In this document: piece after piece, positions 1 through 64,000 of the stretch
Numbering within the stretch: the stretch's first letter is position 1
How the letters are laid out: each line of letters opens with the position of its first letter
From: Escherichia phage slur16
Sequence record: NC_028248.1
Strand: one strand, 5' to 3'
DNA length: 64,000 nt
The notes under the pieces: model-generated
What the model was told of the DNA's origin: nothing
What the model saw: the letters and a program-made list of their open reading frames with translations, nothing else
The model's database searches: none
Made by a program: the position numbers and the translations under genes

Positions 1-2615
1 AACAAGTCAGTGGTGGCCTTGTTGGTATTGGCAATCAAGGTGTTGAGGTCAGTTTTTGCGGTAGTTATCTTGCCGTCAAGGGTGGTATAGTTTTTAGATA
101 CCGTCGCGTTTGTCTGACTAATCTTTTGATCCAGAGTTTCAGATGTCCTGTTCAAAAGATCCACAGTGGCCTGGTTAGTGCTCAAGATGCTTGCGTCAAG
201 TTCTGTTCTCTGAGTATTGATCTTACCATCCAGAGTTTTATCTCCGGCTAAATACCCGCTCTCAACTCCCTCTATCTGCTCTACCAGCTCACCTTTGGCG
301 GCAACCAATTTCTCATCTAAAGCCTCTGTCTTTTTGTTCAGAAGATCAGTAGTTGCTTTATTGGTTGTCTCAATCAGGGATGCCAATCTTCCACTTTCAG
401 TGTTCAGATCGTTGGTGAACTTGTTCTGTGCAGCAACAAGTTTCCTATCCAGCGCTGTGATATTGCCATTGACATCCTCAAACTTCTGAGTTGTCTCTGT
501 AACTACCGCACCTATTCTGTCTCCAAGTTGCTGGAATGCCTCATCTACCCTACCATCCATGTACCTGTTAAGTTCTGTGACACGATTTTCAACCTCTTCA
601 ATAGAGGAATCCAAAGTGCTCATCAACTCTTTATAAGTTTCTGTCTTTTTGAATTCAGCATCTATCTGAGGCATCAAATCCTCAATAGAGGTGTAGCAGC
701 GTGCAGCGCATTCTACAAACTGAGAACTACCAAAAGCGTTTGTGGTTCGAATATACCAATAATAAACCTTATCGTTCTGCAGACCTTCAGATGTCCAAGT
801 TGAACCAACACCCATACGGGTGGCGTTTGAAGTAACGGTTGCATCACTGGTGTCGGGCAACCTTGTCATACCGGATGTCCAAAAGTCATACTGGGTGCTA
901 ACACTTGCTAAATCCCTACTATGCGGAATCAAGGTGATAGCAAAGTATCCTTGCTTAACCTCTACAGAAACCGGAGCTTCAGGTGCCTGAATGTTAAACT
1001 CACAATACGCTTCTGGAGATACACCACCTTTATAAGATGTTGCAACAACAGTGGCTGTGTAGGAACCTTTAGTCAGACCTTCAACACGGACAAACTGCTC
1101 AACTGTCTGTGCTGTCCAAACAATCTCTCCGTTCTTTCTTACCTGCACAATATTTTGAGCGTAAGTCCCAACGTTGTCCCAGGCCAAAACACCGTGAGTT
1201 ACTTCCCCAGCTTGGAGAACGGAGTATCTGAAGTTTTGCGGCTGAGCTACACCGGACGGGGATATCGGAATATCTACATCGCCGGAATCCGGAAGTTGCC
1301 CTGTGGCATCATTCCACTCTTTAGCATCTTGACGAAGTTTTACCTTGACACCGCCCTTTTTGGTGAACTCCCATTCAAGAACCCTCATTTCTTGGCCCAC
1401 GATACCAATACTTGGGAGGTCCATTGTAACATAACGGCCAGGCTTAAATTTAAAACCTCGCATATTGCAGGTGACTTCAATAATCCTGCCAGCTCTAGCA
1501 CGTCTTAGGAAGATTGCAGAAACACGCTGAGCTTGATAAGGACTGGTAACAAAGCGATAATCTATATCGATTATCTTTCTTTCTCCATCCTTCTCTATCC
1601 ACTCTGGGACAAACACTGATGGAAAATCTGTTTCAGAATACCCTTTGGTCGGGCTAGTGAATCTGCCAGTTATTGTGTTGGATCTTTTGTCAAATGAGGC
1701 TTCCGGATAGATCTTAACCTCACCACAGACACAGTCCTCACTAAGTGTCATTGTTGCTGGGCCATAGTATGCACCAACCAGCAAACCATACTTACCAGCA
1801 ACATAACTAAGATCTGCACCGCAAGCTTTCAGCATTTCTGCCATAATACTTGCTGGGGCCTCATCCATGTCAAACTCACCGTTAATGGTGTAACGGCGCT
1901 CACTGGTTCCGTCTGCGTTTTTTACCGCCTCGTCGCATATGTTGGCAGCCTCCTTGAAGGACTCCCAGTTGATGGTTTCGTCAGGACATTTAAGGTACGT
2001 TCTTAAATAGTCTAGGATCACCAAGGCAGCGTTATTGGTGTACACCTCTTTACTGATACGAGGATCATAGCATTTTTTACCAATCTTGACGAGTGTAACG
2101 TTTGGCAACCCAAAAGGAAACTTGTTAGGGTCAAACCTGAAGCTGGCACGTAGCCAACTGATCCCTCTACCTATCATGTCAGGTGACCATGATGGGCAGT
2201 GTGTACCCATGAAAGGATCAGATGTTTTTCTGTCGTTATGTAGCTCCCACGATACCAGATCTCCATACGAGGAAATAGGATTACCGTCGATAAGTATATC
2301 TTCTATACCTTCCAGAGGGTGATTGGCAAGAACAATAGCACAATGGAGGGTTCTGTCGCTATCCTGCTCCAAAAACGCAAGCAATCCAGATGTGCGTGTC
2401 TTTCCATACACTACAGAGCAAGGTGCAGCAGAAGATCTGAGAAGCTTTTGTCTATCTTGCTGACTTCTGTAAGATTTGTTGCCCTCAAAAATCTTATCCA
2501 AAGTTCTGGTGGTCACAGTGTTCAGGCTGTCAGCCAGAGCTGCCTTGGATGCGTTCCAGTCATAACTTGAAGATCTTGCAGAAGCAACGATGTTATCAAT
2601 CATTGCAATTGGCAT
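1..2615 (-). CDS. Host-specificity / central tail fiber protein, lambda gpJ-like (partial; N-terminal ~870 aa in window, C-terminus beyond position 1)
   Basis: Minus-strand frame is open from ATG (revcomp of cat at 2613-2615, overlapping the stop of the upstream gene) to the window edge; spot-checked codons at 3-59, 900-959, 1440-1499 and 1983-2039 contain no stops. Not in the ORF track because it has no stop in the window. Translation contains GYFAITLIPH...YDFWTS...YYWYIRTTNAFGSSQFVE, which matches my recollection of the lambda J central region; the C-terminal part has tandem TN(K/Q)AT(T/V)DLLN repeats. Confidence 0.55.
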   Translation of the reverse strand, partial: MPIAMIDNIVASARSSSYDWNASKAALADSLNTVTTRTLDKIFEGNKSYRSQQDRQKLLRSSAAPCSVVYGKTRTSGLLAFLEQDSDRTLHCAIVLANHPLEGIEDILIDGNPISSYGDLVSWELHNDRKTSDPFMGTHCPSWSPDMIGRGISWLRASFRFDPNKFPFGLPNVTLVKIGKKCYDPRISKEVYTNNAALVILDYLRTYLKCPDETINWESFKEAANICDEAVKNADGTSERRYTINGEFDMDEAPASIMAEMLKACGADLSYVAGKYGLLVGAYYGPATMTLSEDCVCGEVKIYPEASFDKRSNTITGRFTSPTKGYSETDFPSVFVPEWIEKDGERKIIDIDYRFVTSPYQAQRVSAIFLRRARAGRIIEVTCNMRGFKFKPGRYVTMDLPSIGIVGQEMRVLEWEFTKKGGVKVKLRQDAKEWNDATGQLPDSGDVDIPISPSGVAQPQNFRYSVLQAGEVTHGVLAWDNVGTYAQNIVQVRKNGEIVWTAQTVEQFVRVEGLTKGSYTATVVATSYKGGVSPEAYCEFNIQAPEAPVSVEVKQGYFAITLIPHSRDLASVSTQYDFWTSGMTRLPDTSDATVTSNATRMGVGSTWTSEGLQNDKVYYWYIRTTNAFGSSQFVECAARCYTSIEDLMPQIDAEFKKTETYKELMSTLDSSIEEVENRVTELNRYMDGRVDEAFQQLGDRIGAVVTETTQKFEDVNGNITALDRKLVAAQNKFTNDLNTESGRLASLIETTNKATTDLLNKKTEALDEKLVAAKGELVEQIEGVESGYLAGDKTLDGKINTQRTELDASILSTNQATVDLLNRTSETLDQKISQTNATVSKNYTTLDGKITTAKTDLNTLIANTNKATTDL

Positions 2616-3052
2616 TAATACCTCCAGACATCAACAACGATAGAATCTTTCATGTCGAACATAAAGACCCCTTTATCACCTTTCGCCCAAATCTGGTTGT
2701 TCCAGAACACACCAGCGGTGAGCCCGTTCAGACCTTCGAAAATAACAATATCGCCACGCTGAACCTGTTTAGGAGTATCCAGTCGAGTCATAAAGAGATC
2801 AAAAATAGTAGGCAGGTGTGTAGTTTTGAAACGAAGCATGCACCATCTTTTGCTTTCCAACTCTGTTTTATACGTTCCTTCGAAGTTGGAAAGAAAATCT
2901 GTTCCGTATTGGGCATCAACACACTTAGCCGCAAAGGTGCAACAATCGTGGAATCCCCATTCAAAAGGTATGGTGGCCTCTTCGTCAAACACTTTCCACA
3001 ATCTTTCTTGCCAATCCACTAAACGAGGGTGTGTGCTCATTAAACCTCCCAA
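2615..3052 (-). CDS. Tail tip-associated protein, hypothetical (Cys/His-containing; possible NlpC/P60-like fold, lambda gpK-like position)
   Basis: 145-aa ORF immediately upstream of the J-like gene with a 1-nt stop/start overlap; FHDCCTF motif. Position and weak motif only. Confidence 0.3.
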   Translation of the reverse strand: MGGLMSTHPRLVDWQERLWKVFDEEATIPFEWGFHDCCTFAAKCVDAQYGTDFLSNFEGTYKTELESKRWCMLRFKTTHLPTIFDLFMTRLDTPKQVQRGDIVIFEGLNGLTAGVFWNNQIWAKGDKGVFMFDMKDSIVVDVWRY

Positions 3053-3606
3053 ATGATCGGGCGGCTCGCCACCTGATCCACATATTTAAAAAATCTGTCA
3101 TTATCGTTTCTTGAGCTGTGGCTTTCCTCCGTGTACCGATAAGGAAAACCTCTTAACCAACTGTTGAAGATGGAAGAGATGGATATGGACAGAGCACTGT
3201 TCTCACCTGTCTGAATAGCCATATCTGTTATAAGGCCGTCAAACAAGCCATTAGTTGTAACAGGCAGACCATTCTCCATAGCGGTAATATACAACGTGGC
3301 ACGACAACCAGAATACTCCGTCTTCAGTAGATCACCAACATACTTAGGATCAAACCCGTTCAATGTTGCTACCACAGATCCGAAGTTGGTGGCATCTTTC
3401 TCAGACACAGCAGTTAATGTTGCTGATCCACCTATCCCTATAAAATGTTGCCCCTCAATTACTACAACACCAGTGCCTGAGCACACCCTGACAGTTCCTG
3501 TCGGTAGCTCCAGCTTTGCAGCAATTAAGATCTCAACACCATCAAGCTCCAGCTTTTCAAGAAATAAATTATCTAATGGCGCTCTGATCATCTTAGAAAT
3601 CCTCAA
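3040..3606 (-). CDS. Hypothetical tail assembly/tail tip protein
   Basis: 188-aa ORF, co-oriented and overlapping its neighbours in the tail tip cluster. Confidence 0.3.
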   Translation of the reverse strand: MRISKMIRAPLDNLFLEKLELDGVEILIAAKLELPTGTVRVCSGTGVVVIEGQHFIGIGGSATLTAVSEKDATNFGSVVATLNGFDPKYVGDLLKTEYSGCRATLYITAMENGLPVTTNGLFDGLITDMAIQTGENSALSISISSIFNSWLRGFPYRYTEESHSSRNDNDRFFKYVDQVASRPIIWEV

Positions 3607-4183
3607 AGAAGTTGATAACTATATTATCACCTTTTTGCATAGCATCGACTTTTTGCTTAATTTTATAAATATCTCTGATATGAAACCTACCCTTCGGGGA
3701 TTGAGTTATTATCTTCATAGTGTCCCCTGCGGCAATAGGTTTTCTAAGTCTTGGAGATATGCTTATAACAGCAGACCCAACACCATCGCTACGCACTGGA
3801 GCTGTTACCACTTTCAATTCATCATTGACAGATATTTTATCCCCAGCTCTAGCTATATCCCTGTTCGGCTCCCAACCAACCGTCTTCAAAAAATCGTCGT
3901 TACCAGTAGGCCCAAGGGCGATTGGCTCATTAGCTGTAACTGAGTGACCGTAAGTTTTAATAAGAAAGATGTTTCCATCTTTATACACCTGATCAACAAA
4001 GCTCTTAAGCTCTAGCAACTGTGACTCGCTGATATTGGAAACCGTCAAAGTGCCTTTCCAGTTAGGTGTGGCATAGGTTACTTTTTGCGTTTTACCTGTA
4101 AACGGACTTTTAAACGTAACAATATCTGCCAGCAGCTCCAATCTAATATCTGGAAGGTATCTAGGCCTTTCCCATAAAAACAT
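3593..4183 (-). CDS. Hypothetical tail protein
   Basis: 196-aa ORF, first gene after the terminator at 4244-4275; no recognizable motif. Confidence 0.3.
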   Translation of the reverse strand: MFLWERPRYLPDIRLELLADIVTFKSPFTGKTQKVTYATPNWKGTLTVSNISESQLLELKSFVDQVYKDGNIFLIKTYGHSVTANEPIALGPTGNDDFLKTVGWEPNRDIARAGDKISVNDELKVVTAPVRSDGVGSAVISISPRLRKPIAAGDTMKIITQSPKGRFHIRDIYKIKQKVDAMQKGDNIVINFFEDF

Positions 4184-4243
4184 TGTGCCTCCAGGTTAAA
4201 CAATCATGATAGCTATTTTACCAGATTTTGAGTTAATACGCAA

Positions 4244-4275
4244 TACAAACAAAAAGCCCCCGCCGAAGCGAGGGC
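4244..4275 (-). terminator. Rho-independent terminator downstream of the long tail fiber gene
   Basis: Minus-strand hairpin GCCCUCGC-UUCG-GCGGGGGC (plus 4256-4275) followed by UUUUUGUUUG. Confidence 0.6.
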
Positions 4276-4282
4276 AGAACAG

Positions 4283-7200
4283 TTACTTCAGTTTCTCTTG
4301 CAATCCAGTAACAACCTCTGTCAATTTTTTAACCTGCTCCTCAAGGGCGGTTATTTTATCGTCCTGTTCCCTGCAAACCTGGACAAGCAAGCCTGTTACA
4401 GCTGCGTAGTCAACGTTATAGAACCTTTCCTCGGTCATCAGAGGAATACCGTCTTGAGTAGGACCTTCTATTTCCTTCCTTTTCACGAAAGATCCTACTG
4501 CCTCTGGCAATGCTTCCATAACCTCTTGAGCAATCACGCCTGCATAAGGCATACCATTCTCTTTCAAGGTGTAGGTATAGCCTTTCATCTTTCTAATTGC
4601 TTCCAGAGCGTTAGGTATGACCTCTATATTATCCTTCAGGTCTCTATCGGAACTTTGGCTAACAGTGGTACATTCTACCGTGCCGTTGACAGCAAAATAT
4701 CTTGATTTAGCCTCATCTGTCTTAGCTCCGCAGTGGAATACCCAGCTGGCGGCTGTTGAGTTATCACTTATCTGAAACTCAAGCACATTCTTCCTATCAG
4801 CGCCATTACCCCAATAGTACAACCTGCCTGTATTAGAAGGCATGTTCGAAGTGTTGGTAACATCAGCACCACCACCTGTGTGTATTGTGAACTCAGGTTC
4901 AAGATTGGACCCTTGAGTTTTTAAAGTGATACCCTTACCGCCAAGCTGCTGCCAATGGCCCCATGTGAAAACACCACCTATCGTTGTTCCATAACGCAGG
5001 AATTTTTCTCCAAGATATGTTGTATATTCCTGTACGCAACTCTCTGGAACGTTGGCATAGTTTCTATAGACAAGGAGAGTACCTGCCTGAGAGCATGGGT
5101 AGTTTCTATCAAGTGCGGCTTGAGCATTGGTCTCCTGATGATAAAAACCCTCTCTATCTCCTTTGTAGTCGTTAAGGTCATTAGTTCCCAACCCTTGACC
5201 ACGGTGCTGAATAACTTTGTTCCACGCTCTGTGGTTTCCCTGCTCTATGGAACGAGTGTACAGCTGGTCTAAACGACCTGCCATCTGGAAAGCGTAGTTT
5301 CCAGAAAAACCAACCGACAACCCTGCTACAACCATGGAACCTTCAGGTCCGTTGACGTTACCAGCCATTATTTTAGAAGGGTTGTTATTCCCGAACTGGT
5401 TGTTCCAGTCTGCACCTGTGTGGCATACAAAACCACCAGGAGCTGAGAAAGTGCCATCTTTGTTGAAGTTGTAGAATCTGTGAGCAGAACCTACAACATC
5501 ACGAACAATAACTTGACCAGCCTCTGGAGTAGATCTGAACTCTGCCTGACCTTTGAGACCAGCACCATTACCGCATTTAGAGGTAAACGTACCGTTAGTC
5601 AGATCCTCTGTCCCATCTGATGCACACTGGAAGCCTGCATTAGAGAATAACGCCTTTCTAGGACTGCCGTAGCACAAATAGTCAAGACCGTCTGCCCATA
5701 GCTCGACTTTTGGCATATTCATTTTGCTCATCACAGCATAGCGTTCAGCAGTGCCTATATAGTGCCACTGTGTGCCGCCACCAGTGTAGAACCCTGAAGT
5801 ACCTTTGAAGTCAACAATAGGTCTGGTATTGGTGTTATTATCTCCAAGAATAGCAAGATTCAAATCTGCTGACTGAAGAGGTGCAACGAACTTAACCCCA
5901 TCCTGATTGTCTGTTACAGCCCCAACCTGGTAATCTTGCTCTCTGGTAAACACTTCGACAACATTTCTACTTGCGTATATGCTGACAGGGAAAGCACGAG
6001 CCTCCACATAGAAAGCAACATACTCTTGTTTACCCCTTGTTGGAGCAATCATCCCAAGAAGTGCTTTTTCATTCTGGTAGAAATTTACTACCCCGTAGAA
6101 AGAGTCTCCCCTGTCCGTCCAGCCGCCAGTTCTATAGTGACACTGCAGGGTGGCACAGTTCATAGGGTCATTTCCAGATGAAGACCTGGTGACTATAGTA
6201 ATATCTGTACCTGTCGAAGGGGCGTAATACGGATCTGTTCTAACGATGATTGGGTAGTATTTCCCATCTTCCATCCCTGCGGTTCTTGGTAGTGTTAAGA
6301 AGTCTTTTACACCTGCTGCTATAGGAACTTTGAACAGATTCTGAGCATCTGCTAAAGTTGTAGCCCCGGTGCCACCTGCGGCTTGAGGTAGAGGTTCCCA
6401 CTTGGCCTTCCGGTTGTTATAAACACCCCATTCCAGAGTGCCGTTACCGGATTCGTCCATCCCACCATCCCAGATAACCATCTTGGCGGCTTTCTTGGAC
6501 CCCCAGAAGCCTCTTTCTGCTCCTGAACTACGAATCCACTCTCCAAGTCCCCAGTTTGTCAGCTGACCAGTAAGATCCCCAACCTGCATGTATTTAGGGC
6601 AGTCTAACACGCCGTCTTCGCGGAAACCTAAATATCTATGGGTTTCAGATCCTTTTGCACCTTTGTGCAGGTGGATTGTCAACCAAGCCTTATTGTCGTT
6701 TCTTACCTCAGAGTAGATCCTATATCCATGCTCAAGGACACCGTCAGCGCTGTATTTGTCCCCGTTAACAATACCTGATGCTGACTTAACATCAGCAGAA
6801 CTTTGAGACAGGTAAAGGTGCCCGAAGGTAGGGGAGTTTCTAGACCCGAGACCGATGTGCGATCTAAAGGTATCATCGTTACGAGGTCTGACCATTGGCT
6901 GCCATGCAGTCCACTGGTTTGTGTTGGCCTGATAGGTTCTCAAATACCAAACATCCACGTTAGAGAATGGATAGTATTCCTGACGACAACCTGTACCGCC
7001 GTTAGCATTGTTCTGCCAAACAATCAAGTGACCAGCACCAGAACCTGCAGGGTAACCATTTGCCTCAGTTGCATAAGCAGTCATCGGCTGGTAGTATACA
7101 CCATCCTGATTACCAGTCAAGTTATTGATATTGAAATTTGGCTCAAGGGCTGCACGTTGCTTATAGAAAGCCCCGATATTGATACGGACTCCAGCGGCAT

Positions 7201-8083
7201 CTCTGGCCCCCGTACCGCCTTGCTCTATAGCAAGAGGTTGCCACGAGGCTGTTTGTTGGTTCCACATGCCCCAACGGCCTGTTGCGTCAAGCTGCAAGTA
7301 CCCTGCCGTGTTTAAATCATCTCCAGCACGGATAACTGTTCTTGTTGGGTTGTTTGCCTCCAGGCGTTTAAATTCATCACGAAGTGCTATTCTTTTTGTT
7401 GTTGCTACACCGTTGGTTACTGCGATGGTATACATGGCTCCGGATGTAGCGCCACGGAAAATACCATCAACAGTTGTAGTATCACGACGAGATACCACAC
7501 CGTTCAGAAATTTTTCACCAGCTGCTACAGAAGGGTAGTTGGTGGTTCTTCCCTCTTCAATAACTGCAGGACCCACAAAGTTATCAAGGTGAATAACATC
7601 ACCTACAGTGTGCACCGTACCAAAATCTACACGCTGTGCAAGTGCTTTAGCATCGTTAGCTGTCTGAACAGTAACATCCATTACATCCTGGACAGACTGC
7701 CCTTCGGCTGTCATGATCATAGATGCGCCAATGGTAGATTCCAGCTCCTCCCTTAGGGACGGGTCAGTATATACCATCCATGCAGCGTCAGTAATCCCAC
7801 CATCGGAGTACGGTGAAGATAGTGCAGGAACAGTGTGTGGAAATTCGCCTTTCCAACGCAGGTAGAGATCTTCCTCTTCGAAATAGGCAAAATCCATTGG
7901 GCCGTTTAACTTACCACCTTCCTTAAAGGAGATTACATGAGAAACAGTCCCATCCACATGGACAACATCGCCAATTTTTACACGACGGGTCAGGTCTGGT
8001 TGTTGAACAACCAGGTAATCATCCTCTGTCACTGCGGTAGTGGCAGGAAGAGATTCAATTCTGACAACTTTAATATCAGCCAT
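4283..8083 (-). CDS. Long tail fiber protein with C-terminal intramolecular chaperone (peptidase S74-like) domain
   Basis: 1266-aa ORF. C-terminus SDRDLKDNIEVIPNALEAIRKMKGYTYTLKENG...ERFYNVDYAAVTGLLVQ plus terminal coiled coil matches the autoproteolytic chaperone domain of endosialidase / T5 L-shaped fiber type. N-terminal ~100 aa are paralogous to the 222-aa protein at 10718-11386. RBS AGGAG precedes the ATG. Confidence 0.75.
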   Translation of the reverse strand: MADIKVVRIESLPATTAVTEDDYLVVQQPDLTRRVKIGDVVHVDGTVSHVISFKEGGKLNGPMDFAYFEEEDLYLRWKGEFPHTVPALSSPYSDGGITDAAWMVYTDPSLREELESTIGASMIMTAEGQSVQDVMDVTVQTANDAKALAQRVDFGTVHTVGDVIHLDNFVGPAVIEEGRTTNYPSVAAGEKFLNGVVSRRDTTTVDGIFRGATSGAMYTIAVTNGVATTKRIALRDEFKRLEANNPTRTVIRAGDDLNTAGYLQLDATGRWGMWNQQTASWQPLAIEQGGTGARDAAGVRINIGAFYKQRAALEPNFNINNLTGNQDGVYYQPMTAYATEANGYPAGSGAGHLIVWQNNANGGTGCRQEYYPFSNVDVWYLRTYQANTNQWTAWQPMVRPRNDDTFRSHIGLGSRNSPTFGHLYLSQSSADVKSASGIVNGDKYSADGVLEHGYRIYSEVRNDNKAWLTIHLHKGAKGSETHRYLGFREDGVLDCPKYMQVGDLTGQLTNWGLGEWIRSSGAERGFWGSKKAAKMVIWDGGMDESGNGTLEWGVYNNRKAKWEPLPQAAGGTGATTLADAQNLFKVPIAAGVKDFLTLPRTAGMEDGKYYPIIVRTDPYYAPSTGTDITIVTRSSSGNDPMNCATLQCHYRTGGWTDRGDSFYGVVNFYQNEKALLGMIAPTRGKQEYVAFYVEARAFPVSIYASRNVVEVFTREQDYQVGAVTDNQDGVKFVAPLQSADLNLAILGDNNTNTRPIVDFKGTSGFYTGGGTQWHYIGTAERYAVMSKMNMPKVELWADGLDYLCYGSPRKALFSNAGFQCASDGTEDLTNGTFTSKCGNGAGLKGQAEFRSTPEAGQVIVRDVVGSAHRFYNFNKDGTFSAPGGFVCHTGADWNNQFGNNNPSKIMAGNVNGPEGSMVVAGLSVGFSGNYAFQMAGRLDQLYTRSIEQGNHRAWNKVIQHRGQGLGTNDLNDYKGDREGFYHQETNAQAALDRNYPCSQAGTLLVYRNYANVPESCVQEYTTYLGEKFLRYGTTIGGVFTWGHWQQLGGKGITLKTQGSNLEPEFTIHTGGGADVTNTSNMPSNTGRLYYWGNGADRKNVLEFQISDNSTAASWVFHCGAKTDEAKSRYFAVNGTVECTTVSQSSDRDLKDNIEVIPNALEAIRKMKGYTYTLKENGMPYAGVIAQEVMEALPEAVGSFVKRKEIEGPTQDGIPLMTEERFYNVDYAAVTGLLVQVCREQDDKITALEEQVKKLTEVVTGLQEKLK

Positions 8084-8118
8084 TCTTTCTCCTGAAAGGG
8101 GGCAAACAGCCCCCTATG

Positions 8119-10716
8119 TTAAAGGTACAATCCACGGTATTGAGCATAAAGGCCCAGACCGCGAAGGATTTCGCCAGAGTGATAGCCCACCGGATCAGAA
8201 ACTGCCCAGCAGCCGTTTAAAACATTATCCCCATTGATGAAGTGGTGCTTTTGCAGTAGCTTCATACAGGCTTCTACAACAATGTCTATTTGAGGTATTG
8301 TCTCTGAATACCCGCACAGACCTAGCCAGCAGCAACCTGCAAGCCATTCACCTACCACCCACATCCTGTCCCCCCTGTCTTGATAAGAATATCCCCCAGA
8401 GGTGTTAAAGTCTGTAGGCAGATTTCCTGAATGAGATGACTGGAATCTGTTGAGGAACCATGCCCATTTCTGGCAGAACAGGAATAATCTTTCATCAACA
8501 GGTTCTTTATGTTTCTTGAGCTCATAGATTGTGCGGCACGCAGCAACAAAAGATCTTGACTGGAGCTTAGAGTTATCTACCATCTCCCACCAACCAGTCA
8601 GCCCTTCATTACCTCTCTGCCATACATAACGCGAGGCAACTGGACCCTCTGTCTTAAATGTATTATTATACCAGACTTGAGCGTCATACAGAAAGCCTAT
8701 TGTATTTGACAATCTATGGCGATCTATGTTTTCTGCACCCATGCAGTATACTGCTGGGTATTGCATGCCAGGGTAGGGCCAATTTGGCTTTTCCTCTAAG
8801 AGATAGTTTTCCTTATCTATCACCTTTCCGGCAGGGAACACACCTGGTGTGTGCCTGTATGCACCTTGCTTGTAGTTTCTGACATAGCAATCACCAACCT
8901 TAGCGGTTGATTCTGTCTTGCTTGCCATCCATACGCTAAACCATATTAGATAAGCATCCCTATCTGCAATATAGAACTGCGGCAGCGTGTTTACGCAGTA
9001 CAGATCAAACAAGCCATTACCTATCTGCCTGTCGCTTAGGCTGAAATCTACAGAGGTGAGCCCCTTAGGATTAGCAAAGAAAGGTTTAATCTCTTCTTCG
9101 GTGTGATGAGGTTGTGTCGGATCTAGTTTGAAATCTCCTAGAGTAAGAGTTTCTGTTATCCATTGTCCATTAGTGGCATATAGATCAGCATACCATAACC
9201 ACCTATCTTTGTCAAGAAATTTGACCCTTACCATCTCATCATCTGATCGATAAGTTACTGAGTTTAAAGAAATCTCTCTCCCAAAATTGAAAGTTACTTT
9301 ACCTCTTGCTATATTACAACGGGTGAAGTTGTCAGAGTGGTTGTAAATGTCGGTATCATACTGCATACTAACACTAGCGCCACCGCTTACGACAATGTTT
9401 TCCTCTTTAGGTAAGAGATACGGATTACCGTCTTTACCAACTACCTCTACGAAATCAGTAACCTTGGCAACTATTTCTGTTACCTCTGCCCCTCCAAAAG
9501 GAACCCCTATCCTGTACTGTTTTTTGTTATTGTTGCCATCATTAAGGATGAAATGTGGCTGGAACAGAACCCCTTCTCCTCCGAAATTCATAACAATTTC
9601 AGCATCTCTGCCTATTTTGTATGTAGTCCCTTTTTGAATTATTTCGCAAGGCTGGCGTGCGTTCATTCTAAAATTGATATACCCGTCACTGTCCCTGCTC
9701 ATGGCAGGAACTGTTCCTGCAACAAGGCAAGTACCATCTGTAAACGGTGCCTTAATCAACGTGGTCTTCCTAAACAGTTTGTCGTAGGCGTTTATATCAC
9801 TGAAATTAAGCAATTTGTTGTAAGACTGTTTAAACGCGGTGTAATACTTTTCCTCACCTGTCAAGGTGTAGAGTTGATAACAAGCGTCACACCACATTTC
9901 TTCCCCGTCCAACTCTGGGGCCTGATTATCTGCAACCACGTTTATAGGATTTACAATTACAGGGGATCCTGCAGGTATCACCGATCCGCCCTGCTCTTGA
10001 GGTAATCTTACACAATAGGTCACCTTGTGGCTGCCTGTAACACCCTTATCTTGTAATTGGATTGTGCCGAACTCTACAGACGTATGACCACTGTCGGCTA
10101 TGCTACCGTTAGCCCAATAGCGGTTACCATCCCATGCTATGTACCACTCAACCCACCAACTTAATCCGGATGTTGTCCAATCTGGGTTAGCATCTGTGCC
10201 ACCGTAAACATCAGAGTCTACAGTGTTTCTTCCTAACACACCGTTATACGCTTGGAATGCCTTGTCAAGGTATTCTCCCCATGTCGGAGATCCAGCTGGG
10301 ATTTTTCCTCTACCGTTGGTAAAAGACACCACCACATCTTTAAACCCACCATGTGATGGAACCCCATCTGTGGATAGGGGGTAGTGGGACAATCTTTGCA
10401 TTTTACTTTCTACTGCATATGCACCCAGAAGATGGCTATTGTAAGCTTCCCAAGCATCTTTTGCCCTACCCAGATAGAAATCGCTTTTCGATGCCCTGTA
10501 TGCTTCAATGTATCCCAGAATCAACACAGCTTGGGACTCATGCATTGCCCAATCATTATTTATCTTATTACCTGCCCACCCTGCAGCTATAAGACCATCA
10601 GGGTTTACTAGCTTATTTTGTGTAGGGGTGTTGGTAATACCTGTGTTGTTATCGAGGCACTTCCTGTGCCCCTCAATCATCTGAAATACGTTATCAATGT
10701 TATGTTGAATACGCAT
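8119..10716 (-). CDS. Large tail-associated protein, putative tailspike / receptor-binding protein (possible carbohydrate-active domain)
   Basis: 865-aa ORF between the two fiber genes; Trp/Tyr/Gly-rich, no anchor domain. Enzymatic function is a guess. Confidence 0.4.
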   Translation of the reverse strand: MRIQHNIDNVFQMIEGHRKCLDNNTGITNTPTQNKLVNPDGLIAAGWAGNKINNDWAMHESQAVLILGYIEAYRASKSDFYLGRAKDAWEAYNSHLLGAYAVESKMQRLSHYPLSTDGVPSHGGFKDVVVSFTNGRGKIPAGSPTWGEYLDKAFQAYNGVLGRNTVDSDVYGGTDANPDWTTSGLSWWVEWYIAWDGNRYWANGSIADSGHTSVEFGTIQLQDKGVTGSHKVTYCVRLPQEQGGSVIPAGSPVIVNPINVVADNQAPELDGEEMWCDACYQLYTLTGEEKYYTAFKQSYNKLLNFSDINAYDKLFRKTTLIKAPFTDGTCLVAGTVPAMSRDSDGYINFRMNARQPCEIIQKGTTYKIGRDAEIVMNFGGEGVLFQPHFILNDGNNNKKQYRIGVPFGGAEVTEIVAKVTDFVEVVGKDGNPYLLPKEENIVVSGGASVSMQYDTDIYNHSDNFTRCNIARGKVTFNFGREISLNSVTYRSDDEMVRVKFLDKDRWLWYADLYATNGQWITETLTLGDFKLDPTQPHHTEEEIKPFFANPKGLTSVDFSLSDRQIGNGLFDLYCVNTLPQFYIADRDAYLIWFSVWMASKTESTAKVGDCYVRNYKQGAYRHTPGVFPAGKVIDKENYLLEEKPNWPYPGMQYPAVYCMGAENIDRHRLSNTIGFLYDAQVWYNNTFKTEGPVASRYVWQRGNEGLTGWWEMVDNSKLQSRSFVAACRTIYELKKHKEPVDERLFLFCQKWAWFLNRFQSSHSGNLPTDFNTSGGYSYQDRGDRMWVVGEWLAGCCWLGLCGYSETIPQIDIVVEACMKLLQKHHFINGDNVLNGCWAVSDPVGYHSGEILRGLGLYAQYRGLYL

Positions 10717-10717
10717 C

Positions 10718-11386
10718 TTAGATAGCTCCTGCGATAATCAGTGCCCCGTACCAAGTTAACCCGTTGTCGTAGGTTTCCAACTTGAAAATATCTGTTGCAC
10801 CAGCTGTAAATGTTAGGATAGGATCTCTTCCGTAGGACCATTTAACATTACCAGGCCAATAGACTTTGTTGCCGCCAGAGGTCTGAGTAATGCATACGGT
10901 TATAGTTCTCGCCACTCCTTCAAGACCTTCTGTTTGATTTTCAAAAGAGATTGTGGTATTTGAAGTTAGTCGAACCTTAAAGGTATCCGCAACTTCAAGA
11001 TCCATATCAAGCTGACCACCGATAGATCCGTAATCAACTATTCTGCCAGAAGAAGTTGCAGCAAGCTCACCAAAAACAGACCAGGCATTTGCAGACACAC
11101 CCCCAGCACCCTCTACAGTGGAGTCTGGGAGGATTATTTTAGGATAATCCCCGTTCCACGTGTAGTAGCGCTTAGTTTCTGGGTCATAAGCAAAGTCCTT
11201 CTTGCTCTTAAGATAACCACCCTCTGTGAAATAGACTATCTTAGTAATGCTAAGATCGTTGACAACATCGTCAATCTTAGCCTTTCTTGTCCCATCAGTC
11301 TGGTTGACAACCAAGAAGTCATCACTCAAGACTGTTTCTGCATCTTCAAGATCTGGAATTGGTATTGTAGGATAAGCTACAGCCAT
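10718..11386 (-). CDS. Short fiber / adaptor protein carrying a tail fiber N-terminal anchor domain
   Basis: 222-aa ORF. DDFLVVNQTDGTRKAKIDDVV...FTEGGYLKSKKDFAY...ANAWSVF aligns with DDYLVVQQPDLTRRVKIGDVV...FKEGGKLNGPMDFAY...DAAWMVY at the N-terminus of the 1266-aa fiber. Confidence 0.5.
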   Translation of the reverse strand: MAVAYPTIPIPDLEDAETVLSDDFLVVNQTDGTRKAKIDDVVNDLSITKIVYFTEGGYLKSKKDFAYDPETKRYYTWNGDYPKIILPDSTVEGAGGVSANAWSVFGELAATSSGRIVDYGSIGGQLDMDLEVADTFKVRLTSNTTISFENQTEGLEGVARTITVCITQTSGGNKVYWPGNVKWSYGRDPILTFTAGATDIFKLETYDNGLTWYGALIIAGAI

Positions 11387-11395
11387 GATTTCTCC

Positions 11396-12112
11396 TTAGT
11401 TAACATCAATAGCACGACCAGACTGGTTGGCAATAGCCTCATCATTGGAGGTAGCAATAACACCAGAGTATTCGCGCTCATCTGGAGCAAGCGTCCAGGT
11501 ATTGCGGTTAATGGTTTGTTCTGCCTCAGTCATCAGCAGATCTTTATCCTGAGTCAACAGAGAGCCTACAGGGATCGGGTTTTCCATCTCAGGGCCAGCA
11601 TACTGGTTCCACCATGTGGCATCTCCTGTTCTAGGCAATCTGAAGTTGATCAGATAGTACAGTTTATTAGCCCACTTAATCCAACCCTCATCATCACAGA
11701 GAGAGGTTGTCCCAGAATCAGGCTGTGGGTAGGTGAACTGATCAAGACCTACGAAAGCCAGCCTTACAATCTCGTTCTCTTTGGTAACAACCTCGAAGAA
11801 CGCTTGGTATGTTCTCGATCTTCGGTCCATGGTAGACTGGAAGTTTATGATGTTTAGCACATCCGGCTCTTGTCTTGCCACTTCCATGATCTTGTTATCA
11901 AGAACAGTCTTCATGACCTTCTTGCTGAGAAAGTCCATATAAGGGAAGCCAAACAGCTCGTCAAAGTACCAGCTCCCCTTCCACGTATTAAACCTCATCC
12001 ACAAGCGCTGGCGCAGACTTACCTGGTTTGAATCTATCAACTCAAGACCTTTGTCTATCGCCAAATCGCCTGTCTGTGGGTCCATCAATATATCACTATA
12101 AAGCGTAGCCAT
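11396..12112 (-). CDS. Baseplate protein, hypothetical
   Basis: 238-aa ORF in the baseplate cluster downstream of the tape measure gene; position only. Confidence 0.3.
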   Translation of the reverse strand: MATLYSDILMDPQTGDLAIDKGLELIDSNQVSLRQRLWMRFNTWKGSWYFDELFGFPYMDFLSKKVMKTVLDNKIMEVARQEPDVLNIINFQSTMDRRSRTYQAFFEVVTKENEIVRLAFVGLDQFTYPQPDSGTTSLCDDEGWIKWANKLYYLINFRLPRTGDATWWNQYAGPEMENPIPVGSLLTQDKDLLMTEAEQTINRNTWTLAPDEREYSGVIATSNDEAIANQSGRAIDVN

Positions 12113-12124
12113 GAAAGCCCTCTA

Positions 12125-12802
12125 TTAGTGCGGTCCACTTGTCTCGCCATCAGGGCAAGAGTGGGTATGACCTTTATATTCTGCATAGAATGAATCCAAA
12201 TCCACGCCAGCAGCAGTTATAATTCTACCAGATGGGTCTATTGTAGCACCATTCATTCTGATATTCCCATCCACAGCAGCTCGCAAATTGGCAGCCCCGT
12301 TAGTGAAAGAAAACTCCCCGCTGCTGTCGCACCGTAATGTCCCACCAGGTGTTTGAAGCTCAAAATCGCCAGAAGGTGTCAGTTTAAAATAAACCCTATC
12401 ATTCCATAACTCTACGTTATCAGGATCGATCTGTAAGGCGTTTGAGTCTGAATGAACAGAGGTGATTGCCCACCCCGGAAACAGGCCGTGAGTTTGTTGA
12501 TCGTCGTTATTGTTTTCATTTCTCTCTGAAAACTGCAATCCTACAACATCTCCAGCCTTAATAGGGAGTGTTAACCTTGCCTTTCCGCTGTTTGCAGACA
12601 TCACCTGAATTGGAACGTCATAGATAAGAGGGTATCTCTCCACATCTCCGTCATCAAACGTAGTTTCAGCTATTGGCTGCACGGCTGCAGAAGGTATACT
12701 GTAGTCTACACTGACAACTCTGGCCCTGATACTGGTGTGGTAGTCCCTCATTATTTTTTCTATAAAAGATCTTACAGCAGCATCTTTCCTATTTATTGCC
12801 AT
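12125..12802 (-). CDS. Baseplate central spike-like protein (gpV-like), hypothetical
   Basis: 225-aa ORF; C-terminal GHTHSCPDG resembles metal-binding spike apex motifs; position in baseplate cluster. Confidence 0.35.
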   Translation of the reverse strand: MAINRKDAAVRSFIEKIMRDYHTSIRARVVSVDYSIPSAAVQPIAETTFDDGDVERYPLIYDVPIQVMSANSGKARLTLPIKAGDVVGLQFSERNENNNDDQQTHGLFPGWAITSVHSDSNALQIDPDNVELWNDRVYFKLTPSGDFELQTPGGTLRCDSSGEFSFTNGAANLRAAVDGNIRMNGATIDPSGRIITAAGVDLDSFYAEYKGHTHSCPDGETSGPH

Positions 12803-13806
12803 TATACCTCCTCAGTTTTGTCAACAACTCCACCCACTGTTTCCCCAAGGCCAAGCTCTGTAGTGTAATCACCACCTTCTATGGTGCCCTTATGATGCAC
12901 CGTGATCACCTTATAGAAGCCTGTATATTGCTTGCTTTTAAGATAAATAGTGGACTCTGGGAGGATAGCTCCGTTAAGGCATGTGGTTACAGTAAGGCCA
13001 ACATCCTCTCTCGGGTTTTTCTTTTTCTTTTTAGATGTCGAACCACCTTTGGCAGCAGCTTTAGCTTTTCGTTTTTTAGCAGGTTCTGGGTTTTTAGGGG
13101 TAGGAGATCCGTGCATCCCAGACTCTGCACTTATTTCAAACACAGAGTCTTTGAACCTTTTTCCAACCTTGGTCCAATACAAAGCCCCATCCTGAACGCT
13201 AAATGTTGAGTTGGTCAGCCTTGCAAACCTGCGGAGGTTCTCTGCAGTGTTTCCAGAGAAAGCCATAGAGTATTGCAAAGTCTGGTTTCCAAAACCAACA
13301 ACCCTACCTTTTGGCAAGTTCATATCCTTCAGTAGGTCATTAAGCACAGAGTTCAGAGGTGTACCTTTCTGATAAGATCTTGTGCTTTGGCACTTAATGA
13401 TGTTCTCAGTGCCATCCCCAAAGATGAACTTAGTTTTTCTGGTCGGACCTTCCCACCTGTCTTCAACAAACTCCACAGTTCCGGAGAATATCAACTGGTT
13501 CTCATTATCATAGCCAGCTTCAAACATAACTGCAAGGGCATCAGCCTGATGCATATCCAGATAGTTAACTGTATCGTCAGACAGGTTGTAAACTGTCACA
13601 TAACCTTTGTTTGGCTCTTTGGTATTGTCCTTTTGTATGTCAAACTCTATATTGGCAGCACCAGTGTCTGAGCTAACTTCATAAACTCCGGAATCACTCT
13701 CCCCTTTCTTTTCAACAGATTTTGGGATATTGGTTTTTGATTTACCGCCATGTTCTACAGGACGACCAAACAATAATCGCCATGTTCTACGTCTGTACTC
13801 TGCCAT
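12802..13806 (-). CDS. Baseplate hub-like protein, hypothetical
   Basis: 334-aa ORF with a Lys-rich low-complexity linker (KKRKAKAAAKGGSTSKKKKK); position only. Confidence 0.3.
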   Translation of the reverse strand: MAEYRRRTWRLLFGRPVEHGGKSKTNIPKSVEKKGESDSGVYEVSSDTGAANIEFDIQKDNTKEPNKGYVTVYNLSDDTVNYLDMHQADALAVMFEAGYDNENQLIFSGTVEFVEDRWEGPTRKTKFIFGDGTENIIKCQSTRSYQKGTPLNSVLNDLLKDMNLPKGRVVGFGNQTLQYSMAFSGNTAENLRRFARLTNSTFSVQDGALYWTKVGKRFKDSVFEISAESGMHGSPTPKNPEPAKKRKAKAAAKGGSTSKKKKKNPREDVGLTVTTCLNGAILPESTIYLKSKQYTGFYKVITVHHKGTIEGGDYTTELGLGETVGGVVDKTEEV

Positions 13807-14186
13807 TATTCTAACCCTTGCTGTTCCTTGTAAAGATCAACCGGGGTGCCGTATACAAGTTGTAGCTCAGATCTCGCCCCAAGGTTATATCTTCCAACCC
13901 TGCCCCAATATTGATCGTCTTTAAACGACAGCGCCATCAATCTACCTTTCGGTAAATCGTCTCTGTAATGCAGTCCGTCTAAAATATCTTGACAAGCTGT
14001 TACTTTTCTGGTTACTAAAGGGCTGTCACCTACCGGACCAAGAGATAACCACCAGGACTCATCCCTCTCATTCCATTGCATACGCATTTCATACGTCTCA
14101 TTGTCTAAAACAACACGCATGGTTTGATCAGGAAAGCCGTCAATGTCCCACACAAAGGTGATTATGCACCAATCTTTAAGTTCCAT
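13806..14186 (-). CDS. Hypothetical baseplate/tail protein
   Basis: 126-aa ORF with start/stop overlap to neighbours. Confidence 0.3.
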   Translation of the reverse strand: MELKDWCIITFVWDIDGFPDQTMRVVLDNETYEMRMQWNERDESWWLSLGPVGDSPLVTRKVTACQDILDGLHYRDDLPKGRLMALSFKDDQYWGRVGRYNLGARSELQLVYGTPVDLYKEQQGLE

Positions 14187-14198
14187 TACACGCTCCCC

Positions 14199-15110
14199 TT
14201 ATTTTCCGTTAACTTTGTTGTAGTTTCCCTGCTCAGATGGGACTATGGTAGAAGGTCTTCCATATTCCTGATAATACCAATCCGCAGCAGATTGAGTAAC
14301 ACCGTTTTCATCCGTCCACATCATAGATTTGTAGGGCTGCCACTCTTCTGCGGCATTTGTTGATGCAGTGTCTGCAAATGCCCCTGTGTCCCTCTTGTTA
14401 CCTACGTTACTGCCATTCTTACAGTCGTTGACAGCACCTTTTTGCTGGGTCTTGCCTACTTTCTTAGGGTTGCTGTATACAGTTGCATTAACAACCTTGT
14501 TCAAGTAGAATGTGCGGAACTCTGTAAGTTCTACATCAAACACCATCGCAGCACCTTCACCAACAGACTTGTTGGCAGAAAGGCTGGTTATGATGTAGTT
14601 CTCAAGGAGTCTCTCCTCGGTAACCAAAGAAACCAACTGGCGCTTATTAATGATCTCAGTCAAAGCCTCCAGTGCAGCGCCTGGTCGCATAGACGCTGCA
14701 GGGTTTTTAGAGTCAGTATTCCTGTCAATGTAGTTTTGCTCATAGATTATATGTGGTGATGTATTTACCCTACCAGTAAAAGAAAATACACCATCTTTAA
14801 TTACAGCGTGGTCTGACAGGGTAGATTTATCTTCCACCGCAAACCCAGTCTTATCAACAGAATGTTTGAAAGAGTAATTCTCAACCTGATCGAAGATGAT
14901 GGCAAGATCGTTAGTAAAGTTTTTACCCTTCATCTCCGTATTGCGACCACCATAGTTAAGACCGCTGACAAACATAGTGTACTTTACATCGCTTTCAGTT
15001 TGCTGTTCTGCCTTTTCAGCCTTTGGAGATTTAACCTCTTGAGGCTTGTACAGGTCTTTTTCATCAACTATATTGCTTGGCATAACCTCTCCAGGACACT
15101 CCGATACCAT
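14199..15110 (-). CDS. Hypothetical tail protein (first gene after the tape measure)
   Basis: 303-aa ORF; the real start may be an internal Met. Confidence 0.3.
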   Translation of the reverse strand: MVSECPGEVMPSNIVDEKDLYKPQEVKSPKAEKAEQQTESDVKYTMFVSGLNYGGRNTEMKGKNFTNDLAIIFDQVENYSFKHSVDKTGFAVEDKSTLSDHAVIKDGVFSFTGRVNTSPHIIYEQNYIDRNTDSKNPAASMRPGAALEALTEIINKRQLVSLVTEERLLENYIITSLSANKSVGEGAAMVFDVELTEFRTFYLNKVVNATVYSNPKKVGKTQQKGAVNDCKNGSNVGNKRDTGAFADTASTNAAEEWQPYKSMMWTDENGVTQSAADWYYQEYGRPSTIVPSEQGNYNKVNGK

Positions 15111-15150
15111 CTAAATATTGTATCATAAAATAGCCGTTTTTACAACACCG

Positions 15151-15176
15151 ATAAAATAAAGGGGGCCGGAGCCCCC
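15151..15176 (-). terminator. Rho-independent terminator downstream of the tape measure gene
   Basis: Minus-strand hairpin GGGGGCUCCGGCCCCC (plus 15161-15176) followed by UUUAUUUUAU. Confidence 0.55.
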
Positions 15177-15189
15177 TATGTGCTGTTTA

Positions 15190-17526
15190 TTACCAAAGAT
15201 CTGTTGACATAAAGTTAATATCTTTGTTATTCTCCCACTCAAGTTTTGCATCAAGTATTTTGCTAAACTCACCCTCATCTATTGAAATCGTGATTTTCCC
15301 ATCACTAATCTCTAAAGGTAGCATTTCCATAGTTCTTAATTGAGAAGCAAAACCAGGGCCACCTGGCAACGGAAGAGTACCGCCCGGTAAGGTGTCCAAA
15401 GGATTAACAAATCCGTTACCTCCCGATATGATATCTTTGCGAATCATATCGCTGATAGTATCCAGCTGCTGATTTCTTTCACTTAGTGGGTTGTAACGGT
15501 CATTAAATAATTCCCCGGCGCTTAGTATTGTACCGATAATACCCAGCTTACCGAGCAGACCAACTTTGCCACCAGGTGTCTTGAGGCCACCTCCCCCTTT
15601 TCCTGCCGGAGCGCCACCACCAGATCCTTCTGTAGTAGCGGCACCTGCTACTCCAGCTGCACCCCTTAGAGAGCTAAGGAATTTAAAGGTTTTTACAAGC
15701 ATAGATGCCATGACAAAACCTTTTGTTAGGGCGTTGACGACCAGCATGATGGCAGCAGCAAACCCTGCCCATTTAGCATAGCTAAAGGTGTCATGGAGCT
15801 CTTCAGAATATTCCTTCGTCTTAGCTGTTATGAACCCCCATTTAATCCCCCATTCAAGGAAAAACATGCGGATCTTGACTATAGTGTTGTTCAGTTCACC
15901 AACTACCCAGTTAAGGCCTCTCACAAACCCGCTAACAAAATCACCAGAGGCATCCCACACAAATTGCAGAGTCTCACCAGTGCGGATTAGTGTATAATAG
16001 AACTCTGTTAGTTCGTCAGACCAACGGGTGAACAGTTTCTGACGAGTCAGTTCGATAAAGGTTTTCAGTCTGTTTTCTGCCAGCACGTTAGACTTCTGCA
16101 TTCTTTCATAACCAGCTGCAGATGCCTCGTTCATGTACTTAGCCACATACTTCATGATCTTGGCTGTTTTAACCTCACCTTTCTTCATCATGTCCATGAA
16201 CTGATCCATGGAGAGTTCAGAAAGACCAAAAGCCTCTTTGGTGGCCTTGATAAAAGGTTCGTATGCACCAGGCAATGCTTCAGCAAGTTGTTGCTTCAGT
16301 TCTTCGGACATTACCTGTCCTTTCCCGAGCATCTGTTGGATTGCCATAATACCGCGCTGGTATTTTACCTCATCGGCACCATAAGCAGCAGCATACTGGG
16401 AGTATGCAGAAAACAGCTCATGCACTTCCTGATTTGTCATCTGGTTTTTGGCGTTTACCGACATCTGGGCGTAACCTTGAAGACCAGATTTGAGATCAAA
16501 ACCAAGACGCATAGCCTCTTGCTGGACAAACGCAACCTCACTGTTGGCTTTGTTTGGATCTCCAGTAACAGCAGTAAGAGCAGCACTTGCCCCCTCCATC
16601 ATGTGACCGGATCTGTTAACCGCAGCAAATCCAGAAAAAGCTGTATACGCAGCTGTTGCATTAATAACAGATCTACGTAAGTCTCTCATGGCATCGCCTA
16701 GTGTAAGCGTTTGGCTGGTGGCGCTTTTAAACCCAGACTGCAGCGCTGACAGGTGGGCGTTAAAGGTTGACTTCTTCATCTCCCCGCGAGCAAACCTGGA
16801 CTCTAACTCTGAGTATCCTGGCAAGCTTCCACGGAATCCGGCCCCATACTTGGCAGAAAGTCTTATCGCGGAGTTGTAGAGGTGGGTTCTCCTTGCCTCA
16901 CGATCCGACATAAGCCTATTATCCATACCAGCTTTACTGTCTCTTCTTAGCTGTCTATGATAACGATTCATAGCGGCTGTCTGAGCTTTCACAAGGTTAG
17001 GGTCGGAAGCCACACCACCCATATTAGGGTTACCGGGGATATATTTGAAAGATTTGGCATTAGCCAAAACTCTTGCCTTAGGTGCCTTATAACCACCGTA
17101 AGACACTGGTGCAGATTTGGCAGCCTTTTTGGCCTCTTTAGCTTGCTGCTGGTAGAACTTACGCATCCTAGCCATTTCTGGATTTTTAGCGGTAAGATTA
17201 CCTACAGCTTGTTTACGTCTCGCATTCTCCCTACGTTCTATTGCAGCCCTTACTGCAGCCTCTTTCTTGGCCTGTGCTACGCTCTCTCTGTGCAGTTTAG
17301 CATTTGCCTGAGATTGCTGTCTGGCAACCCTCTGCATTGTCTGCTGGGTTTTAACAGCTACCGCCTGCCATCTACTCATTGGGTTGGCTGAGTTAAAATC
17401 CTCGCCCAGTTTCCTGAACTCCCTCCCAATACTGCGAATTTTCTCTACAGCTTTTTTGTAGGAGGAGTTCTCTATCTCAAAGCCAATCTTGTTGACTGTT
17501 GTGGCAACTATTTTGTTTGTAGCCAT
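15190..17526 (-). CDS. Tail tape measure protein
   Basis: 778-aa ORF; Ala/Gln/Lys-rich helical N-terminal half, Gly-rich segment (GAAGVAGAATTEGSGGGAPAGKGGGG) and hydrophobic stretch; follows sheath-tube-chaperone genes. Confidence 0.7.
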   Translation of the reverse strand: MATNKIVATTVNKIGFEIENSSYKKAVEKIRSIGREFRKLGEDFNSANPMSRWQAVAVKTQQTMQRVARQQSQANAKLHRESVAQAKKEAAVRAAIERRENARRKQAVGNLTAKNPEMARMRKFYQQQAKEAKKAAKSAPVSYGGYKAPKARVLANAKSFKYIPGNPNMGGVASDPNLVKAQTAAMNRYHRQLRRDSKAGMDNRLMSDREARRTHLYNSAIRLSAKYGAGFRGSLPGYSELESRFARGEMKKSTFNAHLSALQSGFKSATSQTLTLGDAMRDLRRSVINATAAYTAFSGFAAVNRSGHMMEGASAALTAVTGDPNKANSEVAFVQQEAMRLGFDLKSGLQGYAQMSVNAKNQMTNQEVHELFSAYSQYAAAYGADEVKYQRGIMAIQQMLGKGQVMSEELKQQLAEALPGAYEPFIKATKEAFGLSELSMDQFMDMMKKGEVKTAKIMKYVAKYMNEASAAGYERMQKSNVLAENRLKTFIELTRQKLFTRWSDELTEFYYTLIRTGETLQFVWDASGDFVSGFVRGLNWVVGELNNTIVKIRMFFLEWGIKWGFITAKTKEYSEELHDTFSYAKWAGFAAAIMLVVNALTKGFVMASMLVKTFKFLSSLRGAAGVAGAATTEGSGGGAPAGKGGGGLKTPGGKVGLLGKLGIIGTILSAGELFNDRYNPLSERNQQLDTISDMIRKDIISGGNGFVNPLDTLPGGTLPLPGGPGFASQLRTMEMLPLEISDGKITISIDEGEFSKILDAKLEWENNKDINFMSTDLW

Positions 17527-17580
17527 GGTTTCCTCATAATAAAAAGGGCCAGATCCCAGAAAAGGAATCCGGCCCTTAGA

Positions 17581-17829
17581 TTATCCTCTCCTGCGCTTAG
17601 CTTTCGCAGCAGCTGCGGCAGCCTTCTGCTCCCGCTCCATTTCCCTGTTTTGGACGGTATCTAGGAATTCTTCGATATCAAGATACTCACAGAGCTTCAG
17701 GAAATACGCCATATCTGCAAGATTTAGCGATTCAAAATTTTCCCCTTTGAAATTCTTGAGCACCCTGCACCAAAGAAAGTCGAACCAATTGAGTGAACTG
17801 TTCTTGGCTGCCCACTCACTGGCCCTCAC
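17581..17829 (-). CDS. Tail assembly chaperone-like small protein
   Basis: 82-aa ORF with GTG start and its own AAGG RBS, directly upstream of the tape measure gene. Confidence 0.35.
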   Translation of the reverse strand: MRASEWAAKNSSLNWFDFLWCRVLKNFKGENFESLNLADMAYFLKLCEYLDIEEFLDTVQNREMEREQKAAAAAAKAKRRRG

Positions 17830-17840
17830 AACAACCTTGC

Positions 17841-18314
17841 TTATTCCTGCTCTTCCGGAGTCTGATCCAGATTGTTCACCTGCTGAATCATACCCATCTG
17901 CTGTAACATCTCCAGAAGGCTTCCTAAACCGTCTTGTGTGAAAAAACAGCCGTAGTTAACCTCCAGAACCTTACCTGCCAGCTTAATCATCTCCAGCAGA
18001 TGCCCTGCAAACACAACATCCGGGTTAAGCCTATCCACACCATCTACGGTAATATCTTCGAACAAGATTTTAAATAGCTCTTCAATGGAGTTATCATCAA
18101 GTTCTTGGAACAGGTAAGCCAGGGCTGTAGGAAGGACCTCTGCCATATTCTGACCACCTGAGAGAATAGATCCACCGATAGCACCTAGCGGGACAGCCAC
18201 AATCTTACCGATTTTAGGCATGTTTTTCATTGCTTTCATCGGCCCCCAGTGGGTGATCACAAAGTTGTGCCCTGCTAAATCAATCTCTGTTGTAGGTCTA
18301 AAGTTTACAGCCAT
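17841..18314 (-). CDS. Tail assembly chaperone-like protein
   Basis: 157-aa acidic ORF between the tail tube and tape measure genes. Confidence 0.4.
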   Translation of the reverse strand: MAVNFRPTTEIDLAGHNFVITHWGPMKAMKNMPKIGKIVAVPLGAIGGSILSGGQNMAEVLPTALAYLFQELDDNSIEELFKILFEDITVDGVDRLNPDVVFAGHLLEMIKLAGKVLEVNYGCFFTQDGLGSLLEMLQQMGMIQQVNNLDQTPEEQE

Positions 18315-18426
18315 TTTATAGCATCCTTATTAGTCATGTTGTGCACCATATTTGTGTATTTTACCATGATTATGGTGCATTGTCAATTTAACCTTTCAAG
18401 CAATTCAAGAACGTGTGTCAAAACCA

Positions 18427-18458
18427 TAAAAGCAAAAAGCCCCACCCGAAGGTGAGGC
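18427..18458 (-). terminator. Rho-independent terminator downstream of the tail tube gene
   Basis: Minus-strand hairpin GCCUCACC-UUCG-GGUGGGGC (plus 18439-18458) followed by UUUUUGCUUUU. Confidence 0.6.
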
Positions 18459-18476
18459 TTATGCTAAAGTGTGCCC

Positions 18477-18950
18477 TTAGATAATACCTGCAAGACCTGC
18501 GAGGCCAGTAAGAGCACCAGTGATGTTATCACGGTTGAGCCATGCATCCAGAATACCGATATCCCAGTCCAGCTGACCTACTTCGGTTCCGTAAGTCAGG
18601 TCAGGCTGTTTCTGGATCCAACCAATTGTGGAAATACCAGGGCCCTGGCTACCTTCCAGCAGAACCGGGAAGAATACCAGGCCAGTAATCGATGCCTGTT
18701 TCTGCCAGTCAGAAAGGTAAGCGTTCCATACAGAAGTGTTCTGCAAAGATACAGTCATAACACCAGATTGGTTACGAGACAGGGCAGCAGACATTTCGCC
18801 ATCCACACCAACGTGAGGGTAGATGTTGTCTTCGTTTCTTGAAACAACGATCTTGGTGTCAGCAGCGAAGCCAGTGACACGCTGCTGCATCAGATACAGT
18901 TTGACCTTTTTAGGATCATAAGCATAAGGAGTTAAAATTTGAGTTTCCAT
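18477..18950 (-). CDS. Tail tube protein (contractile-tail type)
   Basis: 157-aa ORF directly downstream of the putative sheath gene; size and position typical of myovirus tube proteins. Confidence 0.5.
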   Translation of the reverse strand: METQILTPYAYDPKKVKLYLMQQRVTGFAADTKIVVSRNEDNIYPHVGVDGEMSAALSRNQSGVMTVSLQNTSVWNAYLSDWQKQASITGLVFFPVLLEGSQGPGISTIGWIQKQPDLTYGTEVGQLDWDIGILDAWLNRDNITGALTGLAGLAGII

Positions 18951-18960
18951 CTAGTCTTCC

Positions 18961-20337
18961 TTATTCAGTCATTGCAACAGCATTGGTGGATTTAGAACCA
19001 ACTTTGTCCAGAAGGACGTTGATCCGGATACGAACGAAGTGCAGGGCGTTGTTATACACCAGTTCTACTTTCACACCTTCCAGAACACGAGCAGCCAACT
19101 GATTGGTTGGAATCTCTGCACGTTTAGGAACTGTGATGATCGGGTCGTAGAACACATTGTTGTCTTCGTCAAAACCTGTCAGGATCGCACCATTCTTAAT
19201 GCCAGTGTTGATTGGGTTGTTCATCAGGACAGACTTGATAACCGGAAGATCATCATCAGACATCTTCATGCTTAAACCCATGTTGGAGCGACGATGCATG
19301 TACCCAAACATAGATTCTTCAGATCTGAACTTGATCCAGTGTGCAAAACGAATAGCGTCTGCATACTGACCTGAAGCACACTTACCTTCCCAGAAAGCGC
19401 CAACACCGTTAATCATTCTGTAGAAGTTAACGTGGTTTTCCCAAATAGCCATACGCTGAGTTAAAGTCAGAGACGGTGCAATCACACCTGGCATCTGTTT
19501 TAAGTGCAAGCTGTCGCCGTAGGACGGATCGTTGGATGCCATAGCACCTATGATACCACCCTCCGGGAAGTCCTTATCTGCACGAGGATCGTACATGCCA
19601 ACACTGTCATATTGTGCAGCTTTCAGTTTGGTAGCGATGTTACTATCTTTGCCAGTCACATCTTCTGCAGTAGAGTAGACGTGCAGCTTGTAGTTGGCCT
19701 GAGCCCACTTAGCACATGCTTCAATGTCGGTGTGGTCTTCATGGCACAGGAAGTACCAATTGTCCCGCTCAGCATTGATCTTATCAACTACTGTAGAAGG
19801 TTTTTCAGCATTGGCGATATTTTTAATTGTATAGTTACCAGTATGATAACCTACAGTGCAGTCACCAGTGATGGTGATAACACCGTCTTCAGCCGCTACA
19901 GTGATATCGTCCAAGTTATCATCTGCTTCGATTTTAGTCTTCATGGACTCTGCGATCTGAGTTGCAGCTGTCCCACCAGAGATAGGAACTATCAAAGAGG
20001 TATTGTAGCCACCTTTTGCAATAGTCATTACTACATCGGTATCAGCTGCGGCAGCAATACCTTTAAAATCTACAGTGGTTTTTTCTTTGGCCTGTCTGCC
20101 GATCATAACATATTGTGGAGGGAATACACCACCAAAAGCTTTTGCTGCAAACTCATACGCTGCAGAGCCTTGTGCGAAACCATCTTCCACCATCTGATCC
20201 AGCTCCGCATATACGCGAGCTCGCTCAGTAAAGTTGTTGTGGATAGCGATGAACAGGGGAGTTTCGAAACCTACAGTGTCAATAGGTTGGGTTCCGAGGT
20301 TAACTGTAACATCTACCACTTTATCTAAATATGGCAT
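18961..20337 (-). CDS. Tail sheath protein (putative)
   Basis: 458-aa ORF preceding the tube gene; assignment by size and gene order. A siphovirus-type major tail protein cannot be excluded. Confidence 0.45.
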   Translation of the reverse strand: MPYLDKVVDVTVNLGTQPIDTVGFETPLFIAIHNNFTERARVYAELDQMVEDGFAQGSAAYEFAAKAFGGVFPPQYVMIGRQAKEKTTVDFKGIAAAADTDVVMTIAKGGYNTSLIVPISGGTAATQIAESMKTKIEADDNLDDITVAAEDGVITITGDCTVGYHTGNYTIKNIANAEKPSTVVDKINAERDNWYFLCHEDHTDIEACAKWAQANYKLHVYSTAEDVTGKDSNIATKLKAAQYDSVGMYDPRADKDFPEGGIIGAMASNDPSYGDSLHLKQMPGVIAPSLTLTQRMAIWENHVNFYRMINGVGAFWEGKCASGQYADAIRFAHWIKFRSEESMFGYMHRRSNMGLSMKMSDDDLPVIKSVLMNNPINTGIKNGAILTGFDEDNNVFYDPIITVPKRAEIPTNQLAARVLEGVKVELVYNNALHFVRIRINVLLDKVGSKSTNAVAMTE

Positions 20338-20409
20338 TTGTTTCCTCTTAATATCTGTGCACGGATATCAAACACGCAGTGTAATCATTACACTACACAA
20401 TTATAACGA

Positions 20410-20961
20410 TTACTGACCACTGTCTGTAACCGATTTATCAGAATTGGGTGAAGGGAAGTGTGTGGTTATTTCAGCCTTAATTCCCTGAAGATCCTCAAAA
20501 GCCCCAATGTCTGTCTCAACAAACCTTACGTTAAATGTCAGCATTACCGTGGCTCTATTTTCATACGTCTGCTTATTCAACGGCACTCTTTGAGGTGAGA
20601 TTGTTGAATTGTTAGAGTAGGCAAAGCACGATCCCAGAGGGAAATACTTGTCATAAAACATTGGAAGGTTTATTGCTTGCAATACTCTGCTAAGTGCAGC
20701 ATATGCCCTGCCGCGATAAGCTGTTAACAGATAAGTAACAGTGTAACTGTGGGTGACGTAAGCATTACCTTCCGCATCTTGAAACTCATTATCTTCCCAA
20801 GTGGTGGGATTGATCGCCAGGGTTTGCAAAAGTACAAACTCACCTTCCGGCTTCGGTATGGTAGAGCTTTCTGCCAGAACTACAGTTCTTCCTGTGGCAA
20901 CCTTGACAAGCTTAGCGATGGTTGTTTCAAGATCAGAAAAAACTTTTTCGAAAGCTTCCAT
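20410..20961 (-). CDS. Hypothetical structural protein (neck / tail completion region)
   Basis: 183-aa ORF between head and tail modules. Confidence 0.3.
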   Translation of the reverse strand: MEAFEKVFSDLETTIAKLVKVATGRTVVLAESSTIPKPEGEFVLLQTLAINPTTWEDNEFQDAEGNAYVTHSYTVTYLLTAYRGRAYAALSRVLQAINLPMFYDKYFPLGSCFAYSNNSTISPQRVPLNKQTYENRATVMLTFNVRFVETDIGAFEDLQGIKAEITTHFPSPNSDKSVTDSGQ

Positions 20962-21386
20962 CAGTTTTCTCCTTCAGGCTCTTCTACCACAAAAAATCTA
21001 TATCTTCCACCACCAGACGTGACATAAGCATCACATTTTAAAACGGTAAACCACTTCAGGTCACCACGGATGTCAGGCAGTTGAATTTGATCAGCCATTG
21101 CATATGTTCCTTCGTCTGGACTATACAACTTGGTTGAGGAGTAAACTGTAAAAGCCTCGTACTGTCTGTCACCCTCAGGATTTATCTGGGAGGAGTAATC
21201 TTTAGCTGCCCTTCCTGTCAACGGCTGCACAACACACTCTAAGACATCAAACTCTTCATACTCAAGTTCTAACCCCTCGTTGGCAAAAGGGCCACCAACT
21301 GTTTTGTTATACACTCTGTGGCGACCTTTGAATGTTTTACGAGGTATTAGTCTGTTCTTTCCTATCAGCTTATAACCTGCTGCCAC
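20961..21386 (-). CDS. Hypothetical structural protein (head-tail joining region)
   Basis: 141-aa ORF with 1-nt overlap to neighbour. Confidence 0.3.
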   Translation of the reverse strand: MAAGYKLIGKNRLIPRKTFKGRHRVYNKTVGGPFANEGLELEYEEFDVLECVVQPLTGRAAKDYSSQINPEGDRQYEAFTVYSSTKLYSPDEGTYAMADQIQLPDIRGDLKWFTVLKCDAYVTSGGGRYRFFVVEEPEGEN

Positions 21387-21402
21387 TCAACCCCCCTTAT
21401 TT

Positions 21403-21873
21403 TTACTGTCCGATTTTAAAGGTTGCAGATTCAAGCAGCACATCGTAATGCCGCATAGCCTCGTTGAAGCCTTTCTCTTGTGCCCACTGCTCGCTAACAG
21501 TAGGATTACTAAACTGCCCAGCCTCAATAACAAACTGGATAGCTTTGGCCCCTGTGTCCCCCATCTGCTTAAGAATAGCCTCTGCACTCGATCCCCTAGC
21601 CATAGCTCTCAACAATTTTTCTGTCAAGGTCTGTAGTTGAGTACTATGAAATGCAAAAGCTGTCTCCATGAAATTGCGAACAGGCAGCCCGTTCCAACCG
21701 AAGTTGTGAATGGCTGCCAATGTTGCCATATTTAAGCCTGACGGGTGAGGTTCGTCATAAAAGCCGTAGGTTATTGTTTTACTTTCAAGTCTCACAAGCT
21801 CTTTGTAGAAGCGATCTAAACGCTTTAGGTTGAACCTTGTTTGACATTTAACCTTTAGCATTATATCCCTCAC
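21403..21873 (-). CDS. Hypothetical structural protein
   Basis: 156-aa ORF. Confidence 0.3.
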   Translation of the reverse strand: MRDIMLKVKCQTRFNLKRLDRFYKELVRLESKTITYGFYDEPHPSGLNMATLAAIHNFGWNGLPVRNFMETAFAFHSTQLQTLTEKLLRAMARGSSAEAILKQMGDTGAKAIQFVIEAGQFSNPTVSEQWAQEKGFNEAMRHYDVLLESATFKIGQ

Positions 21874-21914
21874 TAATGTATTTTACCACAAAGATGCATC
21901 AAAAGCAACAATTT

Positions 21915-22592
21915 TTAAAAACTGCGTTTGCGTCTTGGGTGGCGAGGAGGTTGGTTATTTAGACCACTGATAGGTGTAATCCCCTGGACATCGAACGGTC
22001 CGTTGCTGTTTTCATTAAATTTAACCCGAATTCCTTCGTCTACACGAACACCACCAATGATAATCATTCTGCTGTAAGCATCTAACTCAGAATCTACATA
22101 GTCTGGGTGTGCCAGCAGCCAATCAAGAAAATCCTTCCATTGGGCGTAGGAAGATCCACCACGAATCTCTATGGTCTCATCACCTATTTTTTCCAGACGG
22201 GAAGTTATACTTGCATTACCACTGGACACTTCCTGCATCATCAGCCACCGCACAAGTTGCACAAGAACATTGTACTTAAGCAGCGGTAGCTTATCAGGAT
22301 CTGCCGGATAATTTAGTTTCAACTTCTCCATGTCAAGGAATGTTTTAATTACCTCATCAGGGAGAGTTTCCTCATCAACATTGCCAAGCAATAACCTCAT
22401 AATATCAATAAGAGGTTGGTCTGGATCAGGTTCCGGAGGCACAGGATCTTCTTTTGGTGGTTCTTCTGGGGTATCGACTACACCATCATGGTTAGGCGGT
22501 GACGGGATAATCTCTTCATCTTCATACCATGCCATTTGAAAATACCTCGTAAAAATAAAGCCCCATTCCTGATTTGGAAGGGGCCTTAACAA
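21915..22592 (-). CDS. Hypothetical structural protein
   Basis: 225-aa ORF with acidic/Pro-rich N-terminus. Confidence 0.3.
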   Translation of the reverse strand: MLRPLPNQEWGFIFTRYFQMAWYEDEEIIPSPPNHDGVVDTPEEPPKEDPVPPEPDPDQPLIDIMRLLLGNVDEETLPDEVIKTFLDMEKLKLNYPADPDKLPLLKYNVLVQLVRWLMMQEVSSGNASITSRLEKIGDETIEIRGGSSYAQWKDFLDWLLAHPDYVDSELDAYSRMIIIGGVRVDEGIRVKFNENSNGPFDVQGITPISGLNNQPPRHPRRKRSF

Positions 22593-22594
22593 AA

Positions 22595-23422
22595 TTATGC
22601 CAGTGCAGCCTCAAAATCTTTCATCATATTTTGGAAAGTTTTTGCCTTACTTAAGGTAACACCGTACTCTTTAGCGAAGGTTTGGAGTGCATCTTTTGAA
22701 CCACTTTTGTCATCTTCGTTGTTAAGAGCTGCGGCCTGTTTAAGGATTTCATCCTTATTCTCAACGGCTACAAATGAGGAAGAGGATACAGTCACATCTT
22801 GCGGATCTGCTACAGTAACTTCACCGTCACCACCAGGTTCAGTAGGACCTACAGGTGGCTCCGGCTCTGGTTCAGGCGGTGGAGCTATCGTAGAGACCAG
22901 TCCAAGATTTACAACCTGAGAACGTTTCTTAGGCCACTCAATGGTGAAAGTTTGGGTATCTTCTTCATAAACAATGTTGCATTGCTCATCGTTTATGGTC
23001 ACTTTTTTAGGCATCCCTACAGGGTCCCATAGATGGCCCTCTGCCACGGAAACTTGGAAAGCCGCATCTACCTCTTTAAACACTGACGGGGTGAGTGTGA
23101 TATTGACATCCCCGCTTTGCAGTGTTAAAGTGCTTTCATCAAGGTTCTCTGTGAAGAACAGAAGAATAACACCCATACGGATAGTTGAAATACCAGTATC
23201 AATTGGCAGGCCTGTGTGTTTTGCAATCTTCTCGAAGAAGTCTACAATCGTTCTGCACGGATAGTGAACACTGCCAATAACGAATTCTGTTGGTGGCAGC
23301 AGGGCTGATAAACCAACATTGATTTCTGGATTGTATTGTGATAAAAATTGATAAAAACTTAACTGATTGTTGAAAACTCTTAATAGAGGATCATACTCGA
23401 CTGGATATACAGCTCTCTTCAC
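22595..23422 (-). CDS. Hypothetical structural protein
   Basis: 275-aa ORF with a PPPEPEPEPP linker; downstream of the capsid gene and its terminator. Confidence 0.3.
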   Translation of the reverse strand: MKRAVYPVEYDPLLRVFNNQLSFYQFLSQYNPEINVGLSALLPPTEFVIGSVHYPCRTIVDFFEKIAKHTGLPIDTGISTIRMGVILLFFTENLDESTLTLQSGDVNITLTPSVFKEVDAAFQVSVAEGHLWDPVGMPKKVTINDEQCNIVYEEDTQTFTIEWPKKRSQVVNLGLVSTIAPPPEPEPEPPVGPTEPGGDGEVTVADPQDVTVSSSSFVAVENKDEILKQAAALNNEDDKSGSKDALQTFAKEYGVTLSKAKTFQNMMKDFEAALA

Positions 23423-23445
23423 GGGACACTCCTGTTAAACCCTAA

Positions 23446-23478
23446 TAAATAAAAAGGGGAGGGGAGAACCCCCTCCCC
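23446..23478 (-). terminator. Rho-independent terminator downstream of the major capsid gene
   Basis: Minus-strand hairpin GGGGAGGGG-GUUCU-CCCCUCCCC (plus 23456-23478) followed by UUUUUAUUUAUU. Confidence 0.65.
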
Positions 23479-23502
23479 ATATGGGATGAATCACCTTAGT
23501 GA

Positions 23503-24510
23503 TTATTCACTTTTCAGAGTTACTTTAACAACCAGCTCTGGACGGGTGTTAACTGCCAGCATAGAAGTTTCAGATTCAATCTTCTCTTCACGCAGGTATG
23601 CAGAGTGTTTATACCACATGTACAGTTCCTGTGCTGGAGTGTTTGCTTCGTTAACATCGTCTGCCGGAGCAAAGTGCAGCTGGAACATCTGATCAATACC
23701 CATCGGCAGAATGCGAGCTTCTTTCTTAGGAATATTGCCAGAGATATCTTCGATAAAGGTGATACCTTTATGCTCAAACACACGGTATACGCTGTCTTGA
23801 CCGCCAGCACCCAGACGGCGACGCAGAGGTTCCTGAGCAGAGCCGTAATAGGTGTATGCCAGTTCTACCAGCGGGTGATGAGTAACAGCACTGAAGAACT
23901 CCGGTGAGCACAGGGCTACAATGCGATAGCCAGCTGCGTTATCACCAGCTTGCAGTGCGATGTGCAGACGAGCTTCTTCCAGAACCTCCATAGGATCCTG
24001 ATCTGCTTTTGCAGGGTCGATCTCAACAGACTTCTGAGACACACCCCACAGAGTGTAGTAATCATACTGGCAGGTAGCGTCACCAGGTGCATAGGATTTA
24101 CCCAGAATAGCCTGGAACAGCGCTTTCTCACGCAGTGCTTCATGGGAAACACGGATACGGCGAACAACGCGGGTCACTACGTCCTGAACAGTTTTCGGAG
24201 CATCAGGGGTGAAGTAACGACGGAAGTTCTGGACATCTGCAGCAGTGATGCCTTTATCCAGAGGGAAGAACGGGATGTTCAGGTTTTTAACCTGAGCACG
24301 TTCATTACCAACGTAGTTACGCTCACCACCACGACGGCGTGCTGGAATGTCGGTTACAACTTCATCAACACGCTCAATCTGAGCAATTGTTGAGGTGCCG
24401 AGACGAGTTTCGAACAGATCCATACCGGTAATCAGGCGAAATTGACGCGGAACAAGGTCCAGAGTAGCACCTAAATCGACAATGCCAAATTCATCTTTAC
24501 GAGTAATCAT
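23503..24510 (-). CDS. Major capsid protein
   Basis: 335-aa ORF downstream of portal-protease-scaffold-small head protein, followed by a strong terminator. Confidence 0.6.
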   Translation of the reverse strand: MITRKDEFGIVDLGATLDLVPRQFRLITGMDLFETRLGTSTIAQIERVDEVVTDIPARRRGGERNYVGNERAQVKNLNIPFFPLDKGITAADVQNFRRYFTPDAPKTVQDVVTRVVRRIRVSHEALREKALFQAILGKSYAPGDATCQYDYYTLWGVSQKSVEIDPAKADQDPMEVLEEARLHIALQAGDNAAGYRIVALCSPEFFSAVTHHPLVELAYTYYGSAQEPLRRRLGAGGQDSVYRVFEHKGITFIEDISGNIPKKEARILPMGIDQMFQLHFAPADDVNEANTPAQELYMWYKHSAYLREEKIESETSMLAVNTRPELVVKVTLKSE

Positions 24511-24562
24511 TTATTTCTCCAAAGTAAAACTTAAATATTTTTCCCGAACAATTTAGGGCTTA

Positions 24563-24949
24563 TTATTCACCAATAGTCTGGACGTGAACTTTGTTACCTA
24601 AAGCTTCCAACTTATCCAGAATTCTTTGGTCTGCTTTAGCTCCATCTGCACCTAACAGCATGTCTTTTGCAAAGGTGACACCATGGACGGCAACAACCAG
24701 GTTATAGGATTGTCCTACTTCTAACGGTTTTGCAAGATGAACCGTACCAGCATCTTTGACAAGAGCACGGTCAACAAGAACGCCGTACACATCAGAACCG
24801 TCTGCGTTAGCGATGGTCCCGGTTTTTGTTACAACAGTGCCAGCGTGGTGATGCTCTGTCAGTGTTACCTTAATCTCTTTAAAATTGTAGCCAGCATCGC
24901 TAGAATCAACTTTGCCGAGCACGATATCAGAATATTGAGCGGTAATCAT
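24563..24949 (-). CDS. Small head protein (decoration-like), hypothetical
   Basis: 128-aa ORF between scaffold and capsid genes, the position lambda gpD occupies. Confidence 0.35.
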   Translation of the reverse strand: MITAQYSDIVLGKVDSSDAGYNFKEIKVTLTEHHHAGTVVTKTGTIANADGSDVYGVLVDRALVKDAGTVHLAKPLEVGQSYNLVVAVHGVTFAKDMLLGADGAKADQRILDKLEALGNKVHVQTIGE

Positions 24950-24969
24950 TTATTTCCCCCGTTAATGTC

Positions 24970-25947
24970 TTATTTGTTAGATTCTGCACGTGCACGAGCA
25001 AGTGCTTTTGCAACGTTTTCAGCAAGAATTTCTTCTGCGGATTTTGCAATATCATCCACAACAGGTTCGCCATCATTACCATGTTCAGTGGTGGCAAACT
25101 CTTCTTTGGTTTTATGCACCTCTGCTTCCAGCTCTTCAATTTTTGCTTGAGCTTTCTCCAGCATAGCTACGATAGGTTCGTTAGCTTTTTCCAGCATGAA
25201 GTCAACTAGGGTTGCATGATCTTCTTCACCAACAAAGCTTAAAGCTTGAGCCTTAGTCAGCATTTTAGCTTTTTCAACTTCAACCTGGGCCTTGATGATT
25301 TCTTCAGCTTTACTCTGGGTTGCTTTCAGCTCTTCTACTTGCTTCAGCAGATCCAGATACTCTTTAGTTTTGGTTACGTCCACCGGATTCTCCTCGGTAT
25401 TTGCGGATTTTGCAACATCATCCACCTCGGCAGTTTTATCCACCTCAGCAGGTTCCTGTACCGCCTTGATCAGGTTCCCTTCTTTATCGAAGAGATCAGC
25501 GGTTACTTGTTCAAAAATCTGTTGTGTTTTTAACAGGCTGTACTGATCTACCACGCTAAGCTGCTTACCTTCTTTTGCAGCTTTATGAATGGTCACGTTA
25601 TCACAACGCTCTTCCAGCCATGCAATACAAGACTCTGCGTCAGCTTGCGCCCATTCCCAATCAGGATGCTCTTTGGCCCAAGCCTCCTCTTCAATCTCAA
25701 AACCAAGCATGTGTGCAAGTGCTTTAGCATCATCATACCACATATCGAAGAAACGACGCAGGTATTCTTCAAAACTAAGCTCCACAGTAACTTGGCGAAG
25801 TGCCTTAACAATATCGTCTGTTAACTGCTCAGGCTTAAGATCACTCTTCATCAAAAGAGATACAGGTCTGTTGTTAGCGCTATAGCCTTGCGCCTTATGG
25901 CACAGGGCAATCCCCTTCTCTTTAATAGTAATCGTTTTTTCAGACAT
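24970..25947 (-). CDS. Scaffolding protein (putative)
   Basis: 325-aa acidic protein with a long Glu/Lys/Ala-rich coiled-coil C-terminal half, between protease and capsid genes. Confidence 0.45.
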   Translation of the reverse strand: MSEKTITIKEKGIALCHKAQGYSANNRPVSLLMKSDLKPEQLTDDIVKALRQVTVELSFEEYLRRFFDMWYDDAKALAHMLGFEIEEEAWAKEHPDWEWAQADAESCIAWLEERCDNVTIHKAAKEGKQLSVVDQYSLLKTQQIFEQVTADLFDKEGNLIKAVQEPAEVDKTAEVDDVAKSANTEENPVDVTKTKEYLDLLKQVEELKATQSKAEEIIKAQVEVEKAKMLTKAQALSFVGEEDHATLVDFMLEKANEPIVAMLEKAQAKIEELEAEVHKTKEEFATTEHGNDGEPVVDDIAKSAEEILAENVAKALARARAESNK

Positions 25948-26378
25948 TATTCATTGCCCTCTTCTACAACACTGATCCCGAAGTTTACGTTGGTAATTTC
26001 ACCAGTTTCTTCATCAACATTACCTGTTGCCTGAATGCTTAGGCCACCAACAATGCCAGCCTTCTTAGCTTCCCATAATTCAGGATTATTGTATTTAACT
26101 TTAGCAACCCAAGAGCCAGCCTTGATGACCTGCTCAGTGCCAATTACTACAACATCAAACTCTTCTTGAATCCACGTCTTTTCAATAGTGAAAGCATCTG
26201 TAGAGGTCAAGTGAAAAAGGTTTTCAGAAACTAGGCCTGCGGCGTATGCTGCGTCCCAGTTATCTTTAGCCTTTTTGATGGTGTCTTTACTCATCCACTC
26301 ACCGTGAGCATCTTTAGTGTCAGGCTCGTAGATGATTTCGTAGGAAATCATTTCTTCCTGTGGCATCTTATTCCCCAT
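25947..26378 (-). CDS. Prohead protease-like protein (XkdF-like), start trimmed to internal Met
   Basis: Track ORF 25947-26522 overlaps the portal 3' end; the internal ATG at 26378 gives a ~143-aa protein (EPDTKDAHGEWMSKD...) in the protease position of the head module. Confidence 0.4.
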   Translation of the reverse strand: MGNKMPQEEMISYEIIYEPDTKDAHGEWMSKDTIKKAKDNWDAAYAAGLVSENLFHLTSTDAFTIEKTWIQEEFDVVVIGTEQVIKAGSWVAKVKYNNPELWEAKKAGIVGGLSIQATGNVDEETGEITNVNFGISVVEEGNE

Positions 26379-26433
26379 GTGGATTATTTTATCACGCCAA
26401 AGGAGGTTTTGCAACCCCCTGTGTTGATAATTT

Positions 26434-27990
26434 TTAATTTTCCATGTTGGATATGGAATTATCTCTGGTTGATGACATCTTAGAAGTGCCGTTGCCAGTG
26501 GATCCTGCAGCCATTCCATCACCAGCCCTACTAATGTCCTGGCCCAAGAGCTTCATCAGCTCTTCCTGATCCATGTCCTCGTCAAATCTTTCATCAAACC
26601 CGCCTACTTCAAGAATCTTATTAATTACTGCAGGAGTTTTTGGCAAGTAACCTACAGCACCGATCCTCTGGACAAACTTGGAGAAGCTCTCCATATCCAC
26701 TTCTTCAATCAGACCAGGTTTCAGTTTAGGCATATCATCATCTTCAAGGATGATACCATTCAATGCCAGAAGCTGCGGAATAAGATCTTTATTGAAGGCC
26801 TCAGTGATAATATCTATATCACGCTGAACAAAATGACCATGGATAGACTGTTTTGACTCAGACAGAGAGAAGGACCCAACGTTATCGTTACCGAGGTTAA
26901 TAAAGCCAGCACCGAAACGGTCAAGAATCGCCTTCTTACGGGCATCAATCAAATCTTTAGTGGAATACTGCTTACCCATACCGTCAACCCCCTTCAGGGT
27001 CATGGAGTAAAGCTCTTTACCAGACTTATCTCTATCAGACGGAAGTATAAAGAAACTTTGCTCACCACTATGGGCGTTTGCTGCGTCAAGCATAAGGTCT
27101 GCAACCATTCTCCCTTCCATTGAATTCGGGTCAATGCTGGCCTTGTTCAAAATATTGGAAGGAATTTTCAGCTCAAGCACACCACCAAGGTCTTTGGAAC
27201 AGCCAACAACCTCAAGGTTTTCAATCAGAACTTTCTCACGGAAAGATCTGTAGCAACCTATCATCGGTGACACACCTGCAGGGTTAGATTCTGTTCCTGA
27301 CAGGGTCATGAGCATAAGCTTTTTAGCAGGGATGAAAATTTCAGGCTCATTAAAGCCTTTTGAAGGCATTGCAGCAAGAGGTCCAGCCCAGCGTGCATTC
27401 TGAGTGTTTAGAAATGCATTAGGTGATTGATAAATACCTGTCAGTGTTCTACTATTCTTGTCAAAGACAAACGGCTCTGATCTGGACAAACTGGCCTGAG
27501 GTCGGAATGCAATTTTATCAATAAGAAGCATCCCGGCATATTTACCTTCTTTCTCTCTGCGGTATACTTTCTCAAACAGTGAAAAACCATACTCGTTAAA
27601 GGTAGCTGCACTTCTTGCAATATCTCGAAGAGTTTGTTGGTTTGCCAAATTACGCAAAGAATACTCTATAAGCTCGGCAGCTTTCTTAGAGTCTTCACTT
27701 TTAACATTATAAAGGATCTTAAAATCATTAAATGCTTTCGTGATGAAAACATATTTTGTATCTAAGGCAGTAGCAACTGTGGAATCACATTTCATAGTCT
27801 CCACTGTAGCAATCAGCTGAGGCCAACGCAATTCCTCAACCATCATAGATTGCGATTCTGCCATAATTTGGGAAAGTGCGCCAGAACCGATCTCACTCAT
27901 ACGAACATTATGAGTTGGTGCGCCTGCGTTCCCAGATTTATTCACAGTTTTGGCTGTGGCGTTGTGTTTCCTGCGGTTCTTTTTGGACAC
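26434..27990 (-). CDS. Portal protein
   Basis: 518-aa ORF immediately downstream of the terminase large subunit gene and upstream of protease/scaffold/capsid. Confidence 0.6.
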   Translation of the reverse strand: MSKKNRRKHNATAKTVNKSGNAGAPTHNVRMSEIGSGALSQIMAESQSMMVEELRWPQLIATVETMKCDSTVATALDTKYVFITKAFNDFKILYNVKSEDSKKAAELIEYSLRNLANQQTLRDIARSAATFNEYGFSLFEKVYRREKEGKYAGMLLIDKIAFRPQASLSRSEPFVFDKNSRTLTGIYQSPNAFLNTQNARWAGPLAAMPSKGFNEPEIFIPAKKLMLMTLSGTESNPAGVSPMIGCYRSFREKVLIENLEVVGCSKDLGGVLELKIPSNILNKASIDPNSMEGRMVADLMLDAANAHSGEQSFFILPSDRDKSGKELYSMTLKGVDGMGKQYSTKDLIDARKKAILDRFGAGFINLGNDNVGSFSLSESKQSIHGHFVQRDIDIITEAFNKDLIPQLLALNGIILEDDDMPKLKPGLIEEVDMESFSKFVQRIGAVGYLPKTPAVINKILEVGGFDERFDEDMDQEELMKLLGQDISRAGDGMAAGSTGNGTSKMSSTRDNSISNMEN

Positions 27991-28009
27991 AAGCTTTACC
28001 CCTCAAAAC

Positions 28010-28043
28010 AGTATAACAAAATAGCCCTCGTGTTAGAGGGCTA
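28010..28043 (-). terminator. Terminator-like hairpin between terminase and portal genes
   Basis: Minus-strand hairpin UAGCCCUC-UAACAC-GAGGGCUA (plus 28022-28043) followed by UUUUGUUAUACUGUUUUG. Confidence 0.45.
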
Positions 28044-28092
28044 GTATCTCCGATTACTCTATTCTACCACATCTAATTAAGATTGGCAACAC

Positions 28093-29199
28093 TTAGATAA
28101 AACGCTTGAACATAGAAGGTGATGAGATTGATGGAATCACACAAGGAAGTGCTACTTCCTCTTTCTCCAGGAAATTAATAGCAGAAGCTACACAGTCAGC
28201 CCAGTCGTCTTTTCTGTTAAATGTTGATCTTTCCCCGTTGAATTTTTCAAGTTCAGTCAGAAATGCTTCCAGAGTATCAGGATGGAAACTGGATTTTACA
28301 ATCCTCACCATTCCTTGTTGGGCAAGATTGGCAAAAGGTGAGAACCTTGTCAGTTTAGATTTGTTGGAAGGCATTGGGTCTTCTTCAACCCTAAACCCTT
28401 CGGCAAGCAAGGATCTGGAGGAGGTTAAGAACTCACTCTTACCTGCCTGACCGGGGTCCACAGAGAATACGATTATACAATCATCACCATCAAACTGCGC
28501 CTGTTTCCTGATGATCACATCTCGTTCACCAGCCTTTTTACAGAACTTGCCTTCTAGACCTGTGGAATACCTCCCGTCATCCACGTTCTCAGGACAATAA
28601 TCACCGGACAGGTAATAAAAGCCGTCGCTATCTTTACTTACCTTAACACTGGCGGTAAAGTCAGGAAATTTATTACCGGAAGTTCTCTCGGTTCCTGCCT
28701 TATCCCATGCCCTGCAAGATACTGATCCAAGGGGTACTCTATCGGCATCACGAAGGAAAGATCTTTGAAAATAGTTTGCGCCCTCAGGCTTTGCAAACCA
28801 GTTACCATGAAGAAGCTGAGCTTTTTCCAGTTCCGGCAGACCTTCAAGGAAAGCAAGGTATTCTGGGTTGTCTCTTAAGCAAACAGGATTATCGAATATT
28901 GTTGCGCCTATAAACGAGAATGACAACGGTCTTGGCTTGATCTCCACACCAAGTCCGTTAACCGTGGTGTATTTCTCTATCAACTCTTCTTTAGAGTCCC
29001 CCCAGATAAATTCACCGTCGCGTCGGATAAAATATCTTTTCTTACCGCATTTCTCCGGATCTGGATACCCTTCATCGTCCAACCACCACCTAACCAGTTT
29101 GGCAAGCATGTGTTCTGAATCGGGGTTACAGCTGATAACCATTCTTGATGGATACTTTGACTGAGATCGCAGACGAGACATCAGATAGTCTATCTGCTC
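28093..29199 (-). CDS. terL: Terminase large subunit, exon 2 (nuclease domain)
   Basis: Downstream frame open from ~29214; RMVISCNPD motif-III-like segment and C-terminal nuclease-type region (GNWFAKPEG...DDWADCVA). The 5' boundary is approximate and depends on the intron 3' splice site. Confidence 0.75.
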   Translation of the reverse strand, partial: EQIDYLMSRLRSQSKYPSRMVISCNPDSEHMLAKLVRWWLDDEGYPDPEKCGKKRYFIRRDGEFIWGDSKEELIEKYTTVNGLGVEIKPRPLSFSFIGATIFDNPVCLRDNPEYLAFLEGLPELEKAQLLHGNWFAKPEGANYFQRSFLRDADRVPLGSVSCRAWDKAGTERTSGNKFPDFTASVKVSKDSDGFYYLSGDYCPENVDDGRYSTGLEGKFCKKAGERDVIIRKQAQFDGDDCIIVFSVDPGQAGKSEFLTSSRSLLAEGFRVEEDPMPSNKSKLTRFSPFANLAQQGMVRIVKSSFHPDTLEAFLTELEKFNGERSTFNRKDDWADCVASAINFLEKEEVALPCVIPSISSPSMFKRFI

Positions 29200-29533
29200 C
29201 CATTCGAATTGTGTCGTTTATGTTCGGGCAAGGTCGCTAGTCTTGCCCCGCCATTTTCAGGCAGCTGCATGTCTCCATGCAGACCAGACTATATCTTATA
29301 AGCGACAACAACCGCTTATCCTCCCGTTTCGAATCGCTTGATTCTACGTCTTTCGACTAGTCGTTGAACGTTCATCCTCTCGGATGCTTCGCTGCGGATT
29401 ATCTAAATTAACACACTGTTACCATACCTTCGATCTCTCTTCGAAGCCTCTATCATGTTACCATGACAGGTTGGTGGTATTAATAGTAAAGATTTCCCCG
29501 CAATTAGGGAGGTTTTACGAGAGCTACAAATTA
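29200..29533 (-). ncRNA. Group I self-splicing intron (ORF-less) interrupting the terminase large subunit gene
   Basis: Minus-strand RNA contains the canonical group I core elements in order: P AAUUGCGGGGAAA (plus 29503-29516), Q AAUCCGCAGC (29391-29400), R GUUCAACGACUAGUCGAAAG (29350-29371), S AAGAUAUAGUCUGG (29284-29297). Exon 1 ends ...GAU GAG GGU immediately followed by an in-frame UAA; no ORF inside. Splice junctions estimated to within ~15 nt. Confidence 0.8.
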
Positions 29534-29959
29534 ACCCTCATCGAAGCAAACCATGGTGTACTCAAGCCCTTGATGGTTAAGCTTATCTTGTACATACTCC
29601 ATGTGGCAGTATTTTACAACAGCTCCCTTTTTGCTTCTATCCCACTTGCCAGTGTTCGGATCAAACCGTGGAAAAATGAACTTATGATCCTTCTCTCTGA
29701 ACTTTGGCTTAATGTTTTCAGGCAGATCACTATAAATAGCTACCGCTTTAGGCCATAGTCCACCCTCACCTTCCAACTGCGGGGTTGTTCTTCGGAACAT
29801 AACCACAGAGCTGTGGGGGTCATCAATAATTTTAAGTGGCATCAATTGCAAGAGGAACGACTTGCCAGACCCTGCGGCACCGCCGATTACCAAAATATCT
29901 GCATCGTTTTCGAGGATCATCTTCTGCTTTTCAGAACACGGTCCGTAAATCTTAGACAT
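29534..29959 (-). CDS. terL: Terminase large subunit, exon 1 (ATPase domain)
   Basis: Walker A GGAAGSGKS and Walker B MVCFDEG; the frame is closed by a UAA that is the first codon of the intron. Confidence 0.75.
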
Positions 29960-30246
29960 TAACCGCTCTCCTTTGGAAACAGTGTTCTAATATAGTCTTG
30001 CAAAATGATCAATTTAGCTCTATCATTGCTACAAGACAGATTATTATCCCTCATAATGCCAGAATTCACTGCATCTGGCGCACCTTTCTTCAAAGGCATA
30101 GCTTTAGCAGGTGGTTTCATGGCACCTTCCGGGGGTTTAACAATCAACCTTCCTACATCCGGAGGGTCAATCTTGTATTCTCTCTCAACGTTGGTTGCAC
30201 ACCCACATAATAACAAGCACACAATAAACAGTGTAGCAACTCTCAT
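29959..30246 (-). CDS. o-spanin-like outer-membrane lipoprotein (Rz1-like)
   Basis: 95-aa ORF with signal peptide plus lipobox-like LLLCGC, Pro-rich mature part, 4-nt ATGA overlap with the upstream i-spanin-like gene. Confidence 0.5.
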   Translation of the reverse strand: MRVATLFIVCLLLCGCATNVEREYKIDPPDVGRLIVKPPEGAMKPPAKAMPLKKGAPDAVNSGIMRDNNLSCSNDRAKLIILQDYIRTLFPKESG

Positions 30247-30641
30247 CGATCCTCCTGATTGATACTCTCATTATAAATATCTATAAGCTGATCAGGGAGT
30301 GTTGACTTCTTGCCTTCAGGTGACTGGAGGTAGATAATCTGCTTTTCTTTACCTGCCTTCTCAGCCATATTTAATTTATCCTGCAGATCAGAAAGGGATT
30401 TTTCAAGGTTTTTAACCTCCTCTGCGTGGCCCATTTTAATTTTGTCGGCCTGCTTTTGTTGCTGATCAAGGATCCGTTCCCACTTTAACTCTGTTGCTGA
30501 CACACCCTCTTGGTAGGCTTCATTAAGCTTAAAGTTAAACCAATATACGGCTCCAAGATAAGCTGTACCTAGCGCAGCTGCAAAAACTAAACCTTTTATG
30601 ATCCCTCTATACCTACTCAGCCATGTTAAAACTGAAATCAT
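30243..30641 (-). CDS. i-spanin-like protein (Rz-like)
   Basis: 132-aa ORF: N-terminal transmembrane helix (IIKGLVFAAALGTAYLGAVYWF) followed by a charged coiled-coil periplasmic domain. Confidence 0.55.
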   Translation of the reverse strand: MISVLTWLSRYRGIIKGLVFAAALGTAYLGAVYWFNFKLNEAYQEGVSATELKWERILDQQQKQADKIKMGHAEEVKNLEKSLSDLQDKLNMAEKAGKEKQIIYLQSPEGKKSTLPDQLIDIYNESINQEDR

Positions 30642-30649
30642 TTTAAGGC

Positions 30650-30690
30650 TCCAGAAACGAAAAAACCCCGCAGCTATACAGCTAACGGGG
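30650..30690 (-). terminator. Terminator at the 3' end of the tRNA operon
   Basis: Minus-strand hairpin CCCCG-(15-nt loop)-CGGGG (plus 30666-30690) followed by UUUUUUCGUUU. Confidence 0.45.
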
Positions 30691-30746
30691 CGGGTTAAAA
30701 TTGAGTAACCTAAATAGATCGAAACTAACTAAAAGGAGACTAATAC

Positions 30747-31016
30747 TTATCGAGGCACTCGGTGGATGATTCTAACAGTAACTGCATTTTCATTCATCAA
30801 GTATGCATCTACATCTCTGTAAATATAAAACTTCTGCTCACTATCAACAACACAAGCTACCGCCCCTTCAGAGTTGTCTTCAAAAAAGACCACCACTGCA
30901 TCGCAGCTGAGTTCATGATATGACTCTCGAAGATTTACAGCCAGAGGATTGAAATCGTCACGAAAATCTACGGTATGGGTTGGATTTACACGCTCTACAA
31001 TTTTAAGTGTATACAT
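30747..31016 (-). CDS. Hypothetical small protein downstream of the tRNA cluster
   Basis: Track ORF 30747-31106 trimmed to the internal Met (MYTLKIVERV...) because its N-terminal extension overlaps tRNA-Pro. Confidence 0.4.
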   Translation of the reverse strand: MYTLKIVERVNPTHTVDFRDDFNPLAVNLRESYHELSCDAVVVFFEDNSEGAVACVVDSEQKFYIYRDVDAYLMNENAVTVRIIHRVPR

Positions 31017-31062
31017 TTTAAAGGTTCCTTTTGTTTGTATATGTTTAAAGTATAACTGAAAG

Positions 31063-31139
31063 TGGTCTCCACGGAGTGATTCGAACACTCGACCTCCTGA
31101 TCCCAAATCAGGCGCTCTACCAAGCTGAGCTACGCGGAG
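31063..31139 (-). tRNA. tRNA-Pro (anticodon UGG)
   Basis: Folded by hand: acceptor CUCCGCG/CGUGGAG with C1:G72, anticodon stem CCUGA/UCAGG, loop UUUGGGA with G37, T-loop UUCGAAU, encoded CCA. Confidence 0.85.
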
Positions 31140-31150
31140 TATTTATTATT

Positions 31151-31225
31151 TGGTGGCCCTGGGTGGAATTGAACCACCGTCTGGCGATTATGAGTCGCTT
31201 GCTTGAACCTTCCAGCTACAGGGCC
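31151..31225 (-). tRNA. tRNA-Met (anticodon CAU; elongator type, tRNA-Ile2 not excluded)
   Basis: Acceptor GGCCCUG/CAGGGCC, anticodon loop CUCAUAA, T-arm GGUGG-UUCAAUU-CCACC, encoded CCA; G1:C72 argues against initiator. Confidence 0.8.
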
Positions 31226-31226
31226 A

Positions 31227-31302
31227 TGGTGCTGATGGCAGGACTTGAACCTGCAACCTATTGATTACAAATCAATTGCACTACCAATTGTGCTACATCA
31301 GC
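31227..31302 (-). tRNA. tRNA-Thr (anticodon UGU)
   Basis: 76-nt cloverleaf: acceptor GCUGAUG/CAUCAGC, D-stem GCAC/GUGC, anticodon stem AUUGA/UCAAU with loop UUUGUAA, T-arm GCAGG-UUCAAGU-CCUGC, CCA. Confidence 0.85.
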
Positions 31303-31308
31303 AAAAAA

Positions 31309-31407
31309 GGTGCTAGGTGATGGAATCGAACCACCTATGTATTCAACGACTACCTCGTCTATTTTCAGGATTAAAAATCCTCGCCCTTGCCAAAGGGCTT
31401 ACCTAGC
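31309..31407 (-). tRNA. Aberrant tRNA-like element (99 nt; possible tRNA-Lys UUU derivative with ~26 extra nt)
   Basis: Perfect 7-bp acceptor pairing GCUAGGU/ACCUAGC, D-arm GCCC-UUUGGCAA-GGGC, T-arm GGUGG-UUCGAUU-CCAUC, 3' end ...ACC followed by UUUUUU (no encoded CCA). The anticodon position is a palindromic hairpin AGGAUU-UUU-AAUCCU (alternatively a 4-bp stem with UUUUUAA loop, anticodon UUU), and ~30 nt lie between it and the T-arm. Confidence 0.35.
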
Positions 31408-31505
31408 TCAGTATGTTGACCATGTTGCTAGTCGGCGATGACGACTGTAACATTTGATAATCCGGTTCTGCTTCCGGCTTTCGCTTAATTACAAGGTCAA
31501 CAATA

Positions 31506-31596
31506 TGGCTGAGGGTAATGGAATCGAACCATCATCGAGTCATCCTCAACGGGACGGTTTTCAAGACCGCTTGAGCACCATTGCTCCCTACCCTCA
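31506..31596 (-). tRNA. tRNA-Ser (anticodon UGA)
   Basis: Type II tRNA: acceptor UGAGGGU/ACCCUCA, anticodon arm GCGGU-CUUGAAA-ACCGU, long variable arm (UUGAG-GAUGA-CUCGA), T-arm GAUGG-UUCGAUU-CCAUU, CCA. Confidence 0.8.
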
Positions 31597-31710
31597 TTTA
31601 TAAACAATACTGATAATGACACTGATTTTCGAGCAGTTAGTGACTAGTATAAACGACGATAAATATCAATGCCATTATCTGTATGATTTATGCATTTAAA
31701 ACTATAAATT

Positions 31711-31797
31711 TGGTGGGGAGTGGTGGAGTCGAACCACCCGAGTCGTAATGACAATAGATTTACAGTCTACACCGCTACCTCTACGGGATAACTCCCC
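31711..31797 (-). tRNA. tRNA-Tyr (anticodon GUA)
   Basis: Acceptor GGGGAGU/ACUCCCC, anticodon arm GUAGA-CUGUAAA-UCUAU, long variable arm, T-arm GGUGG-UUCGACU-CCACC, CCA. Confidence 0.8.
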
Positions 31798-31801
31798 AAT
31801 T

Positions 31802-31876
31802 TGGCACCCCGTACTGGACTCGAACCAGTGTCAACGGCTTAGAAGGCCGCTGCTTTATCCACTAAGCTAACAGGGC
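31802..31876 (-). tRNA. tRNA-Arg (anticodon UCU)
   Basis: Acceptor GCCCUGU/ACGGGGU (G-U wobbles), D-stem GCUU/AAGC, anticodon arm GCGGC-CUUCUAA-GCCGU, T-arm CUGG-UUCGAGU-CCAG, CCA. Confidence 0.8.
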
Positions 31877-31933
31877 ACTGGGTGGCTTTCTTTTACACCT
31901 TAGCCGCCAGAAAAGGTGGGAGACCATGTTTAC

Positions 31934-31962
31934 AATATTACACTGTTAAGCAAAGTTTGTCA
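31934..31962 (-). promoter_or_regulatory. Sigma70-type promoter driving the tRNA operon
   Basis: Minus strand TTGACA (plus 31957-31962), 17-nt spacer, TAATAT (plus 31934-31939); located ~55 nt upstream of tRNA-Arg. Confidence 0.55.
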
Positions 31963-31972
31963 AGAAAATATT

Positions 31973-32313
31973 TTAGCTATTGCTAACAGGTTGTATTTCT
32001 GTGGTAAATGGCATAAAAGGTGCTGGTTTTTCAGCCTCTTCTACTACCACCTCTTCCTCTTCACCAAACATCTCATCATATTCTTCCTGCATTCGGTCTG
32101 CCTTATCAAGAACATACTCTGCAATGCTTTGACGAATATTTTGTTTGGTTTTCGGGTCCAACATCAGCTCTCTTAGAACTTTGTGAGCTTCTGGAACCAT
32201 CGCTATAAAAGATTCCTTCATATCGAGGATGTTCTTCTCTAGCTGAATGGCGTTGGACTCCTCTTTCAGAGGTCTGCCTCTACGGCGACGCTTTTTAGTT
32301 GTATCCGCCATGT
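31973..32313 (-). CDS. Small basic protein with AT-hook-like motif (KRRRRGRPLK), hypothetical DNA-binding
   Basis: Start set at the Met of MADTTKKRRRRGRP, preceded by GGAGGAAAC RBS; the longer track ORF extends into a GC-rich non-coding island. Confidence 0.4.
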
Positions 32314-32659
32314 TTCCTCCATTATCACGTGATAGGTGGATTTTATCATAGCAAATACTGATTGTCAAGTTCGCCGCAGGGTGGTATTCCCTGCGACTTG
32401 TCCAGCGTCCTGGACCAGCAAGACCCAACAAGTGGGTTTTCCAGCTATACCCATTACCGCGCACAGGCTCGACCTTATTACAGGTTGGCTGGGGTCACAT
32501 CGTCATGTGCTGGCTGCCCCTACCATTTTAAGTGTGGTGCACTATCAAGCCCTCTAAGGGGAACTCAGCTTTCTCCGAACCCTGTTTCAAAGCATCCGGA
32601 GATAAAGCCATCAAATTCATCTTTAAATTGGATATTCATCATGATACACGAAAACAACC

Positions 32660-32902
32660 TCATTGTAAAGCACAAATAAATAAAACATACTTGATTTGTT
32701 TGTTATCGGGCTCAGGGTAGAAGTAGAAGATCTTGCTATCACCGATCTGAACACCACCATCCCAACAGCATAGCCCATAACCCGTATTCATACAAGCTAA
32801 GTCGTTGGCAAAATCTATTGCATCATCCAGTGCACGAAATTCACCTTCATCTTCTAAATAATCCTCATTCATGGAACGAAAAACGAGCTTAACCTTAAAC
32901 AT
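32660..32902 (-). CDS. Hypothetical protein
   Basis: 80-aa ORF, acidic. Confidence 0.3.
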   Translation of the reverse strand: MFKVKLVFRSMNEDYLEDEGEFRALDDAIDFANDLACMNTGYGLCCWDGGVQIGDSKIFYFYPEPDNKQIKYVLFICALQ

Positions 32903-32978
32903 AGCATTACCTGTAGACCTCGTAAGTTAAAATTGTATCACATCATATTGCAGATCTTATCAGGTAACATTATTTTTG

Positions 32979-33188
32979 TCAACAGATTCCGGCCTTATCC
33001 CTCCTGTCTGCGTATTCTTTAATCGCAACCTCATCTGCATTGGTGACTAAATCTTCAAAGTAACTCTCAAGCTCCTCGTCAATGTCAGGAAACCAACTCT
33101 TTTTCCTGTCAGTGTGAATCGCAGACTTGTTGAATTTATTACAGTTCTTTGCTACCGGATTGTTCATTAATCGCCCCTCAGCGTTCAT
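32979..33188 (-). CDS. Hypothetical protein
   Basis: 69-aa ORF. Confidence 0.25.
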   Translation of the reverse strand: MNAEGRLMNNPVAKNCNKFNKSAIHTDRKKSWFPDIDEELESYFEDLVTNADEVAIKEYADRRDKAGIC

Positions 33189-33756
33189 AGTAAATCTTAT
33201 TTAACATTACCTCATCCTTTGCAGAAAGAATACCGAGATATGCATCACCGAACCTACCTGCAACAACCTCTACATGATACATAACTTCGTTAATATCGTC
33301 AAGAGTGATAACTGGATGACCGTACCTCTCTGAGTATTGTCTCAGAGTGCGATGTAGGGAATCATCATCGTAGGCAGACTTTTTAATATCACAAACACGA
33401 CGAATAGCCTTGATGTCGAAAAACCCTGTGCGATACCAACCAAGAAAAAGGTTTCGTACAGTGTCAACACCTACATCAACACCGTCAAGAACCTTATCTA
33501 CAAGATAGCTGTCATCCTTTGGACCTGCTTCCTTAGTTCGAATGTAGTTGCCATCTTTTCCTGGTGACAGCTCCTTCTCATCACCAACCTGAATGCCATC
33601 ATTTGGCGGTGTTAACCACTTATCCGGATGCTTACGATCACGAGCGTTAGAATGATTACGCTGGAAACCTGGCTTCCACTTGAAAGTTTTCTCCATCTGT
33701 TCTTCATTCTGATAACGTTTTGCAATCTTTTCACGGTCATCTTTGCGTGGACTCAT
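33178..33756 (-). CDS. Hypothetical protein
   Basis: 192-aa ORF, charged N-terminus; no recognizable motif. Confidence 0.35.
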   Translation of the reverse strand: MSPRKDDREKIAKRYQNEEQMEKTFKWKPGFQRNHSNARDRKHPDKWLTPPNDGIQVGDEKELSPGKDGNYIRTKEAGPKDDSYLVDKVLDGVDVGVDTVRNLFLGWYRTGFFDIKAIRRVCDIKKSAYDDDSLHRTLRQYSERYGHPVITLDDINEVMYHVEVVAGRFGDAYLGILSAKDEVMLNKIYYER

Positions 33757-34262
33757 AGCTGCCTCCTCTTCAAGTTATAGAAAAACTCACTGTATCGCTT
33801 TGTAACGAGCTTTTCTATCAAACTGGTGCGATTGCCTTACCTGGTATAGTTTATATAGCTGTGGAGCGATTTAGGGGCCTTCTTGTCCGTTTCCACACAT
33901 AAACTTCATCCAAGCTCGCGCGGGAGACTCTCAACCGACTCCTTACGGCGCTGGCAAGCTTTCGTCGGTGGTCCACATCAGTGCTCGGCCTTTGGCCTGC
34001 GCTATCGCTTCGCTCCCACACATGTTAACAGACCTTCATGTATGCACTTCTGTTATTGTGTGCACCAAGGAGGCCCGGCATCTCGCCCCTCGTAGGCGAG
34101 TGCCAATGAAGGGCCGACACTACCTATAGTAAGTAATAAATTTAAAACATGGTACTTAGGATCTAGTATATTCTACATAAGTTAAGTATATGTATTTAGT
34201 ACCATAAGTACTAGATCTTTTATTTTTTTTATTATTTAGTTATTTTAGTTATATTCTTTATG

Positions 34263-34343
34263 TGTCCGTATCACGGACAGTTAGTGTCCGTATTACGGAC
34301 AGATGTGTCCGCGTGACGGACAGTAGTGTCCGTATCACGGACA
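34263..34343. repeat. Four tandem, phased 17-bp palindromic sites (TGTCCG-N5-CGGACA) - operator/iteron array
   Basis: tgtccgtatcacggaca (34263-34279), tgtccgtattacggaca (34285-34301), tgtccgcgtgacggaca (34306-34322), tgtccgtatcacggaca (34327-34343); centre-to-centre spacing 21-22 bp; flanked by an AT-rich tract at 34140-34260. Confidence 0.7.
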
Positions 34344-34418
34344 GTTACTAACCTCTGTTCCAGAGTGAACATAAAACATACGAATCCTTATAGTACAGAT
34401 ATTTAAGTTTTTACTGGT

Positions 34419-34769
34419 CTAACCAGTTGTTGACATTCGAATAACTTCTTCTGGTGGCAAAACTTTGGAAAATGTGCATCTTTTACCTCTCCCTTGTGTG
34501 GATATTTCAACCACTCCTGCACATTCTAAAGTTTTAACGCACGCTGCTGCTTTTGTTTTCTTTATCCCAATATCTGCTGCAATTTTCCTTGTGCTGGGCG
34601 TGAAGCGTGAATTTCCTCCAAGCTTATACCAGTTGTGCAGGTAGCAGTATACGATCTTGTCATATAAGTCAAGAACAACAACCTCACCAGTTGTGTCATT
34701 CAAAACTTTTGACATAGACAGTATTTCAAGGGGGACTTTAAGATATAGCAGCTTATCCCCATCTTTCAT
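34419..34769 (-). CDS. Hypothetical protein, possible HTH DNA-binding protein
   Basis: 116-aa ORF; segment STRKIAADIGIKKTKAAACVKTLECAGVVEI resembles a helix-turn-helix; lies ~75 bp from the palindromic repeat array. Confidence 0.3.
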   Translation of the reverse strand: MKDGDKLLYLKVPLEILSMSKVLNDTTGEVVVLDLYDKIVYCYLHNWYKLGGNSRFTPSTRKIAADIGIKKTKAAACVKTLECAGVVEISTQGRGKRCTFSKVLPPEEVIRMSTTG

Positions 34770-34816
34770 ATCTCCTGATTCTCCTTGTGTGGCAATTTTC
34801 TTTAAAATAGCAGGGA

Positions 34817-35371
34817 TTACTCCACGCTGTCAATAGCAAGACTCATTGCAATACGGTATGCCTCTTCTAATGGTAAGAGTCTCCCCCACACATCCCAACC
34901 GACATCAAACTGCCTGCCAAACAACTGCTGTGTGGTTCCGTGAGCATGACCGAACAGTTGGACCGATCCGTGAGGCTTTCTGTTCCACTTTGCAAACTGG
35001 TAATGGCTCATACAGATCAAATTCTTGTTGTGGCGAAGCTCGTAATAATCTACAACCTCATGACCGAACTCTTTCATAATTCTGACAGTCGTCCTTGTGT
35101 CATGGTTACCACGAACAAGAATAATATGTCCGTTCAACATATTTAGAACATCTGGGAGCAATTTGTTAATATTCTTATCATTAGTGCACGCAATATCTCC
35201 TAAGTGAAACACAGTGTCTGCAGGTGACACAACAGAGTTCCACTTGGTGATGATCCCCGCATTCATACTGTCAAGATTGTGATCATACTGAGATCTGTGT
35301 TTTTGACATGAGTCAAACTCCATGACCCGCTGGTGGAGAAAGTGTGTGTCGCTTGTTACAAAGTATTTCAT
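34817..35371 (-). CDS. Calcineurin-like metallophosphoesterase (putative polynucleotide 2',3'/3' phosphatase)
   Basis: Start trimmed to MKYFVTSDTHF; metallophosphoesterase motifs DTHF, HLGDI, VRGNHD, GHAH. Confidence 0.65.
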   Translation of the reverse strand: MKYFVTSDTHFLHQRVMEFDSCQKHRSQYDHNLDSMNAGIITKWNSVVSPADTVFHLGDIACTNDKNINKLLPDVLNMLNGHIILVRGNHDTRTTVRIMKEFGHEVVDYYELRHNKNLICMSHYQFAKWNRKPHGSVQLFGHAHGTTQQLFGRQFDVGWDVWGRLLPLEEAYRIAMSLAIDSVE

Positions 35372-35378
35372 ACATTCC

Positions 35379-35789
35379 TCATTTAAGTTTAATGCAGTTT
35401 TTAAGCTGGCGTTCCATACGATCCACAACCCTGTCTGGAACATCATGAATGCTTTTACTACCATGGCGGTTTTCAACCACGATTACGGTATAACTATACC
35501 TATGACTGATCGCCATGTCAATATATTCTTGCACATATTTTTCTTTTGTAAATGTATTACTTACCACGATACGGTCGTATCCCATACGCATCATATCTTC
35601 TACGTTATCTTTGCACCATTTTGCTGCAAGTGTTACTTTACTTGCATCCCAGTTGTAATTTCCATCATCGTCGTACCAGAACATGTCGTTCTCAAAATGT
35701 GGATACAGACCTTCTAAAGATAGCGCACTTGCCAGTGTTGATTTGCCAGACCCTGGTAGACCACGCACGATATATAGCATTTTAGACAT
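35379..35789 (-). CDS. P-loop polynucleotide 5'-kinase-like protein (T4 Pnk kinase-domain-like)
   Basis: Start at MSKMLYIVRG preceded by GGAGG RBS; Walker A GLPGSGKST, downstream VVSNTF, resembling the T4 Pnk kinase domain layout. Confidence 0.55.
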   Translation of the reverse strand: MSKMLYIVRGLPGSGKSTLASALSLEGLYPHFENDMFWYDDDGNYNWDASKVTLAAKWCKDNVEDMMRMGYDRIVVSNTFTKEKYVQEYIDMAISHRYSYTVIVVENRHGSKSIHDVPDRVVDRMERQLKNCIKLK

Positions 35790-35889
35790 AGTAATCCTCC
35801 GTTTTAATTTCAACGATAGTATACCTAACTGTTTTGTTAATTTCAAGTGTTGACACTAGGTTATTTGTGTGGCAGGATAGACTGACAAA

Positions 35890-36825
35890 ATGACAAATGA
35901 GGAACGTATGATGAAGTATTTTAATGCAGACGACCTAGTTGACAAAGGTCTTGTAACCAGCAGATATCACCCAGACCTTGGGTTAAAGATCTATAAATAT
36001 GCCAGAAAAGTATTCTACAACAACTTATGGCATTTGTCTCCTCGATTACTGGAGTGCCGAGGCATTGTTGTCGGTAATGAAGGAAATGTTGTGGCATGGC
36101 CCTTTACAAAAGTGTTTAACTTGGGAGAAAACTCCACCAACCTGCCTGACAATAAGCTTGTGACGGCGGTAGAGAAAAAGAACGGATTCCTTGGTGTGGT
36201 GTCATCTCATAAAGGTGAACTATTGTTCTCAACAACCGGGTCTCTTGATTCTCCATATTGTAACCTTGCAAAGGAAACCATCCAGGAGCAATGTGGTAAT
36301 TTAGATCTTATCAAGAAGGTTATGGGCAATGAAAATATGACATTCATGTTTGAAATTTGTCACCCCTCAGATCCGCATATTGTTCAGGAAGATCATGGCG
36401 CATATTTGATAGGTTGCAGATATAATGATTCTGGAATAATGCTACCAGAAGCAGCTTTAGATGGGATTGCCAAATACCTTGGTGCAAAACGTCCTCACAC
36501 TGTGCGTGAAATTCCGTTCAGTTATGCAAAAGAATTAGCTGCAGAAACAAGAGGTGAAGGGTATATGATTCGTAAGCCTTACTACCCTTATGATCTGCAG
36601 CTGAAGATTAAGTCTCCATACTATCTGGCACGGAAGGCCGTAATGAGGGGTAAAGCTTGGAAGATTTGGGATGATGATATCTTTAAACGTGTTGACGAAG
36701 AGTTTTACGGCATGGTAAACTTCATTCGTAACAACTACACAGAGGATGTATGGAACTGCCTCCTGGAGCAGGAACGCCGTGAGATACTCGATTACTATTT
36801 CCACAACGAGAACTATATGCAATGA
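35890..36825 (+). CDS. ATP-dependent RNA ligase-like nucleotidyltransferase (putative Rnl)
   Basis: Ligase motif I KxNG (VEKKNGF), motif III-like FMFEI, motif IV EGYMIRK, motif V LKIKSP; 311 aa without a DNA-ligase OB domain; a separate DNA ligase exists at 39297. Start may be the downstream ATG pair with GAGGA RBS. Confidence 0.5.
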   Translation: MTNEERMMKYFNADDLVDKGLVTSRYHPDLGLKIYKYARKVFYNNLWHLSPRLLECRGIVVGNEGNVVAWPFTKVFNLGENSTNLPDNKLVTAVEKKNGFLGVVSSHKGELLFSTTGSLDSPYCNLAKETIQEQCGNLDLIKKVMGNENMTFMFEICHPSDPHIVQEDHGAYLIGCRYNDSGIMLPEAALDGIAKYLGAKRPHTVREIPFSYAKELAAETRGEGYMIRKPYYPYDLQLKIKSPYYLARKAVMRGKAWKIWDDDIFKRVDEEFYGMVNFIRNNYTEDVWNCLLEQERREILDYYFHNENYMQ

Positions 36826-37172
36826 AGAAGTTGATTGTGTGGCTAGATGACTTGAGAGATCCGTCAAAGTACGGGCTCCAAGACGCTGTTTGGCTAAAGA
36901 ATTCCTCCGAGTTTATAGATTTTATTAACGATAATAGAAAGCTCTACAGACGCGTTTCTGAGTGGCATATGGACAACGACCTTGGAGAGGTATTCGAAGG
37001 GTACGATTGCCTATCTATGTTGGAGGAAAAATTTGTATTTGGTAAGCCTCCTGTAGTTGACAACGTGAAGATTTTCGTGCATACTTCTAACCCATCAGCG
37101 GCTCGTAAATTCATGCTTGCAGCTGACTCGTTTAAAAAGTTTGGAATAGAGATTAAACAAAACATCTACTGA
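36822..37172 (+). CDS. Hypothetical protein
   Basis: 116-aa ORF with 4-nt overlap to the upstream gene. Confidence 0.3.
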   Translation: MKKLIVWLDDLRDPSKYGLQDAVWLKNSSEFIDFINDNRKLYRRVSEWHMDNDLGEVFEGYDCLSMLEEKFVFGKPPVVDNVKIFVHTSNPSAARKFMLAADSFKKFGIEIKQNIY

Positions 37173-37180
37173 GGACACTT

Positions 37181-37942
37181 ATGCGACGACTGATTATTAT
37201 CTCCGGTGCTGGTTTGAGCGCTGAATCTGGTATTCCCACTTTCCGATCTGGTAGCACTGCAATGTGGGAGAATTTCAGCATCGATGAGGTGTGCAACATC
37301 CACACCTTTGCCAAGAACTACTATAAGGTGCATGACTTTTACAATGCACGTCGTGTAGCTTTAGGCAGTGTTGAGCCTAACCTTGCACATCTTCGGATCG
37401 CTGAGTGGTATTCCCGCTGGTCTGGTCGTGTGATCAACCTTACCACCAATGTAGATGATTTGCTGGAGCGTGCTGGTGTAAAACATGAAGATATTTTACA
37501 TGTCCACGGGTATTTGCCAGAAATAGTCTATGAGGACGATGAAGGAAGTGACGTCATTAAGGACATTGGATACTCTGAGGTAGACGCAGGAAAGTATACC
37601 TGGGTTAAGCCTAATGTGGTGTTCTTCGGAGAAGTAGCTCCGAAGTATACAGACATGTATGACCTGTTGACTTCTCTTACGAGCAATGATATGGTTATCC
37701 TTGTAGGGTGCTCCAACACAGTTATCAATTTTAACTGGGAGCTATTCCCTGCCTGCAATAAGGGAACCAAACTACTGATCGTTAATAAATACGACTCACA
37801 GCATCTAGAGGAGAATGGCATTTCACGTAGTGATATTTACCAGTATGAGGATCGTGGCATCCCAGTTTGGTTTAACGGTGCGGTTGATGCCTTCTCTGAT
37901 AAAACATTCATTGAGACTGTAGAAAACTTTATGGAACTTTAA
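37181..37942 (+). CDS. Sir2-family (sirtuin-like) NAD-dependent protein, zinc-less
   Basis: Sirtuin motifs GAGLSAESGIPTFR, TTNVDDLLERAG...HVHG, VVFFGE; no CxxC...CxxC zinc-ribbon insertion. Confidence 0.7.
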   Translation: MRRLIIISGAGLSAESGIPTFRSGSTAMWENFSIDEVCNIHTFAKNYYKVHDFYNARRVALGSVEPNLAHLRIAEWYSRWSGRVINLTTNVDDLLERAGVKHEDILHVHGYLPEIVYEDDEGSDVIKDIGYSEVDAGKYTWVKPNVVFFGEVAPKYTDMYDLLTSLTSNDMVILVGCSNTVINFNWELFPACNKGTKLLIVNKYDSQHLEENGISRSDIYQYEDRGIPVWFNGAVDAFSDKTFIETVENFMEL

Positions 37943-37955
37943 AAGGAGACCTTTA

Positions 37956-38669
37956 ATGCTGAATACTAAACTGATCGACAACCTGGAAAAACTGTCTCAG
38001 CCTGAAAACTACCTTTGGTCTGCCAACTGGGTGGAAAACTGGAACCGTGTGGCAGCTAAAGTGAAAAAATCATACACACCATTCGAATTACAGCTTAGCT
38101 TCATTGAGGAAGAGTTCAATGAGGTTTTGGAAGAGCTGGAGAAAGGTGATGGTGGAGATCACCTGCTAAAAGAGGCCTGCGATCTTCACGTTGTCACAAG
38201 TTATGCCGCTTATCTTGTTAATGATAATCACGAAAAGTGGTCAAACCTGTTTGATAATCCACGAGGTCTTAAGTTCAAGATCGGTGAGTTCTATGATACA
38301 CTGATCGCTGCGAAAAACACATCCAAGCAAAGAGCGTCAGCTTACCGTTTAGCTGAGTTGTCAACAGCTTTGCTGTTCCAGCTTCGCGGCGATGTGTGCG
38401 GGATGATGCGTAAGGTTCTCAAATCGAATGACAGCAAGTTTGCACGGGTCAACCATCTACGGTATTCACACGGTGCCAGTGCAGATATGCCTGCTGAACA
38501 ACTCATAGAGTTGGAGATTAAAGATCTTGAGCGACGCTTTGATGGTCGATATGAAGGTTTTGTTGCTAAGGAAGAATTCTACAACGGTAATAAAGTTATC
38601 ATATTCCTTGACAGTAAAGGTAAGATCATGAAGCCTTCGAGCTTCAAGGATGTAGCAGAGTATATTTAA
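37956..38669 (+). CDS. MazG-like all-alpha NTP pyrophosphohydrolase (putative)
   Basis: EEEFNEVLEELEKGDGGDHLLKEACD fits the EExxE...E..D metal-binding pattern; weak. Confidence 0.35.
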   Translation: MLNTKLIDNLEKLSQPENYLWSANWVENWNRVAAKVKKSYTPFELQLSFIEEEFNEVLEELEKGDGGDHLLKEACDLHVVTSYAAYLVNDNHEKWSNLFDNPRGLKFKIGEFYDTLIAAKNTSKQRASAYRLAELSTALLFQLRGDVCGMMRKVLKSNDSKFARVNHLRYSHGASADMPAEQLIELEIKDLERRFDGRYEGFVAKEEFYNGNKVIIFLDSKGKIMKPSSFKDVAEYI

Positions 38670-38677
38670 CAACATGG

Positions 38678-38700
38678 CCGGGATTACCCGGCTTTACTTG
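38678..38700 (+). terminator. Rho-independent terminator
   Basis: Hairpin GCCGGG-AUUA-CCCGGC followed by UUUACUUGUU, directly after the stop at 38669. Confidence 0.5.
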
Positions 38701-38702
38701 TT

Positions 38703-39041
38703 GTGGAAAGTATGCAAGTGAGGCAGATAGTTATGTACAAGCACTCTAGAGATCTTGAAAACGATGCTGTGTTTGGGGATCAGATGAAAGAGTTGGTTAA
38801 ACTTATAGGCAGGATAGAGGATAAGTTTGACACTAAGATCTACATCGACAGCAAAGTATTCAACCACAAAATATGGACAAATCTGTGTGTTGGACTACAT
38901 GGAGATAAAGATGTGGTAAATTTAGTTGTAATTAAGTTCATAGTGTGGCAGAATAAAACTATAAATTATTACGATCCACACCTGCTTGTTTACCCAATAA
39001 AAGATCTATTAGATAAGGAGGACTGCAATGCCGTTATTTAA
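38703..39041 (+). CDS. Hypothetical protein
   Basis: 112-aa ORF; start uncertain (GTG or internal ATG). Confidence 0.3.
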   Translation: MESMQVRQIVMYKHSRDLENDAVFGDQMKELVKLIGRIEDKFDTKIYIDSKVFNHKIWTNLCVGLHGDKDVVNLVVIKFIVWQNKTINYYDPHLLVYPIKDLLDKEDCNAVI

Positions 39042-39297
39042 TCTTGCTAAACCTGTAGAAGCACACCAGTTTGACGGAAGCTCTTCATCAGTATCTGATC
39101 TGCAACGGTGGATTGATACAGGTGTGTTTACATCGTCACCTGTTCGGACCAGAGATCTTCGTCGCATGTGTGAGCTTGTAGAGCCGTTTGGTAACCTAGT
39201 CTTGTACCAGGGTGATTGGCTTGTTGATTTTATGGGGGACTGGTTGGTAATGAGTAAAGAAGAGATGTTTAAAATTTTTAAGGAAGAGGCCGAGTAA
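39028..39297 (+). CDS. Hypothetical protein
   Basis: 89-aa ORF. Confidence 0.3.
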   Translation: MPLFNLAKPVEAHQFDGSSSSVSDLQRWIDTGVFTSSPVRTRDLRRMCELVEPFGNLVLYQGDWLVDFMGDWLVMSKEEMFKIFKEEAE

Positions 39298-40580
39298 TGC
39301 ATCAAATCAAAACAACACTGTACGCACTGAACAAAGATGGCAGCTACCAACAGTGGAAAGTATTCACGGATGGTGATAAGGTTATCGTAGAGTTTGGCAA
39401 GCTTGATGGTAAACTGCAATACAAAGAGACGATCTGCACACCTAAGAACGTGGGTCGCGCCAATGAAACTACAGCTGAGCAACAGGCCGAGCTGGAAGCG
39501 ATCAGTAAGTGGGAAAAACAGGTCCGACTCGGGTACGTGGAGAGTATGGAAGATTGTGAGCAAGGTGTTGATCTTTTACCCATGTTGGTGCATGACTACC
39601 TGAAGCGTGGCAAGGCACTTAAATTACCTTGCTGGATCTTGCGTAAGTTAGATGGCCTTCGTCTACTTGTTGTTTTCCAGAATGGTGAGCCTAAATTTAT
39701 TTCCCGTGGTAATAAGTCCTACCCTATTCAAGGAAAGCTTCTGGAGCAACTTCGCTCTTTCCACCTAACCACCGGGATTAAACAGCTCGACGGAGAGCTC
39801 TATATTCATGGTCTACCTCTGCAGAAAATAGTGTCTCTTGCTAAACGGTGGCGCACACAGGAAGAAATTCAGGCCGAGATCGATAAAGACTACAAGGCAG
39901 ATAAAAAACGCCGTCAGGCTGCGATTAAAGCAGGTTTAGCAACATACAAAAACTTCAACAAGGTGGACATTCCTGTTGATGTTGAGCCTGTTCGTGATGA
40001 TTTGCGTTACGGAGGGTACTGCAGCTACGACTTAGAGTATCATATTTTCGATATTCCTAGCGATAAGGTGTGGTGGGATCCTGAAACAGAGTCTGGTCGC
40101 TGTAAGGATCTTATGGAGGCAAACGGTGCTATTACTTCTTTGATGCTTGATCATATTAAGGTTGTTGATGCAGAGCTTGCATATACGGTTGATCGGTGCG
40201 AAGAGTCTGTTGGTATATTTATGTCTGAAGGATATGAAGGTACCATTATGCGTAACTTCTGTGGTAAATATGAGTATGGTCAGCGAACATCTGAAGCATT
40301 GAAATGGAAAAAGTTCAACGACGCAGAGGTGAAAGTTATTGACGTTGAGAAAGATAAGAATGATGAAGGTGTTCTTATCTGTGTTGACAAGGAAGGTGTT
40401 GTTGTTAAAATGAAGATGAAAGGCACGCACGAGGAGCGTAGCTATGACAGGATGCAGGAAATGATCGGCAAGTTTGTCACCTTCAAATATCAAGCAAGGA
40501 CAGAAGACAACAACTACCAATTCCCTGTCGGTATCTGCGTCCGAAATGTTAACCCAGATACTTGGGAGGTTCTGGAATGA
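39297..40580 (+). CDS. ATP-dependent DNA ligase
   Basis: Motif I KLDGLR (adenylation lysine), motif IV EGTIMR, motif V ALKWKKF; 427 aa. Confidence 0.75.
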   Translation: MHQIKTTLYALNKDGSYQQWKVFTDGDKVIVEFGKLDGKLQYKETICTPKNVGRANETTAEQQAELEAISKWEKQVRLGYVESMEDCEQGVDLLPMLVHDYLKRGKALKLPCWILRKLDGLRLLVVFQNGEPKFISRGNKSYPIQGKLLEQLRSFHLTTGIKQLDGELYIHGLPLQKIVSLAKRWRTQEEIQAEIDKDYKADKKRRQAAIKAGLATYKNFNKVDIPVDVEPVRDDLRYGGYCSYDLEYHIFDIPSDKVWWDPETESGRCKDLMEANGAITSLMLDHIKVVDAELAYTVDRCEESVGIFMSEGYEGTIMRNFCGKYEYGQRTSEALKWKKFNDAEVKVIDVEKDKNDEGVLICVDKEGVVVKMKMKGTHEERSYDRMQEMIGKFVTFKYQARTEDNNYQFPVGICVRNVNPDTWEVLE

Positions 40581-40704
40581 TGTAGGATGGTTTAGTAGGT
40601 AACGGTAGCCAATTGAATGATGGTTTTTCAATTGGCACCTACATAACCACACTATGCAGTGTTGTTGATCGGGTTAGTTATGAGCAAACTGGAGAGTATG
40701 AAAA

Positions 40705-41175
40705 ATGAAACTTGATAAAAATGTTCAACGAAAAGCTTTCTTGGATATGATCGCATATTCGGAAGGAACAGATAATGGTAGACAACCTACCAAGGATCGG
40801 GGGTACGATGTCATAGTCGGCGGCAAGCTGTTCAGCGATTACAGCAAGCATCCAGGTGTTTACGTTAAGCTAAATGCTAAACTTACCTCCTCCGCTGCTG
40901 GTCGTTACCAGGTTTTGGAGAAGTTTGCTAAACACTACATGAAACAGTTAGGATTACCAGATTTTGGCCCTGCCAGTCAGGACAAGATTGCGTTGCAACT
41001 GATCCGTGAGTGCAAGGCTCTCGCCGACATTGACGAAGGGCGTATCCACGAAGCTATCCGCAAATGCCGTTCCCGCTGGGCTTCGTTACCCGGCGCTGGA
41101 TATGGTCAGCATGAACAGAAGATCGAGAAGTTGATCGAGGTGTTTAAAAAGGCAGGCGGCATTGTCCTGGATTGA
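40705..41175 (+). CDS. Endolysin, lambda R-like lytic transglycosylase
   Basis: Near-collinear similarity to phage lambda R as I recall it: QRKAFLDM(I/L)A(Y/W)SEGTDNGRQ, GYDVIVGG, AGRYQ, WASLPGAGYGQ(H/F)E, F(K)(K/E)AGG. Confidence 0.85.
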   Translation: MKLDKNVQRKAFLDMIAYSEGTDNGRQPTKDRGYDVIVGGKLFSDYSKHPGVYVKLNAKLTSSAAGRYQVLEKFAKHYMKQLGLPDFGPASQDKIALQLIRECKALADIDEGRIHEAIRKCRSRWASLPGAGYGQHEQKIEKLIEVFKKAGGIVLD

Positions 41176-41223
41176 TCATTGACATAACCACACGGACGTG
41201 GTATTGTTACCTCATAAAATGTT

Positions 41224-41445
41224 ATGGAGTGTTTAACCATGAAAGATTTTCTGTTGGCAATTTTGTTCATGGCAGCATGTCTGGCCTGTGGTGTCGTGTT
41301 TGCAGGTGAAACAGCGTATCTTGTCGATGTGTATCGGGACAATGGTAAACGTATTTGCCTTTATGAGACAAGCCAAGGTGAGCTCTACGAGCTTGTGAAA
41401 CAAGGTGAGGCAGGTTCCTGCCCTCGCACCCATTTCTTTGAATAA
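41224..41445 (+). CDS. Small secreted/membrane protein (possible lysis accessory), hypothetical
   Basis: 73-aa ORF with hydrophobic N-terminus FLLAILFMAACLACGVVFAG, directly after the endolysin gene. Confidence 0.3.
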   Translation: MECLTMKDFLLAILFMAACLACGVVFAGETAYLVDVYRDNGKRICLYETSQGELYELVKQGEAGSCPRTHFFE

Positions 41446-41454
41446 GGGGGATAC

Positions 41455-41919
41455 GTGGAAGACGGACGTTTAATGAGGTCTGAACGCAGGCTTATTGTGC
41501 AACTGATCCCAGAAACAGCTTGGTATAATAACCTCCGAAACGCTGTGAAGAAGAGTGAGTGGGATAAGATCCGTAAGAAGTGCTACAGAGAGGCAAACTA
41601 CACTTGCGAGGTGTGCGGCGGTAAAGGCAGCAAACATCCAGTGGAGTGTCATGAACTTTACACTTTCGAAGAGGGAGTGATCCGGCTTGTCGGACTGATA
41701 GCGTTGTGCCCAGATTGTCACACATCGGTACATCCTGGATTAGCAAATATCCGTGGAAAGTATGCTCAGGCAGTTAATCAGTTGGCTAAGGTGAATAAGA
41801 TCACCAGAGGTATGGCAGAGGCGTATTACCGAGACTGCTTTGCAGAGTGGCGCGAGCTTAGTAAAGTTCCAGAATGGAAGACTGACTTTTCGTGGATAGA
41901 GGGTTACCTTGATGGCTAA
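41455..41919 (+). CDS. Zinc-binding protein, possible HNH-like nuclease
   Basis: CEVCGG...HPVECHE...CPDCHTSVH Cys/His arrangement; weak. Confidence 0.3.
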   Translation: MEDGRLMRSERRLIVQLIPETAWYNNLRNAVKKSEWDKIRKKCYREANYTCEVCGGKGSKHPVECHELYTFEEGVIRLVGLIALCPDCHTSVHPGLANIRGKYAQAVNQLAKVNKITRGMAEAYYRDCFAEWRELSKVPEWKTDFSWIEGYLDG

Positions 41920-42202
41920 GAGATCTGTAAAAGAGAAATTCGATAAGACAGCTTTTGTATTCGATACACCTCTGGACGATATCATCAGGGGTATGCAAGC
42001 CTTGTATCGGAAGGCTGAATCTGAGCAGTTGTCTGAATCAGAACTTTACTGGCTTGGTTGGTGGGAGTTAAACCTGCCTAAAGCTGAAAGCTCTTGTCTG
42101 AGAACTGTTAAAACGTGCGCCCAAGAAAACGCTGCACTTGGAATCTACCACAAAAGGAAAAGATCAACAAAAAGCTCTCCAAGAAAGACTAAAAAGTCTT
42201 GA
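41909..42202 (+). CDS. Hypothetical protein
   Basis: 97-aa ORF, basic C-terminus. Confidence 0.3.
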   Translation: MMAKRSVKEKFDKTAFVFDTPLDDIIRGMQALYRKAESEQLSESELYWLGWWELNLPKAESSCLRTVKTCAQENAALGIYHKRKRSTKSSPRKTKKS

Positions 42203-42228
42203 CAAAAGTGTTATTAATCTGATATTAT
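42199..42228 (+). promoter_or_regulatory. Sigma70-type promoter
   Basis: TTGACA (42199-42204), 18-nt spacer, TATTAT (42223-42228), ~35 nt upstream of the gene starting at 42262. Confidence 0.45.
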
Positions 42229-42261
42229 CGGTCAGATATCTATAAACTAGGAGAACTAGGT

Positions 42262-42570
42262 ATGCTTAAAATTTTTATTGTTGAAGATAAAGATATTGTC
42301 CAGTTGTATGCAAACGAGAATCATAAAGGTATGATTCTGAAGAAGGCAAGCAACCTTCATGAAAACACAATTCAACCTGGCGATGTAATTAAGATCTGTG
42401 GTTATATGATACCAGACTCCTTGATGAAAATAACCCACCACTGGGGGTCTAATCCGTTCCTTTTTGAAAAGTATTGGGATGTTGAGTCACTTATTGCAGA
42501 GAGTGATGATGCATTCCATTACAGCATCCAACCATCTTGCAGAATAACTAACAGGAGGGTCTTTGAGTAG
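42262..42570 (+). CDS. Hypothetical protein
   Basis: 102-aa ORF with AGGAG RBS. Confidence 0.35.
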   Translation: MLKIFIVEDKDIVQLYANENHKGMILKKASNLHENTIQPGDVIKICGYMIPDSLMKITHHWGSNPFLFEKYWDVESLIAESDDAFHYSIQPSCRITNRRVFE

Positions 42571-43702
42571 AGAATATCCACTTATTGAGTCCATAGATTG
42601 TCTGGCTGATCTTCTTGAACCTGACGCTATAGTTTATTATGACTTCGATCAGGTTGCATATCAAGCTGCAGCAAGTTGTGAAAAAAGGACAATTGAGGTA
42701 ACACACAAAGCCTCCGGACGTAAGAAGATGTTTAAAACACGAACAGAGTTCTGGGGGCGGCAGAAGAACACCGTTGGTGGTTGGCTAAAAGCTGAGAATA
42801 CCAACCGTGAAGCCGCATGTAAAAAGTCTGGTAAGGAGTTTATTCCGTGGACACGTGAAGATTTTGATGTCTTGGATATCCAAACACCTGACCCTGTAGA
42901 GAACTGCTTGCACACAATAAAATGTAAGGCAAATGCAGTTCTTAACTATCTTGGTATTCCGGAAGAGCGATGTGTCGGGGTGTTGGGAGGCACAGGTAAC
43001 TTCAGACTAGATCTTCCAATGCCGGAAAGATACAAAGCCAACCGTAACAATACTCTTCGACCACTGCTGCTTGGAGATGCAAGACAGTATCTCCAAAAGC
43101 AGTATAATGCTCAAGTGATCAACGGTATCGAGGCTGATGACTGGTTAGCTATCCAGCAATTTGAAGGTTGGAACCACTACCAAAAAACAGGTAAGTTCAA
43201 CAAGTTTATTATCTCTATTGATAAGGACCAAAGAACACTACCGGGGCTTGTGTTCGATCCCATGCGAAACGATAAGGGAGATTTTGTAAGGGAAACCCCT
43301 ATGCTGATCGATAACGGTATGGGGAACATCTTCATGAAGCCTAATGGAGAGGTTGGTGGTTACGGAATGCTGTTCTTCGGATACCAAATGCTGTGTGGTG
43401 ACTCTGCTGACAACATCAAGCCGTATCAAGGACTTATCGGTAAGGGTAAGTTCGGAGATGCCTCAGCATTCTACCTACTGTCTCAGTGCAGCACTCCAAA
43501 GGAGATGTGGGTGGCTATTATTGATCAGTACAAGAAGTGGTTCCCGAAAGGTGTTGTTAAGTATACTGACTTCAATGGTATTGATCGTAGAATCTCCGTA
43601 GGTCAATGGATGAGTATAATTTTTGACTGTTTGTATATGAAGCGAACATTCAATGATCAAACAAAACTTGTTAACGTTCTTAGAAATGTTGGAGCAATTT
43701 GA
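42563..43702 (+). CDS. 5'-3' exonuclease / flap endonuclease (FEN, T5 D15 / T4 RNase H family)
   Basis: Motifs GIEADD, ISIDKD and LCGDSADNIKPYQGLIGKGKFG, characteristic of the 5'-nuclease family. Confidence 0.6.
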   Translation: MSREYPLIESIDCLADLLEPDAIVYYDFDQVAYQAAASCEKRTIEVTHKASGRKKMFKTRTEFWGRQKNTVGGWLKAENTNREAACKKSGKEFIPWTREDFDVLDIQTPDPVENCLHTIKCKANAVLNYLGIPEERCVGVLGGTGNFRLDLPMPERYKANRNNTLRPLLLGDARQYLQKQYNAQVINGIEADDWLAIQQFEGWNHYQKTGKFNKFIISIDKDQRTLPGLVFDPMRNDKGDFVRETPMLIDNGMGNIFMKPNGEVGGYGMLFFGYQMLCGDSADNIKPYQGLIGKGKFGDASAFYLLSQCSTPKEMWVAIIDQYKKWFPKGVVKYTDFNGIDRRISVGQWMSIIFDCLYMKRTFNDQTKLVNVLRNVGAI

Positions 43703-44034
43703 TGACTAAAAATTCTGTAGATAACGCAATTATGGAAGCTGTTTTTGAGGATGATCACACAACAGGGACACTTAAAACAAAAAATACATTCGTTGTTGCC
43801 ACAGGTATGTGGCGGTTGTATGAAGATGACACCATTTCATACATCCTGTACACGGATGATTACGCAGATGACCGTGTATGGTCTGCTGTTTTAAAAGAGG
43901 ATTGTGAGCTGATTGAGGGCGAGCGGTTATGCATGTTCACCAGTGTGGAAACAGATGTTAAGCTTTGCTCTCTCGTATTGTTCAAAGATAAGGCTTATGC
44001 TCCTGATGAAGGAGAGGAGGATGAGGAAGCATGA
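43699..44034 (+). CDS. Hypothetical protein
   Basis: 111-aa acidic ORF. Confidence 0.3.
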   Translation: MMTKNSVDNAIMEAVFEDDHTTGTLKTKNTFVVATGMWRLYEDDTISYILYTDDYADDRVWSAVLKEDCELIEGERLCMFTSVETDVKLCSLVLFKDKAYAPDEGEEDEEA

Positions 44035-44660
44035 GAGAGCGTCTATTATCCATAGACCAGTCGTTGACACACACAGCTTGCGTTGTATGGGACGATGGAA
44101 AGCCTGTTCATAAGGTTGTGTTACGAACTCAAAGCTCATCTGCAAAAGAGAAGAAACCAGGGACGGTTTCTTTTGCAACAGCTGCTGAGCGTATTGACTG
44201 GATCTGCAAACAGGTCAGATATTATATCCACACGCACGGCGTTGACACTGTAGTTATGGAAGGGCTTTCCTTTGGATCACGCGGGGATGCCACACGTGAA
44301 CTGGCTGGGTTGTTTTACGGTCTTGAAGTTATGCTTTGGGATGCCTTAGCTGATTGTGAAAATGACGGCCTGTTTAAGGTCCACACAGTGACACCAACAA
44401 CTGCCAAAAAGTTTGCTCGTGGTCATCTTCCTGAGGAACTTGCTTTCGAGGAGAAGAAAAAGCTTGACAAAAAGACAGGTAAAGAGCATACTGTGAAGAA
44501 ACCTGTTACGATGGATAAAAAGTTGATGGTTAAGGCCTGCGAAGTATCTGAACCTGGGTTCCTAGATGGGATCAATTTGGTACAAGGTAAGGCCGATCTC
44601 GCAGATGCTTATTGGATAGGCAGGGCGCATCTGGAGGGATTATCGCAAAGCGTAAAATAA
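44031..44660 (+). CDS. RuvC-like Holliday junction resolvase (putative)
   Basis: N-terminal SIDQSL..ACVVWDDG and VVMEGLSFG arrangement resembles RuvC-fold resolvases; weak. Confidence 0.35.
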   Translation: MRERLLSIDQSLTHTACVVWDDGKPVHKVVLRTQSSSAKEKKPGTVSFATAAERIDWICKQVRYYIHTHGVDTVVMEGLSFGSRGDATRELAGLFYGLEVMLWDALADCENDGLFKVHTVTPTTAKKFARGHLPEELAFEEKKKLDKKTGKEHTVKKPVTMDKKLMVKACEVSEPGFLDGINLVQGKADLADAYWIGRAHLEGLSQSVK

Positions 44661-45217
44661 GAAAGAAAGCTGTCAAAGCCCCCGTTCATAACGGGTGGTT
44701 AAAAGATTCTAAGGACATAGCCAACTTTCGAAAAGAATTGTCAGAGGAGCAGGATGGTCTTGATCCTATCTTGTGCGAGCCACTTCGTAAGCCTTGTTTG
44801 GATCATGACCATCTGACTGGTCGTTGCAGGGGTGTTTTGTCCCAATGCACTAATACCTTTGAGGGGTATGTGCTTAAATACTGGATGAAATACTGTAACG
44901 AGTATACAGATTGCAGTTTATCAGAGGCGTTGCGCCGGATGGCTGACTATTTGGAGAAAGACTACAGCGACTTCCCGCTCCACAAAAACTACAGAGATGA
45001 TATGACAAAGTTCTTGAGGAGATGCTCTAAAGCTACGATCATTGCACGAGCAGAATCAGATCTCAATCTTGTCATTAATCCGGAGTGCACCAAGCATGAG
45101 GCTATTGAGTTCTACATGCAGGAGTTTATAAAGAAAACTGAGGAGAGAGATTTCTATGGGGATGAAAAAGGTATTCAATCCTTGCGATTCAGTTCTGATC
45201 AGGATGAAATACCGTAA
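44612..45217 (+). CDS. Endonuclease VII-like / HNH-fold nuclease
   Basis: CLDHDHLTGRCRGVLSQCTN matches the T4 endonuclease VII-type DHDH..G..RG.L..CN motif; TTG start overlaps the upstream gene. Confidence 0.55.
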   Translation: MDRQGASGGIIAKRKIRKKAVKAPVHNGWLKDSKDIANFRKELSEEQDGLDPILCEPLRKPCLDHDHLTGRCRGVLSQCTNTFEGYVLKYWMKYCNEYTDCSLSEALRRMADYLEKDYSDFPLHKNYRDDMTKFLRRCSKATIIARAESDLNLVINPECTKHEAIEFYMQEFIKKTEERDFYGDEKGIQSLRFSSDQDEIP

Positions 45218-45377
45218 CTGGAAAGGTGTTGTTGCAGATCGCTGCGTTACTGAGCCTAATTTATGGTTTGGCTCTACAGAGTATCATAAAGAAGAGCAGT
45301 GGTTGATGCGTGCCTTCGATGTAGACAAGGGCGAATATCGTGACTTCGCTTTAAAAGACATTCTTCAGTTTTACTAA
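45156..45377 (+). CDS. Hypothetical protein
   Basis: 73-aa ORF. Confidence 0.25.
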   Translation: MGMKKVFNPCDSVLIRMKYRNWKGVVADRCVTEPNLWFGSTEYHKEEQWLMRAFDVDKGEYRDFALKDILQFY

Positions 45378-45389
45378 GGAATCTTAACG

Positions 45390-46373
45390 ATGATGACAAA
45401 GTTAACTCTTGAGCAAATTTTAACACTAAAGCAACAGGGATACACTAATAGACAAATTGCTCGTGAATTTTTAGGCCGTGAGTCACGTGAGAGCTGGATC
45501 CGACTACAGCTTAAACGTGCACAAGAGAATATGTCAGAGATTGTAGGAGAAGCAACGGAGCGCTTCCTTGAAGAGCACAAAGGTGCTAAAGTTTGGGTGT
45601 ATGATACAGAGACATCTCCAACAAACGGCTGGTTCTTTGGGCACTATAAGACCAACATTCAAACCTGCGGTATTGAAATTATGCCCTACATGCTAACTTT
45701 CGCAGGTAAGTGGTTAGACAGTCCTAGTGTGGTTGACTGCGCTCTTCCTGATTACAAAATGTGGGATGAGGATATTCACAATGATCTCGAATTGATTCAG
45801 GATTTGTGGTATTATCTGGATAAATGTGATGTCGCAGTAGCCCACAATTCAGGTTTTGACTGTGGGTGGGCCAACCAACGATTTGCATTTCACGGATTGC
45901 CTCCAACAAGCCCCTACAAAGAGGTTGACACCCTTAAAATGATCAAGAAGGCATTCCGTTTGAATGCAAACACTTTGGAGTATGCATGCAAATACTTCCA
46001 ACTTGCCCGACAGAAACTGATTGACCACACATTTGAAATGTGGATCAAGTGTGTTCACGGTGATCTTGAGGCGTTTAAACAGATGCGGGAGTACAATGTT
46101 GGCGATATCCTATCTCTGGAAGGCCTGTATTTGCTGGCTCGCCCGTTTGCTAAGCAGCACCCCAACATGTCATTGTACTACCAGGATGAGGAGCCAAAAG
46201 TTCGTTGCCCACGCTGTGGTGGAGAACACCTTCACGAGGAAGAAGCTTTGGCGTATACTCAACTGAGTGCATTTAAAACATACCGCTGCGAAGGTTGTGG
46301 ATCTGTTGTTCGTGACCGTAACAACATCCGCACCAGAGAAGAAATGAAAAATACCCTGATTCAGATAATCTAA
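45390..46373 (+). CDS. DnaQ-like (DEDD) 3'-5' exonuclease with N-terminal HTH and C-terminal zinc ribbon
   Basis: HTH-like LKQQGYTNRQIAREF; Exo I VYDTETS, Exo II HNSGFD, Exo III YNVGDI; C-terminal CPRCGG...CEGCG. Confidence 0.55.
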   Translation: MMTKLTLEQILTLKQQGYTNRQIAREFLGRESRESWIRLQLKRAQENMSEIVGEATERFLEEHKGAKVWVYDTETSPTNGWFFGHYKTNIQTCGIEIMPYMLTFAGKWLDSPSVVDCALPDYKMWDEDIHNDLELIQDLWYYLDKCDVAVAHNSGFDCGWANQRFAFHGLPPTSPYKEVDTLKMIKKAFRLNANTLEYACKYFQLARQKLIDHTFEMWIKCVHGDLEAFKQMREYNVGDILSLEGLYLLARPFAKQHPNMSLYYQDEEPKVRCPRCGGEHLHEEEALAYTQLSAFKTYRCEGCGSVVRDRNNIRTREEMKNTLIQII

Positions 46374-46381
46374 CAATTATA

Positions 46382-46409
46382 GGGAGGCTTGCGCCTCCCT
46401 TTTCCTTTT
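46382..46409 (+). terminator. Rho-independent terminator
   Basis: Hairpin GGGAGGC-UUGC-GCCUCCC followed by UUUUCCUUUU, directly after the stop at 46373. Confidence 0.6.
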
Positions 46410-46418
46410 GGAGGCACT

Positions 46419-47237
46419 TTGAGCAAGAAAGAGTCCAACGACAAATACTACACAAACCCTGAGTATGCAGAATATCTTGTTGGTAAAGTAAAAGATAAGT
46501 ATGGGAATTGTGCATACGTTGAGCCTTCTGCTGGAAGGGGTTCTTTTTCAAAACTATTTTCAGAGATACTGTCGTACGATTTAGTACCAGATCCTGAATT
46601 TGAAGGACCAACACCGTGCATTCAGGCAAACTTCTTGGAGGTGCATCCCAAGGCAGATGTCTTCATAGGTAACCCACCATTTGGCAAGAATTCATCCTTA
46701 GCTTGCAAATTCTTTAACCATTGTGCATCATTGCTAGAGCTTGGAGGGGCTATAGCCTTCATCTTGCCACGGACATTTGAAAAAATATTTTTTGCAAACA
46801 AACTGGACATGTCGATGCACCTTGTCTACAGCGAAAGGTGCCCTAAGAATTCGTTTTTACTTAATGGCAAACCTTATGACGTGCCATGTGTTTTCCAAAT
46901 TTGGGAGAAAAAGGCGTGCAATAGGGATCCTGTAGAGATTGGAGAGAATAAGTTATTTTCTTTTAGCACACCAGATGACTACGACTTCTGTGTAAGACGT
47001 GTTGGGTATAATGCTGGAAAAGTATTGGGGGATGATGACCCAAAATCTGAAGAATCAACATATTTCATAAAATCTTTAGTTAACGGTGTTGACAGAGTGT
47101 TTGCTGAATGCTATTCTTCTTTTCAAGAAGAAGCAGGTAAGACTGCTGGAATGAAGAGTATAGGTAAGAAAGAACTACAATACATTTTGGAGACCAGGTA
47201 TGATCAAAAGCATAGACTTGACCAAAGAACTTACTGA
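46419..47237 (+). CDS. N6-adenine DNA methyltransferase (NPPF motif)
   Basis: YYTNP, motif I-like VEPSAGRGSF, motif IV FIGNPPFG. Track start 46389 lies inside the terminator hairpin; in-frame TTG at 46419 follows a GGAGG RBS, so the start is uncertain. Confidence 0.6.
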   Translation: MSKKESNDKYYTNPEYAEYLVGKVKDKYGNCAYVEPSAGRGSFSKLFSEILSYDLVPDPEFEGPTPCIQANFLEVHPKADVFIGNPPFGKNSSLACKFFNHCASLLELGGAIAFILPRTFEKIFFANKLDMSMHLVYSERCPKNSFLLNGKPYDVPCVFQIWEKKACNRDPVEIGENKLFSFSTPDDYDFCVRRVGYNAGKVLGDDDPKSEESTYFIKSLVNGVDRVFAECYSSFQEEAGKTAGMKSIGKKELQYILETRYDQKHRLDQRTY

Positions 47238-47658
47238 TGCAAAAGCTTTTGGTGAGACAGCGGTACAAAGAGGACAGGCGATGGGACTGGCACTACCTTT
47301 TGTCTTAAAAGAGCACTTTACAGATTTTCAACTTATCAAAGGTGATAAGGGAATGCTTATCCTGGAGCATAAGTTGAGTAAGAAACGCTATAAAGTCGTT
47401 TTTAATTCTAAAGCTCCAACAAAACTGGGATTCAGAACTTACAATCTTAACCCATCCTACACTAAGGGTGTTGGAAGGGTAGAACAACAGCATTTCAGTG
47501 CCAGAGCTTCTTTAGCCCCTTTGATGCTAAATTTCTCAGGGGTGGCTTTAGGATACCTTGATAAGAAAAGGGTTCTTCATGTTCGTTTCACAGACTTTGT
47601 AACGCTTTTAGCTAACAACGAGGTTGATGAGAAGGGACGTGTAAAAACAAACTTCTAA
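47200..47658 (+). CDS. Hypothetical protein
   Basis: 152-aa ORF. Confidence 0.3.
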   Translation: MIKSIDLTKELTDAKAFGETAVQRGQAMGLALPFVLKEHFTDFQLIKGDKGMLILEHKLSKKRYKVVFNSKAPTKLGFRTYNLNPSYTKGVGRVEQQHFSARASLAPLMLNFSGVALGYLDKKRVLHVRFTDFVTLLANNEVDEKGRVKTNF

Positions 47659-47673
47659 TAACGCATAGTATGA

Positions 47674-47877
47674 TTGGAGACCGAAATGACACTAGAGTTA
47701 ACAATTCCAGACAGCTTTTCAGAAAACTTTATCCCAGAAATGATGAGTAAGATGCGATCATTGCTTGATCAGATTGAGGAGGCTGTTTGGGAAGACGATG
47801 CTGTAGTGGCTAACGAGCTGGTAGATAAGTGTAAAAGTATTATTGATGCAGTTGAAGAATACCACGGAGGTTTTTAA
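47674..47877 (+). CDS. Hypothetical acidic protein
   Basis: 67-aa ORF. Confidence 0.3.
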   Translation: METEMTLELTIPDSFSENFIPEMMSKMRSLLDQIEEAVWEDDAVVANELVDKCKSIIDAVEEYHGGF

Positions 47878-48491
47878 TGGATATTATTGTTCTTAACGCC
47901 CCACCCAGCAGTGGTAAGGATCACATTGCAGATCTCTTGTTGGAAGCTATTCCTAACTCACACCACCGTGAGGTTAAGGAAATGCTCTTCAGTGTGGCAA
48001 TTAAGGCAGCTGGTGTAACTCCTCAACTCTGGAATGCACTTTATGACCGCCACTACAAAGAAGAGCCTTGCCCTTTCTTAATGATAGACGGCAAGCATGT
48101 TTCTCCGCGAGAATGGATGATCCATTGTAGTGAAAATCTGATTAAACCTATCTTTGGTGAAGATGCTTTCGGTAAAGCCGCAGTCGCATCTTTGAAGAAA
48201 GATTTCCCTGAAGGTAAAGGGGTTATTGTTTACTCCGATGGGGGATTCAAAGAGGAGCTGGCATGCCTTAGCGAGTACGCATACAGCACAGGTGGAGATC
48301 TGTTGTTGTTCCGTATTCACCGTGTAGGATATGACTGGGGAAATGATTCCAGAACCTATCTAAGTCTGGAAAAGAACGGAATAAAAGGGGTTGAGTTTGA
48401 TGTTGTAAACCCTGAAGGCGCACCTTGGGAGTGTGCATCGGAGATTGTGTGCAAGTATATTGATGCTAAAGAGGCCCAAGAAGAATGTTAA
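47877..48491 (+). CDS. P-loop nucleotide kinase-like protein (possible dNMP kinase)
   Basis: P-loop-like LNAPPSSGKD near the N-terminus; weak. Confidence 0.3.
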   Translation: MDIIVLNAPPSSGKDHIADLLLEAIPNSHHREVKEMLFSVAIKAAGVTPQLWNALYDRHYKEEPCPFLMIDGKHVSPREWMIHCSENLIKPIFGEDAFGKAAVASLKKDFPEGKGVIVYSDGGFKEELACLSEYAYSTGGDLLLFRIHRVGYDWGNDSRTYLSLEKNGIKGVEFDVVNPEGAPWECASEIVCKYIDAKEAQEEC

Positions 48492-49078
48492 TCGGAATTG
48501 ATGTAGATCTGACACTGGTAGATTCAGGAACAGCATGGTGGGAGTGGTTGGAGCGTTTGTATGGTCCAGCCAGTAAGACAGTAGCTAAACCTTCTAATGG
48601 GCTAATGTATTACGATCTGTCAAAGTATTGGCCTGATCGTCCCAAAGAAAACATCATAGGACCTTTTGATTTCTGGAGTGATCCGTTCCTCTACGACTTC
48701 CTTAAGCCTGAAGAGGGGGCTATTGAGGTTATGAAAGATTTGGTGGCTCGTGGTCACAAGCTTGCATTTATCTCGGTATGCAAGAAAGGTCACCTTGCAT
48801 CTAAATCAAGGTTCTTAAAGCGTTGGACCAGTGATTTTATGGATCTGGACGATCACACCCAGGGCCACGGCTTCTACGCCACACATTTCAAAGGGAATGT
48901 GGCTGTAGATGTTATAATTGACGACAGGCATGAATACCTGAACCAATTCGCTTCACGACCTGAAGTTATTAAAATCCTAAAAGATACACCTTATGAGCAA
49001 TTCGAGGAGTTAAAGGTCAGTGTTGACTATACCGCTAATAGCTGGTATAAAATAGGAAAATTTTTAGAAGGTATTTGA
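48485..49078 (+). CDS. HAD-superfamily hydrolase, 5'-deoxynucleotidase-like
   Basis: HAD motif I GIDVDLTL (DxDxT) at the N-terminus and a downstream DD motif (VIIDDRHEY). Confidence 0.45.
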   Translation: MLIGIDVDLTLVDSGTAWWEWLERLYGPASKTVAKPSNGLMYYDLSKYWPDRPKENIIGPFDFWSDPFLYDFLKPEEGAIEVMKDLVARGHKLAFISVCKKGHLASKSRFLKRWTSDFMDLDDHTQGHGFYATHFKGNVAVDVIIDDRHEYLNQFASRPEVIKILKDTPYEQFEELKVSVDYTANSWYKIGKFLEGI

Positions 49079-49079
49079 A

Positions 49080-49280
49080 ATGGGCAGATGTTCTAAAGGT
49101 GGCGATCCTGTAGTCAGATACGGTGACTGGCTAGAGGTGTATGATCTAGGAGGTAAGCTAGTGTATGCCTCTAGGATCACCCAAGATATGTGCTCTGACA
49201 TGTTCAACAGATACCTTGCATTTAAGGCCAACATAAACCCAGACGAAATTTCCAAAATTAAAACAAGGAGAGCTAAATAA
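49080..49280 (+). CDS. Hypothetical protein
   Basis: 66-aa ORF. Confidence 0.3.
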   Translation: MGRCSKGGDPVVRYGDWLEVYDLGGKLVYASRITQDMCSDMFNRYLAFKANINPDEISKIKTRRAK

Positions 49281-50263
49281 TGCTAAAACTGTGCACTGCA
49301 AAGATTATTGCTGACAGCATTTCCGAGAAAGGTAAGCGTATCACCACTTTTGAACTAGAGTATCCTCGAATTATTCACTCAGAGCTTATGACGCACCGAG
49401 TGTTCAGCCGAAACGCCATGTCTTCCCGTGCAGTACCTGTCGGCAAGATGCTGCAACAGATTGTGGAGAATCCGGCAATGCCAGTTCGCTTCGGTGTAAA
49501 TAAGCGAGGAATGGAAGATGGTGGGGAACACGATCAAAAGATCCGTGTAGAGTACACTGACATGGAGCTAACTCCTGAAGAGTTTTGGAAAGAAGCTGCA
49601 AAAAACGCCGCTTGGCATGCAGAGAAGTTCGCCCTTGCTGGTTACCATAAGCAAGTATGTAACCGCTTAGTGGAGCCGTTCCAGCGCATGAAAACAGTTG
49701 TAACAAGCACCGAGTGGAATAATTTTTTCCACCTCCGTTGCTGGCACGATGCGGATCCTACGATTCAGATGTTAGCTAATTGTATGTGGGAGGCTCTTGA
49801 GAATAGCACTCCTGAAATCCTTAAACCGGGTCAATGGCACACCCCATATGTAGAGCACGTTTATTTGGACGGAGAGTTTAACTACGCTGTACGTGACACA
49901 GAAGGAAAGCTCTGCATTCTCGATACTAAAGAAGCTCTGTCTATCAGTGCTAGTTGCTGTGCACAAGTATCTTATCGAAATATTGACAGCACGTTTGAAA
50001 AGGCAGATAGTGTGGCTAAAAAATTGATTGGTGGGGATCGTATTCATGCAAGCCCTTACGAGCACCAGGCAACACCTATGGATCACGATAACGCAATGGA
50101 ACGTTTAAACTACTACCTGTCTTCATGTGAAATCACACAAGACATCAGTACTTGGCAGGAAGGTGTAACCCATCAAGACCGTGATGGTAAATTCTGGTCT
50201 GCCAACTTTTGTGGGTGGGTTCAGCACAGACAACTGCTTAATAACCACTTCGTGAAAGGTTAA
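49280..50263 (+). CDS. thyX: Flavin-dependent thymidylate synthase (ThyX-like)
   Basis: ELMTHRVFSRNAMSSRAVP approximates the ThyX signature (R)HR-x7-S; context among nucleotide metabolism genes. Confidence 0.5.
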   Translation: MLKLCTAKIIADSISEKGKRITTFELEYPRIIHSELMTHRVFSRNAMSSRAVPVGKMLQQIVENPAMPVRFGVNKRGMEDGGEHDQKIRVEYTDMELTPEEFWKEAAKNAAWHAEKFALAGYHKQVCNRLVEPFQRMKTVVTSTEWNNFFHLRCWHDADPTIQMLANCMWEALENSTPEILKPGQWHTPYVEHVYLDGEFNYAVRDTEGKLCILDTKEALSISASCCAQVSYRNIDSTFEKADSVAKKLIGGDRIHASPYEHQATPMDHDNAMERLNYYLSSCEITQDISTWQEGVTHQDRDGKFWSANFCGWVQHRQLLNNHFVKG

Positions 50264-50292
50264 TCCTATCACAGCGATAGGTAACTTTTGTG

Positions 50293-50321
50293 TTGACTAA
50301 TAGTATTAGATAATCTATAAT
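50293..50321 (+). promoter_or_regulatory. Sigma70-type promoter
   Basis: TTGACT (50293-50298), 17-nt spacer, TATAAT (50316-50321); preceded by a hairpin CCUAUC-ACAGC-GAUAGG after thyX. Confidence 0.5.
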
Positions 50322-50349
50322 AATGGCTCACTTTGTTGGTGAGCCAGAA

Positions 50350-50823
50350 ATGGAGACAGATATGAGTAATGTTATGATTCCTAAAAAGACATTTATTTCA
50401 GTTACTTTAGATTTTCTATCTACCGTCCCTGGGTTTAACGTTCGCACACGAAACGGTCTCCGAGCTGCACTCTTTGCCGTAGGGTTTGATTTAAAAAGTA
50501 TTGATGTTCTTCGTGGAAAAAACGTTCGATGCAAAAATAAGCCAACACATTATCGAAAGGCAGATGTATTTGCTGGTGTCATGCGTGCAGACTTTAGATA
50601 CCCACAAATGTATAACGGTGTAGATATTTTAGATGTAGATAAAGCACCTGGTGAGGCAATGCTTGTTCAAGATCTCCCGTATGATATCCCTGTAGAGGAT
50701 CGTGTTAATGTAAGAAAGTATACAAAACAATCTGAAAAGGCTGAAGATATTCATATTGTTGATGAACCTTTCAATTTTGAAGATCTGCATCGCCTGGAAA
50801 AATTATTCGGTATTGAAAGCTAA
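50350..50823 (+). CDS. Hypothetical protein
   Basis: Track ORF 50323-50823 trimmed to the internal ATG at 50350 because the -10 element ends at 50321. Confidence 0.35.
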   Translation: METDMSNVMIPKKTFISVTLDFLSTVPGFNVRTRNGLRAALFAVGFDLKSIDVLRGKNVRCKNKPTHYRKADVFAGVMRADFRYPQMYNGVDILDVDKAPGEAMLVQDLPYDIPVEDRVNVRKYTKQSEKAEDIHIVDEPFNFEDLHRLEKLFGIES

Positions 50824-50833
50824 GGTGGTGAAG

Positions 50834-51064
50834 ATGAGTCATAACTCCAAGTGGAAGGATCTTGGTTTTGCAAGTCGGGCAGAGTATGTTGGTTGGCTTT
50901 GGTTCAATGGCCTGACAAACGATATTAAAATGTATGATGATGTCTATTATGACGAGTATACAGGTAAAATTATAAATATCTCTGTAGAAGAGGATACTTT
51001 TATCCAGCAAGATACTGATACCTGTCTTGATAAATACGTTAGTGAAGTGGAGGAAGCAAATTGA
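50834..51064 (+). CDS. Hypothetical protein
   Basis: Start at ATG 50834 preceded by AAGGTGGTGAAG RBS; the track ORF 50756 start overlaps the upstream gene. Confidence 0.35.
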   Translation: MSHNSKWKDLGFASRAEYVGWLWFNGLTNDIKMYDDVYYDEYTGKIINISVEEDTFIQQDTDTCLDKYVSEVEEAN

Positions 51065-53376
51065 TCACCAAGGTAATTAAAAGCAACGGATGTGAAGTGG
51101 CATTCGATCCAGAACGTTTAAATAAGGCAGCTATTTTCGGTGACGATGGTAACGGCAATTGGTCACATATTGCACTGGATGCCTACAAGCGGTTGTATGA
51201 TGGATGTACAACCAAAGAAGTTAACCAAGCTATTATAGACTCTTGTGTTAGCCGTAAAGACGAAGCACATTCCCGTATGGCTGGTCGTGTTCTCATTGGT
51301 CAGATCTATAAAGAGGCTTTTGGAGGGTTTACAAAGATCCCTTCCTTACCATTATTTTACAATGACATGGTTGAGAAAGGTTATTGGGAGGATATGGGTT
51401 ATAGCTTTACCGAGCTAAACACTTTAGACGCTGTTATTGACCACAGTAAAGATCTCGGTTATGGCTATGCAGTCCTTAAACAGTTTCGCGACAAATACGG
51501 GATCAAGGATACTCTTAAAGACACCTTGTTTGAATCTCCCCAGATGATGTTTATGGGGATAGCAATGGCTGTCATGAAGAATATGCCGAAAGAACGTCGT
51601 ATCAACGATGTTGTAAAATTATACACTTATCTGTCCGACTTAAAGATCAATGCCCCAACACCGTACTTAAACGGGCTGCGCACAGGTAAGACAGGGTATG
51701 CATCTTGTTGTGTAATAAAAGCTGACGATACAGCAAAATCTATTGGTGTGGCACGTGAAGTTGCGTACACAATGACGGTTAACCAGGCAGGTATCGGCTA
51801 CTATTTATCCTCAAGATCTGCAGGCGATGGTGTTCGTGGTAACACTATTAAACATATGGGTAAGATTCCATATTATCGAGGTATTGATGCTGGGGTTAAG
51901 GAGAACAGACAACAATCACGTGGCGGTTCTGCAACAGTATCATTCCTTGCACTGGATCCGCAGATTGATGAGCTAATCCGTTTGAGAAACCCTATGACTG
52001 TTGCTTCAAAAAGAATCAACACCATGGACTACTCTATAGGTATTAACAGGTCGTTTATCAACCGTGTGGCTAAGAATTTAGATTGGATGCTTGTTTCTTA
52101 TAAGCACGCGCCTCAACTGCATGAGGGTATCTTCACCATGTCTATGGAGGAGTTTGATGCAGAGGTTGATCGTATCGCTAAAGATGACAGTATTCCTAAA
52201 ACATGGATCCGAGCTAGAGATCTTGCTGTTGAACTGCTCACGCAGCGTACTGAGGTTGGAAGGCTGTTCGTATACTGGACAGACGAGATGAATAGACATA
52301 CACCTTTTAAAGATGTGATCTATTCAAGTAACCTGTGTGCAGAAATAGCCCTCCCGACAAAAGGCTATTCAGATATGCGTAATATCTTCAAGCACGATGT
52401 TGATGATGGCGAAGTTGCATTGTGCTTCCTGTCATCCCTTGTAGCTGGAAGGGTTACCCCAGAGGAGTATGAGGATGTTGCATATTACACTGTGCTTATG
52501 ATTGACAATGTTATGGAAATCATGACATATCCGTATGAAAATATGGAGAGCACTGTTAAAAAACGCAGATCCATCGGAGTTGGCCTTACCAATGTTGCAC
52601 ATTTTATTGCCAGCCACAAGGTTACTTACGGATCTCCTGAAAGTAAACAGCTTGTTCACGATCTTGCAGAACTTCACAGCTACAGTTTGCATAAGGCAAG
52701 TTTACGATTGGCAAAAGAGCGTGGTGTCTGTGAGTGGATGCATAAAACAAAATACCCGGAGGGTTGGTTACCAATCGACACCTATAACAAAGAGGTCGAT
52801 AGCGTGGTGAAAGATCCTTCTCTTAAACAGGATTGGGAAGGGTTACGTAAAGAAATCATTGAAAATGGTGGGCTACGTAATAGCGTTCTTGAAGCATATA
52901 TGCCTAATGAAAGCTCTTCGCTGGCAACAAACACCACTAACGGGGTTTATCCTGTCCGTGAGCACATTATCTTTAAAAAGTCGCCACAAGGGCAGGTGCT
53001 GTTTATCGTTCCTGACTATGATGAGTTGAAAGAGTATTACACTTCGGCTTGGGACGTTGATACTAACGACATGATCGATATGTATGCTGTGATTCAAAAA
53101 TTCACAGGTCAGGCAATCAGCGCGGATTTATACATAGACTACACCAAGTTGAAAGATGGTAAAATTTCAATGAAGGAGCAGCTAGGGTACCTTATCCGTG
53201 CCACTAAATTCGGGATGAAGACATGGTATTATTTAAACTCTAGGGTTGGTGCTGGTGACTCCTTGGCAGAGGAACTTCATGCCAAGAAACAGGCTGAAGA
53301 TGAAACCAGAAAGAACTACCCTTTGATTGCAGATAGTTCAGTTGAAGATCCGTATTGCGAAAGCTGTGCACTATAA
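51061..53376 (+). CDS. nrdA: Ribonucleoside-diphosphate reductase alpha subunit (class Ia)
   Basis: 771 aa; N-terminal ATP-cone, active-site SSNLCAEIALPT, C-terminal CESCAL; TTG start with GAGGAAG RBS. Confidence 0.9.
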   Translation: MITKVIKSNGCEVAFDPERLNKAAIFGDDGNGNWSHIALDAYKRLYDGCTTKEVNQAIIDSCVSRKDEAHSRMAGRVLIGQIYKEAFGGFTKIPSLPLFYNDMVEKGYWEDMGYSFTELNTLDAVIDHSKDLGYGYAVLKQFRDKYGIKDTLKDTLFESPQMMFMGIAMAVMKNMPKERRINDVVKLYTYLSDLKINAPTPYLNGLRTGKTGYASCCVIKADDTAKSIGVAREVAYTMTVNQAGIGYYLSSRSAGDGVRGNTIKHMGKIPYYRGIDAGVKENRQQSRGGSATVSFLALDPQIDELIRLRNPMTVASKRINTMDYSIGINRSFINRVAKNLDWMLVSYKHAPQLHEGIFTMSMEEFDAEVDRIAKDDSIPKTWIRARDLAVELLTQRTEVGRLFVYWTDEMNRHTPFKDVIYSSNLCAEIALPTKGYSDMRNIFKHDVDDGEVALCFLSSLVAGRVTPEEYEDVAYYTVLMIDNVMEIMTYPYENMESTVKKRRSIGVGLTNVAHFIASHKVTYGSPESKQLVHDLAELHSYSLHKASLRLAKERGVCEWMHKTKYPEGWLPIDTYNKEVDSVVKDPSLKQDWEGLRKEIIENGGLRNSVLEAYMPNESSSLATNTTNGVYPVREHIIFKKSPQGQVLFIVPDYDELKEYYTSAWDVDTNDMIDMYAVIQKFTGQAISADLYIDYTKLKDGKISMKEQLGYLIRATKFGMKTWYYLNSRVGAGDSLAEELHAKKQAEDETRKNYPLIADSSVEDPYCESCAL

Positions 53377-53383
53377 TTTTAAA

Positions 53384-53403
53384 GGGGCTTCGGCCCCATT
53401 TTA
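53384..53403 (+). terminator. Hairpin between nrdA and nrdB (weak terminator/attenuator)
   Basis: GGGGC-UUCG-GCCCC followed by AUUUUA. Confidence 0.35.
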
Positions 53404-53414
53404 GAGGTAGAATA

Positions 53415-54503
53415 ATGGCTGTATTTAATGCTGAGAACACCGCTCATAAAACTGGTGACTATCCGCTGTTTCTGGGACAGCAAATGGGTATGTACGACTC
53501 TATCAACAAAAAATATCCACAACTGTTCGAACTGTACAAAAAACAAAAAGAACAAGACTGGGCAGAGGATGAAGTGGATTTGTCGCAATCTATTTCAGAT
53601 TTTGTAACATGCTCCAAGTCAACTTATGATGTGATGGTGCAGACCTTGATGTGGCAATGGGAGGCTGATAGCGTTGCGGCAAGATCGATCATCTGCCTCT
53701 TTTCACCATTCATCACTAATAGTGAGCTTTTCACTCTATTGATGAAACAGTCAGAGATTGAAGTTCTTCACGCACTAACTTACTCAGAGATTGTTAGACA
53801 ATGCCTCCCCAATGCCCGTGAGATTATAGAAGAGATTCAGGAAAACCAAAACGTTCTGAGCAGATCTGGCGTTATTGTCAAATACATGCAAGAGCTTGAG
53901 GTTATTGGTGCAAAATACCGACTGGATCCTTCTAGTGTTGAAGAGGATATTGTGCGGAAATGCATTCTTAGAGCGCTTTTTGCACTTTTAGCCCTGGAAA
54001 GTATTGAGTTTATTGCAAGTTTTGCATGCACTTTCGCAGTAGCTGAACAGGGTATTTTTGTTCAGGTGGCGCAGCTTGTTCAAAAAATCATGCTTGACGA
54101 AATGCTACATTCGAAAGGTGATTTTGCCATCATTGATATCCTGCTTAATGATCCGGCATGGGAGAAAAGCTTCCTTGAGATAAAAGGGGAGTTAAAAGAG
54201 ATTCTTGATGAAGTACGAACCAAAGAGTACGGTTGGAGTGACTATATTTTCAGCGAAGGAAGAGCGATTATAGGTCTTAACTCACCGTTGCTTAAAGAAT
54301 GGGTTGACTATAACTGCTCACCGATTTATGATTACTACGGCATCGACAAAGACTTTGTGCCGCCAACAAAGGACCCTCTACCGTTTATGCAGGTGTGGAT
54401 GAAACCTTCATTGCAACAGACGGCGAACCAAGAAATGTCGAACACTGACTACCGCGTCAACACAACTGTTAATGACGCTGAAGAAGAAATTTGGGAGTTT
54501 TAA
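53415..54503 (+). CDS. nrdB: Ribonucleoside-diphosphate reductase beta subunit (class Ia)
   Basis: Start at ATG 53415 after AGAGGTAG RBS (the track start 53355 overlaps nrdA); ferritin-like helical protein with acidic C-terminal tail ...DAEEEIWEF; directly downstream of nrdA. Confidence 0.8.
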   Translation: MAVFNAENTAHKTGDYPLFLGQQMGMYDSINKKYPQLFELYKKQKEQDWAEDEVDLSQSISDFVTCSKSTYDVMVQTLMWQWEADSVAARSIICLFSPFITNSELFTLLMKQSEIEVLHALTYSEIVRQCLPNAREIIEEIQENQNVLSRSGVIVKYMQELEVIGAKYRLDPSSVEEDIVRKCILRALFALLALESIEFIASFACTFAVAEQGIFVQVAQLVQKIMLDEMLHSKGDFAIIDILLNDPAWEKSFLEIKGELKEILDEVRTKEYGWSDYIFSEGRAIIGLNSPLLKEWVDYNCSPIYDYYGIDKDFVPPTKDPLPFMQVWMKPSLQQTANQEMSNTDYRVNTTVNDAEEEIWEF

Positions 54504-54506
54504 TAC

Positions 54507-54785
54507 ATGAGCTGTGAAAAATCTTTTTTCTTTATTATTTACGGTAAAGATAACTGCCCACATTGTGTAAGAGCAAAAGAATTTGCAGTCAGTAAAGGTC
54601 TGCCTTTTGTATATAAGACACTTGGCGAGGGTTACACAAAAGAAGAGCTTATTGAGAAGTGCAGTCCAATCGTACCCAGAACGTTGCCGCAGATCTTCTT
54701 AGAAAGCAATCTTGAAAGTGTCCATATAGGCGGTGCCGACGATTTCATCTCTTTTGTTAAGAATGGTTTTGGAGAGAAAAAGTGA
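54507..54785 (+). CDS. Glutaredoxin-like protein (NrdH/Grx)
   Basis: 92 aa with CPHC redox motif (YGKDNCPHCVRAKEF), between nrdB and nrdD. Confidence 0.6.
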   Translation: MSCEKSFFFIIYGKDNCPHCVRAKEFAVSKGLPFVYKTLGEGYTKEELIEKCSPIVPRTLPQIFLESNLESVHIGGADDFISFVKNGFGEKK

Positions 54786-55642
54786 AAGTTGTAAAACGGG
54801 ACGGTAGAGAAGAGGTCTATAACGGAATTAAGGTGATCAAGGCGGCAGAGTCCGCCTTACTTGAGTCTGGACATACTGAAGAAGAAGCTTACCGGATCGC
54901 CTGTGCGGTTAATGAAGTTGTTGCTAACAATCTACCAACCGATCAGTGCACGATCTCTGTAAAAAATATCCATATCCTTGTTGAAGATGCTCTTATGGAT
55001 ATGGGTTTAAAATGTGCAGCCAGAGAATACATCCAGTATAGGCAGACAAGAGATAATAACAGAGAGGCAGGTGGAAAACTGCTTGCAGATATTAGTGGCT
55101 TCTTGGATCGCACTTGTGATGAATTTACAAAAGAAAACGCAAATAAGCCTACCAATCATGTACACACTCATCGTGACCTGCTTGCAGGCATCCTTAGCAA
55201 ACACCTTGCATCAACACAGATCCTGCCAGACCGTGTCTCAGAAGAGCACAATAAAGGCTTCATCCATGTGCATGATCTTGACTACTTGATCAGTCCGTTA
55301 ACAAACTGTTGTTTGGTAAATTATCCAGATATGTTGGAAAACGGATTCAACATTGGCAACGCCCATGTCAGTAAGCCGAAGTCAATAGGGGTTGCAACAA
55401 CAATCCTTAGCCAAATCTCTAGTGCGGTAGCTAGTGCTCAATATGGTGGTCAGACTATGAGCCATATTGATCATTATCTGGCACAGTATGCTGAAGCAAC
55501 CTATGAGAAGAACCTTAAATTTTGCCAGGAACATTGGTTGCCGGATGCTGAAACTGTTGCAATGCAAATGACAGATAAAGACGTATTTGACAGCATGCAG
55601 ACTTTGCTCTATCAAATCAATACGTTAACTTCTGTCAACGGT
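54782..55642 (+). CDS. nrdD: Anaerobic ribonucleoside-triphosphate reductase, exon 1
   Basis: GTG start with RBS; N-terminal ATP-cone-like region; frame closed by UAA immediately after ...AAC GGU, the same arrangement as the terminase intron junction. Confidence 0.75.
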
Positions 55643-56430
55643 TAACAAACTGGCCGTTGTAAAACTCTCCTAACCTCATAAGAGGGGTCGGTAAATCCGG
55701 CTAACGGGGAACGCTAAGGCGAAAGCTATGCCAATCCCGTGACTAGTTCTTACAGGAGTTGGAACGGTTGTAACGACTAACGAAAGGCAGAGATGCTTGA
55801 CAAACATTTCTGAACCAAGTAGTGTAGGGGTTAGTTGAAATACTAACTTCGAAATGGAGAGGCTCTATGAAAAAGATCATTCTTAATGGTGAAGAATCAA
55901 ACTATGTGATTGATGAAGTTGGAAACGTATACGGAAAACGTGGAATGCTGCACCCAATATTGTGGGGAGGTTATGGAAAAGGTAATAAGCATGTTAAACG
56001 CCGTTATATGTACTCTTTCAACCACAAAGGTAAAAAGATTCGAATCCAAACCTCAAGGGTTGTTGCCTTGTATTGTTTGCCAGATGTCCCAGAAGACCCT
56101 GAAAACTGGGAAGTGAATCATAAAGATGGCAATACATTGAATGATCATCCGTCTAACCTAGAGTGGGTTTTGCCGGAAGATAATAAGAGACATGCTTTCC
56201 GAACAGGACTTTGTCCAGGTAAGTGCTATAGGAAAGTGCAGGCATACAAAGGGAAAATCTTGGTGGGTGAATATCCTTCACTCTACGCCTGTGCAAAAGC
56301 CTTAAATTTGAACGTAGGTAACGTTCACAGGGCTATCGAAGGAAATGCCGAAGGTAAGCATCTCACAATAAAGGGTTATTATCTTATTGAAGTAGAGTAA
56401 GAGATAGTCTGGCCCTGTGGAAACACAGGG
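55643..56430 (+). ncRNA. Group I intron interrupting nrdD, carrying an HNH homing endonuclease ORF
   Basis: P/Q-like pair UAACGGGGAACG / AAUCCCGUG (55692-55740), R element GUAACGACUAACGAAAGG (55776-55793) and S element GAGAUAGUCUGG (56401-56412) flank the HNH ORF; nrdD frame resumes after the intron. The 3' boundary is estimated. Confidence 0.7.
55867..56400 (+). CDS. HNH homing endonuclease (intron-encoded)
   Basis: 177 aa; HNH motif EVNHKDGNTLNDHPSNLEWVLPEDNKRH; C-terminal helical DNA-binding-like segment; preceded by GGAGAGG RBS. Confidence 0.75.
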   Translation: MKKIILNGEESNYVIDEVGNVYGKRGMLHPILWGGYGKGNKHVKRRYMYSFNHKGKKIRIQTSRVVALYCLPDVPEDPENWEVNHKDGNTLNDHPSNLEWVLPEDNKRHAFRTGLCPGKCYRKVQAYKGKILVGEYPSLYACAKALNLNVGNVHRAIEGNAEGKHLTIKGYYLIEVE

Positions 56431-57702
56431 AGGAGACAGCAGACTCCATTCATCACATTGAGTTTAGGACTGGATACCTCGGTCTTTGGTAGAATGATTA
56501 CCAAAAACTACCTGAAAGTCCACAAAATGGGTCTTGGTGAAGAACGTATCACACCTGTGTTCCCTAAAGTGCTGTTCTTCCTGGAAGAGGGTGTCAACAT
56601 GAACCCTGGGGATCCTAACTATGATTTGAAACGATTAGCTCTGGAATGCTGTGCAGAACGTATCTATCCTGACTTCGTATCTGTACCACTAAATAGAAAA
56701 GTGACAGGCTCGACAGATGGCAAAGTAACTAGCATGGGTTGCAGGAGTTTTCTTAGCAAATACAATGACTTGGAAACAGGCGAGGAGAAATACCTTGGCA
56801 GATTTAACTTAGGCGTTGTTAGCCTTAACCTGCCAATGATTGCGGCAAAAGCCAAGACGGAAGGTGTTGATTTCTTTGCAGTTCTTGACGAATACTTGGA
56901 TCTTGCATACGAGGCTCACCTTGTAAGGGTTAATCGTCTAAAAGGAACAAAGGCAGGGCAGAACCCCATCATGTGGTGTGAAGGCGCTCTTGCTCGCCTG
57001 GATCCTGAAGAGAGTATTGATAAACTCTTCTATGACGGGTACGCTTCCATCAGTATTGGGTATATCGGTGTGTATGAAACCTGTCAGATTTTGGGCAGAG
57101 AGGGTGACAAGGCTTTAGCTCTTGGAATCCTTCAGCACATGAGAGATGCTTGTGAGCGATACAAGAAGGAAAGTAGACTAGCATTTAGCTTGTACGGCAC
57201 TCCTTCTGAGAGTCTATGCTATAAAGCTGCAACCTGTCTGGATCGTGAATATCCGGAAGTGTTGAAGCACGAGCATGAATATCTCACCAACAGTTTCCAT
57301 CAGCCAGTATGGATAAATAGCTCTCCTTTTGATAAGTGGGAGTATGAGGAAGGTTTTGCTATAATCTCCTCTGGTGGCAACATCGGATACGTAGAAACAC
57401 CTAACCTGAAAAACAACCTGGATGCTTTAGAGGCTCTTGTTGACTTCGGGTATAAACACATTATGTATTTTGGTATTAACCAACCTGTGGATAAATGTCT
57501 CAAGTGTGGTTTCTCTGGTGAGTTCAGTGCAACAGCTAAAGGCTTTGTATGCCCAGAGTGTGGAAACCATGAAGAGGGAACGATCAGTGTAATTCGACGT
57601 GTGTCTGGATACCTTTCCAGTCCTAACTCCCGTCCTTACAATAAAGGTAAGCAAGCGGAAGTTATCGAGCGAGTTAAGCACTACGGAAGTTGTGGTTGCT
57701 GA
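56431..57702 (+). CDS. nrdD: Anaerobic ribonucleoside-triphosphate reductase, exon 2
   Basis: Contains SMGCRS active-site cysteine motif, glycyl-radical motif RRVSGYL near the C-terminus and Zn-site CPECGNHEE; 5' boundary approximate. Confidence 0.75.
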   Translation, partial: RRQQTPFITLSLGLDTSVFGRMITKNYLKVHKMGLGEERITPVFPKVLFFLEEGVNMNPGDPNYDLKRLALECCAERIYPDFVSVPLNRKVTGSTDGKVTSMGCRSFLSKYNDLETGEEKYLGRFNLGVVSLNLPMIAAKAKTEGVDFFAVLDEYLDLAYEAHLVRVNRLKGTKAGQNPIMWCEGALARLDPEESIDKLFYDGYASISIGYIGVYETCQILGREGDKALALGILQHMRDACERYKKESRLAFSLYGTPSESLCYKAATCLDREYPEVLKHEHEYLTNSFHQPVWINSSPFDKWEYEEGFAIISSGGNIGYVETPNLKNNLDALEALVDFGYKHIMYFGINQPVDKCLKCGFSGEFSATAKGFVCPECGNHEEGTISVIRRVSGYLSSPNSRPYNKGKQAEVIERVKHYGSCGC

Positions 57703-57765
57703 TTCTTGACAAAAGCCACAAGGATGTGGCATATTATTGACACACAGTGAGCTAGGAGGTGCAGT

Positions 57766-57882
57766 ATGTCATCAGGTATTTATAAAATTTGCAAGTGCGG
57801 CTGTAGTTGTAATCTTCGTTGGTGCAAGGCACTAGACGATTTTATTTGGCATTGCCCTAAATGTGATGCGGAGTATCTATGA
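57766..57882 (+). CDS. Tiny Cys-rich protein (38 aa), hypothetical zinc-ribbon
   Basis: Not in the track (<60 aa). AGGAGGT RBS 7 nt upstream of ATG; MSSGIYKICKCGCSCNLRWCKALDDFIWHCPKCDAEYL; ATGA overlap with the nrdG start. Confidence 0.3.
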   Translation: MSSGIYKICKCGCSCNLRWCKALDDFIWHCPKCDAEYL

Positions 57883-58352
57883 ACATTGCTGGATACACAG
57901 AAATATCTTACACCGAAGGACCAGGTATTAGAACTGCCTTGTGGGTATCTGGGTGCCCACACGCTTGCCCTGGTTGCTTTAATCAGGCATTTTGGTCAAA
58001 AGATAAGGGGAGGAAGTTCACTGAAGAAGACTTGCAAAAAATCTTGTCAGATTTAGATAACCCGTCTGTGTGCGGTATCTCTCTACTGGGTGGAGAACCC
58101 TTAGCATACTATAATGAGCCAGATATTATTAGCCTGATGGAGAAAATTAAGGAAAAATTTGGTGACAAGAAAACTATTCTTGTATATACTGGGTTCACAT
58201 TTGACCATATCTCTAGTGATGTTCTTAAACTGGCTGATATCATCATTGACGGTAAGTATGTAAAAGATTTACCAACCAAGAAACCGTTCCGAGGCAGTGA
58301 TAACCAAAGAATGTTTAAAAAAGTATCAGGCGGTTGGGTTCAGGTAGACTAG
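57879..58352 (+). CDS. nrdG: Anaerobic ribonucleotide reductase activating enzyme (radical SAM)
   Basis: 157 aa; radical-SAM cluster motif GCPHACPGCFN near the N-terminus; follows nrdD. Confidence 0.8.
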   Translation: MNIAGYTEISYTEGPGIRTALWVSGCPHACPGCFNQAFWSKDKGRKFTEEDLQKILSDLDNPSVCGISLLGGEPLAYYNEPDIISLMEKIKEKFGDKKTILVYTGFTFDHISSDVLKLADIIIDGKYVKDLPTKKPFRGSDNQRMFKKVSGGWVQVD

Positions 58353-58355
58353 TTG

Positions 58356-58385
58356 TTGACAAAGCTTTGTTGAGTTGGTTATAAT
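58356..58385 (+). promoter_or_regulatory. Sigma70-type promoter
   Basis: TTGACA (58356-58361), 18-nt spacer, TATAAT (58380-58385). Confidence 0.5.
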
Positions 58386-58414
58386 TGCCGTAATGAAAGC
58401 AGAGGAGGTGCCAA

Positions 58415-58528
58415 ATGGCTAAAAAAGCCTTGAAGAAGGCGTACAAGAAAGAGATTGCGCTTGAGCTTAAGAAAAAACACAAGCGTGAAAAGAAACATCA
58501 TGAAGATGAAGAGGGGGTGCAACAGTGA
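58415..58528 (+). CDS. Small highly basic protein (37 aa), hypothetical
   Basis: Not in the track. GAGGAGGTG RBS then ATG; MAKKALKKAYKKEIALELKKKHKREKKHHEDEEGVQQ; GTGA overlap with the next ORF. Confidence 0.25.
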   Translation: MAKKALKKAYKKEIALELKKKHKREKKHHEDEEGVQQ

Positions 58529-58875
58529 CACAAGAACGTATCGATTTGGCTAATAAGTTTGTAGATCTCATTTTGCCACGGTTAGTTACTCAACATGCAG
58601 ATGCTATTTCTACTAATCTTGATGGCTTACGCCTAATGCTGAATCGCACAGATGACCCTCGTATTCGGGCTGATTTAGAAGCCTCTGCCAACAAACTGGA
58701 AAAGTTCTTGCAAGTAGACACGCAAGAAGCCTTGCACAAGATTATGGTGGAAGGTTTCTCTAAAGAATTTACCATTAAAGAGCTTAAGGAGCTGATCCAC
58801 CAAGAAGAGATGAATATCCGAGTTCAGGCTGTTGCAAGCAGCATGGAAGCGGCTATTGAAAAACTGTTGCAGTAA
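58525..58875 (+). CDS. Hypothetical protein
   Basis: 116-aa ORF, GTG start. Confidence 0.3.
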   Translation: MTQERIDLANKFVDLILPRLVTQHADAISTNLDGLRLMLNRTDDPRIRADLEASANKLEKFLQVDTQEALHKIMVEGFSKEFTIKELKELIHQEEMNIRVQAVASSMEAAIEKLLQ

Positions 58876-58913
58876 AAGTACTTGGCACATCTCAATCTGA
58901 AAGGAGTCCCAAC

Positions 58914-59702
58914 ATGGGTCGAGCTAAAGAAACAAAACGCATGCGTGATGAAGCTAGAGAGGCTCGCAAATCTGATCGCCTGCGTAAGGCTGCTGAGAAA
59001 TTTGCTGACGAAAGAGAGCACACCGCTCCAGCTCTCCGACCAATGAATAAGAAGCAGCAAAAGTATCTTGATTATCTAGGGTCACGTAAGATTATTATTG
59101 TAAACGGTGTGTTTGGATCCGGTAAGACATTCATGGCATCTGCATATGCAGGTGATCTTCTGCGTAAGAACGAGATTGATAAGATTATTGTTGCACGTCC
59201 TTACGTTCAGACAGGAAAGACTTCAGGATTTAAACCTGGAAATGCAATGCAGAAACTGTGGCCCTATCTTCGAAGCATGATGGACACGATTTGTCGTCGT
59301 GTTGGCAAAGGTGCTTTTGCCGCAATGCTGGGAGACGGTCAGAACAGCCGTATCGAGATTTGTGAAGTTGAAAGCATTCGTGGTCGTAGTTTCGATGAGC
59401 GATGCTTTGTCCTGATTGACGAGGCACAGCAAACTAACCCTGAAGAAATGTTGTCAATTATCACAAGGATCTCTGATCAAGCCACCCTTGTAATTATGGG
59501 TGATAATAGCCAACGTGACATCCCTGGTAAATCTGGCCTTGCATGGGTGACGGATTTCTTTACTCGTCATCCAGATCCTGAGGTTGGAATGATCAGCTTT
59601 GATAGTCCAGACGATGTCGTTCGTTCTGGGTTGGGTCGTCAGATCGCACTCAATCTTATTGAGGATCGTGCAAATCATATTTGGACCCCTGTTTCCGAGT
59701 AA
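58914..59702 (+). CDS. phoH: PhoH-like ATPase
   Basis: 262 aa; Walker A GVFGSGKTF and downstream PhoH-type motifs (VLIDEAQ, IMGDNSQRD). Confidence 0.8.
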   Translation: MGRAKETKRMRDEAREARKSDRLRKAAEKFADEREHTAPALRPMNKKQQKYLDYLGSRKIIIVNGVFGSGKTFMASAYAGDLLRKNEIDKIIVARPYVQTGKTSGFKPGNAMQKLWPYLRSMMDTICRRVGKGAFAAMLGDGQNSRIEICEVESIRGRSFDERCFVLIDEAQQTNPEEMLSIITRISDQATLVIMGDNSQRDIPGKSGLAWVTDFFTRHPDPEVGMISFDSPDDVVRSGLGRQIALNLIEDRANHIWTPVSE

Positions 59703-59746
59703 TACAGAAGGGTGGTTATTCCACCCTTAAATATCTAAAACAGTTG

Positions 59747-59775
59747 TTGACAAATAGGTAAGCTTTAGATATTAT
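59747..59775 (+). promoter_or_regulatory. Sigma70-type promoter
   Basis: TTGACA (59747-59752), 17-nt spacer, TATTAT (59770-59775); upstream hairpin GGGUGG-UUAUU-CCACCC after phoH. Confidence 0.5.
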
Positions 59776-59803
59776 TATCGGACAAAACAGAGAGAAGGAC
59801 AGT

Positions 59804-60115
59804 ATGGCTACAATACAAGAGAAACTGAATAAAATATACTGCCTGTTTGTCTATAACGGCGAGACAATTTTGGCAAATAAGGGATCCAAGAATGTGTGGA
59901 CCAAGGACAGCGGTGGTAATATAATTAACTTAGCGTTGCTACGTGAGCGCCGACACAGATTCTTTATCGAGTCTCGAATTATTGAAAGCAGCACTTGCTA
60001 CAGAACAGGCGATAAAGTAATTGTTGACAATGATACGTGGTATGTGGTAGACTGGCAATCATTGAGCTGTGATGCTTCTGACAATCGTAAGTATTCCATA
60101 GTGATTGCTAAATAA
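59804..60115 (+). CDS. Hypothetical protein
   Basis: 103-aa ORF with AGAGAAGGA RBS. Confidence 0.35.
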   Translation: MATIQEKLNKIYCLFVYNGETILANKGSKNVWTKDSGGNIINLALLRERRHRFFIESRIIESSTCYRTGDKVIVDNDTWYVVDWQSLSCDASDNRKYSIVIAK

Positions 60116-60175
60116 AGGTAAATGTGAATCAGGTTTAAATAAATAGCTTTCAACTTCCAATATTAAGGATTTCTC

Positions 60176-61225
60176 ATGAATTTAACACCTCGCAGAACCA
60201 TGGTACACGGCATGAAAGAAAAACAGAACGGTTTCGAACCTATGAGTAATAAAATGTTTGGTATGCCGGGCGGTATCATGGAAACATACAGCTACCCAAC
60301 ACCTGTTGTTGACCACGTTCTTTATATCGACGATTTGGAAGACTTACAAGATCATATGTCTCGTCTGCAGACGATCCGTATGGCTCAGCCGGAAGAAAGC
60401 ATTCGGGTGATCATCAATAGCCCTGGGGGTTGCGTGCACATTGCAATGGCTTATCTGCAGGCATTCCGAGAGTCTCAGGCAAGCGTTGTTGCACATGCTG
60501 AAGGGATGTGCTGCTCTGCTGGAACAATCTTATGGCTTGGTTGTAAAGAACGTACTGTGGCTCCGGACACAGAGTTTATGTTCCACTACTATCAAGGTGG
60601 CACTTATGGTAACGGTGTGAACATGAATACTCAGGTCAGCTACTGGAAAAAACGTTTTGAACGCCTGATCGAAAAATACTACGGTGGGGTGCTGACAGAA
60701 GATGAGATCGCATCCATCACAGCTGGTGGCGAAGTGTGGTTGGACGGAGAAGAGCTGGCAGCACGCACTGGAGCTATTATTCTGGATGAAGGCAACATAC
60801 AACGCATCCAGAACGGACAAAAACCGAAAAAGCTTCTGGCAAAAGGTGATGAAGAAGGCGTGTTAGGTGAAGCAGGTCTTCCGGAGATTCACCAGTGCAC
60901 ATCTTTAGATGAGTTAGTTCATGCTGTTGAATCTGCAAAAGCGGGTGGTTCGAAAGGTGATGTTCACACTGTGTTCCTGAATCTGCAGATGGAAAGTGGC
61001 GAGACCGTCAGAATTGCCCTGAGTGAGATTACTTCAGAAGATCTGCAGAGATTCTCTGTCGTTGAACTTCAGGATATTCTGTCTCAATTGAAGACTACTC
61101 TGAACGGCGGTGAAGAGGTTAAGGTGAAAGATAAGACTCGCAAGCGTCTGGTGGACAATATTATTAAAACAGCAAAAGAGCTCAATGAAAAAATCCTGGG
61201 TGCAGGAATTGTCGAAGAAGCTTAA
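60176..61225 (+). CDS. ClpP-family serine protease-like protein
   Basis: 349 aa; ClpP signatures INSPGG and active-site-like GMCCSAGT, plus a C-terminal ~120-aa extension. Confidence 0.55.
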   Translation: MNLTPRRTMVHGMKEKQNGFEPMSNKMFGMPGGIMETYSYPTPVVDHVLYIDDLEDLQDHMSRLQTIRMAQPEESIRVIINSPGGCVHIAMAYLQAFRESQASVVAHAEGMCCSAGTILWLGCKERTVAPDTEFMFHYYQGGTYGNGVNMNTQVSYWKKRFERLIEKYYGGVLTEDEIASITAGGEVWLDGEELAARTGAIILDEGNIQRIQNGQKPKKLLAKGDEEGVLGEAGLPEIHQCTSLDELVHAVESAKAGGSKGDVHTVFLNLQMESGETVRIALSEITSEDLQRFSVVELQDILSQLKTTLNGGEEVKVKDKTRKRLVDNIIKTAKELNEKILGAGIVEEA

Positions 61226-61236
61226 ACATTAATTCT

Positions 61237-61262
61237 AAAGCCCTCTTCGGAGGGCTTTTATG
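61237..61262 (+). terminator. Rho-independent terminator
   Basis: Hairpin AAAGCCCUC-UUCG-GAGGGCUUU followed by UUUUA. Confidence 0.55.
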
Positions 61263-61276
61263 ATCTGGAGATTTGC

Positions 61277-61810
61277 ATGACTTGTGCTAGAAAACCTGAT
61301 GAACAACGTAACGCCTACGATGAGTATGTGACACCGGAGTGGTGTGCAGAAGGGCTGTATGACCTTATTCCGTTCCCAGAAGACTGGACCTACTTAGAGC
61401 CTTGCAGGAATAGTGCCTCAGGTGTGTTCTACTCCCGTATGCCGTTAGGATCTGCATGGGGAGAAATACAAGAAGGTGTTGACTATCTGAATACAGAATA
61501 CAACCATGTTGACTGTATTATCACCAACCCACCATACAGCCTGGCTCGTGAGTTTGTAGACAAGGCGTTGAAAGATGCTGACGTAGTTATTATGCTTTTG
61601 CGTCTTAATTTTCTGGAAAGCAAAGCCAGATTTGAATGGTGGCTTGATAATGCACCTACTACTGTGATCACAATATCTAAGCGTCCATCATTTCAATCAA
61701 ACGGCAGAACTGACGGGCAAGCATATGCATATTTTGTGTGGGATAAGAAAAACCGTTTAGACTTGCCGCCGTTTATGTGGTTGGCACCCCCAGAGGTAGA
61801 CCTGAAATGA
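61277..61810 (+). CDS. Small DNA methyltransferase (NPPY motif; N6-adenine or N4-cytosine)
   Basis: 177 aa; catalytic motif IV CIITNPPYS. Confidence 0.55.
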   Translation: MTCARKPDEQRNAYDEYVTPEWCAEGLYDLIPFPEDWTYLEPCRNSASGVFYSRMPLGSAWGEIQEGVDYLNTEYNHVDCIITNPPYSLAREFVDKALKDADVVIMLLRLNFLESKARFEWWLDNAPTTVITISKRPSFQSNGRTDGQAYAYFVWDKKNRLDLPPFMWLAPPEVDLK

Positions 61811-62091
61811 AAATGAGTGCTAAGGACAAATTACACCAGCTAGCGCTAAAACGCCCTGTAACGCTCCCTGACGAGCTTAACTCCATTTATGATGCGATTG
61901 TAGGGGAGATACAAAATAAAGCGTTAGCAGGCTTTCTGGGGTGCGGATTTTCGATAAATCTACCCTCGCATCTCTCAGATTACTTCCCGCACATTGTTGG
62001 AGATTTAAGGGCAGGAGGTCTGCAGGTAGATGTTGTTGGCATCTCCCCAGAGAAAAATAATACGGTTGCCTACTTGACAGTAACCTGGTAG
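61777..62091 (+). CDS. Hypothetical protein
   Basis: 104-aa ORF; start uncertain. Confidence 0.3.
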   Translation: MVGTPRGRPEMKMSAKDKLHQLALKRPVTLPDELNSIYDAIVGEIQNKALAGFLGCGFSINLPSHLSDYFPHIVGDLRAGGLQVDVVGISPEKNNTVAYLTVTW

Positions 62092-62367
62092 TTGTGTATT
62101 GTTGTTTTCAACAAGAGGGGGTCATTTATGTACAAGTCATTTTCAATCTACTCAAGACAGGCGAAACACTACACAGAGATCCTGATCACTCAGAAAAAAT
62201 CTGTGGAAGGTGAGTGGGAATATCACCATAAAATGTTGCGTCCAGACTGGGTTTTTGATAGACTTATTGCTATGATCCCTCTCGGAGAAGTATACCCTCT
62301 GACAGCCCATCGCGATGCTTGGGATTTAATTGATTACATAGATTCATTTAAGGAGCCTAGATTATGA
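62092..62367 (+). CDS. Hypothetical protein
   Basis: 91-aa ORF. Confidence 0.3.
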   Translation: MCIVVFNKRGSFMYKSFSIYSRQAKHYTEILITQKKSVEGEWEYHHKMLRPDWVFDRLIAMIPLGEVYPLTAHRDAWDLIDYIDSFKEPRL

Positions 62368-62762
62368 AGATTGAGATTACTAAAGAAGGTAAGAAAGTGT
62401 CCGGCAACTATGCAACAGTAATTCGGGATTTAATGTTTGAAGCCACCAAGATCGGTACATCTAAAGTTGGTCAAACTGTTAGTGTGAAAAGTAATATCTC
62501 CACAGGAGAGAAGGTATTCATTGTGGTCAAAGGGCAGGATCCCGTGGAAGGAACAGTGGGCCGAGGTGGCTACCTGTGCATTTCTGAAGAGCCGCGTATG
62601 TTAGTGGCTGACGCTACTATGGGTGGGAAACGTGTGTGCGAGGCGGATGAGGTAATGATTATCCAACCTGTTGATCCAGATGACCCAGCAACTTGGGTGG
62701 TAGGAAATGAAATCTTCTCTTTAGAAGAGTTATCCTTCCCAGCACCGCGCTCTGTTCAGTAA
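62364..62762 (+). CDS. Hypothetical protein
   Basis: 132-aa ORF with 4-nt overlap to the upstream gene. Confidence 0.3.
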   Translation: MKIEITKEGKKVSGNYATVIRDLMFEATKIGTSKVGQTVSVKSNISTGEKVFIVVKGQDPVEGTVGRGGYLCISEEPRMLVADATMGGKRVCEADEVMIIQPVDPDDPATWVVGNEIFSLEELSFPAPRSVQ

Positions 62763-62799
62763 TAATTTATCTTACCAGGGACGGTAGGTAGGAGGTAGC

Positions 62800-63033
62800 A
62801 TGAAAGTTAAATTTCTTACAGATTTAGGGTACCCTTCCTTGGTTGACTGTGTTGGTAAAATTGTGGAAGCAAAACGGCTATCTGCAAACGAGAATGTTGT
62901 CCTGGTTAAAGGGAAGGATTTACTAGCTGCAGGTGCAGAGTCTGGCAGGATCTCTCCTGATTATATGTATTACCTATCTTTAAGTAATCTGCCAGAGCGA
63001 GGCGGTAAAGGCCTTGAAGTTGTGGAGGAGTGA
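62800..63033 (+). CDS. Hypothetical protein
   Basis: 77-aa ORF with GGAGG RBS. Confidence 0.3.
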   Translation: MKVKFLTDLGYPSLVDCVGKIVEAKRLSANENVVLVKGKDLLAAGAESGRISPDYMYYLSLSNLPERGGKGLEVVEE

Positions 63034-63563
63034 CAGGTATGCTTCTGATTAACTGGGAAGACCTCTATGGGGACAAAGACCCTGTTGCGTTTGTTGATCG
63101 TAGGTGGAGATACACTGAAGAACAACTGGCGGCAAAAAATTTAACTGCAAAACGCAGAAAGATCATCCAGTGCAAGTACAAATACGCACAGTTTGCTGCA
63201 AAAGTGTCTCCACAAATCGAGAGCTTTGTGCTTAAATTGTATGACGAGTACCTCAAATTCAAATTGGATTTTGTGCAGGTGTACCGTGCACAGGTACGAC
63301 CAGATACCAACATATGTAGATGGAAGGTTGTTTGTGAAGGTAAAGATTTGCCGCTCAGCTTGACAATTGAGTGGCGTTATGGGTATCATGAGTGTGGTCT
63401 GTATGATATTTGGGATGTCATTGTAGATCCTGCTAAGCATCTGAACACAGAGGAGCTGGAATATATCAATAAGGTTATTCTCGATATGTTTTTCAGCTAC
63501 ACACATGAAAACTCTGAGAAAGAACGGGATAATTTTCTTGACACCCTCAGCGACCATTTGTAG
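63030..63563 (+). CDS. Hypothetical protein
   Basis: 177-aa ORF. Confidence 0.3.
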   Translation: MTGMLLINWEDLYGDKDPVAFVDRRWRYTEEQLAAKNLTAKRRKIIQCKYKYAQFAAKVSPQIESFVLKLYDEYLKFKLDFVQVYRAQVRPDTNICRWKVVCEGKDLPLSLTIEWRYGYHECGLYDIWDVIVDPAKHLNTEELEYINKVILDMFFSYTHENSEKERDNFLDTLSDHL

Positions 63564-63593
63564 TATACAATTTAACCTACAAAGGGAGGACCA

Positions 63594-63821
63594 ATGAGTA
63601 TAAATGTTGTGCTAATAGGTTACCTGGTAATGTCCGTTATAACAGCGGTATTCTTGACAGGTGTATGCATCGTGTCCAGACGAAGGGTGAAGTTTGATGA
63701 TTTTATCACCATCATCACTGCTGCACCTTTTTGGCCTGTTGTTATCTTCATCGTAATAATGTGCCTAGTTGATTACTACAAGAATATCAGGAAGGAGAGT
63801 AGGGATGGAGACCGCACCTAA
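63594..63821 (+). CDS. Small membrane protein with two predicted transmembrane helices (holin-like topology), hypothetical
   Basis: 75 aa; hydrophobic segments VVLIGYLVMSVITAVFLTGVCIV and IITAAPFWPVVIFIVIMCLV; GGAGG RBS. Confidence 0.3.
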   Translation: MSINVVLIGYLVMSVITAVFLTGVCIVSRRRVKFDDFITIITAAPFWPVVIFIVIMCLVDYYKNIRKESRDGDRT

Positions 63822-64000
63822 AACTATCTATACTGTTCTTAAAGAGATTGCGTTCTACGCAGATCTTAGCCAGGCACCTTTATGGGAAAAGAGCATGTAT
63901 TTAAAATGGTGCGTTAATTTAGGGAGACCTTCCAGTGTTTCAAGCCATGTTTATTGAGATGCTATCTGGGATATTGTTACTGGTAGCCATCTTAGGTGGT

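Follow-up and report, generated by a model that had tools for sequence, protein, structure and literature searches.

The window, meaning the whole 64-kb stretch of DNA analyzed here, was identical (100%), in reverse complement, to Escherichia phage slur12 (LN881735), an rV5-like Vequintavirus. Positions 4283..8083 on its minus strand hold a gene of 1266 codons plus stop, which was assigned as a lateral tail fiber gene from the open reading frame list, PHROG 6578, and its orthologues. By megablast, the gene matched positions 69688..73488 of the slur12 record at 100%, where its product, CUL03174.1, is named a "hypothetical protein." PHROG 6578 ("tail fiber protein") covered the whole fiber with 1756 bits, and the orthologues of the protein, judged by sequence, are rV5 gp41 and BASEL bas51_0027 and bas54_0027; the WalterGehring orthologue, bas51_0027, is annotated "lateral tail fiber protein." The 1266-aa product of the window gene belongs to the lateral tail fibers of an rV5-like myovirus.

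Immediately downstream, the fiber gene is followed by genes homologous to those for a distal tail protein, for a tail protein, and for a DUF6950 protein, and a glycosidase-type fiber is encoded upstream. Among the flanking genes examined, neither a separate fiber chaperone nor a gp38-like adhesin was found adjacent to the fiber gene; the lack of an adjacent chaperone is consistent with a fiber that carries its own. The "tail fiber chaperone" of relatives is encoded several kilobases away, between two short tail fiber genes. These downstream genes, at positions 1-4183 (minus strand), encode homologues of phrog_1302 (distal tail protein) and phrog_2048 (tail protein), the DUF6950 protein (annotated in relatives as a cell wall hydrolase), and also a 1279-aa fibronectin-III fiber, which is truncated at the window start. 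The fibronectin-III fiber was put in COG4733, phage-related tail component, by Kropinski et al. (2013; PMC3606486), and the gene set of this region resembles a siphovirus-type tail tip within a myovirus baseplate region. Farther along, the GC skew changes from negative to positive at ~36 kb, where minus-strand open reading frames give way to plus-strand ones; this switch marks the boundary between divergent transcription units.

Near its N terminus, the fiber contains a Tail_spike_N (TSP1/Gp66-type) domain (aa 46-103; 7775..7948, minus strand), identified with Pfam PF18668 (E 2.2e-10, 40.9 bits, cutoff 25). A PDB sequence search with the fiber also matched the N-terminal parts of tailspikes and tail fibers 9occ, 9lna, 9d84, and 4qnl. 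The Tail_spike_N domain is likely the virion-attachment part of the fiber. PF18668 was also present in a 222-aa protein encoded two genes upstream (10718-11386, minus strand), and the common domain suggests that the two proteins dock alike on the virion or attach to each other in the manner of branched tailspike complexes. Moreover, the fiber contains an internal duplication: aa ~318-455 and ~969-1146 (window 4652-7132) are 27-28% identical to each other and have in common the motif ...DGxYxQ...NYP...AGxLxVxxNxAN...C.QEY.... The second copy (aa ~969-1146) weakly matched the R2 pyocin fiber 6ct8 (E 0.09).

The opposite end of the protein had drawn attention in a previous reading of this DNA made without database searches (the sequence-only reading), which quoted the C terminus as ...VSQSSDRDLKDNIEVIPNALEAIRKMKGYTYTLKENG...YNVDYAAVTGLLVQVCREQDDKITALEEQVKKLTEVVTGLQEKLK and assigned it to a peptidase S74-like chaperone domain, with a profile search against that family as the proposed check. 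The quoted residues occur exactly in the open reading frame at 4283..8083 (minus strand), and the profile search was clearly positive. PF13884 (Peptidase_S74) matched aa 1145-1196 (4496..4651, minus strand) far beyond chance (E 7.5e-15, 55.4 bits, gathering cutoff 22) and spanned profile positions 1-57 of 58. Nearly all of 120 homologues of the last 185 aa, among the matches listed, carried the same family. The domain lies at the extreme C terminus and ends at the stop codon of the 1266-aa tail fiber frame. HMM searches of six-frame translations detected no second S74 domain in the 64-kb window or in the rest of the slur12 tail fiber module, and tblastn of the whole slur12 record returned one place only with an S74 domain. 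An NCBIfam search of the fiber gave no family match.

We modeled the last 185 aa of the fiber as a monomer with AlphaFold2, using 85 homologue sequences, and obtained a pLDDT of 88.9. Past Ser1145, the model displays the elements of the S74 fold: a small mixed alpha/beta part, which corresponds to the Pfam match at aa 1145-1196; a long beta-hairpin at aa 1196-1224 (4412..4498, minus strand; in the 185-aa model, strands 115-123 and 135-143); and a terminal helix of 40 residues at aa 1226-1265 (4289..4408, minus strand; helix 145-184, pLDDT 94-98). By analogy, the hairpin is the putative equivalent of the T5 pb1 "tentacle" that wraps the folded fiber tip. The helix has a heptad pattern with hydrophobic residues at 9 of the 12 a/d positions, and the model suggests that it is the trimerizing coiled coil of the chaperone domain. 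A coiled coil had indeed been anticipated, but as an extra element after the domain, whereas the C-terminal helix of the domain itself forms it. The intramolecular chaperone domain as a whole comprises aa 1145-1266 (4286..4651, minus strand), that is, 122 aa (13.7 kDa) counted from Ser1145 and not the ~130 aa first estimated. The interval proposed for it, 4283-4700, does contain the domain but extends beyond it, over the stop codon on one side and the final 16 residues of the mature fiber on the other.

Foldseek searches against the PDB gave significant matches only to 3GW6 (the K1F endosialidase chaperone) and 7DC3 (the MyRF ICA domain), with the next at E ~0.8, and fold searches of the domain returned known intramolecular chaperone structures only, the T5 L-shaped fiber included. 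The rmsd values were high and the TM scores modest, as expected when a single chain is modeled for a domain whose chains intertwine in the trimer. A PDB search by sequence with the fiber C terminus found S16 gp37 (6F45, E 7.6e-5) and the MyRF ICA domain (7DC3); the K1F and T5 structures were not found by this sequence-only search and were both found by the fold search. The likeness to the endosialidase and T5 L-shaped fiber type, named in the sequence-only reading, is thus borne out by fold and, as described below, by alignment of the Ser/Lys dyad.

Two residues at the start of the domain are predicted, from conservation and from alignment with T5 and K1F, to be catalytic: Ser1145 (codon 4649..4651, minus strand) as the nucleophile and scissile-site serine and Lys1150 (codon 4634..4636, minus strand) as the general base, in S-x4-K spacing. 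Position 1145 is Ser in 81 of the 85 homologues and position 1150 is Lys in 84, and position 1144 is variable among them (Y, S, Q, F, or G); therefore, the conserved serine is Ser1145, not Ser1144. To compare known systems, T5 pb1 and K1F gp17 were translated from the genome records and their residue numbering was checked. T5 reads ...NGTINT-S1264-DARL-K1269 and K1F reads ...PIVT-S911-NGER-K916; in a four-way alignment, Ser1145/Lys1150 were invariant with T5 Ser1264/Lys1269 and K1F Ser911/Lys916. By profile match, dyad, fold, and C-terminal position alike, the fiber belongs to the S74 chaperone family.

In T5 pb1, the Thr1263-Ser1264 bond is cut autoproteolytically, Lys1269 activates the serine, and S1264A prevents the cut (PMC4690869). 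By analogy with T5 pb1 and from the position of the conserved serine, the fiber is predicted to be cut between Ser1144 and Ser1145, giving a mature fiber of 125.1 kDa (aa 1-1144; 4652..8083, minus strand) and the 13.7-kDa, 122-aa domain. In T5 and K1F, an Asp/Arg pair upstream of the serine (T5 Asp1239/Arg1250 and K1F Asp886/Arg897, 25 and 14 residues before it) is contributed by the neighboring chain and couples cleavage to correct trimer folding. The 12-residue loop with this pair is missing in the window fiber and in MaxBurger, which have 6 extra residues before the serine; Arg1128 of the window fiber, which might take over the role, lies 17 residues before it. Because this "folding sensor" has no clear counterparts in the window fiber, its trimer-sensing step may differ in detail from that of T5 and K1F. 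The failure of the sensor to align would also suit a different fate for the domain, namely, that it folds the fiber and then stays uncleaved on the virion as a permanent C-terminal trimerization cap. However, the Ser-x4-Lys dyad kept in 81 to 84 of the 85 homologues would be needless for a purely structural cap, and in T5 pb1, a domain left uncleaved covers the receptor-binding tip, and competition for adsorption is lost (PMC4690869).

Virions of two relatives bear on the same question. The RBPseg study (Sci Adv 2025) imaged virions of the Vequintaviruses MaxBurger and EmilHeitz and fitted the MaxBurger orthologue as a trimeric fiber in virion cryo-EM maps (PMC12143355). In that study, the MaxBurger fiber "RBP_11" has a C-terminal peptidase S74 domain for which the map contains no density, "as expected," and EmilHeitz "RBP_10" has the domain order of RBP_11 but a lectin-like head at its C terminus (PMC12143355). 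RBP_11 was linked to bas54_0027 (QXV82547) indirectly, via locus comparison with EmilHeitz; since the MaxBurger and EmilHeitz loci fit the descriptions in the paper, the observation applies to the orthologue of our fiber. MaxBurger bas54_0027 is 86% identical to the window fiber and has the same site, QSSDRDLKDNI. By analogy, the MaxBurger map indirectly supports cleavage and release in the window fiber, although the absent density could stem from flexible fiber ends instead. For rV5, mass spectrometry of the virion proteome detected gp41 with 8 peptides and 8.1% coverage (PMC3606486), all of which map upstream of the S74 domain (Table S5, PMC3606486). About 6 of the 56 detectable tryptic peptides fall in the domain, and none would appear among 8 by chance with a probability of ~0.4 if the domain were present; at 8% coverage, we therefore dropped this distribution as evidence of cleavage. 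The rV5 proteomics are equally compatible with retention of the domain. With the MaxBurger map and the dyad against it, a permanent cap seems to us quite improbable.

The S74 feature has been published before for this family of genes: Kropinski et al. (2013) described rV5 gp41 as "L-shaped tail fiber protein; PF13884.1 Peptidase_S74," with an HHpred match to 3GW6 plus a coiled coil (PMC3606486), and RBPseg (2025) included Vequintavirinae in its list of subfamilies that have this self-cleaving domain (PMC12143355). rV5 gp41 and the Vequintavirus orthologues MaxBurger bas54_0027 and WalterGehring bas51_0027 occupy the same locus, are 86-99% identical at 1266-1272 aa, and have the same QSSDRDLKDNI site; relative to the rV5/MaxBurger allele the differences are allelic only, with the distal half of the slur12 allele (aa 661-1144) divergent. 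T5 pb1 is ~31% identical over the C-terminal region that aligns, and the alignment has several large gaps; the fiber bodies are unrelated, the segment before the serine that holds T5 Asp1239/Arg1250 is not conserved, and the C-terminal helix of the window fiber is longer. The K1F endoNF chaperone domain (3GW6), the MEROPS S74 type example, is 17% identical, with large insertions in K1F, and matures a podovirus sialidase tailspike, whereas the window protein is a myovirus fiber without a sialidase domain. The MyRF ICA domain (7DC3) comes from a eukaryotic membrane-bound transcription factor, and its cleavage releases the transcription factor domain instead of maturing a virion fiber. S16 gp37 (6F45) is the best sequence match among solved structures and has in common with the window fiber the motif SSDR-x-[IL]K-x-[DN]I and a preceding G-x-[IV]-x-C; its domain is reported to be removed by autoproteolysis after trimerization (PMC7289586). 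By analogy, the fiber would work like T5 pb1, K1F endoNF, and S16 gp37.

The name of the K1F enzyme has also given rise to another identification, in which the fiber is an endosialidase (endo-N-acetylneuraminidase) tailspike, as its orthologue in phage PDX (MG963916) is annotated and as the HHpred and fold matches to 3GW6 might be taken to imply. Yet the only part of the fiber that matches K1F endoNF is the C-terminal chaperone domain, 3GW6 consists of the chaperone domain only, and Pfam and PDB sequence searches across all 1266 aa revealed no sialidase or other glycosidase family. Lacking a catalytic domain, the fiber is effectively refuted as an endosialidase, and we give this identity almost no credence. 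The name in PDX appears to have been transferred from the chaperone-domain match to the K1F endosialidase.

Comparison with MaxBurger revealed uneven divergence along the fiber. Over the first 660 aa, identity is 99% and dS is 0.08, whereas dS exceeds 1 in the rest; the distal tip, taken as aa 961-1144, is only 53% identical at the amino acid level, and the chaperone domain retains 91% amino acid identity with a dN/dS of 0.05 at a dS of ~1.2. Thus, the fiber gene has a mosaic structure, with strong protein-level conservation in the chaperone domain. In EmilHeitz, the fiber bas49_0026 (MZ501062 4248-9016; cf. window 4184-4945) is 95% identical over aa 1-1046, and past ~aa 1046 it has an unrelated C terminus of ~430 aa with a weak ConA-like lectin signal and no S74 match. 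These comparisons point to a recombination breakpoint near aa 660 (versus MaxBurger), besides one near aa 1046 (versus EmilHeitz), and suggest that the distal tip and the chaperone domain are exchanged together, as a single module. The EmilHeitz C-terminal module swap begins right where the second copy of the internal fiber repeat ends. A mosaic gene whose C-terminal module is exchanged between phages might harbor the domain merely as a decaying, functionless remnant carried by recombination. Decay is unlikely because the domain is so strongly conserved at the protein level, in terms of both its dN/dS at this synonymous divergence and its amino acid identity; moreover, the reading frame runs uninterrupted to the stop, the dyad has been retained, and the fold is predicted with confidence. 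We regard a remnant as barely conceivable.

Altogether, we favor, with a probability of nearly 0.9, a reading in which the S74 chaperone domain folds the fiber trimer and then self-cleaves and is released. In the proposed maturation, the C-terminal coiled coil of the domain would bring three nascent chains into register, and the hairpin "tentacles" together with the alpha/beta part would then template folding of the intertwined distal fiber tip. After correct folding of the trimer, Lys1150 would activate Ser1145 for the cut at the Ser1144-Ser1145 bond in each chain. The 13.7-kDa domain would leave, and the 125-kDa mature fiber would remain with its newly exposed tip free for the receptor. What the analysis establishes is that the domain is there, with its fold, its dyad, and the selective constraint on it; the cut, the bond at which it falls, and its coupling to trimerization are inferred.

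The variable distal tip of the mature fiber, delimited by the EmilHeitz and MaxBurger comparisons to aa 1047-1144 (4652..4945, minus strand), varies more than any other part of the protein and is presumably both the substrate of the chaperone domain and the receptor-binding end. As an extension of release by self-cleavage, the tip so exposed might instead be where a separate adhesin docks, as in S16 gp37/gp38. S16 gp37, the closest solved relative by sequence, carries gp38 at its tip, and the RBPseg authors raised this possibility for MaxBurger (PMC12143355). However, no adhesin density was present on the fiber in that paper (PMC12143355), none of the genes flanking the window fiber gene, a distal-tail-protein homologue and a glycosidase-type fiber, is gp38-like, and high variability of the tip is expected of a direct receptor binder. 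We consider an adhesin platform unlikely.

Directly after the EmilHeitz fiber gene is a 110-aa open reading frame, bas49_0027 (phrog_1361, function unknown), which slur12 does not have. Its product may be a separate chaperone or a partner that travels with a head that does not chaperone itself. A broader and more tentative idea, which we find conceivable but doubtful, is that aa ~1047-1266 of the Vequintavirus fiber form a self-sufficient "fold-and-release" cassette, swappable at a conserved knob-like domain boundary at ~aa 1046 for heads unable to fold alone, such as the EmilHeitz lectin-like head with the 110-aa phrog_1361 open reading frame as its own trans-acting partner gene; cleavage might then also expose an adhesin docking site.

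With regard to annotation, a gene listed as a "hypothetical protein" or an endosialidase becomes a lateral tail fiber with a C-terminal self-cleaving chaperone domain. Host-range engineering in rV5-like phages should shift the receptor-binding tip together with the chaperone domain, and expression of the fiber is predicted to yield a 125-kDa mature product. Finally, more than 10 "Campylobacter phage" records within MG065644-MG065690 (host Campylobacter jejuni) are 82-94% identical to the fiber gene and have rV5-like genome sizes; they look like mislabeled or contaminating coliphages.

Follow-up and report, generated by a model that had tools for sequence, protein, structure and literature searches.

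In the window, by which we mean the whole 64,000-nucleotide stretch analyzed here (Escherichia phage slur16, NC_028248.1), two tail genes, encoding a 222-aa protein and a 1266-aa long tail fibre, share a paralogous N-terminal module and flank a gene for an 865-aa protein. These three proteins are the orthologues of gp43, gp41, and gp42 of phage rV5, respectively. We consider it probable that gp43 is an adaptor that fixes gp42 to the baseplate, and that the gp41 fibre uses the same type of anchor.

Locus and gene order

The 7.8 kb around these genes are 100% identical to Escherichia phage slur12 in a GenBank comparison and show 92-100% identity to 114 Vequintavirus records; by sequence, the source phage is a Vequintavirus (an rV5-like myovirus). 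About 20 records labeled "Campylobacter phage" (MG065676, MG065644, MG065677, etc., host C. jejuni) are 99-100% identical to positions 4283-12112, which suggests misattributed hosts or contaminating coliphages. The gene order was taken from annotated relatives and from Pfam/PHROG scans, and all features below are on the minus strand.

15190-17526, minus strand: tape measure protein
Between the tape measure and spike genes, minus strand: tube initiator, plug, and hub, in that order
12125-12802, minus strand: spike
11396-12112, minus strand: sheath initiator
10718-11386, minus strand: 222-aa protein (rV5 gp43 orthologue)
10726-10730, minus strand: ribosome-binding site AGGAG of the 865-aa gene, located within the 3' end of the 222-aa gene (read from the sequence)
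8119-10716, minus strand: 865-aa protein (rV5 gp42 orthologue)
8095-8114, minus strand: GC-rich hairpin GGGGGC-tgttt-GCCCCC followed by TTT, between the 865-aa and 1266-aa genes (read from the sequence)
4283-8083, minus strand: 1266-aa protein, long tail fibre (rV5 gp41 orthologue)
4256-4275, minus strand: strong intrinsic-terminator-like hairpin with T-run (8-bp stem, 7 GC pairs, tail TTTTTGTTTG)

The three ORFs match the initial annotation exactly. Their equivalence to gp43, gp42, and gp41 follows from near-identical sequence and from the order kept downstream of the sheath initiator in Vequintavirus; the rV5 gene numbers were assigned via cross-references in the PVP-SE1 record. The gene order also matches that of phages WalterGehring and rV5_ev147. 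The corresponding proteins are gp51/gp50/gp49 in PVP-SE1 and gp140/gp141/gp143 in phi92, where gp143 is the positional equivalent. Virion proteomics, proposed earlier as a check, was found in published mass spectrometry, in which gp43, gp42, and gp41 were all detected in rV5 virions (PMC3606486).

The stop codon of the 222-aa gene (TAA, 10718-10720) is separated by one base from the ATG of the 865-aa gene (10714-10716), and the same tight or overlapping junction is found in phi92, PVP-SE1, BP63, and ECO319P1. A frameshift fusion of the two ORFs, which lie one frame apart with a 1-nt gap, was rejected because of the AGGAG before the ATG and because the genes are separate and coupled in every relative examined. 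The hairpin at 8095-8114, which precedes the AGGAG of the 1266-aa gene, was not called by the terminator scan as its T-run is short. The hairpin at 4256-4275 lies directly 3' of the 1266-aa gene and closes the block ending with gp43-gp42-gp41.

Directly after this terminator, a siphovirus-style tail-tip set is found within the myovirus (2615-4183, minus strand, and upstream of 2615; L003:1036-6443). Its members are the 196-aa phrog_1302 "distal tail protein", the 183-aa phrog_2048 tail protein, a DUF6950 protein, and a protein of 1279 aa that bears lambda-J Ig domains and Phage_Tail_Tip and whose gene is cut by the window start. Elsewhere in the window, seven tRNA genes (Pro, Met, Thr, Ser, Tyr, Arg) were found at 31063-31876 on the minus strand, including at 31309-31407 a 99-nt call with a four-base anticodon (atcc) that ARAGORN left unassigned. 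Between about 34000 and 38000, the sign of the GC skew flips near 36 kb, and the ORF orientation switches from minus to plus; on these features, the switch marks the divergently transcribed halves of the window.

The shared N-terminal module

In BLASTP, residues 8-105 of the 222-aa protein align with residues 7-105 of the 1266-aa protein with 38 identities over 99 positions (38%; 71 bits, E=3e-18), and the Smith-Waterman score is 175, against 27.7 ± 4.9 (maximum 61) in 2000 shuffles (z=30). The initial annotation had read this paralogy of about 100 residues from motifs and had named a pairwise alignment as its check, with lack of significance as the refuting outcome; the similarity is significant, and the motifs (DDFLVVNQTDGTRKAKIDDVV / DDYLVVQQPDLTRRVKIGDVV, F.EGG, DFAY, AW.V[FY]) are present. 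Both N-termini also match Pfam PF18668 (Tail_spike_N, the TSP1/Gp66 N-terminal domain; gathering cut-off 25), with 41.0 bits at residues 51-105 of the 222-aa protein and 40.9 bits at residues 46-103 of the 1266-aa protein. No match to the module was found in the 865-aa protein, again as first proposed. Nor did phmmer and HMM scans of all six-frame ORFs reveal a third copy in the window, which thus holds two. In phage WalterGehring, which is 99% identical, the other fibre genes likewise lack a third copy; they encode a 1279-aa J-like protein, a 690-aa deacetylase, and fibres of 581 and 1875 aa.

Alignment with relatives indicated that the module is composite, made of a short N-terminal part, hereafter N-pep, and of Tail_spike_N. 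The domains discussed below are the following.

11252-11386, minus strand: N-pep of the 222-aa protein (residues 1-45), proposed docking element
11063-11251, minus strand: Tail_spike_N (PF18668) of the 222-aa protein (residues about 46-108; Pfam)
10721-11053, minus strand: C-terminal beta-sandwich of the 222-aa protein (residues 112-222), proposed gp42 platform
7769-8083, minus strand: N-terminal module of the 1266-aa fibre (N-pep 1-44, Tail_spike_N 45-105), paralogous to that of the 222-aa protein
4286-4651, minus strand: Peptidase_S74 intramolecular chaperone of the 1266-aa fibre (residues about 1145-1266)

N-pep has the consensus PT[IV].[IV]SDL....V...D..V.DQ.D.T[RK]K and is kept in gp43, gp41, PVP-SE1 gp51/gp49, and phi92 gp140/gp143 (HMM E-values of 1e-19 to 4e-10). 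PVP-SE1 gp49 starts with the full module, and the phi92 endosialidase gp143 starts with N-pep (E=4e-10). In the 157-aa homologues of phi92-like and phAPEC8-like phages (phi92 gp140), N-pep is joined directly to the C-terminal domain; exactly the Tail_spike_N insert is missing, and N-pep is the sole N-terminal part kept. The two halves also occur apart within one genome, as phi92 gp151 (L006:9320-11281) bears a Tail_spike_N-like domain (HMM E=2e-12) close to the N-terminus and no N-pep. Phage phiEt88 and Enterobacter phage vB_Ecl_MII_003 were considered as independent anchor carriers; they have only Tail_spike_N in common and are uninformative on the socket because N-pep is absent.

The Tail_spike_N part matches, by sequence, the solved tailspikes Sf11 gp13 (9occ), CBA120 TSP1/3/4, and G7C gp63.1. 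This comparison supports the view that the two N-termini are of the type found, in solved systems, at the virion- or complex-proximal end of tailspikes. The anchor module put forward by the initial annotation is therefore retained as a pair of homologous, probably virion- or complex-proximal N-termini, but as a composite and not as a single unit. In the Sf11 tail structure, the residues preceding Tail_spike_N (4-59) contact the virion (PMC12724387), and by analogy we propose that N-pep is the docking element. In the structure prediction that had been proposed, residues 112-222 of the 222-aa protein were modeled confidently (pLDDT about 80); the AF2 model of the N-terminal module has a pLDDT below 50 and carries no statement on its fold.

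Metagenomic proteins of 518-1481 aa start with the module, and their distal parts are unrelated; this combination of a constant anchor and exchangeable receptor-binding parts is a classical pattern (PMC10408124). In several unrelated lineages, the N-terminal region of the small protein preceding a gp42-like gene recurs as the N-terminus of a second fibre-like ORF within +/-4 kb (L053, L055/L074, L062, L064, L065, and the phi92-like L016/L056). We read this as support for the small protein's N-terminus being a lineage-specific virion anchor.

The 1266-aa fibre (phrog_6578) combines Pfam Tail_spike_N with Peptidase_S74 (PF13884, 55.4 bits at residues 1145-1196, cut-off 22), a chaperone in which phi92 gp143 also ends. 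It contains the cleavage motif SQSS-DRDLKDNIE and is predicted to cleave itself between Ser1145 and Asp1146, based on the endosialidase family; phi92 gp143 is annotated likewise.

The C-terminal domain of gp43

The 222-aa protein is 100% identical to its slur12 counterpart and 98-100% identical to those of other Vequintavirus records, and it belongs to phrog_7760, "tail fiber protein" (E=8e-120). Its C-terminal part, residues 112-222, was modeled as a beta-sandwich (hereafter the C-domain). The C-domain has no Pfam family despite its thousands of members: used as a query, the 222-aa protein matched 3413 representative proteins at E<=1e-3, and among the matches listed, most were to the C-domain, at or near the C-terminus of proteins of 110-2036 aa.

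When models were compared, the best fold matches of the gp43 C-domain were residues 1-335 of CBA120 TSP4, which comprise a baseplate anchor and gp10-like branching domains, and T4-type gp9. The matches included, from phage KP1, gp9 and the T4-type long-fibre proximal subunit, together with a tailspike of Acinetobacter phage Solidus and the Pa223 capsid spike, a match likewise reported for phi92 gp140 (PMC13450770). A Pfam scan of gp43 detected no gp10-like domain at the sequence level. Of note, the environmental viral contigs L149 and L151 (2711-5780 in both) and L162 each have two to three consecutive fibre-like ORFs ending in the C-domain, of about 340-360 aa in L149/L151, and no gp42-like gene.

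The gp42 protein

Neither Pfam nor the PDB gave a sequence match for the 865-aa protein. Its AF2 model (pLDDT 66, built from 7 sequences) places helical hairpins (59-95, 269-306, 654-860) around central beta-sandwiches (329-613). As modeled, it is an (alpha/alpha)6-barrel glycosidase-like enzyme fold with central beta-sandwich inserts in which the anchor module is absent. From this model, we take the protein to be a globular enzyme, neither a trimeric fibre nor a beta-helix spike.

We also considered that gp42 had lost an N-terminal anchor, as phrog_2871 aligns to the 865-aa protein only from profile position 114. This was rejected because close homologues share the start residue and the extension derives from fused variants. 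Indeed, the gp42-like proteins of rV5-like phages, PVP-SE1, and phi92, the three related genera compared, start at the same conserved residues.

Pairing of the C-domain protein with the gp42-like gene

We examined 76 IMG/VR loci with a gp42-like protein, on contigs of 4-348 kb, 71 of which had at least 500 nt upstream and were used for counting. An ORF ending in the C-domain lies directly before the gp42-like gene in 60 of these 71 loci, which include myo-, podo-, and jumbo phages. The small proteins in this position are 111-449 aa long, and their N-terminal parts vary by lineage. For example, a C-domain protein precedes a full-length homologue of the 865-aa protein both in Rosemountvirus BP63, a 52-kb myovirus (BLASTP E=3e-100), and in Crifsvirus ECO319P1, a 75-kb podovirus (BLASTP E=1e-108). 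Among GenBank phages, 523 records have a gp42-like gene and 534 have a match to the 222-aa protein, with the same genus breakdown and adjacent coordinates. Both partners are also present in the virion of Loughboroughvirus S144, with masses of 21 and 111 kDa (PMC7432712).

Ten of the 11 exceptions are P2-like prophage loci, as judged from L040 and a common upstream ORF pattern. In L040 (3458-6751), the gp42-like module is fused to the baseplate wedge protein gpI (Tail_P2_I, E=6e-52) in a product of 1097 aa, and the fusion gene has gpJ on one side and the tail fibre gene on the other. The gpI fusion occurs on P2-like prophage contigs of about 19.5 kb, namely L040 and also L037, L041-L046, L049, L050, and L052. 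The remaining exception is a jumbo-phage protein with an unrelated 278-aa N-terminal extension. Therefore, the enzyme has either an anchor in cis or a small C-domain protein encoded before it.

Because of this pairing and of the gpI fusions in 10 of the 11 other loci, gp43 most likely serves as an adaptor by which gp42 is attached to the baseplate. That the 865-aa protein rides on the short protein, as had been suggested, now has strong comparative support from the pairing, the GenBank counts, the gpI fusions, and the predicted anchorless fold.

The converse does not seem to hold. None of 174 sampled environmental ORFs ending in the C-domain, which are relatives of two environmental family members (two single queries), has a gp42-like gene next to it. 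The idea that the C-domain is exclusively a dock for gp42 is weakened by its frequent occurrence without gp42. The gp42-adjacent C-domains nevertheless separate from the free ones with a nearest-neighbour purity of 100%, in a comparison whose "free" sample is biased to two subfamilies. They have a signature of their own, QGTGAN..WP...W..R.PVLSY, of which the version in the 222-aa protein is TQTSGGNKVYWPGNVKWSYGRDPILTF. As the pairing runs in one direction and the gp42-adjacent group is separate, the C-domain as such is, by these sequence comparisons, a general distal fibre domain of which only one subfamily is tied to gp42.

In Rosemount- and Loughboroughviruses (BP63, L010:4722-8302; S144 ORF16/ORF17), the pair is encoded outside the baseplate block, with the head-tail connector genes on one side and the sheath gene on the other. 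From this position, it is possible that the adaptor-enzyme pair is mounted at the neck in these phages.

A proposed mechanism and its alternatives

In the arrangement that we favor, gp43 would be an adaptor, possibly trimeric, without a receptor-binding domain. N-pep and Tail_spike_N would fix it to the baseplate periphery, and its C-terminal beta-sandwich would carry gp42, an enzyme-fold protein without an attachment element of its own. The gp41 fibre, via the paralogous module, would plug into a socket of the same kind, most likely located on the wedge or beside it, and its variable distal part and self-cleaving chaperone would make it an exchangeable receptor-binding fibre. We infer all of the protein-protein contacts and the location of the socket in this scheme.

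Alternatively, gp43 could be a free-standing short fibre whose C-domain binds a host glycan, with gp42 attached in another way and gene adjacency reflecting co-function (bind, then cut) rather than physical carriage. This is rather unlikely. It would fit the position of the C-domain at the distal C-terminus of many fibres (130-2036 aa), where it is sometimes repeated, the 174/174 sampled environmental ORFs without a gp42-like neighbour, and the loci with several consecutive ORFs each ending in the C-domain (L149/L151). However, gp42-like proteins occur on myo-, podo-, and jumbo phages and yet have no lineage-specific N-terminus for these different virions, and loci without the small protein have the enzyme fused to a baseplate protein. 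The gp42-adjacent C-domains, with their own signature, are also set apart from the sampled "free" ones.

A branched complex as in Ackermannviridae appears less probable still. Here, gp43 would be a baseplate hub, and gp41 would dock through its Tail_spike_N/N-pep module on gp43 or gp43-gp42, not onto the baseplate. Since gp43 has the same module itself, it would be expected to self-polymerise. It is true that in CBA120-type phages the TD1 (Tail_spike_N) of TSP1/TSP3 binds the gp10-like XD3 of TSP4/TSP2, that some TSP4s have no receptor-binding domain, and that TSP4 residues 1-335 and T4-type gp9 are the best fold matches of the gp43 C-domain; in phi92, moreover, fibre II joins fibre I at its base (PMC13450770). 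However, phi92-like phages without a gp41/gp143-type fibre still have gp140 with its C-domain, whose conserved genomic partner is gp42 and not the N-pep-bearing proteins.

Finally, a shared N-terminus that is a mere recombination relic, with no common docking implied, is very improbable: receptor-binding domains are known to be exchanged at the conserved end of Tail_spike_N, but the proteins are only 38% identical, no DNA-level similarity of the kind left by a recent exchange is seen, and conservation across Vequintavirinae and Stephanstirmvirinae is highest in residues 1-45, outside the exchange motif.

Returning to gp43 as an adaptor for gp42, we tentatively extend this reading to other phages, with a little less than even confidence. 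The C-domain protein and the gp42-like (alpha/alpha)6 glycosidase-like protein may form a self-contained, horizontally mobile two-gene plug-in. Its adaptor might have been fitted to the baseplates of myoviruses, to the tails of podoviruses, to jumbo phages, and possibly to necks through a swap of the N-terminal anchor alone, and its enzyme might have been fused to the wedge protein gpI in P2-like prophages. If this is true, gp140-gp141 would be a candidate for fibre II, or for the arm of fibre I, of phi92, and the QGTGAN...R.PVLSY subfamily of C-domains would offer a docking interface, new and portable, with which enzymes could be engineered onto phage tails.

Comparison with known systems

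Phages rV5, PVP-SE1, and phi92, with the "Swiss-army-knife" apparatus of Vequintavirinae/Stephanstirmvirinae, have the same order of orthologous genes; phi92-type gp140 differs from the 222-aa protein in the absence of the Tail_spike_N insert. That rV5- and phi92-like phages are multivalent, with several co-expressed fibres, is well known (PMC13450770). The 2010 GenBank record of PVP-SE1 already annotates gp49 as resembling rv5_gp043 at its N-terminus, and Schwarzer et al. 2012 (phi92 genome and structure) may contain an earlier mention of the gp140/gp143 N-terminal similarity. In the literature examined, we found no assignment of gp43/gp140 or gp42/gp141 to a fibre and no description of gp43/gp140 as the adaptor of gp42/gp141, of a cross-family cassette, or of gpI fusions. 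The 2026 cryo-EM study of phi92 left fibre II and the fibre I arm without identification and did not consider gp141 (PMC13450770). These phages are favored for therapy for their very broad host range, and the adaptor-enzyme pair and the shared anchor lead to testable assignments of gene products to their several fibres. The pair would also suggest a portable mounting of a glycan-degrading enzyme on unrelated phage tails.

The branched complex of CBA120/Kuttervirus (TSP1-4) likewise has Tail_spike_N (TD1-type) near the N-termini of several receptor-binding proteins, with a TSP4 that bears an N-terminal anchor and gp10-like XD domains. The gp43 model resembles the N-terminal region of CBA120 TSP4, and Limestonevirus TSP4 is a hub without a receptor-binding domain, as proposed for gp43. 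In contrast to this system, gp43 has no sequence-level gp10-like domain, its domain order is anchor, TD-like, sandwich, and its cargo would be a globular (alpha/alpha)6 enzyme fold, as modeled, rather than a beta-helix tailspike.

The best PDB sequence match of the module is the tailspike gp13 of Shigella siphophage Sf11 (PDB 9occ; E=2.8e-5 and 1e-10), which docks on the distal tail protein gp17. Its contact ahead of Tail_spike_N fits the proposed docking by N-pep, but Sf11 gp13 has a helical N-terminus with no sequence relationship to N-pep, and it docks on a siphovirus Dit.

In the podophages K1E, K1-5, SP6, KP34, and Kayfunavirus CLB_P1, a small adaptor anchors an anchorless enzyme (PMC10408124, PMC13450770). 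A PDB sequence search detected no homology between these adaptors and gp43. Unlike theirs, the cargo part of gp43 is a widespread C-terminal beta-sandwich, and the pair spans very different virion types.

That phages use shared anchors, branching domains, and adaptors is well established (PMC10408124), and the shared anchor as such is textbook phage modularity. What is new here is the pairing of the gp43 C-domain with the gp42-like gene in 60 of 71 loci, together with the gpI fusions in 10 of the other 11. The finding is thus a known design in a new instance, in which an anchor is common to an adaptor and a fibre and the adaptor carries an anchorless enzyme.

Follow-up and report, generated by a model that had tools for sequence, protein, structure and literature searches.

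The group I intron in the large terminase subunit gene (terL) of Vequintaviruses is already known, being annotated or published for rV5 and others. Kropinski et al. (2013, Virol J 10:76; PMC3606486) describe it for rV5 in a section entitled 'Introns in terminase', in which the intron call was based on BLASTX; D. Shub is thanked for help in finding it (PMC3606486). In the RefSeq record (NC_011041), rV5 terL is annotated as a three-piece join (rv5_gp065, 'ORF64ABC') with an HNH endonuclease gene inside. Joined terL genes with a homing endonuclease inside are also annotated for rV5_ev146 and the BASEL phages, and the LL12 record carries the remark 'intron-containing gene; intron splice site predicted based on homology'. 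Group I introns are present in terL of unrelated phages as well, at insertion sites other than the one studied here: in Lactobacillus phage LL-H (Mikkonen & Alatossava 1995), in Pectobacterium phage CB7, where the intron carries an HNH gene and splicing was seen by RT-PCR (PMC7344957), and in Bastillevirinae, where splicing of the SIOphi intron was likewise seen by RT-PCR (PMC11878797). In the literature searched, we came across neither a published assay of terL intron splicing in a Vequintavirus nor RNA-level evidence of splicing for slur12 or any Vequintavirus.

The DNA analysed here is a stretch of 64,000 nt (the window, to which all coordinates refer). As judged by megablast, its segment 27500-31500 is 100% identical to Escherichia phage slur12 (LN881735), an rV5-like Vequintavirus, and has about 120 close relatives in the phage collection; a window position w corresponds to position 77771 - w of the slur12 record, on the opposite strand. 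An initial annotation, made from the sequence alone, had proposed that an ORF-less group I intron at 29200-29533 splits terL right after the Walker B motif. Exon 1 (29534..29959, minus strand) contains 142 codons, including those of Walker A (GGAAGSGKS) and Walker B (MVCFDE), as delimited by the ORF list, its translation, the Pfam Terminase_6N match and colinearity with FV3. Its reading frame ends with GGU followed by an in-frame UAA (stop codon 29533..29531, minus strand), exactly as initially described. Exon 2 (28093..29214, minus strand; 373 codons and a stop) encodes the remaining part of the ATPase domain and an RNaseH-like nuclease domain.

The boundaries of the intron were obtained by comparison with empty-site alleles. 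In FV3, terL is an uninterrupted single CDS of 1548 nt. Joined exons 1 and 2 of slur12 are equal in length (1548 nt) and differ from it by 29 nt and by none of the 515 amino acids, and the bases beside the insertion leave no sliding ambiguity between slur12 and the empty FV3 allele. The intron therefore occupies exactly 29533..29215 (minus strand, 319 nt), begins with UAA and ends with AUAAACG, its last base being the terminal G (omega G) at 29215, also placed by the helix check. The 5′ end is thus the one first proposed, while the proposed 3′ end lay 15 nt beyond the actual one and exon 2 starts at 29214 instead of around 29199. In the predicted spliced sequence, the end of exon 1 is joined to the start of exon 2 as GAGGGU|ACACAA, and the predicted protein junction, ...CFDEG|TQFEW..., is fixed to the base by the alleles compared. 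Ungapped matches to a 500-nt exon query (250 nt per exon) were obtained in FV3, PDX, Murica, nomine and others. On the intron sense strand (29533..29215), the ORF list holds no ORF of at least 60 aa, so that the slur12 copy is indeed ORF-less, and neither the list nor its translation contains a homing endonuclease ORF.

From these boundaries and from the RNA features described below, our main reading, to which we assign a probability of about 0.93, is that 29533..29215 represents a genuine group I intron, ORF-less and of the phage IA2 type, which would be spliced from a single terL pre-mRNA to give a 515-aa TerL and which would be mobile and is polymorphic in the genus. Intron 1 of rV5 terL shares the site, the length (319 nt) and the ORF-less state with the slur12 intron and is 97.2% identical to it. 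In contrast to slur12, rV5 terL is interrupted by another intron, of 979 nt and also found in HdK5, carrying an HNH_3/HTH endonuclease ORF (1897-2875 of the rV5 region examined); the corresponding site (28897..28898, minus strand) is empty in slur12, at 28898|28897, and in FV3. The three-exon rV5 product assembled from our reconstructed junctions is exactly ABI79304.1, the published rV5 TerL.

The Rfam group I covariance model (RF00028) matches the minus strand at 29543..29265 over its entire length (model 1-253 of 253), with 84.3 bits compared to a gathering threshold of 50 (E 5.5e-20), which is far beyond chance. That a group I intron splits terL, as the initial annotation had it, is borne out by this match together with the helix check, the U·G wobble at the 5′ splice site, the terminal G and, above all, gapless colinearity with the uninterrupted terL of FV3. 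The four core strings read at the outset are present verbatim and in order on the minus strand between the two ORFs: element P (29505..29493, AAUUGCGGGGAAA); element Q (29400..29391, AAUCCGCAGC), containing the P4 3′ strand UCCGCA and the start of P6; element R (29369..29358, GUUCAACGACUA...), with J6/7 and the P7 5′ strand GACUA (29362..29358); and element S (29297..29284, AAGAUAUAGUCUGG), within which 29287..29297 comprises J8/7 and the P7 3′ strand UAGUC. Within the window, AAGATATAGTC of element S has no other exact occurrence.

The remaining helices, all on the minus strand, could be placed around these elements. P1 (29519..29539) is formed by the exon sequence GAGGGU and the intron bases UA paired with the internal guide UAGCUCUC (8/8 pairs); its sixth pair, U29534·G, is a U·G wobble at the 5′ splice site, which it defines. 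The P3 5′ strand CCUCCC (29512..29507) and the P4 5′ strand UGCGGG, in element P (29502..29497), were identified both by Rfam and by the helix check, and the P3 3′ strand GGGAGG (29325..29320) by the helix check. P7.1 (GUC-GAAA-GAC) and P7.2 (GAAUC-AAGC-GAUUC) occupy 29331..29357, as found in the helix check and in an unconstrained fold; the P8 hairpin AUAAGCG/CGCUUAU (29319..29298) is the place where relatives carry an inserted ORF; and P9 (7 bp, GAGA loop), P9.1 and P9.2 form peripheral hairpins at 29226..29282 (helix check, MFE fold). P5 is AUCU/AGAU with a branched extension, and P6a has a GAGA loop. The P3-P8 core with the P3/P7 pseudoknot is thus present, with P, Q, R and S in order. Pairing is complete in P3 (6/6), P4 (6/6), P5 (4/4), P6 (2/2), P7 (5/5) and P8 (7/7), and P1, P3, P4, P5, P6, P6a, P7, P7.1, P7.2, P8, P9, P9.1 and P9.2 contain exclusively Watson-Crick or G·U pairs. 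The unconstrained MFE fold recovered most helices, including P7.1, P7.2, P9.1 and P9.2, and none of 100 shuffled sequences was as stable as the intron (z = -4.41).

Two elements deviate from this completeness. P2 is absent from the RF00028 alignment of the slur12 intron, and P10 has at most 3 bp, UGU (intron nt 6-8) with ACA (exon 2 nt 1-3); intron nt 8 is shared by P1 and P10 and is a C in LL12, where one P10 pair is lost. The predicted P10 is therefore weak, as in many phage introns. Covariation was evaluated on six ORF-less copies from different phages, which are 96-100% identical. In this set, 99.8% of cells pair in the model, compared to 32-37% with slid partners, and changes on both sides that keep the pair occurred at 52:125, 54:123 and 69:80, all in the P5 extension; the helices of the catalytic core are invariant. 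Coming from few and close sequences, this covariation is modest evidence, in agreement with the other lines.

Hairpins P7.1 and P7.2 between P7 and the P3 3′ strand, together with P9.1 and P9.2, were reportedly recognized by Michel and Westhof in 1990 as hallmarks of subgroup IA2. The predicted assignment of the intron to the phage IA2 type is based on these hairpins and on its likeness to the T4 td intron (IA2, I-TevI), which is found in a phage of the same host species. The 3′ 79 nt (S element, P9, P9.1 and P9.2) are 82% identical between the two, and P7.1 and P7.2 are present in both. The td intron likewise starts with UAA right after an exon ending in GGU. However, it interrupts thymidylate synthase instead of terL, and it has a P2 and, in P6, a GIY-YIG endonuclease gene, whereas the slur12 copy is without P2 and ORF-less. 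No similarity of the td 5′ half to the slur12 intron was detectable at the DNA level. The closest core outside Vequintaviruses was found in phiKZ-type introns (e.g. PHIKZ072.1), with about 72% identity over intron nt 130-316, a stretch that includes Q, P6, R, P7.1/7.2, P3′, S and P9-P9.2; these introns belong to another phage family, with another host and another interrupted gene.

According to the proposed mechanism, terL would be transcribed as a single pre-mRNA in which the intron would fold into the P1-P9.2 structure. Free guanosine would attack after U29534, held in the U·G wobble by the internal guide, and the freed exon-1 end would then attack after the terminal G29215, ligating the exons in frame to give the 515-aa TerL. 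Without splicing, translation would stop after 142 aa, since the intron opens with an in-frame UAA, and only this fragment would be made.

For several phage group I introns, those in terL of Bastillevirinae among them, splicing was seen in vivo but not in vitro (PMC11878797), so that autocatalysis without cofactors is not guaranteed. The slur12 intron could be a true group I intron that is spliced in vivo with the help of a protein (e.g. the RNA chaperone StpA) or of ribosome passage through exon 1. The missing P2 and the weak P10 would be in line with such a need, as would the UAA located exactly at the 5′ splice site, which would halt ribosomes at P1. In vivo, the T4 td intron is spliced more readily when its upstream exon is translated. 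Nevertheless, the slur12 core is canonical and very stable, and td, the most similar characterised intron, self-splices in vitro. We regard a cofactor requirement as unlikely.

Removal of the intron restores an intact and conserved reading frame. The joined exons (29534 to 29214) encode a 515-aa TerL with the junction ...MVCFDEG|TQFEWEQ..., and an exact-sequence look-up in the protein collection identified this product as FV3 AEZ65200.1 and as the curated TerL of DrSchubert. It has the organization of a large terminase subunit, an N-terminal ATPase with Walker A and B and a C-terminal RNaseH-like nuclease. Walker B (MVCFDE) corresponds to residues 136-141 and the junction follows G142, one codon further, so the location 'right after Walker B' proved accurate. 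Pfam Terminase_6N (PF03237, E 6e-20) covers aa 25-294 in a single stretch over the junction 142|143, and Terminase_6C (PF17289, E 2.6e-6) covers aa 394-489. The intron therefore cuts inside the ATPase domain, not between an 'ATPase' and a 'nuclease' exon. Exon 2, initially called the nuclease exon, does contain the nuclease domain (394-489), but Terminase_6N also runs into it.

These data also bear on the opposite possibility, that the intervening RNA is kept and that a 142-aa N-terminal and a 362-aa C-terminal protein form a two-piece terminase. The slur12 record and many others do annotate two separate CDS, and an ATG exists at 29181, opening an ORF that extends to 28093 (minus strand). There are also precedents: a non-splicing HNH insertion is cited in PMC7344957, and the Aeh1 NrdA, split by mobE, is reported to be a two-piece enzyme. 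However, the 33 nt upstream of this ATG encode TQFEWEQIDYL, 11 codons which are part of TerL, conserved and identical to FV3, and which would be lost. No properly spaced Shine-Dalgarno sequence precedes ATG 29181, the nearest candidate being a GGGAG 15 nt upstream, and the break would fall within Terminase_6N, halfway through the ATPase fold. The intervening RNA is moreover a complete, covariation-supported core with no degenerate helix. Altogether, a two-piece terminase appears highly improbable compared to splicing into the 515-aa protein.

To place the slur12 intron among its relatives, we considered the roughly 118 records matching the exon junction with at least 90% identity, counts which include some duplicate RefSeq/GenBank records. 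The intron is carried by 51 of them, in an ORF-less (21 records) or an ORF-bearing form (30 records); the remainder, about 67, have an empty site, which was base-exact in the 9 genomes sampled. Presence and absence thus alternate at one exact site among otherwise near-identical genomes. The ORF-less form measures 319-320 nt, is 96-100% identical among its carriers and includes the introns of rV5, LL12, naswa and JohannBauhin, the last being 100% identical to the slur12 copy.

Compared to the slur12 intron, the ORF-bearing form is 883 nt long, with an Endonuclease_7 ORF and a different P8 stem. In HdK5 and rV5_ev146 it occupies the slur12 site, and nt 1-214 and 235-319 are 98.6-100% identical to slur12; APECc02, JES2013, the BASEL phages DrSchubert and MaxBurger, and others carry it at the same site with 97.7-99% overall identity. 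The 20-nt P8 hairpin (intron nt 215-234) is swapped for 584 nt encoding a 196-aa protein with an Endonuclease_7 domain (PF02945, E 2e-21), and the longer intron has its own, entirely different, fully paired 9-bp P8 stem, GUGAAUGUG/CACAUUCAU. The stop codon (TAG) of this ORF lies inside element S, and its ribosome-binding site is likely the GGGAGG of the P3 3′ strand. At the gathering threshold, Rfam gave no match for intron 1 of HdK5 and rV5_ev146 nor for intron 2 of rV5, because the inserted ORFs break the model; these introns were mapped by BLAST with the slur12 intron as query. That the ORF-less form arose simply by deletion of the endonuclease ORF was also considered, but this was rejected, the P8 stem being entirely different and no ORF remnant being present.

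The slur12 copy is unable to mobilise itself and would persist by neutral splicing; spread could occur by recombination or through an endonuclease from a co-infecting relative. One may ask if it is a decaying relic whose endonuclease gene was deleted, which is heading for loss and has no role, splicing being merely tolerated. Gain, degeneration and loss of homing endonucleases form a classical cyclic model, and an ORF-less copy, set against 30 ORF-bearing relatives and about 67 without intron, would fit it. Against this, the P8 replacement is not that of a deletion derivative, and the ORF-less form is conserved at 96-100% in 21 records, with compensatory changes. We consider the relic reading possible but doubtful; it concerns evolutionary history only and is compatible with our main explanation, a spliced group I intron.

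Two observations were made on other records of the collection. In SYGMH1 (MW883061, 40261-40311) and JLBYU08 (OK272482, 56541-56591), a 52-nt match to the intron core (94%) covers terL intron nt 133-184, i.e. P6a, the R element and P7.1. The terL site of these phages is empty or without intron, and the match suggests a related intron in another of their genes. Separately, about 18 'Campylobacter phage' records (MG065644-MG065690, host label Campylobacter jejuni) share 98% identity with rV5-like phages of E. coli over terL, nrdD and the tRNA cluster; their host labels look doubtful.

The exon bases next to the splice site were compared by aligning 60 nt on each side in 8 intron-bearing and 10 empty alleles. 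Position -1 of the exon is T in all intron-bearing alleles (8/8) and C or A, both synonymous, in all empty ones (10/10); the terL codon at the site is accordingly GGU in the former and GGC or GGA in the latter, the empty site of FV3 reading GGC|ACG. A U is required at -1 because of the P1 wobble. At position +3, A was found in 7 of the 8 intron-bearing alleles and G in 10/10 empty alleles. Position +3 was rejected as a perfect tracker of the intron, since the intron-bearing JEP1 allele has G there. A strict association with the terL intron in these 8 + 10 alleles is thus limited to position -1. The pattern at -1 and +3 would fit exon co-conversion in the course of homing, the persistence of empty sites that are resistant, or a combination of the two.

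A further, tentative proposal, which we hold to be somewhat unlikely, is that the synonymous -1 base acts as a gate on intron spread. Empty alleles would have been selected as splice-incompatible and/or endonuclease-resistant, and the ORF-less intron would spread only by co-conversion, with the endonuclease provided in trans. If so, an intron arriving in a GGC or GGA allele without the co-converted base would lose the wobble and could not be spliced from an essential gene. The surviving empty alleles would then represent a form of immunity to intron invasion, and the endonuclease VII-like enzyme driving the spread would come from co-infecting relatives.

An unusual empty allele was noted in Escherichia phage V18 (KY683736), where 8 nt that nearly repeat TGCTTCGA are inserted about 6 nt upstream of the site. 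The insertion causes a frameshift, and terL appears in the record as two hypothetical proteins. It may reflect an error in sequencing or else a scar left by repair beside a homing-endonuclease target.

A second group I intron is present in the window. It measures 797 nt (55643..56439, plus strand) and splits nrdD, the gene of the anaerobic ribonucleotide reductase, into exons 54782-55642 and 56440-57702. In a permissive Rfam scan, 56143..56430 (plus strand) matched the group I model below threshold, with only 28.8 bits because an ORF breaks the model; this HNH-like ORF (55867..56400, plus strand) follows the P3 3′ strand. Without the intron, nrdD encodes a 707-aa NrdD colinear with the product of the uninterrupted rV5 nrdD (6 aa differences), with no boundary ambiguity. 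P1 is formed by CAACGGU/GCCGUUG and includes a U·G wobble. The first bases of the intron are UAA and its last is G, its GGU|UAA boundary being like that of the terL intron. The -1 contrast seen at terL recurs here in the single pair examined, slur12 having T at this exon position and the empty rV5 allele having G (GGG|CAA). The slur12 record lists nrdD_1, nrdD_2 and a hypothetical protein at this locus.

In phita32 (PQ758395) and several relatives, nrdD is annotated in three pieces, and the 3′ 80 nt of the terL intron match the interior of the phita32 gene at 78%; some Vequintaviruses thus carry more than one nrdD intron.

In the tRNA cluster, a 99-nt tRNA-like gene (31309..31407, minus strand) was reported by ARAGORN as tRNA-??? 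with a 4-base anticodon 'atcc', and scored 35.5 bits with the Rfam tRNA model (gathering threshold 29). Its D stem is apparently 6 bp long, its variable region is long and its anticodon loop is rich in U (AGGA-UUUUUAA-UCCU). Relatives have it annotated as tRNA-OTHER, whereas in rV5 it is unannotated.

The terL intron is unannotated in the slur12 record, where the gene appears as two separate 'Terminase-like family protein' CDS, the second of which covers only the equivalent of 28093..29142. The 142-aa exon-1 fragment is moreover recorded by itself, as a 'terminase family protein', from several hundred contigs. With terL listed as two unrelated CDS, gene callers and phylogenies using terL as a marker will therefore mis-handle such genomes. 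The intron brings little new biology, and its practical value lies in annotation. As published for rV5, production of the packaging ATPase-nuclease in slur12 would depend on RNA splicing. The three states of the terL site (empty, ORF-less and endonuclease-bearing) in about 118 near-identical genomes, together with a -1 base that tracks the intron, would make it a convenient natural system for the study of intron homing and resistance in E. coli phages.

Follow-up and report, generated by a model that had tools for sequence, protein, structure and literature searches.

Among the tRNA genes of Escherichia phage slur16 (NC_028248.1) lies a 99-nt element with the acceptor stem, D arm and T arm of a tRNA and an aberrant region between them, and the question raised by this locus is whether it is a tRNA gene in decay, a tRNA that decodes in an unusual way, or an RNA that uses the tRNA shape for another purpose. 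An earlier note on this DNA had offered a decaying tRNA-Lys, a regulatory tRNA-like RNA or a decoy for anticodon nucleases as answers.

The element and its operon

The window, by which we mean the whole 64,000-nt stretch of DNA that was analysed, comes from an rV5-like myovirus, and its tRNA region is 100% identical to that of Escherichia phage slur12 (genus Vequintavirus). The element lies within the tRNA operon (Table 1), separated from tRNA-Ser(UGA) by a spacer of 98 nt, and the sigma-70-like promoter upstream likely drives the operon. Only six tRNAs were reported in the founding rV5 paper, and ARAGORN found no tRNA-Lys in rV5 besides the element. A lambda-like spacer located upstream was rejected as a part of the family, being present only in rV5-like phages, lambda and P1/P7.

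Table 1. Coordinates of the element, its parts and its neighbourhood in the window
Feature	Position	Strand	Basis or remark
tRNA operon including the element: Arg(UCU), Tyr(GUA), Ser(UGA), spacer, element, Thr(UGU), Met(CAU), Pro(UGG)	31063..31876	-
Sigma-70-like promoter TTGACA-17-TAATAT, upstream of tRNA-Arg	31935..31963	-	Consensus match
tRNA-like RNA gene, 99 nt (G1 = 31407, C75 = 31309)	31309..31407	-	ARAGORN, Rfam tRNA model, family model R1, five-arm MFE fold
Acceptor stem, 5' strand GCUAGGU (partner 31312-31318)	31401..31407	-	7/7 pairs; double-sided changes in 5/7 across the family
D arm GCCC-UUUGGCAA-GGGC, with A8 A9 before it	31383..31398	-	3/4 stem pairs covary
Anticodon-like hairpin AGGAUUUUUAAUCCU = AGGA-UUUUUAA-UCCU, 15 nt, between invariant G26 and G44	31367..31381	-	Stem covaries; loop lineage-specific
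Linker J1 GAAAAUA, GAAAA core nearly invariant in the family	31360..31366	-	Alignments
Fifth (extra) hairpin GACGA-GGUAG-UCGUU	31345..31359	-	MFE fold; GACGG/CCGUU in Av-05, a compensatory change; hairpin at the same place in every relative
Linker J2 GAAUACAUA, includes AUACAUA	31336..31344	-	AUACAUA in 37/37 distinct family sequences, all retrieved or confirmed via patterns containing part of the motif
T arm GGUGG-UUCGAUU-CCAUC	31319..31335	-	tRNA model alignment, family covariation
Acceptor 3' strand ACCUAGC, A73 (31311) and encoded CC (31310-31309)	31309..31318	-	Sequence
P-loop kinase, metallophosphoesterase, T4 Rnl1-family RNA ligase	34817-36825		3.4-5.4 kb from the element

The aberrant tRNA-like element described in the earlier note was found with all the features listed there, on the minus strand. 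The pairs of the acceptor stem, D arm and T arm (UUCGAUU) were confirmed as intact, and the anticodon region is indeed a palindromic, Lys-like hairpin, AGGAUUUUUAAUCCU, which allows two readings, a 6-bp stem capped by a 3-nt loop and a 4-bp stem that has UUUUUAA as its loop, the tRNA model also reading UUU. The approximately 30 extra nucleotides were counted as 31 (GAAAAUA, the fifth hairpin and GAAUACAUA). The encoded CCA, present in all six neighbouring tRNAs, is absent from the element, whose 3' end is A73-CC-U followed by a spacer of six U residues (31303-31308). In full, the element reads GCUAGGU-AA-GCCC-UUUGGCAA-GGGC-G-AGGAUUUUUAAUCCU-GAAAAUA-GACGA-GGUAG-UCGUU-GAAUACAUA-GGUGG-UUCGAUU-CCAUC-ACCUAGC-A-CC, and its D arm can alternatively be drawn with a 6-bp stem and a 4-nt loop in the fashion of tRNA-Sec.

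ARAGORN returned an untyped gene, tRNA-???, at exactly 31309-31407, and the Rfam tRNA model (RF00005) scored the element at 35.5 bits (gathering threshold, 29; E = 1.8e-5), aligning it with a 4-bp anticodon stem, the anticodon UUU and a 26-nt insertion. This threshold was passed only with one anticodon-stem pair deleted and the extra arm treated as an insertion, and the covariance-model scoring proposed in the earlier note brought out no standard tRNA fold on re-analysis. The minimum free energy (MFE) fold was a five-armed cloverleaf of -34.2 kcal/mol (z = -3.66), and none of 200 shuffled sequences was as stable. The 4-base anticodon AUCC suggested by ARAGORN, with a UUUU/AAAA stem, was discarded: GAGG is left unpaired, the pairing is weaker in Av-05, and other genera cannot form it, and the AGGA/UCCU stem was preferred because it covaries. 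No tmRNA was reported by ARAGORN, and the sole Rfam match of this kind, to tmRNA_permuted, was noise of 17.4 bits elsewhere in the window.

A covarying family in the Vequintavirinae

By blastn, the element was present at 98-100% identity in 112 phage records, and homologues occurred in five of the six Vequintavirinae genera, namely Vequintavirus, Avunavirus, Seunavirus, Mydovirus and Henunavirus. Diverged copies were found in Av-05 (Avunavirus) and Salmonella phage KE22 (Seunavirus), and pattern scans together with blastn added the Seunavirus members PVP-SE1, SSE121, GAP31, 4MG and Csp-D17. Mydovirus members came from Klebsiella, Raoultella and Proteus phages and Henunavirus members from Erwinia phages, in whose records the element is annotated as "tRNA-TERM, suppressor". 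A single member was carried by an N4-like phage of the Schitoviridae, Salmonella UTK0002, and its 88% identity to the Erwinia version implies horizontal transfer. With further members from IMG/VR and metagenome contigs, the total reached 37 distinct sequences, with one copy per genome, and the comparison with related phages that the earlier note had called for revealed a conserved family in which the odd features are retained.

The limits of this distribution were also probed. One scan with ATACATAGGNGGTTNGANTCC over representative genomes of 185,579 bacterial and archaeal species gave no homologue; the only hit was a chance match in Sporosarcina without the fold, and a bacterial or prophage origin was discarded. 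A loose gapped pattern scan of IMG/VR yielded essentially chance matches only, and the tRNA clusters of two Certrevirus phages were without the element even with the filters of the family model off. A deletion in phage V18 leaves a chimera of tRNA-Tyr (5' half) and the element (3' half), and the viability of V18 after loss of the element's 5' half indicates that the RNA is dispensable for growth in at least one host. The RNA is absent from Rfam, where no family besides tRNA and tRNA-Sec matched it, and no description of it was found in the literature searched.

The acceptor stem of the family has 7 bp, almost always with G1-C72 and C2-G71, and the T arm is standard. Where tRNAs have U8, A14, R15 and Y48, the family carries A8, U14, U15 and A48. 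The invariant G26 and G44 flank a 4-bp (sometimes 5-bp) stem, and the anticodon-like arm is 14, 15 or 16 nt long, differing between classes and never reaching 17. The variable region, of 31 nt in the element (with linkers of 7 and 9 nt) and 38-41 nt in relatives, runs from GAAAA(N) through a variable hairpin to (N)AUACAUA directly before the T stem; the independent routes (5' pattern scan and blastn) recovered only sequences that also carry AUACAUA. Every sequence outside the rV5/Av-05 clade encodes U73-CCA, and within this clade positions 73-76 drift (ACCU, ACAU, UACA and CACA). In most relatives, the gene starts 2 nt past the CCA of the preceding tRNA, a spacing as expected for RNase P processing, and the U run that follows the element is absent in other genera.

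A covariance model of the family (R1), built from 23 of the 37 distinct sequences, scored family members at 84-120 bits, all co-resident tRNAs at 28 bits or less and the V18 chimera at 33 bits. In the window, the element obtained 97 bits (E = 2e-22), a score that is partly circular with the element in the R1 seed, which does not apply to the 84-120 bits of independent members, and the window's own tRNAs obtained 27 bits or less. In the 37-sequence alignment, 98.6% of the cells form standard pairs and 13 of the 22 pairs show double-sided changes. In 500 shuffles, the pairing percentage, the number of double-changed cells and the covariation score all stayed below the observed values, and when partners were slid as a control, pairing fell to 31-46%. 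The acceptor, D, T and other helices are 100% paired in the family, the anticodon stem being the exception. Beyond the helices, the elbow pair G19:C56 is replaced by U19:A56 in 11 sequences (D loop UUUGUCAA, T loop UUAGAUU), indicating that the L-shaped elbow is under selection.

The fifth hairpin is present in every member with variable sequence and length, and its stem shows compensatory changes such as GACGA/UCGUU versus GACGG/CCGUU, CAUUCAC/GUGGUG versus CAUUUAC/GUAGUG, and GCC/GGC versus GUC/GAC, AGC/GCU and UCC/GGA. One subtype of this arm keeps the loop GAACUAACAGUA across Henunavirus, Mydovirus, the N4-like phage and metagenomic contigs, and the GAA/AGUA pattern in it is what we take to be a resemblance to the bulged-G (loop E) protein-binding motif. 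The conservation of the element across genera with compensatory changes is more than chance. On comparative grounds, the element is shown to be a functional gene for a structured, tRNA-shaped RNA belonging to a discrete one-copy family, previously undescribed, for which we propose the name Vequintavirinae five-arm tRNA-like RNA.

Exchangeable loops and possible roles

The anticodon-like loop divides the family into classes. In the UCA class, comprising 13 distinct, divergent sequences with three kinds of fifth arm, the loop is N-AUCAA-R, mostly CAUCAAA, and AUCAA is invariant. The 16 sequences of the NCC class have CAUCCA, CUUCCA, CCUCCA, CCGCCA, CAGCCA and, in one case, CCUCAA, while the loop is UUUAUAA in the Av-05 class, GUGAUA in one contig and UUUUUAA in the rV5 class. 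Taken as anticodons, these loops give UCA, UCC/GCC, UAU, GAU and UUU, each followed by A37, which is invariant in the family; most members have A or C at position 33. Across the 109 nt of near-identical Mydovirus sequences, nothing varies but loop positions 33/34 (AU, UU and CG), and C32, C35 and A37 are fixed. The Lys-like loop is derived, not ancestral, in the family and specific to the rV5 lineage. Neither a family whose loop is exchanged between lineages nor a Lys-like loop confined to rV5 had been foreseen in the earlier note.

The E. coli glycine identity set consists of U73, G1-C72, C2-G71, C35 and C36, and the lysine set of UUU and A73 (PMC9976931). The NCC class has the complete glycine set and the rV5 class has the lysine set. 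Considering that the change to A73 in the rV5 lineage was a single event and that positions 73-76 drift, the link to LysRS identity may be a coincidence. NCC-class members share clusters with canonical tRNA-Gly(UCC) at three loci. The opal suppressor of the Erwinia annotation was not borne out: TGA stops numbered 8 of 58 in UCA-class loci versus 16 of 74 and 14 of 66 in the other classes, all small samples, and this want of depletion makes an efficient opal suppressor unlikely. A shifty tRNA for the tail-chaperone frameshift was also rejected, as the -1 site, T TTT TTC at 17946-17940, consists of Phe codons and is unrelated to the UUU or Gly-like loops of the five-arm RNAs.

We tentatively prefer to read the RNA as a tRNA mimic that is processed and whose specificity loop can be exchanged; here it would imitate tRNA-Lys and would probably serve in conflicts over host tRNAs. 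The regulatory tRNA-like RNA and the anticodon-nuclease decoy of the earlier note together form this preferred class of explanation, with which the family appears compatible; the decoy role we infer by analogy. The element would be excised by RNase P and 3' exonucleases like the neighbouring tRNAs, and, since C residues block RNase T, the U run should be trimmed back only as far as CC, leaving an ACC end that the host CCA-adding enzyme would complete to ACCA. The RNA would fold into an L shape, since the D-loop/T-loop contact covaries. It would have no role as an ordinary decoder and would be built from two modules, a constant chassis (the acceptor/T/D core, GAAAA and AUACAUA, and the fifth hairpin) read by a constant partner, and an exchangeable anticodon-like loop that sets the tRNA imitated, in rV5-like phages tRNA-Lys(UUU) through UUUUUAA and A73. 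Such a mimic would tie up or draw away a protein that recognises the tRNA-Lys anticodon loop, be it an anticodon nuclease (PrrC, RloC or PARIS type) or a different tRNA-directed toxin or enzyme. The short anticodon arm would bar the mimic from normal decoding, so that the pool of genuine tRNAs would be spared.

Several findings are in agreement with a mimic: an arm that is not of 17 nt, A or C at position 33, a variable region of 31-41 nt with invariant single-stranded motifs, the redundancy of NCC members with tRNA-Gly(UCC), the TGA stops kept by UCA-class phages, a loop that acts as a lineage-specific module, and repair genes near the element (Table 1). tRNA-Lys is the classical target of PrrC, and the kinase, phosphoesterase and Rnl1-type ligase of the phage are the kind of healing-and-sealing set by which T4 repairs PrrC-cut tRNA-Lys. 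In addition, the tRNA-Lys of T5 neutralises PARIS, a tRNA-cleaving defence that targets tRNA-Lys (PMC11464382). Against a mimic, the encoded U73-CCA and the full synthetase identity sets fit a chargeable, perhaps decoding, tRNA equally well or better, V18 is viable, and Certrevirus is without the RNA. The Rnl1 cassette is also widespread in phages without the five-arm RNA, and its co-occurrence with the RNA was dropped as evidence because the cassette is distributed much more widely. For a decoy in particular, the largest loop class (UCA) has no obvious host tRNA(UCA) as a target of defence.

The main rival to a mimic is a genuine non-canonical decoding tRNA, which we regard as possible though unlikely. 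Here it would be a tRNA-Lys(UUU) that LysRS charges, by way of UUU and A73, once the CCA is complete and that EF-Tu delivers, and the odd arm and extra domain would hide it from nucleases of host tRNA-Lys, making it a resistant substitute like T5 tRNA-Lys; its relatives would correspond to Gly(UCC/GCC) and Ile(UAU/GAU) tRNAs and to weak readers of opal. As in tRNA-Lys, the loop UUUUUAA contains U33, UUU and A37 A38, the lysine set and the full glycine set are present in the rV5 and NCC classes, U73-CCA is encoded everywhere outside the rV5/Av-05 clade, A37 is invariant and the elbow contact is conserved. Moreover, the Rfam tRNA threshold is passed, rV5 has no other tRNA-Lys, and there is a precedent in T5 (PMC11464382). 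Decoding is hard to reconcile, however, with an arm of 14-16 nt, never 17, whose length depends on the class, with a position 33 that is mostly A or C, and with NCC members made redundant by the canonical tRNA-Gly of their own cluster. TGA is still a normal stop in the UCA class, although no class is better conserved, and the invariant single-stranded linkers and the fifth arm have no counterpart in known tRNAs. AAA, in addition, is already the major, well-served Lys codon in E. coli.

It is rather doubtful, though worth weighing, that the RNA is a tRNA-shaped scaffold that meets one constant partner through its linkers and fifth arm for a purpose outside defence, for example to titrate or regulate a target such as an aminoacyl-tRNA synthetase, EF-Tu, a tRNA-modifying enzyme or a phage protein, or to serve as a non-ribosomal aminoacyl donor. 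GAAAA and AUACAUA, invariant amid variable surroundings, and the fifth-arm loop GAACUAACAGUA conserved across Henunavirus, Mydovirus, the N4-like phage and metagenomes would suit this, as would phrog_3330, a conserved small basic protein that is always encoded in or beside the tRNA cluster with the element. However, phrog_3330 is also present in Certrevirus, where the RNA is missing, and did not turn up in the 3-kb N4-like locus; the protein is distributed much more widely than the RNA, and their co-occurrence was rejected as a lead. A scaffold alone does not explain the lineage-specific loops either. AUACAUA was also considered as an sRNA seed and discarded, its complement TATGTATT occurring four times in the window versus 2.65 expected, with one of the four in the element itself.

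The preferred tRNA mimic may also be pictured in a stronger form, a modular RNA anti-defence device, which by analogy is conceivable but, in our judgement, improbable to about the same degree as the scaffold. The chassis would be constant and the loop would be swapped (Lys-, Gly-, Ile- or opal-like) to match whichever host tRNA comes under attack by anticodon nucleases or tRNA-directed toxins of the hosts; the RNA would be processed, and perhaps charged, like a tRNA, yet remain a non-decoding look-alike whose invariant AUACAUA/GAAAA junction would trap or block the enzyme. If true, it would be the first case of an RNA that acts as a decoy for, or an inhibitor of, tRNA-targeting immunity.

Much less probable is a processing or punctuation element, whose fold would only recruit RNase P to separate or stabilise the operon transcript or would serve, with the U run, as a partial terminator. 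The element sits between the 98-nt spacer and tRNA-Thr and is followed by U6, our scan flagged the T arm/acceptor and U run as terminator-like, and tRNA-like stable RNAs also occur in the tRNA operon of T4; for such a task, however, an acceptor/T-arm minihelix would suffice, the U run is absent in other genera, and the covariation of the D arm and elbow, the invariant linkers, the class-specific loops and the encoded CCA would be left unexplained. Finally, the decaying tRNA-Lys pseudogene of the earlier note, suggested by the missing CCA, the aberrant anticodon arm, the long insertion and the labels tRNA-Pseudo or tRNA-OTHER of some annotators, is to all intents ruled out by covariation across the family, which is kept in five genera and in which compensatory substitutions relative to Av-05 and other genera affect each helix as well as the tertiary pair, by near-invariance in more than 100 rV5-like genomes, by aberrant features that are precisely the conserved ones and by a Lys-like loop that is derived.

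Phage tRNA clusters are now partly understood as a counter to tRNA-cleaving immunity. Until now only canonical tRNAs have been considered in this light, and the five-arm family is a further, covariation-supported kind of RNA in such clusters. Its members sit in model and therapeutic phages, including rV5, the BASEL Vequintavirus phages, PVP-SE1, Klebsiella Mydovirus and Erwinia phages, and current annotation is inconsistent, giving tRNA-Lys, tRNA-OTHER, tRNA-TERM, pseudo-tRNA or a hypothetical protein, or missing the gene; annotation pipelines should drop the labels tRNA-Lys and suppressor tRNA for this RNA. The conserved core, the invariant junction and the lineage loop with matching identity elements make clear and cheap tests possible, and either outcome would be notable, decoding by a five-armed tRNA whose anticodon arm has 15 nt or a mimic that does something else.

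Comparison with known RNAs

The five-arm RNA resembles canonical tRNA (RF00005) in its 7-bp acceptor stem, its D arm with G18 and G19, its T arm UUCGAUU, the covarying G19:C56 contact and its site in a tRNA operon, and most relatives encode N73-CCA. Unlike canonical tRNA, in which the anticodon arm has 17 nt (5 bp and a 7-nt loop with U33 and a purine at 37), the element has an arm of 15 nt (4 bp and UUUUUAA, or 6 bp and UUU), and A8/U14/U15/A48 stand in place of U8/A14/R15/Y48. The canonical variable region is 4-5 nt, or a class II arm of approximately 10-24 nt joined almost directly to the core; that of the five-arm element, 31 nt with conserved linkers of 7 and 9 nt, is longer than any class II arm. 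At E <= 0.01, no RF00005 match was reported for the Seunavirus, Mydovirus and Av-05 relatives. The element passes the Rfam tRNA threshold and fails two defining features of a tRNA, the 17-nt anticodon arm and the architecture of the variable region.

With tRNA-Sec (RF01852), and also with allo-tRNA-like non-canonical tRNAs, the RNA shares a long extra arm and a D arm that may be drawn with 6 bp and a 4-nt loop, and the loop CAUCAAA of relatives is close to the CUUCAAA of tRNA-Sec. The tRNA-Sec model was the best Rfam match of UCA-class members, at 37.6-39.1 bits and below the gathering threshold of 47, and the window element was best matched by the tRNA model, not by tRNA-Sec. The five-arm RNA differs in being 7/5 and not 8/5, in having U73 or A73 and not G73, in A33 in the UCA-class relatives, where TGA is still a stop, and, in the window element, in UUU instead of UCA.

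The tRNA-Other of Bacillus cereus is likewise a tRNA-like gene that tRNA finders cannot type, with a regulatory role; according to its authors, it has no translation function, yet its deletion has phenotypes (PMC3399842). The gene differs from the five-arm RNA in being chromosomal, of standard length, unrelated in sequence and without an extra arm.

The anti-defence tRNAs of phage T5, tRNA-Lys against PARIS and tRNA-Tyr against retron Eco7, share with the five-arm RNA a place in a phage tRNA cluster, a targeted host anticodon (Lys UUU) and a changed anticodon stem-loop (PMC11464382). They are canonical cloverleaves with a few substitutions and demonstrated decoding; in the five-arm RNA, the arm is shortened, a further domain is present and a decoding role is hypothetical.

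The species 1 and 2 stable RNAs of T4 (rnaC and rnaD) are also small non-tRNA RNAs inside a phage tRNA operon, and the predicted fold of rnaC combines an acceptor-like stem with a canonical T arm, the latter preceded by an extra hairpin. Unlike the five-arm RNA, rnaC is 139 nt long, one long irregular arm replaces its D and anticodon arms, and no lineage-specific anticodon-like loop is known for it. When R1 was run on T4, there was no match at rnaC or rnaD and only tRNA-Thr and tRNA-Leu appeared, at approximately 24-25 bits, which led us to reject homology. We know of no function assigned to rnaC or rnaD. These RNAs are the nearest analogue of the five-arm RNA in kind, not in descent, and the five-arm family may inform the 50-year-old puzzle that they present.

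Partial deletion and probable transfer of the tRNA-like RNA

A copy of the five-armed tRNA-like RNA, lying without annotation between tRNA-Ser(UGA) and tRNA-Asn, was found in the N4-like podophage UTK0002. Because this copy is 88% identical to that of Erwinia myophages, we regard the comparison of sequences as evidence that the RNA has moved horizontally from one phage family to another, unrelated one. In phage V18, a deletion took out tRNA-Ser together with the spacer behind it and left a fusion to which tRNA-Tyr contributes its 5ʹ half and the tRNA-like RNA its 3ʹ half; the resulting chimeric gene scored 33 bits with the covariance model of the family. In addition, some 19 records that carry the name 'Campylobacter phage' (MG0656xx) shared 99.5–100% identity with E. 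coli rV5-like phages in this region, which suggests that this submission contains mislabelled or contaminating phages.

Positions of the features in the window and in the phage loci compared
Feature	Sequence	Position	Strand	Remarks
Chimeric tRNA-like gene	L003 (Escherichia phage V18)	1205-1290		deletion fusion
tRNA-like RNA copy	L153 (Salmonella phage vB_SenP_UTK0002, Schitoviridae)	1501-1608		
'Campylobacter phage' records	phage database hits H11, H12, H39, H41-H45 and others			
Spacer, tRNA-Ser to element	window	31408-31490	minus	
phrog_3330 protein, small	window	31976-32314	minus	
phrog_3330 protein, small	L155	2216-2566		
phrog_3330 protein, small	L156	from 2801		
phrog_3330 protein, small	L204/L205	5977-6351		
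Aberrant tRNA	L155, L159	1424-1498		ARAGORN tRNA-???
Aberrant tRNA	L164	1351-1425		ARAGORN tRNA-???
Aberrant tRNA	L154	1422-1498		ARAGORN tRNA-???
Aberrant tRNA	L162	2804-2873		ARAGORN tRNA-???
Aberrant tRNA	L163	2764-2833		ARAGORN tRNA-???
Metallophosphoesterase	window	34817-35476	minus	
P-loop kinase	window	35379-35846	minus	AAA_33; polynucleotide-kinase match weak
T4 Rnl1-family RNA ligase	window	35890-36825	plus	
Tail assembly chaperone, first ORF	window	18314-17841	minus	
-1 frame ORF after chaperone ORF	window	open 17955 to 17581	minus	
Slippery heptamer T TTT TTC	window	17940-17946	minus	
Fifth-arm subtype	L152, L153, L155, L159, L160, L021, L184, L199, L174, L180, L190	family alignment A4, columns 52-74		

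Neighbours in the tRNA clusters

The clusters that carry the tRNA-like RNA also hold further aberrant tRNAs, for which ARAGORN gave anticodons of 2 or 4 bases. In Mydovirus, one of them, labelled tRNA-Ser in the records, is located immediately upstream of the tRNA-like RNA, and another was found near tRNA-Trp in GAP31 and 4MG. A phrog_3330 gene was always contained in or adjacent to the tRNA clusters of Vequintavirinae, including those of Certrevirus, which is without the tRNA-like RNA. The encoded protein is small with a basic N-terminus (KKRRRRGRP), and no match to it was found in Pfam. In PVP-SE1, locus L156, a long spacer separates the tRNA-like RNA from tRNA-Leu, and at ~2020-2450 within it there appears to be an ORF, missing from the annotation, that encodes an HNH-type endonuclease, as judged from a candidate motif (...VDHIDRDVNNNNISNLQVL...) spotted by eye. 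This ORF, if real, would fit homing endonucleases shaping these tRNA clusters.

RNA healing-and-sealing cassette and tail chaperone frameshift

At a distance of 3.4–5.4 kb from the tRNA operon, the window carries an RNA healing-and-sealing cassette (34817-36825) composed of a metallophosphoesterase, a kinase and a ligase. Homologues of the ligase were present in 678 phage records, among them phi92-like, Pseudomonas and Vibrio phages. Elsewhere in the window, the tail assembly chaperone is a case of classical -1 programmed frameshifting (17581-18314, minus strand): the slippery heptamer comes directly after the opening of the -1 frame, and the 778-aa tape-measure gene lies a short way downstream of the ORF pair.

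Spacer and fifth arm compared with known sequences

The spacer upstream of the element had no match in Rfam and was absent from the remaining Vequintavirinae genera. About 70 nt of it (UAAUUAAGCGAA-GCCGGAAGCAGAACCGGAU...CAG-GUCGUCAUCGCCGAC) matched lambda 44866-44952 at 83%, in the late leader between orf-64 and the S gene. A match of 88% was found in the P1-like phages P7 and D6, just 3ʹ of tRNA-Asn/Thr genes and on the strand of transcription. The spacer contains two hairpins, one of which shows a compensatory change, with GUCG/CGAC in the window versus GGCG/CGCC in lambda and P7.

Within the tRNA-like RNA family, one subtype of the fifth arm, the extra variable hairpin, has a conserved loop, N-GAA-CUAAC-AGUA-N, closed by a short covarying stem. 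The opposed GAA and AGUA strands of this loop form a candidate bulged-G (sarcin-ricin/loop E) motif, in agreement with its consensus.
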